A stretch of DNA of 32,000 bases from Candidatus Uzinura diaspidicola str. ASNER (GTDB lineage Bacteria > Bacteroidota > Bacteroidia > Flavobacteriales > Blattabacteriaceae): the NCBI GenBank assembly GCA_000331975.1, contig CP003263.1, positions 120,001-152,000 on the forward strand, given 5' to 3'. Under the pieces are notes generated by a model. The model saw only the letters and a program-made list of their open reading frames with translations. It was not told the origin of the DNA and ran no database searches. Positions 1 through 32,000 of this stretch are shown here, piece after piece. The position numbers were made by a program, and so were the translations under genes. Numbering within the stretch: the stretch's first letter is position 1; every line of letters begins with the position of its first letter.

Positions 1-707
1 AAGTATTTACTTCTTCTTATATCGAAGGAGTGGATGTCGCCAAAACAGGCGTTCATCTATCTATTAAAGACTCTAAAAAAAAATCTAAGATAGAAGCAGA
101 TATAGCATTATCTGCAGTAGGTATTACACCTAATATAGAAAATATAGGTTTAGATACAGTAGGAATTACTTTAGAAAAAGGACATATTTTAGTTGATGAT
201 TTTTATCGTACTAATATAGAAGGATATTTTGCAATAGGCGATTTAGTAGATGGTCCAGCTTTAGCACATGTAGCCTCAGCAGAGGCTATTATCTGCGTAG
301 ATAATATAAAAGGACTAAATCCTTCTCCATTAGATTATAAAAATATTCCTAGTTGTATCTATTGTATTCCGGAAATTTCTTCTGTAGGACTTACCGAGGA
401 AAAAGCTATAAAAAAAGGTTATAAAATAAAAGTTGGTAAGTTTATTTTTTCTGCATCAGGAAAAGCTAATGCAAATGGAGAAACAGAAGGCTTTATTAAA
501 GTTATATTCGATGCTAATTACGGTGAATGGCTAGGATGTCACATGATAGGAAAAGGTGTAACTGAAATGATAATGGAAGCAGTAGTAGCACGTAAACTTG
601 AAACTACTGCTCATGATATTATAAATACTATACATCCTCACCCAACTTTAAGTGAAGGTGTAATAGAAGCTATAGCTAACGCTTATGGAAAATGTATTCA
701 TTTATAG
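1..707 (+). CDS. lpdA: Dihydrolipoyl dehydrogenase (E3), C-terminal part; the 5' end lies outside the window
   Basis: The frame stays open from the window edge (VFTSSYIEG precedes the listed GTG at 30). The translation shows E3 C-terminal features: AIGD...GPALAHVASAEA, the dimerisation region, and HPHPTLSE near the end. Confidence 0.9.
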   Translation, partial: VFTSSYIEGVDVAKTGVHLSIKDSKKKSKIEADIALSAVGITPNIENIGLDTVGITLEKGHILVDDFYRTNIEGYFAIGDLVDGPALAHVASAEAIICVDNIKGLNPSPLDYKNIPSCIYCIPEISSVGLTEEKAIKKGYKIKVGKFIFSASGKANANGETEGFIKVIFDANYGEWLGCHMIGKGVTEMIMEAVVARKLETTAHDIINTIHPHPTLSEGVIEAIANAYGKCIHL

Positions 708-734
708 TCTTTACGTGAAATTTTAATCACAACT

Positions 735-1727
735 ATGACTTTTGAAAGTTTTATAGATAAAGTAAATATTTTTTGTAGAAGTGGAGATGGTGGAAATGGT
801 ATAGTACATTTTAGGCGTGAAAAATTTGTTTATAAAGGTGGACCTGATGGAGGCGATGGAGGTGATGGAGGGAGTATTTTTTTACGTGGAGATTCTAATT
901 TAGGTACTTTACTACACTTCAGATATAATAAAAACTATAAAGCTAAAAATGGGTTAACAGGAAAAAGATCGCGAAAAAGGGGGGCTTCAGGAAAAAAACT
1001 TATATTAAATGTTCCAATAGGAACTATTGCTAGAGATCAACAAGGAAACATTTTATGTGAAATTATGCATAATAAACAAGAAAGTCTTGTTTTACCTGGA
1101 GGGAAAGGAGGATTAGGAAATTGGCATTTTAGAAACTCTGTTAAAAGAACCCCTCTTTACGCTCAACCAGGGTTACAGGGAGTAGAACTCTGGATAACTT
1201 TAGAGCTAAAAATATTAGCTGATGTAGGATTGATAGGATTGCCTAATGCAGGAAAGTCTACTTTACTTTCAGTACTTACCTCAGCTAAACCTAAAATTGG
1301 AAATTATGCTTTTACGACTATAACTCCTAAATTAGGTTATGTAAAGTATAAAGAGGAAAAATCTTTTATTATTTCTGATATTCCTGGGATACTAAAAGGA
1401 GCAAGTAAAGGAAAAGGAATCGGATTACGGTTTTTACGACACATAGAACGTAATGTAGTTTTATTATTTTTAATTTCTGCTGAAGAAAAAAATATTCTTT
1501 ATATTTATAAAATTCTTTTACAAGAGCTTTCTTATTATAAATATAATCTTTTAGAGAAAGACCGTTTGTTAGCAATTTCTAAATATGATTTGATTGAAGA
1601 AAATATGAAAAATAACCTTCCATATAATATAGAAATATTATGTGTTTCATCTCATTATTTAAAAGGGTTAAATTACTTAAAAAAGGCGTTATGCTACAAA
1701 CTAAAAATTCTAAAGGTATGTGGATAA
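735..1727 (+). CDS. obg: GTPase Obg/CgtA
   Basis: Obg fold N-terminus (FIDKVNIFCRSGDGGNGIVHFRREKF, GGPDGGDGGDGG), then a G-domain with GLPNAGKST (G1) and DIPG (G3). 330 aa. Confidence 0.93.
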   Translation: MTFESFIDKVNIFCRSGDGGNGIVHFRREKFVYKGGPDGGDGGDGGSIFLRGDSNLGTLLHFRYNKNYKAKNGLTGKRSRKRGASGKKLILNVPIGTIARDQQGNILCEIMHNKQESLVLPGGKGGLGNWHFRNSVKRTPLYAQPGLQGVELWITLELKILADVGLIGLPNAGKSTLLSVLTSAKPKIGNYAFTTITPKLGYVKYKEEKSFIISDIPGILKGASKGKGIGLRFLRHIERNVVLLFLISAEEKNILYIYKILLQELSYYKYNLLEKDRLLAISKYDLIEENMKNNLPYNIEILCVSSHYLKGLNYLKKALCYKLKILKVCG

Positions 1728-1734
1728 GATATTG

Positions 1735-1808
1735 TAACCTGACTGGGAGTCGAACCCAGGACCCTTACATTAAAAGTGTAATGCTCTAACCTACTGAGCT
1801 ACCAGGTC
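1735..1808 (-). tRNA. tRNA-Lys (anticodon UUU)
   Basis: The minus strand reads GACCTGGTAGCTCAGTAGGTTAGAGCATTACACTTTTAATGTAAGGGTCCTGGGTTCGACTCCCAGTCAGGTTA. It folds by hand into a cloverleaf: 7-bp acceptor with G-U pairs, anticodon stem TTACA/TGTAA with loop CTTTTAA, and T-arm CTGGG-TTCGACT-CCCAG. No CCA is encoded. Confidence 0.9.
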
Positions 1809-1815
1809 TTTAGAT

Positions 1816-2367
1816 ATGTATATTATATTAATAGGGTATATGGGTAGTGGTAAGACTACTGTAGGTAGTTTATTATCTTTTTCTTTAGTAAAAAAATTTT
1901 ACGATTTAGATGATATTATTATTACTTGGAAAAACCAAGATATACATAATATCTTCGTTAAAAACGGTGAAAATTATTTTAGAAAAATTGAAACAGATGT
2001 CTTACAGTTTTTAAGAAGTATAAAAAAAAAAATTGTTCTTTCTACAGGAGGAGGAACTCCTTGTTTTAGTAACAATATTTATTTTTTGAATAGGTTAGGA
2101 ATAACCTTTTATTTACATCTTTCTCCAGAAGAAATTTTTAAACGTATCCGTTATCAAAAATATAAACGCCCACTGATTTCATCATTATCAGATGATAAAC
2201 TTCTATATTTTATCCATAAACACATTTCAAATCGTATTAAATATTATAATAAATCAATTTATAAACTAGAAATAGTAAATCGTTTTCCTGAAGAAATTGC
2301 TTTTTCTATTCATAAAAAATTATCTATTATTTACTATAATAATGGAATTATTAAGCCATTTAAGTAA
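1816..2367 (+). CDS. aroK: Shikimate kinase
   Basis: N-terminal P-loop IILIGYMGSGKTTVG, an FxDxD-like motif (FYDLDD), and STGGG. Size is about 180 aa. Confidence 0.85.
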   Translation: MYIILIGYMGSGKTTVGSLLSFSLVKKFYDLDDIIITWKNQDIHNIFVKNGENYFRKIETDVLQFLRSIKKKIVLSTGGGTPCFSNNIYFLNRLGITFYLHLSPEEIFKRIRYQKYKRPLISSLSDDKLLYFIHKHISNRIKYYNKSIYKLEIVNRFPEEIAFSIHKKLSIIYYNNGIIKPFK

Positions 2368-3571
2368 CATTTTACCGTTAAGAATGCATATCTTAATTGC
2401 CGTAAGTGGTGGATTAGATAGTATGGTACTGCTAGAAATTTTAAAATATACCAAATTATATATAAGTGTAGTGCATGCAAATTTTCAACTAAGATATAGT
2501 GACTCAAAGGAAGATGAATGTTTTATTAAAGATTTTTGTAAACATCAAAAAATTCCTTTCTACAATAAAAAGTTTAAAACTAAAACCTATAGTATAGAAA
2601 AAAAAAAATCTATACAAATGGCTGCAAGGAGTTTACGTTATGGTTGGTTTTTTAGAATTTTAAAAGATATAGACGCAAGTTATATAGTTTTAGGACATCA
2701 TTTAGATGATACAATAGAAACTTTTTTTATGAATTTATTTCGTTCTTCTAATTTAAAAGGATTAGTAAGTATCCCAGAAATTTCTAAATTTTTATTGCGA
2801 CCTTTATTGCCATTCACTAAAACAAAAATATTGCAATTTGCTAATATTAATAATATTTGGTGGAGAGAAGATATAAGTAATCAAGATTTTAAATATTTAC
2901 GAAATACTATTCGTAATGATCTTATAACTAATTATTATGATAGAAATTCTAAAACTCTTTTCTTCTTAAGAAGAGATTACATACTTATACAGCAGTCAAT
3001 CAGTATTATATTTAAAATAATAACTATAATTTTTGTGAATTATACTTTTTATTGGGAACTAAATACAAGTAAATTAAAAAAAATAAAACCACTTAATGGT
3101 TATTTATATAGATTGTTTTCTCCTTATGGTTTCTGTAATCTTCTTGATATAGAGAGATTTTTACATACTTCAACTGGAAAACATATCTATTCTAAAAGAT
3201 ATAGATTACTACACTATAGAAGACGTTTGGTCTTTAATTATCAACAGGAAAGGCATAAAAGATATCCTTTTAAATTTCATCTTGAAGTTAATGATTTTAT
3301 GGATCATAAGGCTCTGATTTCTATAGATTTTTCTATAATATCTTGGCCTATTTCCTTAAGAAATTGGAAAAAAGGAGATCTTTTTTTTACTTCTTTAAGA
3401 AAAAAAAAAATAAGTAAACTCCTTAAAGAGTATAAATTAAGTATATTTGAAAAAGAAGAAATTTTCATTCTTATGAATGCTGATAAGAAAATTATTTGTA
3501 CCATTAATATGGTTATAAATTTTTTATTTAAAATTACATTAAAAACTAATATGATATTAAACATATTTTAA
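2342..3571 (+). CDS. tilS: tRNA(Ile)-lysidine synthetase
   Basis: PP-loop motif ILIAVSGGLDSMVL followed by LGHHLDD. I moved the start to ATG 2342 (MELLSH...), which sits about 20 aa before SGGLDS as is usual. ATG 2384 is an alternative that avoids the 26-nt overlap with aroK. The 2297 start in the ORF track is probably an artefactual extension. Confidence 0.85.
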   Translation: MELLSHLSNILPLRMHILIAVSGGLDSMVLLEILKYTKLYISVVHANFQLRYSDSKEDECFIKDFCKHQKIPFYNKKFKTKTYSIEKKKSIQMAARSLRYGWFFRILKDIDASYIVLGHHLDDTIETFFMNLFRSSNLKGLVSIPEISKFLLRPLLPFTKTKILQFANINNIWWREDISNQDFKYLRNTIRNDLITNYYDRNSKTLFFLRRDYILIQQSISIIFKIITIIFVNYTFYWELNTSKLKKIKPLNGYLYRLFSPYGFCNLLDIERFLHTSTGKHIYSKRYRLLHYRRRLVFNYQQERHKRYPFKFHLEVNDFMDHKALISIDFSIISWPISLRNWKKGDLFFTSLRKKKISKLLKEYKLSIFEKEEIFILMNADKKIICTINMVINFLFKITLKTNMILNIF

Positions 3572-3643
3572 AGGGAAATAAATGATATGAAGGACACAAT
3601 ATTTTTTTATATATTTTATTTGTTTTTTACAATAACTTAAAAA

Positions 3644-4639
3644 ATGAAAGAAATAACAAAGAATACCTATTTTAAATGGTATTATAATATGTTTTATTGG
3701 AGAAGATTCGAAGAAAAGTGTCGTTCTTTGTATATTAAACAAAAAATTAGAGGATTTTTACATCTATATTCTGGACAAGAAGCTATTCCTGCCGGATTAG
3801 CTCATGTAATGGATATGAACAAAGATAGTATGATAACTGGATATCGTTGCCATATATTACCTATGGCTATTGGAGTAGATCCTAAAAAAATAATGGCTGA
3901 ATTATATGGAAAAAATACAGGTACTTCTTGTGGAATGGGTGGTTCTATGCATATATTTAGTAAAGAACATCGATTTTATGGAGGGCATGGAATTGTGGGA
4001 GGGCAAATCCCTTTGGGATCTGGGATTGCTTTCGCAGATAAATATTTTGATAGGAATGCAGTAACTATTACTTTAATGGGAGATGGTGCAGTTCGTCAAG
4101 GGGCCCTACATGAAAGCTTTAATTTAGCTATTCTTTGGAAACTTCCAGTAATTTTTATGTGCGAAAATAATCTATATGCTATGGGTACCTCTGTGGTAAG
4201 AACTACAAATTTGACAGATATCTATAAAATAGGTAGTTCTTATGATATTCCATCTAGACCTGTTGACGGTATGAATCCAATAAAAATAGCTGAAGCTGCA
4301 GATGAAGCTTTGGAGCGAGCAAGGAATGGAAAAGGTCCAACGTTTTTAGAACTAAAAACATATAGATTTAGAGGTCATTCTATGTCAGATGCTGAACCTT
4401 ATCGAAATAAAGAAGAAATAGAAAAATATAAAAAAAATGATCCTATTTTATTTGTAAAAAAACATTTATTAAATAATAATTGGGCCAATGAAGAAACATT
4501 TAAAGTAATAGAAGAAGAAGTTAAAAATAGTATAGAGGAATGTGTAGAATATGCAGAAAAATCAGATTTTCCCCCAATAGAAAATATGTATAATATGGTC
4601 TATGACACGGCCCTTTACCCCTTTTGGGAAAGAAGATAA
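3644..4639 (+). CDS. pdhA: Pyruvate dehydrogenase E1 component, alpha subunit
   Basis: RRFEEK...IRGFLHLYSGQEA, the ThDP-binding region GDGAVRQGALHESFN, and RFRGHSMSD. 331 aa. Confidence 0.93.
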   Translation: MKEITKNTYFKWYYNMFYWRRFEEKCRSLYIKQKIRGFLHLYSGQEAIPAGLAHVMDMNKDSMITGYRCHILPMAIGVDPKKIMAELYGKNTGTSCGMGGSMHIFSKEHRFYGGHGIVGGQIPLGSGIAFADKYFDRNAVTITLMGDGAVRQGALHESFNLAILWKLPVIFMCENNLYAMGTSVVRTTNLTDIYKIGSSYDIPSRPVDGMNPIKIAEAADEALERARNGKGPTFLELKTYRFRGHSMSDAEPYRNKEEIEKYKKNDPILFVKKHLLNNNWANEETFKVIEEEVKNSIEECVEYAEKSDFPPIENMYNMVYDTALYPFWERR

Positions 4640-4659
4640 AACAATTTATTTTTATTAAA

Positions 4660-5883
4660 ATGGCAGAATTTATAACTATGCCCCGATTAAGCGATACAAT
4701 GGAAGAGGGGATTATAATAAAATGGCATAAAAAAGTTGGTGAAAAGATTTCAGAAGGAGATTTATTAGCTGAAATAGAAACTGACAAAGCAATTCAAGAA
4801 TTTGAATCAGAATTTAATGGCTATATACAATATATAGGAATACCAGAAGGTAAAAGTGCAAAAGTAGATAGTTTACTAGCAATTATAGGAGAAAGTACAG
4901 AGACAAAAATAGATATAAATAATATACTTTCTCTATATAAAACTAAGAATAAAACTAAGAATGAAACTAAGAATGAAACTAAGAATGAAACTAAGAATGA
5001 AACTAAGAATGAAACTAAGAATGAAACTAAGAATGAAAGATTTTTAGTTTCTCCATTAGCAAAAATAATGGCAAAACAAAAGTCAATTTCTTTAGAAGAT
5101 ATTAAAGGAAGTGGAACAAATGGACGAATTATAAAAAGAGATATAGAAAAATATCAAATAGATATTTCTAAAAATATTAATGCTTCTACTACTCATTTAA
5201 CTGCAAATGCAGTTATTAACTCTTCAATAAGAAAAATAATTGCCAAAAGGCTAGCAGAATCTAAGTTTACTGCTCCTCACTATTACTTGATGATGGATAT
5301 TGATATGAAAAATTCTATTAAATCTAGGTCAATCATCAATAAAAATTTAAAAGAAGAAGAAAAAATATCTTTTAATGATTTTATTATTAAAGCGGCTGCT
5401 TTATCCTTAAAAGACAATCCTCAAATAAATTCTTCATGGAAAAATGATAAAACTATTTATCATAGTAATATTCATATTGGAATAGCTATAGCGGTAGAAG
5501 AAGGTTTACTTGTCCCTGTAATTCTTCATGCAGATAAAAAAACCCTTCTACAAATTTCTTTAGAAGTTAAAGAAAAAGCTAGAAAAGCTAGAACCCGTAA
5601 GATTTCTCAAGAAGAAATGGAAGGAAGTACTTTTACAATTTCTAATTTAGGTATGTTTGGTATAGAAAGTTTTACCTCTATTATCAATCAACCAAATTCT
5701 TGTATTCTTTCTGTTGGTGCAATTTTGGAAAAACCTATTATAAACAATGGTTTAGTTGTTCCAGGAAATATTATGAAAATAAGTTTAGCTTGTGATCATC
5801 GTGTAGTAGATGGAGCTATTGGAAGTAGCTTCTTACAGAGTATTAAAAAATATTTAGAAGATCCAATTCTTATGATAATTTAA
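4660..5883 (+). CDS. pdhC: Dihydrolipoamide acetyltransferase (E2) of the pyruvate dehydrogenase complex
   Basis: Lipoyl domain ([11 protein letters not shown]...ETDKA), peripheral-subunit-binding domain ([27 protein letters not shown]), and catalytic domain with DHRVVDG. I moved the start to ATG 4660 ([10 protein letters not shown]). Confidence 0.9.
4939..5034 (+). repeat. In-frame 12-bp tandem repeat, 8 copies (2 x AAAACTAAGAAT, then 6 perfect GAAACTAAGAAT), encoding KTKN-KTKN-(ETKN)x6 in the E2 inter-domain linker
   Basis: Read directly from the sequence. The period is 12 and the copies run head to tail from 4939 to 5034, with a partial GAAA following. Confidence 0.96.
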
Positions 5884-8315
5884 AATATCTTAATTGTTTC
5901 AACAGCAGCAATCGTATCTCCTTTTTTTAAATTTATCAATTTAACTCCTTGTGTAGCTCGCCCCATAATTCGTAGCTCTGAGACAGATAATCTAATGGTA
6001 TAACCAGATTTATTAATTATGATTATATCATTGGTCTCTGTTACATTTTTAATAGCAATTAAATTTCCTGTTTTTCTAGTAATATTAAAGGTTTTCACTC
6101 CTTTACAATATCTATTAGTTACTCTATAATCATCTAACAAAGATCTTTTTCCATATCCTTTTTCTGAAACTACTAAAATATCCTCTTTTATTTCTTTTTC
6201 TATGCATACCATTCCTATAACTTTATCATTTTTTTCTATAAGGTTTATTCCTACTACTCCAATAGCAGTTCGTCCCATTGAACGAACTTTATCTTCTGAA
6301 AATCTAATGGCTTTACCACTTTTAATAGCTAAAATAATTTCACATTGTCCGTTAGTTAGTTTAGCTTCTAGCAGCTTATCTCCTTCACGAATAGAAATTG
6401 CCTTTATTCCATGTATTCTCGGCTTAGAATACTGTCCTAAAGGCGTTTTTTTTATATTTCCATTCTCTGTTACCATTACAACATAATGTTTTTTCACATA
6501 TTTAGAATCCTTAAAATTACCTAGAATAATATATGCTTGTACTTTATCTTCTGGTAGAATTTGAATCAAGTTCTGTATAAATCTTCCCTTAGATTTTTTA
6601 GATCTTTCAGGAACCTCATAAACACGCTTACAATAACATTTACCTTTTTTTGTAAAAAGAAGCATATATTGATGGTTTGATGCTACGAGTATATGTTCTA
6701 GAAAATCTTCATTTTTTGTGCTAGCTCCTCTATTTCCTATACCCCCTCTCAATTGTCTTTTATATTCTGAAAGAGGAGTACGTTTTATATATCCCTTATT
6801 AGAGATAGTTAATACCATCTGTTCATCGTAAATTAAATCTTCTATAGTTACTTCTTTACCAAAAGATTCAATTAATGTCCTGCGAGGATCTGAATATTTA
6901 TTCTTAATTTCTAGTAATTCATTTTTTATTATTTTCATACTAAGTTGCTTGTGTTCAAGAATTTCTTGATTTTTTTTTATAGACTTAGAAAGTTCATCAA
7001 CCTCATATTTGATTTTTTCATGTTCCAATCCTGTTAAACGTTGTAGACGTATATCTAAAATAGCACGAGTCTGTCTTTCAGACAATTTAAATTTTTTTCC
7101 AAGTTCTTCACAGGCTTTATCAGGTGTTTTAGAAGTTTTAATATGAGTAATTACTATATCTAAATTATCTAATGCCACCAATAATCCATCCAAAAGATGA
7201 CACCGATCTTTTGCTTTTTGCAACTCAAATTGAGTCCTACGAATAACAATCTCATGCCTATGAGAGACAAAATATTTAATTAACTTTTTTAAGTTAAGCT
7301 GTAGGGGTTGTCCATTTACTAATGCGATATTATTGATGTTAAATGATGTTTGTAACATTGTTTTTTTAAACAAATTATTAAGTATAATATTTGGCGAGGC
7401 ATCTTGTTTTAAGTTGAAAACAATACGAATTCCTTTTCGATTAGATTCATCACGAATATTTAAAATTCCTTCTAATCTACCTTCTTTAACTAATTCGGAA
7501 GTTTTAGAAATCATTTCTGCCTTATTAACTTGATAAGGGATTTCATCTACAATAATACAATTTCTTTTGTTTATTTCTTCTAATCTAACTTTAGCACGTA
7601 AAATTATTCTGCCTTTTCCAGTTCTAAAAGCTTCCTGTATTCCTTCTATTCCATAAATAATTCCCCCAGTAGGAAAATCAGGAGCTTTTATATATTTAAT
7701 AAAATCATCAACATTAATTTCAGGATTATCAATATAAGCACAAATAGCGTCTATGCACTCACATAAATTATGAGGAGCCATATTAGTTGCCATACCAACT
7801 GCAATTCCCGAAGAACCATTCATTAAAAGGTTTGGAATGCGAGTAGGAAGAACAGTAGGTTCTTCTAAGGAATCGTCAAAATTAAATTGAGTTTTGACAG
7901 TTTTTTTATCAAGCTCAGTGAGCATTTCTTCAGAGATTTTTTGCAAACGCACTTCTGTATATCTCATTGCAGCTGGAGAATCACCATCTACAGAACCAAA
8001 ATTACCTTGTCCATCTATCAATAAATAACGTAAAGACCATGCTTGTGCCATTCTTACCATAGTTTCATAAACAGAAATATCGCCATGAGGATGATACTTA
8101 GCAAGAACTTCACCAACGACCCTAGCAGATTTTTTATATGGTCTATTGAATATCATACCAAGTTCATACATACTAAAAAGCACACGTCGATGCACAGGTT
8201 TTAATCCATCTCTAACGTCAGGTAAGGCTCTTGAAACTATAACAGACATAGAATAGTCTATGTAGGATGTTTTTATTTCATTTTCAATATTAATCGGTAT
8301 AAGGTTTTCAGACAT
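5880..8315 (-). CDS. gyrA: DNA gyrase subunit A (the portion from the internal ATG at 8315; no stop codon separates it from the aroB frame upstream)
   Basis: From M360 of the 1170-aa ORF: [54 protein letters not shown], and QGNFGS..D.AAMRYTE with the active-site Tyr context. C-terminal beta-pinwheel repeats follow. 811 aa, a normal GyrA length. Confidence 0.95.
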
Positions 8316-9392
8316 ATTAAAATTTAATTTTTTTATTAAGAGAAGTGCATTTTTAATGTTTTCCATAGAAATTTTATGATCAAAACTACAGTTACCAATT
8401 AATTTTAATAAGGAAAATCTTATGTATCCTTTTATATTTTTCTTATCATGTTGTATATGATTAATAATTTTTTGTATTACAAAAGTTTTAATGATGGGAA
8501 AACTATAACTATCTAAAATAGTATTTTTAATATCTTCGTATTGCGATATAGGAAACTTATTAAAAAGGTAAGAAATCCATGATTCACAAATAATTCCTAT
8601 TGCTATAGCTTCTCCATGTAAAAAAGTAAAATTCTCTATGAGAAAAGAACTCTCTATTCCATGTCCTATTGAATGACCAAAATTAAGGATTTTTCGTAAT
8701 CCTTTTATTTCATAAGGATCTTTTTTAACAATATTTTGTTTTATAGTTATAGATGCAAAAATTTCTGCATTCCAGATATATTTTTTTTCTATAAATTTAT
8801 TTTTAAGTTTTATCCATAGATTTTTATCGTAAATCAACCCATGTTTTAAAATTTCTGCTTTACCTGAAATTATTTCTCTATAACATAAGGTTTTCAAATA
8901 ATGAAAATCTATAATAATAATTATAGGAAAACTAAATACTCCAATTTCATTTTTAATATGATCTAAGTCTATTCCAGTTTTTCCTCCAATAGAGGCATCT
9001 ACCATAGACAACAAAGTAGTCGGAATATGAATAAAATCAAAGCCTCTCTTATAAATAGAAGCAGAAAATCCTCCTATATCATTAATAACTCCTCCTCCTA
9101 AATTTATAAGAAGGCTATTTCTATCAGCTCTACATGCTGATAGAGATCTCCAAATATAGAGAGAACTTTCTATATTTTTAACTTTTTCTCCAGGAGAAAT
9201 ACATATAACTTGAGATTTTCTTAAAAAAGAAACTTTATTTTGTAAATGTTTTAAACAGAATTTATATGTATTTATGTCACATAAAATAAATAATTTTGAT
9301 CTATTATTTTTAGATAGATATTTTTTAAATTTTTTGTATGATGTTTTTCCAAAAAAAATAGGATAATTTGTTGTTGATATTATTTTTTTCAC
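8316..9392 (-). CDS. aroB: 3-dehydroquinate synthase, full length but lacking its own stop codon; it reads directly into gyrA
   Basis: The first 359 codons of the 1170-aa ORF carry [34 protein letters not shown] and HGEAIAIG, which match the nucleotide and metal binding motifs of AroB. Length matches free-standing AroB (about 360 aa). The last codons K-L-N-F-N are followed at once by the gyrA ATG. Confidence 0.88.
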
Positions 9393-9428
9393 TAAGCTAA
9401 AATAGACATTTTTATAAAATAGTATGCA

Positions 9429-10337
9429 TTAATCAATAAAAGTCATAATACGATTTAAAAAATATAATGGATTTTCTCTATCCCAATCACTACTAATTAA
9501 AGTAGGTAATGCCCCAATATATGGAATCTAACTATAGTTATATTTATTAGTTTCTTTTCCATTTAGAATAATTTTTTTCCCATGTTTATATTTGATATAT
9601 AGATAATATCTCCTTTTTTTGGAACAAATAATGGACCGTAATTATCAATATTTCTTGTAAAACTTATAGTTTTCAATGTTGCTAGTTTTTTAGCATATAA
9701 GGATGTAAGAAAAATTTTGTATAGATAATATTTTATTGTTCTTTTTTTTGTTCATATTTAAGAAATATGATATCGTGTTCAAAGGAATTTCTTTTGTTTT
9801 CTTTAATTTTCCCTCTTTAATTTTCCCTCTTTAATTTTCCCTCTTTAATTTTCCCTCTTTAATTTTCCCTCTTTAATTTTCCCTCTATCTACCTGTAGAT
9901 ATTGGATGCCATCATAATCGTATAGATAGTTAAATACACTTGTTTCCCCTTTTTTTAGCTTAGTAAATTCTGGGAGTCTTAGATCTAATGGTATAGTTTA
10001 TTGAAAAAGAGGAATGCGTAAACCGTATTCTCCAATTAATAAAGTTCGTTCAATAGAAGAGCTAGGGATAAGCTAATATTATTGCTTCAAATATCACCGT
10101 ATCTTTATTTAGATTATGAAAAGGAAGATAATTTATATCCATATATGTAAAATCCAAATAGAATATAAACTCTACCCAAAGAATTCCATTCATTATTACA
10201 GATATAACAGTGAGAAAAAATAATATTAGCCTACAAGCAAAAAGGACCAAAACTTATGTATCAGCTTTCTGATAAAGACGCCAAGTACCTATAAAATATA
10301 TCAACTGTAAAATTATAAAGTTGGGAATAAAATTCAT
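9429..10337 (-). pseudogene. lepB: Signal peptidase I remnant with multiple stops, frameshifts and internal deletions
   Basis: Minus-strand fragments lie in different frames. ATG at 10337 gives MNFIPNFIILQLIYFIGTWRLYQKADT* (flavobacterial LepB N-terminus type ...LGTWKLY.KAG). A catalytic Ser box LIPSSSIERTLLIGE lies near 10045-10080. YGLRIPLFQ*...RLPEFTKLKKGETSVFNY follows. RNIDNYGPLFVPKKGDIIYI lies near 9590-9650. The C-terminus reads IPYIGALPTLISSDWDRENPLYFLNRIMTFID* with the stop at 9429-9431. The position directly downstream of dapB fits what I recall of flavobacterial gene order (not checked here). Confidence 0.75.
9801..9884. repeat. Perfect 14-bp tandem repeat CTTTAATTTTCCCT, 6 copies, inside the lepB remnant
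   Basis: Read directly: six identical head-to-tail units from 9801 to 9884, followed by a partial CT. The unit length is not a multiple of three. Confidence 0.97.
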
Positions 10338-10340
10338 AGC

Positions 10341-11045
10341 TTAATCTATCTCTAGTACATCTTTCATAGAAAATATTCCTTTTTTATAATTTATCCATTC
10401 TGCAGCAATAATAGCTCCTAGCGCAAAGCCTTCTCTTTTAAGAGCTGTATGCTTAAAAATAATATTTTCTATAACTGATTGATATTTTACTACATGTATA
10501 CCAGGGGAATTTTTAAAACGTTTTGAACTTATTGCTAATTGGTATTGTTTTTTTTTTCCCAAAACCCATTTTTTAGCTATACCTTCTTTTATTAGAAATT
10601 TAGCTAATTTTATAGCTGTTCCGCTTGGAACATCTTTTTTATTTACATGGTGTATTTCTTCTATTTCTACTTCATATTCTTTTTTATAAGACTTGATAAG
10701 TTTAGCGAACTTTCTACTTATTTCAATAAATAGATTAACCCCAATACTAAAATTAGATGCATATAAAAAAGTACCTGAATTTCTTAAGCAAATATTTTTA
10801 ATTTCTTCCATTTTAAATAACCATCCAGTAGTACCAGAAATTACAGAAATATTCTCTTCCAGGCAAATTTTGATATTTGCAAACGCAAATTCTGGATGGC
10901 TAAATTCTATAGCAACCTCCACATTTTTAAGATCTTTATATGTTGGGCAAAATATACTTTTAAGCAAAATATTATGTTGGCGATTTAAAGCTATTTTTTC
11001 AATAGCTTTACCCATTCTCCCAAAACCAATTAGTGCTAATTTCAT
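10341..11045 (-). CDS. dapB: 4-hydroxy-tetrahydrodipicolinate reductase
   Basis: N-terminal Rossmann motif MKLALIGFGRMGK, then EIHHVNKKDVPSGTA (the dapB signature E.HH..K.DAPSGTA). 234 aa. Confidence 0.9.
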   Translation of the reverse strand: MKLALIGFGRMGKAIEKIALNRQHNILLKSIFCPTYKDLKNVEVAIEFSHPEFAFANIKICLEENISVISGTTGWLFKMEEIKNICLRNSGTFLYASNFSIGVNLFIEISRKFAKLIKSYKKEYEVEIEEIHHVNKKDVPSGTAIKLAKFLIKEGIAKKWVLGKKKQYQLAISSKRFKNSPGIHVVKYQSVIENIIFKHTALKREGFALGAIIAAEWINYKKGIFSMKDVLEID

Positions 11046-11191
11046 AGTATATGACTATATTAAAAAAGAAGTAAGAACAATAGATAATTATTTAAATAAA
11101 TCATATGTCCATTGATTTATCTATCAAAAAAAAATTATATTCACCTATAATTAAAAATTAAAATCTTCGTAGATTAGAAAGTATAATAAGA

Positions 11192-11270
11192 GCCTATGTG
11201 GTGAAATTGGTAGACACGCTATCTTGAGGTGGTAGTATTAAAAATGCTGGTTCGAATCCAGTCGTGGGCA
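11192..11270 (+). tRNA. tRNA-Leu (anticodon GAG), class II with a long variable arm
   Basis: GCCTATG TG GTGAAATTGGTAGACAC G CTATC TTGAGGT GGTAG TATTAAAAAT GCTGG TTCGAAT CCAGT CGTGGGC A. The acceptor, anticodon and T stems pair by hand. The anticodon loop is TTGAGGT. Confidence 0.88.
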
Positions 11271-11283
11271 CATAAAGATTTAT

Positions 11284-11577
11284 AAAGTAGGACACTTTAT
11301 TGCATTTTATCATTCAACGATAAATGAGGAAAGTCCGGGCACTGGGTTTAGCACAATGGGTAATACCCATCCATTGCGAAATGAGGATAAGTGCAACAGA
11401 AAGAAAATATAGCTAGGTTGTAGTGAAATCAGGCAAACTCTGTGCTGTGAAATGCCATTTTTACCGGTAAAATTTAGCCCAACCTTCCGGTTGGTCGGCA
11501 GTTAGCGATAAGTGGTAACTCTTATTCTAGATAAATAATAAAGGTTACAAACAGAATCCGGCTTATAGCTCTACTTT
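11284..11577 (+). ncRNA. rnpB: RNase P RNA (bacterial type A, reduced to about 294 nt)
   Basis: Universal P4 halves are present: GAGGAAAGTCCGGGC (11326-11340) and ACAGAATCCGGCTTAT (11551-11566). Other conserved blocks are AAGTGCAACAGAAAG, TAGTGAAATCAGGCAAACTC and TTCTAGATAAATAA. A P1 pairing joins AAAGTAG (11284-11290) with CTACTTT (11571-11577). The ends are approximate. Confidence 0.88.
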
Positions 11578-12528
11578 TTTTCTTTTTATTACTCTTTTTA
11601 CTTTTTTTACAATAGAAGTTTTATCTATTTTATATTTTTTAATAAGTTCTATTTGTTTCCCACTTTCTCCAAAAGTATCATTAACTGCTACAAATTCTTG
11701 AGGTTTAGGGAGATGATTTACTAAAATACGTGCAATACTTTCACCTAATCCTCCTAAATAGTTATGTTCTTCAGCTGTGACTACACAGCCAGTTTTTTCA
11801 ATAGATTGAAGAATAAGTTCTTCATCAAGAGGCTTTATAGTGTGAATATTAATAATATCACAGGTAATTCCTTCTTCTACTAAAGTTTTATATGCTTTAA
11901 GTGATTCCCAAACTAAATGTCCAGTTGCAATGATACTGACATCATTTCCTTCCGTTAAAACAATACCTTTACCAATTTTGAAATCATGGTTCTTAGTAAA
12001 ATTGGGTACTGAAGGTCTTCCAAATCGTAAATAAGTAGGTACTTCAGACTTAGATATTGCTAATGTAGCTTTATATGTTTGAGAAAAATCACAAGTATTT
12101 ATAACTGTCATTCCTGGAAGCATCTTTATCATTCCTATGTCTTCTAAGATTTGATGTGTTGCCCCATCTTCACCTAAACTAATTCCAGCATGTGAAGCAC
12201 ATATTTTAACATTTTTTTCTGAATAAGCAATAGACTGACGAATTTGGTCATAAACTCTAGAAGAAGAAAAATTAGCAAATGTCCCAGTAAATGGGATACA
12301 GCCGCCAATAGCTAAACCAGCAGCCATTCCTATCATATTTGATTCTGCAATTCCTACTTGAAAAAACCTTTCAGTAAACTCTTCAGAAAACCTTTTCATG
12401 CAAAGTGATCCTGTTAAATCAGCGCAAAGAGCTACTATTCTTTCATTATTTCTCCCTAATTCTAAAAGAGCTTCGCCAAAACCTGCCCTAGTTTCTTTTA
12501 ACTCTTTTTTATAACTATCATTTATCAT
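11563..12528 (-). CDS. tkt: Transketolase, C-terminal section (pyrimidine-binding and C-terminal domains)
   Basis: RAGFGEAL, FQVGIAESNMIGMAAGLA and SHAGISLGEDGATHQ. 321 aa. Its start overlaps the end of the N-terminal section by 11 nt. Confidence 0.9.
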   Translation of the reverse strand: MINDSYKKELKETRAGFGEALLELGRNNERIVALCADLTGSLCMKRFSEEFTERFFQVGIAESNMIGMAAGLAIGGCIPFTGTFANFSSSRVYDQIRQSIAYSEKNVKICASHAGISLGEDGATHQILEDIGMIKMLPGMTVINTCDFSQTYKATLAISKSEVPTYLRFGRPSVPNFTKNHDFKIGKGIVLTEGNDVSIIATGHLVWESLKAYKTLVEEGITCDIINIHTIKPLDEELILQSIEKTGCVVTAEEHNYLGGLGESIARILVNHLPKPQEFVAVNDTFGESGKQIELIKKYKIDKTSIVKKVKRVIKRKKVEL

Positions 12529-13357
12529 AATCTCCTATAGTTTCAGGAAGTTGATGCAATGCTTTTTTAAGTTCTTCATCGTTTGGCGATTTACCATGCC
12601 ATTGATAGGACCCATTCATAAAGTCTACGCCATGTCCCATTTCTGTATGTAGAATTATACATATTGGTTTACCTTTTTTTGCTTTTTTTTTAGCCTTTTG
12701 TAATATTTTTATAACAGAATTAATGCAGTTTCCTTTAGTTTCTTCTAAAACCTGCCATCCAAATGATTCAAATTTCATTTTAATATTGCCCAAATGCATC
12801 ACTTTATCAGTATTTCCATCAATTTGTTGATGATTATAATCTATAGTAGCAATATAATTATCTACTTTTTTAGCTCCTGCATATAAAATAGCTTCCCAAT
12901 TTTGGCCTTCATTAATCTCACCATCTCCATGATAACTATACGATAAATAAGAGTCATTATAAATTGTTTTTGCTTGGGCAGCTCCTAATGCTACTGACAT
13001 ACCTTGTCCCAGAGACCCTGATGCTACATGTATTCCTGGTAATTTTTCATATACACTAGGATGTCCTTGTAAACGAGAGTTAATTGTTCTAAATTTAGTT
13101 AGTTCATCTATGGAAAAATACCCTTTGCGAGCTAAAACACTATACAAAACAGCAGAAATATGTCCATTAGATAGAAAAAACATATCTTCTTCTTTTCCTT
13201 CTATTTTTTTTGTCTGAAAAGACATTATTTTATAAAAAAGTGCTATAAAATATTCAGTAGAGCCTAAAGATCCCCCAGGATGTCCTGATTTTGCATTATG
13301 TATCATCCTTAAAATATCTCTTCTAGTTTGTAAACTTATTTCTTTAAGATATATCAT
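12518..13357 (-). CDS. tkt: Transketolase, N-terminal section (ThDP-binding domain)
   Basis: SGHPGGSLG, LSNGH, and GDGEINEGQNWEA (the GDG..EG ThDP motif). 279 aa. The split two-gene form occurs in many bacteria. Confidence 0.9.
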   Translation of the reverse strand: MIYLKEISLQTRRDILRMIHNAKSGHPGGSLGSTEYFIALFYKIMSFQTKKIEGKEEDMFFLSNGHISAVLYSVLARKGYFSIDELTKFRTINSRLQGHPSVYEKLPGIHVASGSLGQGMSVALGAAQAKTIYNDSYLSYSYHGDGEINEGQNWEAILYAGAKKVDNYIATIDYNHQQIDGNTDKVMHLGNIKMKFESFGWQVLEETKGNCINSVIKILQKAKKKAKKGKPICIILHTEMGHGVDFMNGSYQWHGKSPNDEELKKALHQLPETIGDYDK

Positions 13358-13359
13358 AT

Positions 13360-14380
13360 ATAAAATATTATTTGCTTTTCTATGATCCCTATAGAACCAA
13401 TTTCAAGTATACGATTACATACAGTTTTTATCAATTCATGATAGAACATAAGTATTGTTCCTTTGAACGATATTAATGAGTTAAACGGGAATTGACTCAA
13501 GGTCAACGCATTTTTTCACCCTGAAAGAACTCTATTTTAAGAGAATCATGCTCCGTACCTAGAACCCTCTAATATATTCTTCTTGTCTTTTCTTTTGTTT
13601 AAGAAGGAAGTATGTTCTCTTAGTCGTTATGACCCATGTAAAATCACATTTTTAAAGGTGAAGCTATTCCTGATAGTGGAATGCTTGGCTATTTTTTCTA
13701 CCCTTTTTAAGGTTAGGTAGATATTTTTAAATAGTGGTTTTCCATTAAGGAGTAGAAAGGTTTTGAGCTCCTGCTGATCGTTCTTGTTCAAAAGAATAGT
13801 GGGAAATTACTTATTGTAGTAAGGTTTAATTTCTTCTAGAACTTAATCTTTGCGTTTTTCCTCTATTTTTTTGTTTTTTTGTGATTTTTGTTTGGTAGCT
13901 AGATTGATAATAAAAACTATAATTTCCTGTAAATCTATATCACAAATAGAAAATATCTATCATTAGATACAACAATTACTGTATTTCATACATTTGCTAA
14001 AAAATCTTCTAACCATCTTATAGTTTCTAGGTCAAGGTGATTCCCAAAAAGAGCATTGAGCTAGTAATCTTTAAATTTTCCATCCATTTCGTGCTAAGTT
14101 TTTTATGTTGCAGATATCTAAAATATCATCCTCCCATTTGTTCATATTTTTACTCTAATTCACCAGCTATAATCCCATCTTGTTCTGAAAATTTGTTTTT
14201 AGCATATAGCGCATCCATTTCTTTTTTATCTTGCAGCCAGAAATATGATCTTGTTCTCCTGAAAGGACTTTTTACGGATCTAAAATATCCAATGATTCCA
14301 TAACAATTACCCTTTTTTTCAAAAATATGTTTCCCTCCAAATTGAAAAGAAAGATTAGAAACTGTATAGATACTCTATAT
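13360..14380 (-). pseudogene. ABC-F family ATP-binding protein remnant (EttA/Uup/YbiT-like); frameshifted, Walker A deleted, 3' end missing
   Basis: Minus-strand fragments in shifting frames: [31 protein letters not shown] (no ATG, and a stop immediately upstream); [42 protein letters not shown] (a D-loop/H-loop region typical of ABC-F); and a second-domain piece GTILMFYHELIKTVCNRILEIGS. About 1.0 kb remains of an expected 1.6-1.9 kb. Confidence 0.7.
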
Positions 14381-14429
14381 ATTTATTATTATTATTTTTA
14401 ATAAAAATAATCTATTTAGAATACAAATT

Positions 14430-14870
14430 TTGTATAAGGAAATATTATTTTTCAATAGAAAAGCTCTTTTTAATTACGATTTTTTTGAATCGTATATAGC
14501 AGGAATCCAACTATTTGGAACAGAAATAAAATCAATAAGATTGAATAAAGTTTCTATTTCTGAAAGTTTTTGTAAAATGCAAAATAATGAACTTTATATT
14601 ATAAATATGTTCATATCAAAATATGAATGGGTTACAACATTTGAAAATTATTCTCCACGTAGAGACAGAAAATTACTTATGAAAAGTTCAGAGCTAAGAA
14701 AAATAGAATGCAAAATTAAAAAATATCGTTTTACGATAATTCCAACGAAATTATTTATTAATAAGAAAGGTTATGCCAAACTTAAAATTGTTTTAGCAAA
14801 AGGAAGAAAATTAGTTAATAAACGTGATATTATCAAATATAAAGAAATAGAAAGAGATATAATTAACTAA
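14430..14870 (+). CDS. smpB: SsrA-binding protein SmpB
   Basis: NRKALFNYDFFESYIAGIQLFGTEIKSIR...LYIINMFISKY is the canonical SmpB core. The start is TTG at 14430. 146 aa. Confidence 0.9.
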   Translation: MYKEILFFNRKALFNYDFFESYIAGIQLFGTEIKSIRLNKVSISESFCKMQNNELYIINMFISKYEWVTTFENYSPRRDRKLLMKSSELRKIECKIKKYRFTIIPTKLFINKKGYAKLKIVLAKGRKLVNKRDIIKYKEIERDIIN

Positions 14871-15290
14871 CAATATTTAAAATTTTAGTAGTATAAGGAA
14901 TAAACATACTTAATAAATCAGAAGGAGTAATAGCAGCAGAAATTACTAATATAAGTAAAGTTAAATTCGTAATAATAGAAATATAATCAGTTTCTGGTAA
15001 GTTGCTTACTTTAAAAGTTTCTCCAAATTGGATATAAAATTACCAAAAAAAAGTACTAAAATAAATAAAATAGAAGAAGATAGAATGACCTGGCGTCTAA
15101 TAAAACACCAAAGTTCATAAAAATATGTAAGGAAAAGCCAATATTATTCCTCCTATTATATTTACACAAATATAAGTATTGAATTGCCCTAACATTTGTC
15201 TCTTTTGTAAAGATTTTAATAAGTGTTCTCTAAACTCTTCTATATGGTCCCAAAATAATTGTGGTATTATAGTGGAAACACTTGCTTTGT
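14863..15290 (-). pseudogene. tatC: Twin-arginine translocase subunit TatC remnant
   Basis: Minus-strand fragments: FWDHIEEFREHLLKSL (the TatC N-terminal HLEELR motif, from about 15255), then ...IIGGIILAFPYIFL*, then FY*TPGHSIFFYFIYFSTFFLVILYPIW.NF*, then DYISIITNLTLLILVISAAITPSDLLSMFIPYTTKILNIVS* (the TatC ..TPPD motif region). About 430 bp remains of about 800. There are several in-frame stops and no ATG. Confidence 0.65.
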
Positions 15291-15315
15291 AGTATAGAAG
15301 TAATAATGGATACTC

Positions 15316-15474
15316 TTATTTAGATTTTCTTTGAAAGAAATTATTTATATGATCAGCTATAACAATTTTTTCTTCAAAGAAATACGTTTTTGATTTTTGT
15401 GATTTAATCATTCGTATAACTCTGGTTCTTTTTTTTGTCAAATTATCTGGTGATTTTTGAATATTTTTTATCAT
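15316..15474 (-). CDS. Small basic protein of the DUF4295 type (52 aa), absent from the supplied ORF track
   Basis: The ATG at 15474 lies 1 nt after the rpmG stop. The translation is MIKNIQKSPDNLTKKRTRVIRMIKSQKSKTYFFEEKIVIADHINNFFQRKSK*. As far as I recall, its size, charge and position after rpmB-rpmG match the conserved Bacteroidota DUF4295 gene. Not checked here. Confidence 0.6.
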   Translation of the reverse strand: MIKNIQKSPDNLTKKRTRVIRMIKSQKSKTYFFEEKIVIADHINNFFQRKSK

Positions 15475-15475
15475 T

Positions 15476-15661
15476 TTATTTAATTTCTTTATGAATAGTA
15501 TATTTTTTTAATATAGGATTGTATTTTTTAAGTTTAAAGGTAAAGGTGTATTTTTTTATTTTTGTACATATATAACGAGAAACACCAGATTTTCCACTTT
15601 TTTTGTGCTCCGTGCACTCAAGAATAATTTGTATTCTATTTGTTTTTACTTTTTTTGCCAT
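15476..15661 (-). CDS. rpmG: 50S ribosomal protein L33
   Basis: [23 protein letters not shown]...[13 protein letters not shown]. 61 aa, a typical L33. Confidence 0.9.
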
Positions 15662-15896
15662 TGTTTATATTAATAATAGTAATTCTTTTAGCTAGAGCTT
15701 TTTGTATTCCAATAGAATTTATAATCTTAATTCCTGCTGCTGATACTTTTAATCTAATCCATTTTTTTTCTTGTGAAAGATAAAAACGTTTATTAAACAA
15801 ATTAATATCAAACCTGCGTTTTGTTCTATTATTAGAGTGAGATACAGTATATCCTACTATAGATTTTTTTCCTGTAATTTGACAAAATCTTGACAT
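15636..15896 (-). CDS. rpmB: 50S ribosomal protein L28
   Basis: [33 protein letters not shown]. 86 aa. The lysine-rich C-terminal tail overlaps the rpmG start by 26 nt. Confidence 0.9.
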
Positions 15897-15950
15897 ATTT
15901 ATTAAATATAAAATTTTTTATATTTGACATCTATATAAAAAAATCTTCTC

Positions 15951-16301
15951 TTGAAATTAGATAATTATTCTGTTCTTAAAGCTATTCTAAATAGCATAGA
16001 AAAAATAAAAGGAACAAATATTAAGATTATAAATCTAACAAAAATAGAAAATATTCTTTTTGATTATATCCTAATTTGTAGTGCAAGTTCTTCAATACAA
16101 GTTTCTTCTATTGTTAGTTCAGTAAAAGAGAAAATTATAGGAGAAAAACCTTTTCACATTGAAGGACTAATAAATGCTCAATGGGTATTAATGGATTATG
16201 ATAATATTTTAGTAAATATTTTTCAAAAATCTATAAGAAAATATTATGATCTAGAAACACTTTGGTTGAAAAGGCTTCTTAAAAAGAAAATGATGATTTG
16301 A
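15951..16301 (+). CDS. rsfS: Ribosomal silencing factor RsfS (iojap family)
   Basis: DYILICSASSSIQVSSI...EGLINAQWVLMDYDNILVNIFQKSIRKYYDLETLW is the RsfS core. TTG start. 116 aa. Confidence 0.85.
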   Translation: MKLDNYSVLKAILNSIEKIKGTNIKIINLTKIENILFDYILICSASSSIQVSSIVSSVKEKIIGEKPFHIEGLINAQWVLMDYDNILVNIFQKSIRKYYDLETLWLKRLLKKKMMI

Positions 16302-16309
16302 AAAATCAA

Positions 16310-17717
16310 ATGTATAAGAAAAGGAAAAAAAATCTTTATATTATTTATAAGGCTTATAATACTTTTTTTCTTAATGAAGAGCTTTTTTTTAAGAAAACAT
16401 AATATTTTTGTTAATGTCTGGATTAATAAGTTCCATTTATTTTAGATTTGAAATTGGAGATTTGATATATACAGAAATATTTATGAATTAGATTCTATCT
16501 TATTCTTTAAAAATAAAGAAGGGTATAAAATCAAAAAGTTTCTTTTATATTACTTATTTTTTTTCGTATTAACTTTTTTTTGTGGTAGTTTCCTATTTAA
16601 ACGTATACTAAAAAAAGTAGAAGAATCTAATAGTAATAAATACAAAGGTAAAATTTGTTATGAGAGAAATAATATTGATATTACGTTTCAAGACATAGCA
16701 GGTATTGAAAGTACAAAGGAAGAAATAGAAGAAATTGTAGAGTTTCTTAAAAAGCCTATTAAATATTATTGGAAGGGAAAATCCCAAAAGGAGTTCTTTT
16801 AATTGGTCTTCCTGGTACTGGAAAAACTTTATCAGCTAAAGAAGTTGCAGGTGAAACACAAGTTCCTTTTTTTGCTTTATCTGGGTCTGATTTTGTAGAA
16901 ATGTTTGTAGGAGCGTCTCGTGTAAGAGATCTTTTAAGAAAGCAAAAGCTAAATCTCCTTCTATTATTTTTATTGATGAAATAGATGCAATAGGTCGTAC
17001 TCGTAGTAAAAATAATTATATATCTAATGATGAAAGAGAAAATACTTTAAATAAATTGCTTACAGAAATGGATGGTTTTGCTACTAAAACAAATATTCTT
17101 GATAAAGCACTTTTACGTCCTGATTTAAAAGAAAGAAAAGAAATTTTTCAAGTACATATTAGAAAGTGTAGATATCTGGCTTTAGTGGAGCAGCGTTGAT
17201 AGCTGCTAAAAAAAATCAAAATAGAATTGAACATCAGGATTTTTCTGATGCTGTATCTGGGGTAGAAAAAAAAGATAAAAGAATAAAATTTCATGACAAA
17301 CTTATAAGTTGGCTTTTAGAATTTTCAGACCCTTTAGTAAAGGTAACTATTATCCTTCGGTGAAAATCTTTAGGGTCTACGTGGTATATTACTGTCGATA
17401 GACAAATATGTGTTTTATTGGGAGGTAGAGCAGCTGAAGAAATAATTTTTGGTAATTTCCTTACAGGAGCACTTAATGATTAAGAAAATGCTACGAAACA
17501 AGCAAAGTCTATAGTAATTATATTTGGTTTAAATAAACGTATTGGAAATATTTCTTATTATGATTCTTCTGGAGAAGATGAATATACTTTCAATAAGCCT
17601 TATAGTGAAACTACTGCATATATTATTGATGAAGAAATATATCAAATTATAGAAGAGCAATATCAACGTTCTTGTAAAATTCTTGAAAAAGAAATATTGC
17701 CAATAAAATTATTTTGA
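16310..17717 (+). pseudogene. ftsH: ATP-dependent zinc metalloprotease FtsH remnant
   Basis: Fragments in three frames: [30 protein letters not shown]; a shift; [54 protein letters not shown]; a shift; [23 protein letters not shown]...[30 protein letters not shown] and RFDRQ are deleted. [14 protein letters not shown] follows. The HEXXH zinc site is lost. LGGRAAEEIIFGNFLTGALND*ENATKQAK carries a TAA at 17481-17483. About 1.4 kb remains of about 1.9-2.0 kb. The position after rsfS fits what I recall of flavobacterial gene order (not checked here). Confidence 0.85.
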
Positions 17718-17751
17718 GTATAAAAAATATATAATATGTACTTGATTAGAA

Positions 17752-19635
17752 TTATTTTACTTCTTCAAAATCAATGTCTTGTACATTTTCAGATTCAGAA
17801 GAATTTTTTGGAGAATTGTTGGTAGAATTTTTTGGAGAATTGTTGTATAATTCTTGTGAAGCTTCTATCCAAGCATCATTAAGTTCTTTTTTTGTACGCT
17901 CAATTTCGATTATTTGTTTTGATTTACAAGCCATTTTACAATCATTTAAATTATCTTCTATTTTTTTCTTCTTTTCTGTAGAAAGTTTATCCCCATAATC
18001 TTTAAGTTGTTTTTCTGTTTGAAAAATTAGTGCATCAGCTGCATTAAGGGTATCAATTTCTTCTTTTGTTTTTTTATCTTTCTCAGCATTTTCTTGTGCC
18101 TCACGTTTCATTCTTTCAATTTCTTTTTGGTTTAATCCTGAAGAAGCTTCAATACGTATGGACTGTTCTTTTCCAGTTTCTTTATTTTTAGCAGAAACAT
18201 TTAAAATTCCATTTGCATCAATATCGAATGTTACTTCAATTTTAGGAATTCCTCTAGGAGCTGGCGGAATATCTATAAGATCAAAGCGTCCTATTTCTTT
18301 ATTATCATTAAACATAGGTCGTTCCCCTTGACCAACACGTATTGTTACTGCTGACTGATTATCTTCAGCAGTAGAAAATAATTCTGATTTTTTTGTTGGA
18401 ATAGTAGTATTTGCAGAAATAAGCTTAGTAAATACTCCACCTAAAGTTTCTATACCTAAAGATAGCGGTGTTACATCTAATAGAAGAACATCTTTTATGT
18501 CTCCAATAAGAACTCCTCCTTGAATAGCTGCCCCTATAGCTACTACTTCATCCGGATTTACACCTTTTGAAGGTTTTTTCCCAAAAAACAATTCTACTTC
18601 TTCTTGAATTTTAGGTATTCTTGTGCTTCCACCTACTAAAATTACTTCATCAATATTTTTAGTAATAAGTCCGGCTGCTTCTAAAGCTTTTTTACAAGGT
18701 GACATTGAACGACGAATTAACTCATCGGAAAGTTTTTCAAATTTTGCTCTTGTAATAGTTTTTACTAGATGTTTAGGACCTGAATTAGTTGCTGTAATAT
18801 ATGGTAAATTAATTTCAGTTTGAATACTAGATGATAATTCTATTTTAGCTTTTTCTGCTACCTCTTTTAATCTTTGATGAGCCATAGAATCTTCTCGTAA
18901 ATCAACCCCTTCTTCTGATTTAAAACTATCTGCTAAAAAATTTATAATAATATCATCGAAATCATCTCCTCCAAGCTTTGTGTCTCCATTAGTAGCTAAT
19001 ACTTCAAAAACACCATCACCTAATTCAAGAATAGAAATATCAAAAGTGCCTCCTCCTAAGTCATATACAGCAATTTTCTTATCTTGTTTGCTTTTATCTA
19101 ATCCGTATGCTAATGCAGCTGCCGTAGGCTCATTAATAATTCTCTCTACTTTTAACCCTGCAATTTCTCCAGCTTCTTTAGTAGCTTGTCTTTGTGCATC
19201 ATTAAAGTAAGCTGGAACTGTTATAACAGCACGATTTACCTCTTCCCCAAGATAATCTTCTGCCGTTTTTTTCATTTTCTGTAATATCATTGCAGATATT
19301 TCTTGTGGAGAATATAACTTATTTTTTATATTTACTCGGGGGGTATTATTAGGACCTTTTTCTATTTTATAGGTAACCCGATCTATTTCATAAGAAATCT
19401 CTGAAAATTTAGCTCCCATAAATCTTTTTATAGAAAAAATAGTATTTTGAGCATTCGTTACAGCTTGACGTTTTGCTGGATCTCCTATTTTAATTTCACC
19501 GCCTTCAACAAAAGCTACCATAGAAGGTGTAGTGCGTTTCCCTTCAGAATTAGGAATTACTGTTGGATCATTTCCTTCCATTACAGCAACGCAGGAATTG
19601 GTTGTTCCTAAATCAATACCAATAATTTTATTCAT
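17752..19635 (-). CDS. dnaK: Molecular chaperone DnaK (Hsp70)
   Basis: [40 protein letters not shown], and a C-terminal ..DIDFEEVK tail. 627 aa. Confidence 0.97.
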
Positions 19636-19780
19636 TTATTATTTTAAATAAAGCATTATGCTTTTTACAATAAAAATGCCATATATTATTATATGTTTTT
19701 ATTCTGTCAGTAAATGTAAATAGTGTAAATAAACTATTAGTTATTTTTATATATTATATATATTGTTAGTTTTAAAGATA

Positions 19781-20221
19781 GTGAATATTATAAGTTATAA
19801 AACAATTTCAGGCACTAAAATTTTATTAAAAAGAAAATGGGTACTAATCGATGCAACAAGCCAAAGTCTTGGAAGACTCGCTTCTTTCGTTTCTCAAATT
19901 TTAAGAGGAAAACATAAAATATTATTTACTTCACATATAAACTGCGGAGACTATGTAATAGTAATAAATATTGATAAGATAAGTATTAAGGGAGATAATT
20001 GGAAGAAAAAAAAATATATTAGATATACAGGTTTTCCTGGAGGACAACGATACAGAAGTATTAATGAACAATGGATGAGGAATCCATGTAAAATTTTTGA
20101 AACCTCTGTAAGAGGAATGCTACCAAAAAATAAGTTGGGGGCTAAAATATACAAAAATCTTTATGTATATGCTGGATCTTTTCATTTGCATGAAGCTCAA
20201 AAACCTATAATTATCATTTAG
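19781..20221 (+). CDS. rplM: 50S ribosomal protein L13
   Basis: SYKTISGTK...WVLIDATSQSLGRLAS..LRGKHK. GTG 19781 gives the usual short N-terminus. The TTG at 19763 in the ORF track is an alternative start. Confidence 0.9.
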   Translation: MNIISYKTISGTKILLKRKWVLIDATSQSLGRLASFVSQILRGKHKILFTSHINCGDYVIVINIDKISIKGDNWKKKKYIRYTGFPGGQRYRSINEQWMRNPCKIFETSVRGMLPKNKLGAKIYKNLYVYAGSFHLHEAQKPIIII

Positions 20222-20224
20222 TTA

Positions 20225-20620
20225 ATGCTTTTAACTAAAATTTTACATACAATAGGAAAAAGAAAAACTGCAGTTGCACGTTTATATTTATCTCCTGGAA
20301 TTGGAAAAGTTATTATTAATAATATTAATTTATATCAATATTTCAACTCTTATATCTTAAAAGAAAAAGTACTTCAACCATTATTTTTAACCAAAAAAAA
20401 TGGTAAATTTGATTTAAAAATTAAAATCTTTGGGGGAGGAGTTAATAGTCAGGCAGAAGCAATTCGTTTGGCAATTTCAAGAGCATTATGTGAAATTTCT
20501 CCATTATCTCGTTCTATATTAAAATCCAAAGGATTACTTTCTCGAGATCCAAGAAAAGTAGAACGTAAAAAATTTGGGAGAAAAAAAGCAAGAAAAAAAT
20601 TTCAATTTTCTAAACGTTAA
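20225..20620 (+). CDS. rpsI: 30S ribosomal protein S9
   Basis: GKRKTAVARLYL..G.G...GGGVNSQAEAIRLAISRAL, ending ...KKFQFSKR. 131 aa. Confidence 0.93.
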   Translation: MLLTKILHTIGKRKTAVARLYLSPGIGKVIINNINLYQYFNSYILKEKVLQPLFLTKKNGKFDLKIKIFGGGVNSQAEAIRLAISRALCEISPLSRSILKSKGLLSRDPRKVERKKFGRKKARKKFQFSKR

Positions 20621-20624
20621 TAGA

Positions 20625-21320
20625 ATGTTAAAATTAGATATTAAAGAGTTAATAACTGCAAATGTTCATTTAGGTCATTATACAAATGAATGGTGTCCAT
20701 TTATGAAACCATTTATATATAGTAAAAAAAAAGGTATTCATATTATAAATCTTCATAAAACAATATCAAAATTAAATAGATATTGTAATTTAATCAAAGA
20801 TATTGTTGCTTCAGGGAAGAAAATATTATTCATTGCAACTAAAAAACAAGCCAAATTTATTGTTGAAGAAACTTCAAAAAAATATAATATGCCGTATATT
20901 ACAGAAAGATGGTTAGGTGGTTTGTTAACTAATTTTACAACTTTTCACAAATCAATTTGTAAGCTTAATACTTTAGAAAGAGAAAAGAAAACTGGAACTT
21001 ATAATTCTCTCTCTAAAAAAGAATTATTAAGTCTTCATCGTATTAAGAAGAAACTTGAAGAAAATGTAGGCTCAATTTCAGCGATGAATTCTTTGCCAGA
21101 AGCTATTTTTATAGTAGATATTGTATGTGAAAATATTGCTCTTAAAGAAGCAAAAAAACTTAAGATTCCTGTATTTGGCCTTATTGATACAAATTCAGAT
21201 CCAAGAAAAGTAGATTATCCTATTCCTGCTAATGATGATTCTTCAAAATCTATTGAAATTATTTTTCATTATATTAATGAGTCTCTTTCAGAGGGCTTAA
21301 AACTAAGAGAAAATGTATAA
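20625..21320 (+). CDS. rpsB: 30S ribosomal protein S2
   Basis: LITANVHLGH....W.P.M..FIY....GIHIINL and ERWLGGLLTNF. I moved the start to ATG 20625, just after the rpsI stop. Confidence 0.93.
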   Translation: MLKLDIKELITANVHLGHYTNEWCPFMKPFIYSKKKGIHIINLHKTISKLNRYCNLIKDIVASGKKILFIATKKQAKFIVEETSKKYNMPYITERWLGGLLTNFTTFHKSICKLNTLEREKKTGTYNSLSKKELLSLHRIKKKLEENVGSISAMNSLPEAIFIVDIVCENIALKEAKKLKIPVFGLIDTNSDPRKVDYPIPANDDSSKSIEIIFHYINESLSEGLKLRENV

Positions 21321-22140
21321 AGTTCATGTTGATGATATCATAAAACTAAGGGAAAAAACTGGCTTTGGAATTTTTGATTGTAAAAAAGCTCTTTTAGAGA
21401 TGAAAGGTAATATTGAGAAAGCTATTGAGTATCTAAGAAAAAACAGTATAAATAAAACTTATAATAGTTCGGATCATAATACGAATTCTACTCAAGGTAT
21501 AGTCTTAAGTAAGGTAAATTCAAATAATAAAAAAGGAATAATAATAGGCATAAATTGTGAAACTGATTTTGTTGCTAAAAATGATTTGTTTATAAAACTT
21601 GCTAATGAAATTGCAGAAATAGCAATTGATTGTAATGATAAGAATGAGATTTTATCTTCTTCTATAAGAAACATAAGTATAAAAGAAATCTTATTTGAAC
21701 ATATGACGATAATAGGAGAAAAATTAACTTTGAATTTTTTTGAAAAATTAGAATCTTATTTTGTAGAAAAGTATGTACATCACGGAAATAAAATAGCTGC
21801 TTTAGTAGGCCTTTCGGCTGCTCCGAAAGGAGTCCATATTATAGGAAAGGAATTGGCTATGCAGGTTGTAGCTATGAATCCAATAGCTCTAAAAGAAGAA
21901 GATATTCCATATAATTTTATTGAAAAAGAAAAAGAAATCCTTAAAGAACAAGAACGTAGATTTGGTAAATCTGAAGATTTACTAGAAAAAATAATTCAAG
22001 GAAAAATAAAAAAATTTCTTTGTGAGAAGACATTAATATGTCAAAAATATATTAAAAATCAAAAAATCACAGTACAAAATTACCTTAAACAATTTAATAG
22101 TAATATTACTATTACTGGATATAAACGTATTTCTTTATAG
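21313..22140 (+). CDS. tsf: Elongation factor Ts
   Basis: N-terminal UBA-like IKLREKTGFGIFDCKKALLEMKGNIEKAIEYLRK, followed by MQVVAMNP. 275 aa. Confidence 0.92.
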   Translation: MYKVHVDDIIKLREKTGFGIFDCKKALLEMKGNIEKAIEYLRKNSINKTYNSSDHNTNSTQGIVLSKVNSNNKKGIIIGINCETDFVAKNDLFIKLANEIAEIAIDCNDKNEILSSSIRNISIKEILFEHMTIIGEKLTLNFFEKLESYFVEKYVHHGNKIAALVGLSAAPKGVHIIGKELAMQVVAMNPIALKEEDIPYNFIEKEKEILKEQERRFGKSEDLLEKIIQGKIKKFLCEKTLICQKYIKNQKITVQNYLKQFNSNITITGYKRISL

Positions 22141-22181
22141 TTTATTTTTGAAATGGTTGGAGGTAATAGTATAGTAGTTAA

Positions 22182-22985
22182 ATGATTACTATTAAAAATT
22201 TAGAAGAACTTTTTTTAATTAAAGAAAGTTCTCAATTAGTTTCTAAAATGCTAGGAATGCTAGCATTAGAAATTTCTCCAGGGAGAGATACATTATATTT
22301 AGACAAATTGGCTGAAGAATTTCTTCGTGATAATGGAGGAATTCCTGCATTTTTAGGTCTTTATGATTTTCCTAATACTCTTTGTGTATCTACTAATGAA
22401 CAAGTAGTGCATGGAATTCCTAATCATAAACCTTTATATGAAGGAGATATAGTATCTATTGATTGTGGTGTGTTATTAAACGGGTATTATGGAGATGTAG
22501 CTTATACATTTAAAGTAGGAGAAATAGATGCTCCTACTAAAAAACTTTTGGAAGTTACTAAACGTTCTCTTTATATTGGTATATCTTCTTGTAATATAGG
22601 AAATTATATAGGTGATATTGGGCATAATATTCAAAATTATGTAGAAGAAAAAGGTTATGGAGTAGTAAGAGAACTAGTTGGACATGGATTGGGAAAAAAA
22701 ATACATGAAGATCCTCTAATTCCTAACTATGGTCGTAAGGGACTAGGGGAAGAACTTGTAGAAGGAATGGTTCTTGCAATAGAACCTATGATAAATCAAG
22801 GAACACATCGTGTTAAATTTCATAAAGATGGATGGACAGTAACGACACTTGATAAGCAAGTCTCTGCACATTTTGAACATAATATAGCTCTTATAAATGA
22901 ACGCACTGTATTACTTTCAACTTATAACTATATTTATGATAGTTTAGGCATCAAATCTAAAGAAGAAGAACCTTTTATATTTTAA
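22182..22985 (+). CDS. map: Methionine aminopeptidase, type I
   Basis: The metal ligand context is intact: [31 protein letters not shown], and HFEHNIA. 267 aa. Confidence 0.92.
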
Positions 22986-22990
22986 ATATC

Positions 22991-23356
22991 ATGCCAACAA
23001 TACAACAGTTAATAAGAAAGGGAAGAAAAACTTTTAAAAAGAAAAGTAAATCTTCAGCTCTTGATTCTTGTCCTCAAAGAAGAGGTGTATGTTTACGTGT
23101 TTATACTACTACACCTAAAAAACCTAACTCTGCTATGAGAAAAGTAGCTAGGGTTCGTTTGACGAATGGAAAAGAAATAAATGCTTATATTCCAGGAGAA
23201 GGTCATAATTTACAAGAGCATTCTATTGTTTTAATTCGCGGTGGTCGAGTGAAAGATTTACCTGGTGTTCGTTATCATATTTTACGTGGTGCTATGGATA
23301 CTGCGGGTGTGCAAGATCGTAAACAATCAAGAAGTAAATATGGAACTAAAAAATAA
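22991..23356 (+). CDS. rpsL: 30S ribosomal protein S12
   Basis: [12 protein letters not shown]...[51 protein letters not shown]. Confidence 0.96.
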
Positions 23357-23361
23357 ATCTT

Positions 23362-23853
23362 ATGACAAAGATTCAATTAATGAATTGGATTACAGATCCT
23401 AAATATAAAGATATCTTGGTCAGTCGTTTTGTCAATAATTTGATGAAAAATGGAAAAAAATATTTAGCATATAACATTTTTTATGATGCTATGAAAATAG
23501 TAAAAGAAAGTAAAGAAAATTTTGAAAAAAGCGAACTGGAAATCTGGAAACAGGCTCTCAATAATATTATGCCTCATATAGAATTACGTAGTCGTCGTAT
23601 TGGTGGTTCTACTTTTCAAATTCCTACTCCAATTAGACTTGATAGGAAAGTTTCACTTTCAATGAAATGGCTGATTAAGTGTGCCAGGAATAGAAATGAA
23701 AAAAGTATGTCAGCCAAACTTGCAGCAGAAATAATTTCTGCTGCTAAAGAAGAAGGGGCAGCTGTTAAAAAACGTATTGACACTCATAAAATGGCAGAAT
23801 CTAATAAAGCTTTCTCACATTTAAATTATGGTAAAGAATCTAAAATATACTAG
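23362..23853 (+). CDS. rpsG: 30S ribosomal protein S7
   Basis: DPKYKD..VSRFVN.LM.NGKK..A..IFY.A, plus [16 protein letters not shown]. 163 aa. Confidence 0.92.
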
Positions 23854-25915
23854 AAATATTGGAATAGCGGCTCATATTGATGCAGGAAAAACTACTACTA
23901 CAGAACGCATTCTTTTTTATACTGGAATGACTTATAAAATAGGAGAAGTACATGATGGAGCTGCTACTATGGATTGGATGATTCAAGAACAAGAACGTGG
24001 TATAACTATAACTTCTGCAGCTACACGCTGTGAATGGACTTATTGTAATAATAAATATCAAATAAATCTTATTGACACACCTGGACATGTAGACTTTACA
24101 GTTGAAGTAGAACGTTCTTTACGAATATTAGATGGAATGGTTATTTTATTTAGTGCTGTAGATGGTGTAGAACCTCAGTCAGAAACAGTTAGCAGACAAG
24201 CAGATAAATATCGTATACCACGAATAGGTTTTGTAAATAAAATGGACCGTCAAGGAGCTGACTTTTTTAATGTTTGTAATGAAGTAAAAAAAAAAATAGG
24301 TATTAATCCATTGCCTTTACAGGTTCCAATAGGAAGTGAAGAAGATTTTAAAGGAGTAGTAGATATTATTTCTAATAAAGCAATAATTTGGGATGAAAAT
24401 AACTATGGAATGTCTTATAAAAGAGTTGCTATTCCAGAAAATTTAAAAGACATTGTCGAGGAATATAGAAGAAGACTAATTGAAGTATTAGCTGGATATG
24501 ATGATTTTATTCTTGAGAAATTTTTTGATGATCCAATATCTATTACTGAAAATGAGCTTATCGAAACTTTAAGAAAAGCTACTATAAAATTAGATGTTAT
24601 TCCAATGCTTTGTGGATCATCTTTTAAAAATAAAGGAGTTCAGGCAATGTTAGATGCAGTTTGTCGTTATCTTCCATCACCTGTAGATCTAGAAGATATT
24701 ATAGGAAGAAATCCAAAGACTGGCTTTCAAGAAAAAAGAAAACCTTCAGAGAAAGAACCTTTTACTGCACTAGCTTTTAAAATTTCTACAGATCCGTTTG
24801 TAGGTCGTTTAGCTTTTTTTAGAGTTTATTCTGGTAAATTGAATGCTGGATCATATATTCTTAATACGCGAACAGATAGTAAAGAACGAATTTCTCGTAT
24901 TTATCAGATGCATGCAAATAAACAAAATCCTATTAATAGTATTCAAGCAGGAGATATAGGAGCAGCAGTAGGATTTAAAGAGATAAAAACTGGAGATACA
25001 CTATGTGATGAAAAAAAACCAATTGTACTTGAAAATATTTCTTTTCCTGAGCCAGTTATTGGATTAGCTTTAGAACCTAAATATAAAGCAGACATAGATA
25101 AAATGGGTATTGCTCTTACTAAGCTTCTTGAAGAAGATCCTACTCTTCATGTTCGTACAGATTCAACCAGTGGTCAAACTATTTTATCTGGAATGGGTGA
25201 ACTTCATCTTGATATTATAATAGATAGAATGAAAAGAGAATTTAAAGTAGAAGTTATTCCAGGAGAACCTCAAGTTGAATACAAAGAAGCTCTTACTGCA
25301 AATTATAAGCATAGAGAAGTCTATAAAAAGCAAACTGGAGGTCGTGGAAAATTTGCAGATATTATTTTTATAATTGAGCCTTTAAAAGGAGGTAAAAATG
25401 GGTTAGAGTTTATTAATGCAGTAAAAGGAGGTAATATTCCTAAAGAATTTATTTCTTCAATAGAAAAAGGCTTTAAAGAAGCAATGAAAAGTGGTCCTCT
25501 TGCTAATTACGAAGTAGATGCAATAAAAATCACTTTAATTGATGGTTCTTATCATCCTGTTGACTCAGATCAACTTTCATTTGAATTAGCTGCTAAAATT
25601 GGCTTTAAAGCAGCATCGAAAAATGCTAAACCTATTCTTCTTGAACCAATTATGAAACTCGAGGTTATTACTTCAGAAGAAAATCTGGGTGATATTGTAA
25701 GTGATATTAATAGACGTAGAGGTGAAGTTTCTGGAATGGAGGATCGTAATCAGGCAAAAGTTATTAAGGCTAAAGTCCCATTAGCTGAAATGTTTGGATA
25801 TATAACTACATTAAGAACTTTATCATCAGGACGGGCAACAGCAATAATGGAATTTTCCCATTATCATGCTTCCCCCCAGAATATTGCAGAAGAAATAATC
25901 TCTAAAAGAAATTAG
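23828..25915 (+). CDS. fusA: Elongation factor G
   Basis: [30 protein letters not shown], and NKMDR. 695 aa. It overlaps the rpsG end by 26 nt. Confidence 0.97.
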
Positions 25916-25919
25916 ATTT

Positions 25920-26237
25920 ATGATAAAAAACATTTTTTATAAAATAAGAATAAAACTTAATTCTTATGATAACTATCTAGTAGATAAATCTGTAGATAAA
26001 ATAGTAAAAACTATTAAGATTACTGGGGCTATCGTAAATAGCCCCATTTGCCTTCCCACTAAGAAAAAAATTTTTACTGTTTTGCGATCCCCTCACGTTA
26101 ATAAAAAATCTCGCGATCAATATGAATTATTGTCTCATAAAAGAATTATTGATATTTATAGTTCTTGCCAAAAAACAGTTGACGCACTTATGAAATTAGA
26201 AATTTCTAGTGGAGTAGAGGTAGAGATAAAAATATAA
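25920..26237 (+). CDS. rpsJ: 30S ribosomal protein S10
   Basis: [17 protein letters not shown]...[25 protein letters not shown]. 105 aa. Confidence 0.93.
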
Positions 26238-26244
26238 TAATTTT

Positions 26245-26865
26245 ATGTCAGGTATTATAGGTAGAAAAATTGGAATGACAAATTTTTTTGAACAAAATGG
26301 AAAACATATTCCTTGTACAATTATTCAAGCTGGTCCTTGTGTTATTCTACAAATAAAAAATATTGAAAGAGATGGATATAACTCTATTCAACTAGGATTT
26401 GAAGATAAAATAAAAAAAAAAACATCTAAACCCCTTTTTGGACACTTTAAAAAAGTTAGTGTCTCTCCTAAAAAAAAACTAGCAGAATTTAAGTGTAAAA
26501 TTCCTAACAACTTTAAAATAGGTCAATATGTGGATGTAAATATATTTACTGAAGGAGATTTAGTAGATATTACGTCAGTATCTAAAGGAAAAGGATTTCA
26601 AGGTGTAGTAAAGCGTCATGGGTTTTCAGGGGTAGGACAAAGTTCACATGGTCAACATAATAGATTGAGATCTCCTGGATCTATAGGAGCAGGTTCAGAT
26701 CCTTCAAGGGTCTTTAAAGGAATGTTGATGGGTGGAAGAATGGGAGGAAGAAATGTTACTATCCATAATCTTAGACTATTGAAAATAGATATTGAAAAAA
26801 ATCTTTTACTTGTAAAAGGATCTATATCAGGCTATAATAGTGGATATGTATTAATAAGAAAATGA
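26245..26865 (+). CDS. rplC: 50S ribosomal protein L3
   Basis: [26 protein letters not shown], and GSIGA...P.RVFKG..M.GRMG. The TGA stop overlaps the rplD ATG. Confidence 0.95.
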
Positions 26866-27521
26866 GAATTTCAGTTTTCAATATAAATGGGAATCTAACA
26901 GAGAAAAAAATTTCTTTAGATCCTTCTATATTTGATATAAAGTTACATAAACAAATAGTGTATCTTGATATTAAAAGATATCTATCTGCACAGCGTCAAG
27001 GAAAGCATAAGACAAAAGAAAGAAGTGAATTAGCAGGAAGCACTAGAAAAATACATAGGCAAAAAGGTACAGGACAATCTAGAAAAGGAGATATTAAAAA
27101 TCCTATATTTAGGGGCGGTTCTAGAATATTTGGGCCAAAACTAAAAAGATATGATCATAAATTGAATAAATATGTAAAGACTTTAGCTAAAAAATCTATC
27201 CTTAGTCAAAAATTGAAGGATAACTCTTTAAAAGTTATAGAAGATTTTTTATTTGAAATACCAAGTACAAAAAAAATTGTCAATATACTTCGTGCTTTCA
27301 ATGCAGAAAATAAACGAACATTATTTATTCTATCTGAGTCAAATAAAAGTTTCTATTTGTCTTCTAGAAATTTAATTACAAAGAAAGTAATGACTTTAAA
27401 TGAATTAAATAATTTCGATTTACTTAATTCCTCAATGTTATTTTTTGTTGAAAGCTCTATTGAACTTATACAAAAAAAATTAAATCACAATGATTTATTT
27501 CATAAAATCAATAATAACTGA
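26862..27521 (+). CDS. rplD: 50S ribosomal protein L4
   Basis: [48 protein letters not shown]. Position in the S10 operon supports the call. Confidence 0.92.
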
Positions 27522-27765
27522 AAAATCTCTTTCAATAAAAGAATTGAAAAATATTTATACATTTTTATTTCATTACAAAGCAAATAAATTAAATATAAAA
27601 AAGGAGATAGAAAAACGTTTTAATGTAACTGTAAAAACAGTTAGAACAATGATTTTACTTATTAAAAAGATGCGTAAAAAAAACAGTAATAATAATTATA
27701 GTAAATACAGAAAAATAAAAAAAGTCTTTATAGAATTAAAAGAAGGTCAATATATAGAAGTATAA
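27490..27765 (+). CDS. rplW: 50S ribosomal protein L23
   Basis: Position between rplD and rplB. The translation ITEKS......YTFLFHYKANKLNIKKEIEKRFNVTVKTVRTM fits L23. 91 aa. Confidence 0.88.
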   Translation: MIYFIKSIITEKSLSIKELKNIYTFLFHYKANKLNIKKEIEKRFNVTVKTVRTMILLIKKMRKKNSNNNYSKYRKIKKVFIELKEGQYIEV

Positions 27766-27778
27766 CAAATTATTTCTT

Positions 27779-28579
27779 ATGTCATTAATAAAATATAAAC
27801 CTAAAACTCCTTGTCAGAGATTTAGAATAGCAAATACTATTAATATAATAAACAAATCTCTTCCAGAAAAATCACTAACAAAAGGTATTTCTTCATCGGG
27901 AGGAAGAAATAACGTTGGTAAAATGACTATGTGTTATTTAGGGGGAGGTCATAAAAGGAAATACCGTATTATTGATTTTAAAAGAGATAAAATAGATATT
28001 CCTGCAACTGTAAAAACAATAGAATATGATCCTAATCGTTCTTCTTTTATTTCTTTGCTTTATTATATTGATGGGGAAAAACGTTATATACTTTCACAGA
28101 AAGGCCTAAAAATAGGAAAACAGGTAATTTCTGGGACCAATGTTCCTCCAGACATAGGAAATTCTACATACTTAAATAAAATTCCTTTAGGAACTATTAT
28201 TTCATGTTTAGAAATACAACCAGGGCAAGGGGGAAAAATAGCTCGTAGTGCTGGCTCTTATGCTCAATTAGTTGCAAGAGAAGGAAAATATGCAACTATT
28301 AAACTCCCATCAGGAGATATTCGTATTGTTTTAAACAATTGCAGGGCAACGATAGGCTCAATATCTAATTCTGATAAACAGTTTGAAGTCTATGGGAAGG
28401 CTGGTAGAAATCGTTGGTTAGGAAAAAGACCAAGGACAAGAGCTGTTGCTATGAATCCTATCGATCATCCAATGGGTGGGGGAGAAGGAAAAGCCACTGG
28501 TGGTCTTCCTAGAAGTAGAAAAGGAATTCTTGCTCATGGTTATAAAACTGTTTCAAAAAAAAGAAAAACTAAAAACTAA
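27779..28579 (+). CDS. rplB: 50S ribosomal protein L2
   Basis: GRNN.GKMT...[15 protein letters not shown], plus RGVAMNP-like [17 protein letters not shown]. 266 aa. Confidence 0.96.
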
Positions 28580-28581
28580 TT

Positions 28582-28854
28582 ATGCCACGTTCATTAAAAA
28601 AAGGACCCTATATACACTATAAATTATATAAAAAAGTGCTTGAAAATACCTCTAAAAAAGTTATCATAAAGACTTGGTCTAGATCTTCTACAATTTCACC
28701 TGATTTTGTTGGATTTACTATAGCCGTATACAACGGTAGGAAATTTATTCATGTAAATATAACAGAAAATATGGTTGGACATAAATTAGGAGAGTTTTCT
28801 CCGACCAGAACATTTAGTAGACATTCTTTTTCTAAGAAGAAAAAGAAAAATTAA
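28582..28854 (+). CDS. rpsS: 30S ribosomal protein S19
   Basis: [10 protein letters not shown]....L.KKV, then [44 protein letters not shown]. Confidence 0.95.
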
Positions 28855-28856
28855 TT

Positions 28857-29261
28857 ATGGGAAGAAGAAAAAGAATAAACGCTGAAAAGAGGAAAGAACT
28901 TAAAAAACATATTGTTTTTTCTAGTTTAAGAAATATAAGAATTTCTTGTAGAAAAATAAGAATTGTAGCTGATTTGATTCGTAATATGGACGTAGTAAAA
29001 GCTTTGTCAGTATTAAAATATAATAATAGAAGAAATATATCTATTATTTTAAGTAAAATTCTGTTATCTACTATTTCTAATTGGAAAAATAAGAATAAAA
29101 ATAGTGATTTATCTAATTTATATATTAAAGAAATTAAAGTAGATAGAGCACGAATTCTTAAAAGAATCCAACCGGCGCCACAAGGAAGAGGTCATAGAAT
29201 AAAAAAATACTCTACTCATATAAATATTACATTGCAAAAATATTTATGGGACATAAAATAA
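28857..29261 (+). CDS. rplV: 50S ribosomal protein L22
   Basis: Position, plus [14 protein letters not shown]...V..AL..L and [20 protein letters not shown]. 134 aa. Confidence 0.92.
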
Positions 29262-29962
29262 ATCCGATTTCTAATCGACTGGGCTTTATAAAAGGTTGGT
29301 ACTCAAATTGGTTTGGAGGGAAAAACTATGGAGAAAGAATAAAGGAAGATTATGAAATACGAAGATATATTGAAGAAAATTTTTCAAAGGCAATTTTATC
29401 AAGAATATATATAGAACGAACACTTAAATTTATTACTATAACGATTACAACTTCTCGTCCTGGGATTATTATTGGAAAAGGAGGGAAACAGGTAGATGAA
29501 ATGATAAAAAAAATAAAAAAAATTACTAATAAAGAGATTCAAATCAACATATTCGAAATACATCATAGAACTTTAGATGCACTTTTATTAGCCAATAATC
29601 TAGCAATTAAGATTTCTAATAGAGTATTCTATAAAAAAGCTATAAAAAATGCTATTAATGATGCTTATTTTAGAATGGATGCTGAAGGAATAAAAGTGCA
29701 AGTATCTGGTCGTATAAATGGTGTAGAAATGGCAAGAACTGAATCTTACAAAGAAGGTAGTATTCCTTTATCTACTCTTAGAGCTGATATAGACTATGCA
29801 AGTGCAGAAGCAAATACTTCTTACGGTATAATTGGTATAAAAGTATGGATTATGAAAGGGGAGATTTATCAGAAACGTAAAAATTTATATTCTATGTTTT
29901 CTATGTTAGGTTTTATTAAAAAAAGAAAGAAAAATAAGATTTATAAAAATGTTACAACCTAA
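29246..29962 (+). CDS. rpsC: 30S ribosomal protein S3
   Basis: [13 protein letters not shown], the KH-domain motif [10 protein letters not shown], and [11 protein letters not shown]....[13 protein letters not shown]. 238 aa. Confidence 0.95.
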
Positions 29963-30383
29963 AAAAACTAAATATAAAAAAGAACAAAAAGGGCGTATAA
30001 AGGGTAATGCTATGAGAGGTAATATGCTTTCTTTTGGCACTTTTGGATTAAAAAGCTTAGAGTCCAATTTTATTACCTCTCGTCAAATTGAAGCAGCACG
30101 TGTAGCAGCTACACGCTATATTAAACGAGAAGGCCAATTGTGGATTAATATTTTCCCAGATAAACCACTTACAAAAAAACCACAAGAAGTAAGGATGGGA
30201 AAAGGAAAAGGTATAGTAGAATTATGGGTAGCTACTGTAAAACCTGGTCGTATTTTATTTGAGTTGAGTAGCAATATTACATTAGACAACGCAAAAGAAG
30301 CTTTACGTCTAGCTGCTCAAAAACTACCTATAAAAACTAAATTTATCATTTCTAATGATTATACGTTTTCAAACTTAATTTGA
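29949..30383 (+). CDS. rplP: 50S ribosomal protein L16
   Basis: [55 protein letters not shown] stop. Confidence 0.95.
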
Positions 30384-30406
30384 AGAATTCTTATATTCAG
30401 CTTAAT

Positions 30407-30661
30407 ATGAAAAGAAATTTAAGAAAAGAAAAAATTGGGCTAGTAACCAGCAATAAAATGAATAAAACTATTATTGTATCTGAAACTAAACGTGTAAAAC
30501 ATTCTACTTATCTGAAACCTATATCTATAACTAAAAAATATATAGCTCACGATGAAAATAATAGTTGTAATATAGGAGATTTAGTTCAATTAATGGAGAC
30601 ACGACCACTAAGCAAAAGTAAACGTTGGAGATTATTTGGGATAATAGAAAAAGTTAAATAA
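30407..30661 (+). CDS. rpsQ: 30S ribosomal protein S17
   Basis: [37 protein letters not shown]...[30 protein letters not shown] moved the start to ATG 30407, because the TTG at 30380 overlaps the rplP stop. Confidence 0.92.
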
Positions 30662-30662
30662 A

Positions 30663-31031
30663 ATGTTACAACAAGAATCTATACTTAGAGTAGCTGATAA
30701 TACAGGTGCAAGAAAAGTATTACTTATTCGTGTTTTAGGGGGGGGGAGGAAACGGTTTGCCTGCATAGGAGACCGTATAGTAGTTTCAGTAAAAGAAGCT
30801 ATCCCATCAGGTAATATTAAAAAAGGAGAAATTTCTAAGGCAGTTGTTGTTCGTACAAAGAATAAGATTCATCGTAAAGATGGATCTTATTTATCTTTTG
30901 ATGATAATGCTTGTGTTCTTATTAACACTTCAGGAGAAGTTAAGGGGACTCGTATTTTTGGACCAGTGCCTAGAGAATTAAGAGAGAGACAATATATGAA
31001 AATTATTTCATTAGCATCTGAAGTACTTTAA
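30663..31031 (+). CDS. rplN: 50S ribosomal protein L14
   Basis: [26 protein letters not shown] and AVVVRTK. 122 aa. Confidence 0.96.
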
Positions 31032-31322
31032 ATGTTAAAAATTAAAGTAGGAGACAAAGTTATTGTTTTAAGTGGACAATATAAAGGAGTTAAAGGGAAG
31101 GTAATTAGGATTCTGCCTAAAGATAATAAAGCAATAGTAAAAGGTATTAATTGTAAAAGTATGGGTGGAGTTGGACAAGAATCTCCTATTTATCTAAATA
31201 AAATAGCACTTATCGATCCTATAAATGGAAAACCAACAAGAATAGGATTTGAATTTAAAAATGGAATAAAACATAGGATAGCAAAACGCTCAGGTACAGA
31301 ACTAAAAAAGAATTTAAAATGA
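31032..31322 (+). CDS. rplX: 50S ribosomal protein L24
   Basis: [22 protein letters not shown] (KOW motif), plus position. 96 aa. Confidence 0.92.
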
Positions 31323-31867
31323 CTTATATTCCAAGAATAAAAATATTGTATAAAGAAAAAACTAAAGTCTTTATAGACGAGAATAAATATTCTTCGTCTA
31401 TGCAAATACCAAAACTACAAAAAATTGTTTTAAACAAAGGTATTGGAGGTTTTTTTGAGGATAAAAAAATGATAGAACATGCTATTGAGGAAGTCAGTGC
31501 AATAGCTGGACAGAGAGCTGTTATTTGTCTTTCTAAGAAAGATGAGGCTGGCTTTAAATTGCGTAAAGGAATTCCAATAGGAATTAAAGTTACTCTAAGA
31601 AGAGATAAAATGTTTGAATTTTTAGATCGTCTTATTACTATAGCAATACCAAGATTACGGGATTTTAATGGAATTAGTAATAAAGGTTTTGATGGATATG
31701 GAAATTATACGATGGGAATATCGGAACAAATAATTTTTCCAGAGATATCTATTGAAAAAGTTAAACAAATTTCTGGTTTGGATATTACTTTTGTAACATC
31801 AGTTAAAAATAATAAAGAGGCATTCTCTTTATTGAAACATCTTGGATTACCTTTTAAAAATGGCTAA
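31319..31867 (+). CDS. rplE: 50S ribosomal protein L5
   Basis: [48 protein letters not shown]. 182 aa. Confidence 0.95.
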
Positions 31868-32000
31868 AGAATCTATAAAAGCACGAGAAATTAAACGTAA
31901 AAAATTGTGTTCTAAATACGAGAAAAAGCGTAACGAACTAAAAAAATCCAGAGATTATGATGCCTTACAAAAACTACCTAAAAATTCATGTACTGTTCGG
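31860..32000 (+). CDS. rpsN: 30S ribosomal protein S14, N-terminal 47 codons; the 3' end lies outside the window
   Basis: The ATG at 31860 overlaps the rplE end by 8 nt. The translation [47 protein letters not shown] stays open to the window edge. Position after rplE supports the call. Confidence 0.88.

What the first reader, a model, noticed from the sequence alone, without database searches (positions are those of the whole stretch)
5880..9392. aroB has no stop codon and reads in frame into gyrA; an A7 tract at the junction would restore a stop with one A gained or lost
Seen directly: the minus-strand junction reads GCA CTT CTC TTA ATA AAA AAA TTA AAT TTT AAT ATG TCT GAA, that is ...[16 protein letters not shown]...

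The first 359 codons are a complete 3-dehydroquinate synthase with all motifs intact. Codon 360 onward is a complete GyrA of 811 aa. No stop separates them, so the genome encodes a 1170-aa AroB-GyrA polypeptide.

The run of seven A (plus-strand T7 at 8328-8334) lies 4 codons before the gyrA ATG. With A6 the frame reads ATA AAA AAT TAA and stops at once. With A8 it reads AAA ATT AAA TTT TAA TATG, with the stop abutting the gyrA ATG.

Four explanations fit:
- a real bifunctional fusion joining an aromatic amino-acid enzyme to a topoisomerase subunit, which I do not know to have been described;
- a recent stop-loss indel, tolerated because gyrA reinitiates at its own ATG;
- polymerase slippage on the A tract that produces separate proteins;
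- a homopolymer sequencing error.

A 359-aa N-terminal appendage on GyrA would sit near the GyrB-contacting N-gate region, so a fusion would affect function.
Basis: partly seen in the sequence, partly recalled or inferred. Interest (0 to 1): 0.75.

Follow-up and report, generated by a model that had tools for sequence, protein, structure and literature searches.

The report
One-base deletion fuses aroB to gyrA
In the published genome of the scale-insect symbiont Uzinura (strain ASNER), one missing base three codons before the end of aroB removes its stop codon and joins it in frame to the neighbouring gyrase gene; none of 16-19 related symbionts shows this, so it is a one-off accident (or, less likely, a sequencing slip) and not a conserved two-function enzyme.

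Summary
Window 5880-9392 (-) is one 1170-codon ORF: a complete AroB (359 codons, no stop) followed by a complete GyrA (811 aa). The window comes from Candidatus Uzinura diaspidicola ASNER. The identical 1170-aa CDS is already in GenBank (AGC66893.1), labelled only "DNA gyrase A subunit".

The fusion is unique to this assembly. All 19 close AroB relatives end K-[Y/H]-K-[F/Y/I]-stop, and all 16 close GyrA relatives are 810-812 aa. Nucleotide alignment shows the window lacks one base, the middle A of a conserved Tyr codon (TAT) just 3' of the A7 tract. The tract itself matches 7 homologous columns in every relative. The ancestral TAA still sits, out of frame, 1 nt before the gyrA ATG.

AroB is intact and shows no faster evolution. 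The gyrA ATG keeps a start-like context. There is no frameshift-stimulating RNA structure.

Best reading: a real, lineage-specific stop-loss deletion at an indel-labile junction. It should give an AroB-GyrA chimera plus internally initiated free GyrA. A sequencing error cannot be excluded without reads. Interest is modest.

The parts
8316..9392 (-). aroB (3-dehydroquinate synthase), 359 codons, GTG start, no stop codon of its own
   Evidence: TIGR01357 scores 307.1 bits against a cutoff of 305 when scored alone, over profile positions 2-341 of 344. Pfam finds DHQ_synthase plus DHQS_C. Alignment to PDB 3clh covers the [29 protein letters not shown] and HGEAIAIG motifs.
5880..8315 (-). gyrA (DNA gyrase subunit A), 811 codons plus TAA, beginning at its native ATG (8315-8313)
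   Evidence: NF004043 scores 1138.8 bits (cutoff 902) and TIGR01063 scores 1092.5. The N-terminus [15 protein letters not shown] matches M-x-E-[KR]-L... in 16 of 16 relatives. The active-site motif AAMRYTE is present.
8326..8327 (-). Site of the missing base: 'TT' where all relatives have 'TAT' (Tyr, third codon from the end of aroB)
   Evidence: Alignment A1 places the single gap here. Restoring the A gives ...LLLIKKYKF*, which is the consensus C-terminus of 19 of 19 relatives.
8328..8334 (-). A7 tract (codons ATA AAA AAA, which form the slippery heptamer A_AAA_AAA). It is not shortened relative to relatives.
   Evidence: It aligns to 7 columns in every relative (AAAAAAG, AAAGAAA, AAGAAAA, AAGTAAA, AAATAAA). 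It is one of 11 sense A runs of 7 or more in this ORF.
8317..8319 (-). Relic of the ancestral aroB stop codon TAA. It is now out of frame and lies 1 nt upstream of the gyrA ATG.
   Evidence: The last 13 nt before and including the ATG (aaattttaatATG) are identical to L003, L007 and L008, where this TAA terminates aroB.
5880..5883 (.). TTAA shared by the convergent stop codons of gyrA (-) and the 2-oxoacid dehydrogenase E2 gene (+)
   Evidence: Sequence read and ORF ends.

Best explanation
This is a lineage-specific single-nucleotide deletion in Candidatus Uzinura diaspidicola ASNER.

Ancestral state (shown by comparison): aroB ended ...AAA TAT AAA TTT TAA, and gyrA's ATG followed 1 nt later. 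The two frames were therefore offset by one base.

The event (shown): loss of the middle A of the TAT codon shifts the last codons of aroB (YKF* becomes LNFN). The shifted frame skips the old TAA and lands exactly in the gyrA frame. The result is a 1170-codon aroB-gyrA ORF.

Consequences (inferred):
- Ribosomes that start at aroB read through and make a chimera of about 135 kDa. Its AroB domain is intact and probably still active.
- Free GyrA is probably still made by independent initiation at its native ATG. The A/T-only upstream context of that ATG is unchanged and looks like other start sites in this Shine-Dalgarno-poor genome.
- A small fraction of free AroB (...LIKKIKF*) could arise from -1 ribosomal slippage, or from addition of one A to the transcript, at A_AAA_AAA. 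Both routes end at the relic TAA.

The fusion is a neutral or slightly deleterious accident of genome decay. It is not an evolved bifunctional enzyme.
For: - Identity and prior deposit: P0121 (AGC66893.1, Uzinura ASNER, 263,431-bp genome) is 100% identical over 1170 aa.
- Uniqueness: 19 AroB relatives at 77-87% identity are 353-376 aa long and all end K[YH]K[FYI]-stop. 16 GyrA relatives at 86-90% identity are 810-812 aa long.
- Position of the lesion: the single gap falls in the TAT codon, the A-run is column-for-column conserved in length, and the downstream 13 nt are identical to L003 and L008.
- The junction changes by indels in real lineages. The spacer between stop and ATG is 1 nt in L002, L003, L005 and L008. 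It is a TAATG overlap in L001 and 9 nt in L009 and L010.
- Homopolymers are otherwise read cleanly. None of the 11 sense A runs of 7 or more in this ORF (including A8 and A9) breaks the frame, and neither does any of the five A11 runs elsewhere in the window.
- aroB is not decaying. It scores 307 bits against 293-322 in relatives. The AroB/GyrA distance ratio is 1.44 for ASNER pairs and 1.47 for other pairs. aroK in the same window is intact.
- The gyrA ATG is the obligatory start in relatives, where the frame is closed 2-6 codons upstream. Its context here scores 4.75 bits, above all 124 internal ATGs and above 77% of true starts.
- Both termini are fusion-tolerant elsewhere. DHQS carries a C-terminal fusion in AROM polypeptides (7u5s and 6hqv). 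GyrA carries N-terminal fusions in single-chain GyrB-GyrA and ParE-ParC constructs (6gau, 9nx4, 2xcs, 4i3h).
Against: - Only one assembly of this lineage exists in the data I could reach. The protein cluster is a singleton, and an exact-pattern metagenome scan found no second copy. The base count therefore has no independent confirmation.
- The lesion lies inside a 25-nt pure A/T low-complexity stretch.
- A 359-aa appendage at the GyrA N-terminus sits next to the GyrB-docking surface. It could be harmful, which would argue against fixation.
- Internal initiation, chimera stability and slippage are all inferred. None is shown.
Confidence: 0.62

Rival explanations
1. This is a sequencing or assembly error. 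The organism has the normal ...TAT AAA TTT TAA t ATG junction (or an A8 run), and one base was dropped from the deposited consensus. aroB and gyrA are then ordinary separate genes.
For: - The fusion is found in a single assembly only, with no independent sample.
- The lesion sits in a 25-nt A/T-only stretch directly after a 7-base homopolymer.
- A continuous ORF would not trigger the frameshift checks used during genome finishing (inference).
- All relatives have separate genes.
Against: - By parsimony the missing base is a lone A between two T's, not part of a homopolymer.
- The A8 alternative requires Tyr->Ile through two extra substitutions, at a position that is Tyr or His in 19 of 19 relatives.
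- Longer runs (A8, A9 and five A11) in the same window are all in frame.
- A random consensus error hitting these few bases of a 263-kb genome is unlikely a priori, whereas real indels at this junction are seen in two other lineages. This last point is an inference.
Confidence: 0.28
2. This is an evolved, functional bifunctional AroB-GyrA enzyme, with a selected fusion that couples aromatic amino-acid synthesis to DNA topology.
For: - Both domains are complete, and AroB evolves at the normal rate.
- Both AroB and GyrA work as homodimers (general knowledge).
- Both termini tolerate fusions in other proteins.
Against: - It is not conserved: 0 of 19 AroB and 0 of 16 GyrA relatives are fused.
- The 'linker' is just the frameshifted last three codons.
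- No protein matching both halves appears among 1.84 billion representatives or in the top 120 of the 90%-identity cluster search. Both searches have limited power.
- There is no functional rationale for the pairing.
Confidence: 0.03
3. This is programmed recoding. Transcriptional slippage or -1 ribosomal frameshifting on A_AAA_AAA is the main route of expression, so mostly separate AroB (ending at the relic TAA) and GyrA are made from a formally fused gene.
For: - ATA AAA AAA forms an in-frame X_XXY_YYZ heptamer.
- Both a -1 shift and an extra A in the transcript give ...LIKKIKF* ending at the ancestral TAA.
- Only ASNER has the run uninterrupted.
- The one tRNA-Lys found in the window has anticodon UUU.
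- Rescue of frameshifted endosymbiont genes at homopolymer tracts is documented (Tamas 2008 and Wernegreen 2010, as cited in PMC3971599).
Against: - A7 is shorter than the tracts of about 9-10 A or more for which efficient slippage has been reported (my own knowledge of those papers).
- There is no downstream structure: MFE -9.7 kcal/mol, z = -1.15.
- The upstream sequence is A/T only, so there is no SD-like stimulator.
- A7 runs are abundant by chance (65 A7 or T7 runs in 32 kb).
Confidence: 0.05

Closest known systems
Fusion of adjacent same-strand genes by loss of a stop codon or a frameshift, as seen in decaying endosymbiont genomes and as the origin of 'Rosetta-stone' fusion proteins
   Same: Two neighbouring co-oriented genes with a minimal spacer are joined by a one-base indel that removes the upstream stop. 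Both domains stay intact.
   Different: This particular pair (DHQ synthase and gyrase A) was not found elsewhere. It is a singleton, not a conserved fusion family.
Natural DHQ-synthase fusions: the pentafunctional AROM polypeptide (PDB 7u5s, 6hqv) and bifunctional AroK/AroB (NF010556, NF010627)
   Same: DHQS is the N-terminal module with another enzyme attached to its C-terminus (AROM). This shows the terminus tolerates an extension.
   Different: In those fusions the partners are enzymes of the same pathway and the fusions are ancient and conserved. Here the partner is functionally unrelated and the junction is accidental.
Single-chain GyrB-GyrA and ParE-ParC fusions (engineered constructs 2xcs, 6gau, 9nx4, 4i3h; eukaryotic topoisomerase II has the same order)
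   Same: A large polypeptide is covalently attached at residues about 3-8 of GyrA or ParC without preventing folding.
   Different: In those cases the attached domain is the native partner, which belongs at that position. AroB would have to be accommodated next to GyrB.
Rescue of frameshifted endosymbiont genes by polymerase slippage at poly(A) tracts (Tamas et al. 2008; Wernegreen et al. 2010; cited in PMC3971599)
   Same: An A-rich tract lies next to a frame lesion in an AT-rich insect endosymbiont, and slippage by +/-1 would restore a stop.
   Different: The tract is only 7 A. The lesion is next to the tract, not in it. Here slippage would separate two proteins and would not rescue a broken one.
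dnaX-type -1 programmed ribosomal frameshifting (A_AAA_AAG)
   Same: There is an in-frame slippery heptamer A_AAA_AAA, and the one tRNA-Lys found in the window has anticodon UUU.
   Different: There is no stimulatory downstream hairpin or upstream SD-like element, and the heptamer is not conserved.

Membership tests
3-dehydroquinate synthase AroB (TIGR01357) | Full-length match at or above the curated cutoff | tested here: met
   307.1 bits against a cutoff of 305 for residues 1-359 scored alone, over profile positions 2-341 of 344. The score is 303.3 within the fused protein. Unfused relatives score 293-322.
3-dehydroquinate synthase AroB (TIGR01357) | NAD-binding glycine motif and metal or substrate-binding motifs conserved | tested here: met
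   [47 protein letters not shown] and LHGEAIAIG align with identical core residues to H. pylori DHQS 3clh. The assignment of roles to these motifs comes from my knowledge of DHQS structures.
3-dehydroquinate synthase AroB (TIGR01357) | Stand-alone gene product that terminates after the C-terminal helix | tested here: not met
   There is no stop codon, whereas 19 of 19 relatives terminate K[YH]K[FYI]*.
DNA gyrase subunit A (NF004043 / TIGR01063) | Full-length equivalog match, catalytic Tyr motif and C-terminal beta-propeller repeats | tested here: met
   1138.8 bits (cutoff 902) and 1092.5 bits (cutoff 877). Pfam finds DNA_topoisoIV plus 5 DNA_gyraseA_C repeats. AAMRYTE is present.
DNA gyrase subunit A (NF004043 / TIGR01063) | Own initiation codon in a start-like context | tested here: met
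   The ATG at 8315-8313 is homologous to the obligatory start of relatives. Its PWM score is 4.75 bits, above all 124 internal ATGs. Actual use of this start in vivo is not testable here.
Conserved bifunctional fusion protein (evolved multidomain enzyme) | The fusion is shared by several independent lineages | tested here: not met
   0 of 19 AroB and 0 of 16 GyrA close relatives are fused. No representative matching both halves was found.
Conserved bifunctional fusion protein (evolved multidomain enzyme) | Both activities shown for the single polypeptide | not testable with these tools
   This needs enzymology or complementation.
Programmed -1 ribosomal frameshift site (dnaX-like) | Slippery heptamer X_XXY_YYZ in the zero frame | tested here: met
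   AT[A AAA AAA] in the aroB frame.
Programmed -1 ribosomal frameshift site (dnaX-like) | Downstream stimulatory RNA structure, and conservation of the site | tested here: not met
   MFE -9.7 kcal/mol, z = -1.15, with 25 of 200 shuffles folding at least as well. The heptamer is interrupted in 5 of the 6 distinct relative sequences; L002 alone has A_AAA_AAG.
Poly(A) transcriptional-slippage rescue (Tamas 2008 type) | The frame lesion lies within a long poly(A) tract (about 9-10 A or more) | tested here: not met
   The tract is A7 and has the ancestral length. The gap maps to the adjacent TAT codon. The length threshold is from my own knowledge.

The most novel reading that the evidence does not exclude
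The deletion is real, and the AroB-GyrA chimera of about 135 kDa is the main or only form of 3-dehydroquinate synthase in Uzinura ASNER. It is stable and catalytically active, so an essential amino-acid-pathway enzyme works while covalently tethered to the N-terminus of a gyrase subunit. Gyrase would function either with that appendage or from internally initiated free GyrA. This would be a natural example of how much accidental domain fusion a minimal genome can tolerate.
Probability: 0.3. Interest if true: 0.45.

Novelty: new member of a known kind. Interest (0 to 1): 0.3.

Why it matters
There are three modest reasons.

1. **Annotation.** The only aroB of this reference Uzinura genome is hidden inside a CDS named "DNA gyrase A subunit" (AGC66893.1). 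Automated metabolic reconstructions could therefore score the shikimate pathway as incomplete in a symbiont whose role is to supply essential amino acids.

2. **How fusions arise.** If the deletion is real, it is a clean natural example of a multidomain fusion born in one step from tightly packed genes (a TAA-N-ATG junction). It would also show that a tiny genome can tolerate an unrelated 41-kDa domain on gyrase A.

3. **Testability.** One PCR amplicon settles whether the deletion is real. One western blot or proteomics run settles which products are made.

It does not open a new class of biology.

Tried and rejected
- **Exact look-up of the 1170-aa and 811-aa products and of P0121 in the contig index**. 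Nothing was on record, so I could not retrieve an independent contig.
- **Genome paper by DOI and PMID**. It is not held, so the sequencing platform remains unknown. Literature searches for Uzinura plus aroB and for aroB/gyrA fusion found nothing about this junction.
- **Metagenome scan for the exact junction flank**. Zero hits.
- **Global search for other AroB-GyrA fusions with a chimeric query.** One search found none, but ASNER's own protein is not a cluster representative, so other fusions could be hidden the same way. One search did not recover P0121 itself, so its negative result carries little weight.
- **Internal promoter for gyrA.** A Bacteroidetes-type -7 box, TAGTTTTG, lies at 8381-8388 (-). 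However, TANNTTTG occurs 53 times against 54.5 expected, and the site is under coding constraint. Rejected as evidence.
- **Frameshift-stimulating structure downstream of the A-run**. Not significant.
- **Structure prediction of the chimera.** The mixed alignment A2 mis-aligned AroB sequences onto the GyrA N-terminus (18-21% apparent identity for proteins that are really 87% identical). I did not use it and ran no model.
- **Relaxed selection on aroB**. Not seen.
Full report
**1. The observation**

The ORF listing returns one ORF, 5880..9392 (-), 1170 aa, with a GTG start.

- Residues 11-348 match the AroB equivalog model TIGR01357 over positions 2-341 of 344.
- Residues 364-1166 match the GyrA equivalog NF004043 at 1138.8 bits, against a cutoff of 902.
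- Scored alone, the AroB half reaches 307.1 bits against a cutoff of 305.
- The A7 run is at 8328-8334 and the gyrA ATG is at 8315-8313.
- Simulating A6 gives ...LLLIKN* and A8 gives ...LLLIKKIKF*.

**2. Source of the window**

A search with the GyrA half returned P0121: 1170 aa, 100% identical, from Candidatus Uzinura diaspidicola str. ASNER, on a 263,431-bp contig, named "DNA gyrase A subunit".

- BLASTP shows 1170 of 1170 identities to the window ORF.
- The accessions are AGC66893.1 and UniRef100_L7VMV9, and the protein is a singleton cluster.

The fused CDS is therefore already public, but its aroB half is not reflected in the name. The genome paper (Sabree et al. 2013, Environ Microbiol 15:1988; reference seen) is not held in the library. 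I could not verify the sequencing platform or whether the authors commented on the junction. No accessible paper mentions it.

**3. Comparison with relatives**

The 19 closest AroB proteins (P0001-P0019, 77-87% identity) come from unnamed insect-associated or metagenome assemblies with contigs up to 321 kb. They are evidently Uzinura-clade symbionts. All are 353-376 aa long, and all end K-[Y/H]-K-[F/Y/I]-stop.

The 16 closest GyrA proteins (P0122-P0137, 86-90% identity) are all 810-812 aa long and start M-x-E-[K/R]-L.

Gene order is conserved: dapB, then lepB or a gap, then aroB, then gyrA, then a convergent E2 gene.

I read the junction at nucleotide level in eight loci, which represent six distinct sequences. 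The arrangements are:

| Loci | Junction |
|---|---|
| L003, L007, L008 | ...AAA TAT AAA TTT TAA t ATG |
| L002, L005 | ...TAT AAG TAT TAA a ATG |
| L001 | ...TAT AAA TTC TAATG (overlap) |
| L009, L010 | 9-nt spacer |

In every relative the gyrA frame is closed by a stop 2-6 codons upstream of the ATG, so that ATG is necessarily the GyrA start.

**4. Where the lesion is**

- MAFFT alignment A1 needs exactly one gap in the window sequence. The gap falls on the middle A of the conserved TAT codon.
- The window's A7 aligns with 7 columns in every relative (AAAAAAG, AAAGAAA, AAGAAAA, AAGTAAA, AAATAAA). The tract is therefore not shortened. It is merely uninterrupted.
- The 13 nt up to and including the ATG (aaattttaatATG) are identical to L003 and L008. 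The ancestral TAA is still present at 8317-8319 but is now out of frame.
- Restoring the A gives ...LLLIKKYKF*, which is the clade consensus.
It would need two extra substitutions.

The most parsimonious history is a single-base deletion next to the homopolymer, not within it. The ancestral stop and start were 1 nt apart, so a -1 shift lands exactly in the gyrA frame.

**5. Real mutation or sequencing error**

I have no reads and no second sample. The cluster is a singleton and the exact-pattern scan of metagenome contigs found nothing.

Arguments for a real change:
- The missing base is not a homopolymer base.
- All 11 sense A runs of 7 or more within this ORF (including two A8 and one A9) are in frame. 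So are five A11 runs in other ORFs of the window. This indicates good homopolymer accuracy.
- The junction has demonstrably changed by indels in two other lineages. A random consensus error hitting these few bases of a 263-kb genome is unlikely a priori (inference).
- The genome does carry real decay nearby. There is a degraded signal-peptidase remnant between dapB and aroB (tblastn E about 1e-8). There are also FtsH-like AAA fragments in several frames at 16.7-17.4 kb.

Arguments for an error:
- It is a single assembly.
- The context is 25 nt of pure A/T.
- A continuous ORF escapes frameshift-based quality checks.
- A bulky N-terminal appendage on GyrA might be selected against.

I put the real deletion at about 0.6-0.7 and an error at about 0.3.

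**6. What it probably does if real**

*Shown:*
- AroB is intact. All core DHQS motifs align to PDB 3clh.
- Its model score lies within the range of unfused relatives.
- Its divergence relative to GyrA is not elevated. The ratio is 1.44 for ASNER pairs against 1.47 for the others.
- aroK in the same window is intact. The shikimate pathway is therefore being maintained.
- The gyrA ATG context (20 nt upstream, 100% A/T, 60% A) scores 4.75 bits with a position weight matrix built from 22 other starts in the window. That is above all 124 internal in-frame ATGs and above 77% of true starts in leave-one-out scoring. No start in this window shows a Shine-Dalgarno sequence, which is expected for Bacteroidota (my own knowledge).

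*Inferred:*
- Ribosomes starting at aroB now run into gyrA and produce a chimera of about 135 kDa.
- Free GyrA continues to be made by initiation at M360, although any termination-reinitiation coupling is lost.
- Codons ATA AAA AAA form the slippery heptamer A_AAA_AAA. A -1 ribosomal shift, or an extra A in the transcript, both yield ...LIKKIKF* ending at the relic TAA. A low level of free AroB is therefore possible.
- Nothing suggests this is programmed. There is no downstream structure (MFE -9.7 kcal/mol, z = -1.15), no conservation of the heptamer, and A7 runs are abundant.

*Tolerance of the chimera is plausible:*
- DHQS naturally carries a C-terminal fusion in AROM polypeptides (7u5s and 6hqv).
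- GyrA accepts N-terminal fusions at residues about 3-8 in many single-chain GyrB-GyrA and ParE-ParC constructs. In those, however, the attached domain is the native partner.

**7. Is it a bifunctional enzyme family?**

No.
- The fusion is absent from every relative.
- A chimeric query (AroB C-domain plus the first 200 aa or so of GyrA) was run against 1.84 billion cluster representatives. It found no protein matching both halves: every top hit aligns only from query position 162 or later.
- The same query against the 90%-identity clusters listed only PF00521-type proteins.

Both searches have limited power. P0121 itself is not a representative in the first, and it was not recovered in the second. 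I therefore claim only "not found".

**8. Verdict**

This is a real feature of the deposited sequence. It is best explained as a one-off stop-loss deletion at a tightly packed gene junction in a decaying endosymbiont genome. The practical consequence is for annotation, because aroB is hidden under a gyrA label. The consequence for the proteins is testable but probably non-adaptive. The A-tract-centred options are weakened because the lesion is not in the tract. Interest is about 0.3. In novelty terms it is a new member of a known kind (accidental fusion of adjacent genes).

Noticed in passing
window 9393-10340: The 948-nt 'intergenic' stretch between dapB and aroB holds degraded remnants of a signal peptidase I (DUF5684 plus Peptidase_S26) gene, which is intact at this position in L008 and L009. 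tblastn gives E about 1e-8 with fragments such as NYGPLFVPKKGD. The gene is missing entirely in L002 and L005 and partly missing in L003. Relatives therefore show three stages of decay of the same gene.
   Followed up: partly
window 16769-17363 (+): FtsH-like AAA+ fragments ([13 protein letters not shown]...; Pfam AAA, E = 1.9e-12) are split over several short ORFs in different frames. This is probably an ftsH pseudogene.
   Followed up: partly
window 2022-2032, 2598-2608, 3400-3410, 24286-24296, 26412-26422: There are five A runs of exactly 11, with none of 10 or 12, and all lie inside long uninterrupted ORFs (aroK, a tilS-like PP-loop gene twice, and two others). These are long enough for transcriptional slippage. 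I did not examine why the length is so uniform.
   Followed up: no
window 4940-5038 (+), inside the E2 acyltransferase gene 4624-5883: A near-perfect 12-nt tandem repeat (8.2 copies, 98% matches) encodes (TKNE)n in the linker between the lipoyl and E3-binding domains. E2 length varies among relatives (380, 393 and 439 aa, against 419 here), so the linker array is probably unstable.
   Followed up: partly
window 5880-5883: The palindromic TTAA provides the stop codons of both convergent genes (gyrA on the minus strand and E2 on the plus strand), a 4-nt overlap. In relatives the two genes abut but do not overlap.
   Followed up: yes
GenBank AGC66893.1 / UniRef100_L7VMV9 (= window 5880-9392): The deposited annotation names the 1170-aa product only 'DNA gyrase A subunit'. 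Name-based pathway reconstructions would therefore not count Uzinura ASNER's aroB.
   Followed up: partly
L002 4858-4866; L001 5070-5076; L009 1489-1503: The aroB-gyrA junction is variable across the clade. L002 happens to carry the classic dnaX heptamer A_AAA_AAG in frame. L001 has a TAATG stop/start overlap. L009 and L010 have a 9-nt spacer.
   Followed up: partly
window 13357-14430: About 1.07 kb between the transketolase N-terminal gene and smpB has only short ORFs and no Rfam or tRNA hit. It may be another decayed gene.
   Followed up: no
window 11284-11581 (+) and 11563-12528 (-): The RNase P RNA (169.7 bits) overlaps by about 19 nt the 5' end of the ORF as listed for the transketolase C-terminal-half gene on the opposite strand.
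   Followed up: no
tool behaviour: Word-indexed protein searches with the AroB half or with a junction-spanning query did not return P0121, the query's own parent protein. The GyrA query did return it. Long fusion proteins seem to be under-sampled by that candidate filter, so negative results for fusions from it are weak.
   Followed up: partly

Follow-up and report, generated by a model that had tools for sequence, protein, structure and literature searches.

Four pseudogenes in Candidatus Uzinura diaspidicola ASNER: a probable stepwise loss of export and membrane quality-control genes, and a separate loss of an ABC-F ATPase

Gene decay in tiny symbiont genomes (Buchnera, Sulcia, Hodgkinia/Tremblaya) runs from relaxed selection through inactivating lesions and small deletions to erasure, and secY and ftsH are among the most widely retained genes, even in very small genomes. 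The genome publication for Candidatus Uzinura diaspidicola ASNER is reportedly that of Sabree et al. in 2013 (Environ Microbiol 15:1988). ASNER lives in an armoured scale insect and has a genome of 263,431 bp with 227 CDS (PMC3971599), recorded as 89.3% coding with 7 pseudogenes (Rosas-Perez et al. 2014, PMC3971599 Table 1); Sec and Tat are absent from Uzinura, as are ATP synthase, cytochrome c, cbb3 oxidase and NADH dehydrogenase (PMC3971599 Table 3). Its sister genus Walczuchella, a flavobacterial symbiont of giant scale insects, has a genome of ~0.3 Mb (Choi et al. 2025, PMC12188211; PMC3971599), in which secretion and trafficking (COG U), envelope (M) and energy (C) are the categories most often lost or pseudogenised (PMC12188211). 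Like Uzinura, it has an ancient, tiny flavobacterial genome with secretion losses, and recognisable pseudogenes are many in Walczuchella (27-83; PMC12188211; PMC3971599), contrary to an earlier sequence-only reading of the ASNER locus, which took them to be rare in old minimal symbionts. However, Walczuchella mostly keeps its Sec and Tat genes or has them freshly pseudogenised, and co-symbionts are present, whereas ASNER represents an end-state with wrecks only and no listed partner. Uzinura also resembles the general erosion model in that the same slot is found at different decay stages in different lineages, but differs from it in that its wrecks survived a split between lineages and can still be aligned over most of the length of the ancestral genes.

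ASNER itself was examined in a single window, a stretch of 32,000 nucleotides, and was compared with seven other Uzinura-like lineages (A-G; eight in total). Two proteins, SmpB and RplE, match their ASNER counterparts at 100% identity and so establish the source of the window. The tblastn queries were intact orthologues taken from a sister lineage with a less reduced genome, and lesions were counted against the intact lineage-A genes. The four genes that the sequence-only reading had named, and their position at 9429-17717, proved correct, and the locus is organised as follows.

9438..10337, minus strand: lepB pseudogene (signal peptidase I, N-terminal DUF5684 part), from tblastn; slot 9393-10340
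9800..9886, no strand: perfect tandem repeat, 14-nt x 6.2, within the lepB remnant (TRF, 100% matches, score 174)
10341..11045, minus strand: dapB, intact neighbour, 234-aa ORF
11563..13357, minus strand: split transketolase, intact; ORFs tktC 11563-12528 and tktN 12518-13357
13366..14371, minus strand: ABC-F pseudogene (YbiT-like translation ATPase); tblastn match from 14365 to 13366; slot 13358-14429
14430..14870, plus strand: smpB, intact (Pfam SmpB)
14950..15261, minus strand: tatC pseudogene (tblastn E 5e-20), alignable across slot 14871-15315
15316-15474, minus strand: DUF4295, intact ORF, kept in all sister loci
15476-15661, minus strand: rpmG, intact ORF, kept in all sister loci
15636-15896, minus strand: rpmB, intact ORF, kept in all sister loci
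15951-16301, plus strand: rsfS, intact ORF, kept in all sister loci
16298..17690, plus strand: ftsH pseudogene (tblastn E 1e-160); slot 16302-17751
17752..19635, minus strand: dnaK, intact neighbour, 627-aa ORF

The four slots are the only intergenic gaps >150 bp in the window. Intact genes interleaved with the remnants are dapB (whose orthologues carry DapB_N and DapB_C domains in all sister loci), tRNA-Leu, rnpB, the split tkt, smpB, DUF4295, rpmG, rpmB, rsfS and dnaK. That the four genes are dead is borne out by 9-26 indels, 2-7 in-frame stops and a 27-44% loss of length in each; the indels are mostly deletions of 4-108 nt. The lepB remnant, located between aroB and dapB and syntenic with intact lepB in L005 and L172, matches the intact 465-aa lineage-A LepB over aa 1-465 in 3 frame pieces (38-42% identity, E 2.6e-37, tblastn) and carries 23 indels (13 frameshifting), 503 nt of deletions and 5 stops, and in the alignment to intact lepB the tandem repeat takes the place of the catalytic-lysine box region. 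The ABC-F remnant extends over aa 3-521 of 521 in at least three frames (tblastn with the orthologues intact in lineages A, B and E; for the nearest intact gene, E about 1e-43), with 26 indels (21 frameshifting), 561 nt deleted, 7 stops, a start codon changed from ATG to ATC and a destroyed first Walker A; the best profile for its intact orthologue is NCBIfam NF011646, ABC-F family ATPase. The tatC remnant, syntenic with the intact tatC of L172, lacks 132 nt at the 5' end and has 9 indels (5 frameshifting) and 2 stops. The ftsH remnant, whose start overlaps the stop of rsfS as in intact orthologues, consists of 4 pieces in 3 frames (aa 1-597 of 642, tblastn), with 17 indels (9 frameshifting), 4 stops and the loss of 410 internal nt and of 78 nt at the 3' end, both the HEAGH zinc site and the arginine-finger segment being deleted. 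Stitched translations of ftsH (AAA, Peptidase_M41) and tatC (TatC, 38.9 bits vs a cut-off of 25.1) still pass the Pfam gathering scores; the lepB and ABC-F translations now fall below them. No intact second copy of these genes was found by tblastn in the window, and an ASNER FtsH protein is missing from a database of 5.8 billion proteins, though other ASNER proteins are present there; for lepB, tatC and ABC-F, the lack of second copies elsewhere in the genome is taken from the literature.

Across the eight lineages, the four genes and secY, which lies ~15 kb downstream in the conserved gene order and outside the window, were in the following states.

Lineage A: lepB, secY, ftsH, ABC-F and tatC present, tatC with one frameshift in a T10 run
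Lineage F: tatC, ftsH and ABC-F intact; lepB as two ORFs; secY not sampled
Lineage B: lepB and tatC erased; secY a wreck; ftsH and ABC-F intact
Lineage C: secY, lepB and tatC erased; ftsH intact; ABC-F a wreck
Lineage G: tatC a trace; ftsH and ABC-F wrecks; lepB and secY not sampled
Lineage D: all export genes erased; ABC-F freshly broken
Lineage E: secY, lepB, tatC and ftsH wrecks; ABC-F intact
ASNER: lepB, ABC-F, tatC and ftsH wrecks; secY beyond the window, reported absent (PMC3971599, from which its absence is taken)

The lineage E states were seen in three independent assemblies. A slot may thus be anything from intact to erased within the clade, and the longest contigs range from 184 to 321 kb; genomes in the clade are still shrinking. 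Examined in the sister lineages, secY (intact in A, a pseudogene in E and B, deleted in C and D) tracks lepB and tatC, and the three genes decay jointly, while loss of ftsH with tatC and lepB intact occurs in none of the eight lineages. Two NJ trees with distant outgroups place A as sister to the rest (98% support) and group ASNER with D and E (100%) and B with C and G (87%), the order within ASNER/D/E differing between the trees, as does the placement of lineage F (59% vs 36% support). These groupings imply at least two independent losses of ftsH, both where tatC was already gone, and the trees would allow for either one or two independent losses of lepB and tatC. Coordination is not strict, since ftsH is intact in B and C, both of which lack lepB and tatC and have a secY wreck or none. 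It could be that lepB, tatC and ftsH are functionally unlinked and were merely the last dispensable genes to go, as the persistence of ftsH in two lineages without export genes, the clearly unrelated function and timing of ABC-F and the small sample of eight lineages with uncertain branching would permit; we consider such a coincidence unlikely, however, because the states of secY, lepB and tatC co-vary, ftsH went twice independently, both times within lineages that had lost export genes, the whole of Sec and Tat is reported absent from ASNER (PMC3971599), and the same functional categories decay together in Walczuchella (PMC12188211). The functional co-loss proposed by the sequence-only reading stands for lepB, tatC and ftsH, as one set being dismantled with secY, but does not extend to ABC-F. 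The co-loss of the three genes is already known; Rosas-Perez et al. 2014 (PMC3971599) neither date the losses nor compare these lineages.

An intact ABC-F is present in lineages A, B, E and F; in ASNER, C, D and G the gene is broken, and the copies of ASNER, D and C have no lesion in common. Its lineage-specific changes fall on the three codon positions as 24:30:22 in ASNER, 20:7:34 in E and 17:10:32 in B. Its intact state in E means that ABC-F and the export genes died at different times. It was lost at least three times independently and without relation to the export-gene losses, and the independent breaks in ASNER, D, C and G take this YbiT-like translation factor out of any shared loss. 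As an unrelated, presumably ribosome-associated ATPase, it would have died separately, early on the ASNER branch, and likewise independently in at least two other lineages.

The age of the other losses can be judged from the ASNER-E comparison. Divergence at codon positions 1/2/3 is.199/.202/.243 for ftsH,.253/.266/.283 for lepB and.293/.269/.278 for tatC, estimates that the alignment of degraded sequence can bias. With tktC (.041/.028/.208, hence under purifying selection) and dnaK (.052/.015/.204) as intact-gene controls, along with gyrA (.074/.028/.200) and aroB (.084/.047/.173), divergence of the three remnants equals or exceeds the third-position divergence of intact genes. ASNER-specific ftsH substitutions fall on the codon positions as 32:36:31. 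An exact 27-nt ftsH deletion is common to ASNER and E; it is in frame and may date from a time when the gene still worked, or have occurred separately in each lineage. Taken together, the flat divergence and the common deletion indicate that lepB, tatC and ftsH were unconstrained before the ASNER-E split, and the losses are thus old, not the outcome of recently relaxed selection as had been suggested. A recent, ASNER-specific and coordinated relaxation, for instance on moving to another host compartment or acquiring a co-symbiont, with all four genes dying together, might be read from four recognisable wrecks within 8.3 kb and from an ftsH remnant still 57-85% identical in protein to intact orthologues. 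It is largely refuted, and very improbable, given the age of the losses, the wrecks of lepB, tatC, ftsH and secY in lineage E and the different time of death of ABC-F; complementation by a co-symbiont finds no support, no partner symbiont being listed for ASNER in a review table.

The four wrecks seem to lie close together by coincidence, through the gene order of the ancestor. With uniform placement, four pseudogenes within 8.3 kb have P ~0.004 if the genome holds only 7, but 0.02 for 10 and 0.11 for 15, in a post hoc test that depends on the published total of 7 being right; the clustering is thus nominally non-random, and coincidence is the sole explanation that we offer. That low P, and the position of secY, a wreck in E, so near downstream, might point to an 8-kb mutation or deletion hotspot, or a low-expression stretch, decaying regardless of function. 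There seems little chance of this, however, as interleaved genes, under strong purifying selection, diverge by.015-.047 at second positions against.20-.27 in the ftsH, lepB and tatC wrecks, the slots have lost ~28% of their ancestral sequence (~1.6 of 5.7 kb) whereas adjoining genes keep the lengths of their orthologues, and in other lineages the same genes are lost and the same neighbours always kept. Each wreck would rather have decayed by itself, being parted from the next by intact essential genes and having its own lesion set, with no single event spanning them.

The notion that the genes are alive, through sequencing or assembly errors, transcriptional slippage, programmed frameshifting or an altered genetic code, can practically be set aside: slippage-rescuable homopolymer frameshifts are known in symbionts (a caveat in PMC3971599), and the lineage A tatC has exactly one such T10 frameshift, but the ASNER lesions are mostly multi-base deletions, not single-base homopolymer changes, stops and length losses affect every remnant, neither the zinc site of ftsH nor the lysine-box region of lepB is left, ABC-F has lost its start codon and first Walker A, substitutions are even across codon positions, ~40 genes around the remnants read without interruption under table 11, and UGA is not reassigned in Uzinura (PMC3787670).

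The four wrecks are thus non-functional, and we think it probable that the export and quality-control set was lost in a cascade following the loss of its clients, that ABC-F went separately, and that the clustering reflects gene order. lepB, tatC and ftsH, with secY, would be leftovers of the machinery for inserting, exporting, trimming and policing membrane and secreted proteins. The published losses of the respiratory chain, ATP synthase and envelope synthesis would have come first; with few Sec and Tat clients left, secY, lepB and tatC may then have lost constraint, a link between respiration and export that we infer; and without a translocon or membrane-protein flux to police, ftsH would have become dispensable later, an order shown by the comparison across lineages. 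Constraint on lepB, tatC and ftsH would already have gone in the ancestor that ASNER shares with E, its nearest relative in the sample, and neutral decay by many small deletions would have followed; the wrecks are still recognisable only because deletion is slow and neutral divergence modest (ASNER-E third position ~0.2). Overall, the picture is one of ordinary genome erosion.

The window comes from Candidatus Uzinura diaspidicola str. ASNER, a flavobacterium that lives inside the armoured scale insect Aspidiotus nerii and whose genome is published: SmpB and ribosomal protein L5 of the window show 100% identity to proteins recorded under that name, on a single contig of 263,431 bp. The window is AT-rich (G+C 24-32%) and tightly filled with housekeeping genes. 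Only four non-coding stretches exceed 150 bp (9393-10340, 13358-14429, 14871-15315 and 16302-17751), and in lineage A, the least reduced of seven other Uzinura-like lineages (A-G) compared here with the studied genome, ASNER, the same four slots are occupied by intact LepB (465 aa), ABC-F (521 aa), TatC and FtsH (642 aa) (locus L005). When these lineage-A proteins were searched against the window by tblastn, all four matched, each over several frames. Lesions were counted from nucleotide alignments, and the combination of indels, stops and lost motifs confirms that lepB, an ABC-F gene, tatC and ftsH are all dead, as the sequence-only reading had claimed.

Gene order of the window and remnants of the four dead genes
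First block: lpdA', obg, tRNA-Lys, aroK, tilS, pdhA, pdh E2 gene, aroB+gyrA
10337 to 9438, minus strand: lepB remnant, between aroB and dapB; tblastn E = 2.6e-37 over aa 1-465 of lineage-A LepB
After the lepB gap: dapB, tRNA-Leu, rnpB, tktC, tktN
14365 to 13366, minus strand: ABC-F remnant; tblastn match to aa 3-521 of intact orthologues
After the ABC-F gap: smpB
15261 to 14950, minus strand: tatC remnant; tblastn E = 5e-20
After the tatC gap: DUF4295, rpmG, rpmB, rsfS
16298 to 17690, plus strand: ftsH remnant; tblastn E = 1e-160 to intact orthologues sited between rsfS and dnaK
After the ftsH gap: dnaK, then rplM through rplE

The stitched translation of the ftsH remnant, made by joining the frame pieces, passes the Pfam cut-offs for AAA (98 bits) and Peptidase_M41 (105 bits), and an intact orthologue scores 756 bits on TIGR01241. 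It carries 17 indels (9 of them frameshifting) and 4 in-frame stops; the HEAGH zinc site has gone with a 33-nt deletion, and the AATNR and GRFDR segments, which carry the arginine fingers, with deletions of 33 and 36 nt. By homology and synteny it descends from FtsH, and it is no longer a functional member, the frame, the HEXXH motif and the second region of homology all being broken. An intact Uzinura FtsH query matched only seven Uzinura-type FtsH clusters in the protein database, none of them from ASNER. The tatC remnant retains about 440 of 795 nt, is short of 132 nt at its 5′ end and carries 9 indels (5 frameshifting) and 2 stops; its stitched translation passes the Pfam cut-off for TatC (PF00902, 38.9 bits). 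The homology is thus preserved, and the sequence no longer encodes the full six-helix protein in one frame.

No Pfam match was obtained with the stitched translations of the other two remnants, so that both are identified from synteny and from tblastn matches to intact orthologues in sister lineages. Intact lineage-A LepB combines DUF5684 with Peptidase_S26 and reaches 128 bits on TIGR02227. The lepB remnant has accumulated 23 indels (13 frameshifting) and 5 stops, and a perfect 14-nt tandem repeat of 6.2 copies (9800-9886) occupies the site of the lysine box; homology and synteny point to lepB, of which no open frame carrying the catalytic Ser/Lys dyad is left. Short tandem duplications are also found in the lineage E wrecks of lepB, tatC and secY (L001, L089), which suggests that neutral DNA in these symbionts often mutates by replication slippage. 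ABC-F ATPases are soluble proteins with two nucleotide-binding domains and a linker, a group to which the translation factors YbiT and EttA belong. The intact orthologues of the window's ABC-F gene (521 aa) have the domain order ABC_tran, ABC_tran_Xtn, ABC_tran, and the best NCBIfam match of one of them is NF011646 (ABC-F family ATPase), where its score of 600 bits falls short of the model's 762-bit cut-off; the gene is accordingly predicted to encode a YbiT-like ABC-F ATPase and not a membrane ABC transporter. In its remnant the ATG has become ATC, the first Walker A motif is destroyed, and there are 26 indels (21 frameshifting) and 7 stops, so that the start codon, the open frame and a complete pair of Walker A/B sets are lacking.

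Sequencing error or slippage rescue can be discarded for ASNER, given the number, size and kind of the lesions, most of which are deletions of 4-108 nt. An alternative genetic code is likewise out, since about 40 neighbouring genes are clean under table 11 and Uzinura is reported to keep the standard bacterial code, with UGA not reassigned (PMC3787670).

Some further features of the gene arrangement were recorded. The 3′ ends of rnpB (11284-11581, plus strand) and tktC (11563-12528, minus strand) overlap by 19 nt (11563-11581), a case of extreme gene packing. Next to the lepB gap, aroB and gyrA form a single ORF of 1170 aa (5880-9392, minus strand; junction at about 8316): five sister lineages read 'AAATATAAATTTTAAT ATG' at the end of aroB, and in ASNER a 1-nt deletion just before the stop removes the TAA, so that aroB runs in frame into the gyrA ATG. 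This is either a real AroB-GyrA fusion, a read-through or a sequencing error. Ribosomal protein L29 seems to be absent across the whole clade, rpmC being missing between rplP and rpsQ in both ASNER (30383-30407) and lineage A (L088 9082-9105), where a gap of about 23 nt is found. In lineage A, eno lies after rplQ (L088 17753-19054); it is missing there in lineages E, C and D (L089, L090, L008), and has been reported as retained in ASNER (PMC3971599).

Public assemblies contain about 27 SmpB clusters of Uzinura-like symbionts (75-88% identity). The syntenic region was retrieved for lineages A-G, lineage E being backed by three assemblies, and the slots were scored by tblastn and alignment. Neighbour-joining trees, built from alignments of 1,725 and 2,416 residues, place A as sister to the rest (98%) and recover a clade of ASNER, D and E (100%) and a clade of B, C and G (87%); the placement of F varies, and the order inside the ASNER/D/E clade differs between the two trees and carries no weight in what follows.

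State of secY and of the four slot genes in ASNER and seven Uzinura-like lineages
Lineage A: secY intact; lepB intact; tatC with one frameshift in a T10 run; ftsH intact; ABC-F intact
Lineage F: secY not sampled; lepB present as two ORFs; tatC intact; ftsH intact; ABC-F intact
Lineage B: secY wreck; lepB erased; tatC erased; ftsH intact; ABC-F intact
Lineage C: secY erased; lepB erased; tatC erased; ftsH intact; ABC-F wreck
Lineage G: secY and lepB not sampled; tatC trace; ftsH wreck; ABC-F wreck
Lineage D: secY and lepB erased; tatC with about 270 bp left; ftsH erased; ABC-F freshly broken
Lineage E: secY, lepB, tatC and ftsH wrecks; ABC-F intact
ASNER: secY beyond the window; lepB, tatC, ftsH and ABC-F wrecks

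The tatC gene of lineage A (L005 10451-11260, minus strand) is full-length, with 264 aa, once the single frameshift in its run of ten T is repaired; it may have become a pseudogene very recently, may still work through tolerated slippage, or may have been misassembled. In lineage F, lepB (L172 4092-5407, minus strand) consists of two overlapping ORFs in different frames, one for DUF5684 (78 aa) and one for Peptidase_S26 (369 aa), which may mark the onset of lepB decay or be a natural division of the gene. Intact Uzinura-type FtsH proteins (P0241-P0247) give no match to the FtsH extracellular domain PF06480, which is matched in FtsH of Blattabacterium, Apibacter and the Geopemphigus symbiont; the periplasmic domain thus appears to be degenerate even in lineages keeping ftsH. 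Among the lineages compared, ychF is present in lineage A only.

Across the series, the states of secY, lepB and tatC change together. Inactivation of ftsH has occurred in at least two independent cases, in G and in the ASNER/D/E group, with tatC already gone each time, and in none of the eight lineages is ftsH dead with tatC and lepB intact. The functional co-loss proposed from the sequence is thus partly supported and would hold for lepB, tatC and ftsH, to which secY can be added, the states of secY, lepB and tatC co-varying and the loss of ftsH being nested within that of the export genes. Strict coordination is not supported: the loss was not simultaneous, ftsH being intact in B and C despite the lack of export genes. 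Export was lost independently once or twice, depending on where F falls, and a single loss of lepB and tatC ancestral to all lineages but A is neither established nor excluded, F keeping both genes and varying in placement. Between the secY wrecks of B and E the alignment gave no convincing shared inactivating lesions, and the codon-position data are ambiguous. The fourth gene does not belong to the set. ABC-F is dead in ASNER, D, C and G by different lesions, and E, B, F and A keep an intact copy, a pattern that differs from that of the export genes and argues that its loss is unrelated to theirs, as would be expected of a YbiT-like ribosome-associated ATPase.

The losses were dated by comparing ASNER with lineage E at codon positions 1/2/3, with intact genes as controls. 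In dnaK (.052/.015/.204), gyrA (.074/.028/.200), tktC (.041/.028/.208) and aroB (.084/.047/.173), changes are 3-14 times fewer at second than at third positions, reflecting purifying selection. The remnants of ftsH (.199/.202/.243), lepB (.253/.266/.283) and tatC (.293/.269/.278), by contrast, show flat divergence at or above the third-position level of the intact genes. ASNER-specific changes in ftsH are distributed 32:36:31 over the codon positions, versus 15:7:25 in lineage B, and ASNER and E have lost exactly the same 27 nt from the conserved GADIANLCNEAAL segment of this gene. Flat divergence and the shared deletion indicate that ftsH, lepB and tatC were unconstrained at or before the ASNER-E split, and the earlier suggestion of recently relaxed selection is not supported. 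For ABC-F, the changes are flat in ASNER (24:30:22) and constrained in E (20:7:34), so this gene must have died early on ASNER's own branch. Such old wrecks are still legible because neutral divergence since the split amounts to only about 0.1 per site per lineage and because deletion is slow in ASNER and E; in lineage D, by contrast, everything is erased and the longest contig is 184 kb. Uzinura-like lineages do vary in how thoroughly dead genes are erased, with longest contigs of 184 kb (L003/L008), 215 kb (L001), 235 kb (L006/L092) and 223-321 kb (L005/L088), and of 263 kb in ASNER. Nor are recognisable pseudogenes as rare as had been assumed: in the sister genus Walczuchella, in which the same functional categories decay, there are 27-83, and loss or pseudogenisation falls most often on genes for envelope (M), secretion (U) and energy (C) (Choi et al. 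2025, PMC12188211).

What, then, brought four dead genes together within 8.3 kb? With uniform placement, and as a post hoc calculation, the clustering has P of about 0.004 if there are 7 pseudogenes genome-wide, 0.02 if there are 10 and 0.11 if there are 15. Intact genes under strong selection separate the wrecks, each wreck has its own lesions, and the same genes decay in other lineages while their neighbours are untouched. The proximity is therefore best attributed to ancestral gene order and not to a regional process. Complementation by a co-symbiont has no support in ASNER, for which no partner symbiont is listed. The main clients of FtsH are membrane proteins and the translocon itself, and the best reading of the export and ftsH losses is a cascade of client loss. 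It would begin when respiratory chain, ATP synthase and envelope synthesis were lost, as published for ASNER (PMC3971599), a loss that may have left Sec, Tat and signal peptidase with few substrates; those export genes would then have decayed together, as the comparison of lineages shows, and FtsH would have become dispensable afterwards, in an order seen in two independent instances and with a presumed causal link.

As a discovery, the co-loss has little value. Uzinura ASNER has been described with 227 CDS, 7 pseudogenes and 89.3% coding density, and as lacking Sec, Tat, ATP synthase, cytochrome c, cbb3 oxidase and NADH dehydrogenase (Rosas-Perez et al. 2014, PMC3971599); the genome, its pseudogene count and its lack of Sec, Tat and respiratory chain are thus all published. 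Functional co-loss is in essence a correct idea, though one already in print, and describes ordinary reductive evolution in a published genome. The only new element is the comparative series over Uzinura lineages, and no comparative study of them was found in the literature searched. Its added value is modest: seven or more additional Uzinura-like lineages, with states of these slots that range from intact to erased, show that the ASNER wrecks are old, that FtsH was lost after export, and that the loss of ABC-F is unrelated and recurrent. It is conceivable, if somewhat doubtful, that dismantling is repeatable across Uzinura, with Sec, Tat and signal peptidase going first and FtsH following at least twice, that wrecks outlast lineage splits, deletion being slow relative to speciation, and that the public, apparently unanalysed assemblies (longest contigs 184-321 kb) form a natural time series towards life without SecY and FtsH. 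If so, the membrane proteome of such a bacterium would be essentially nil or supplied by the host. In a genus-wide study, the lineages could serve to date how two near-universal bacterial functions are lost.
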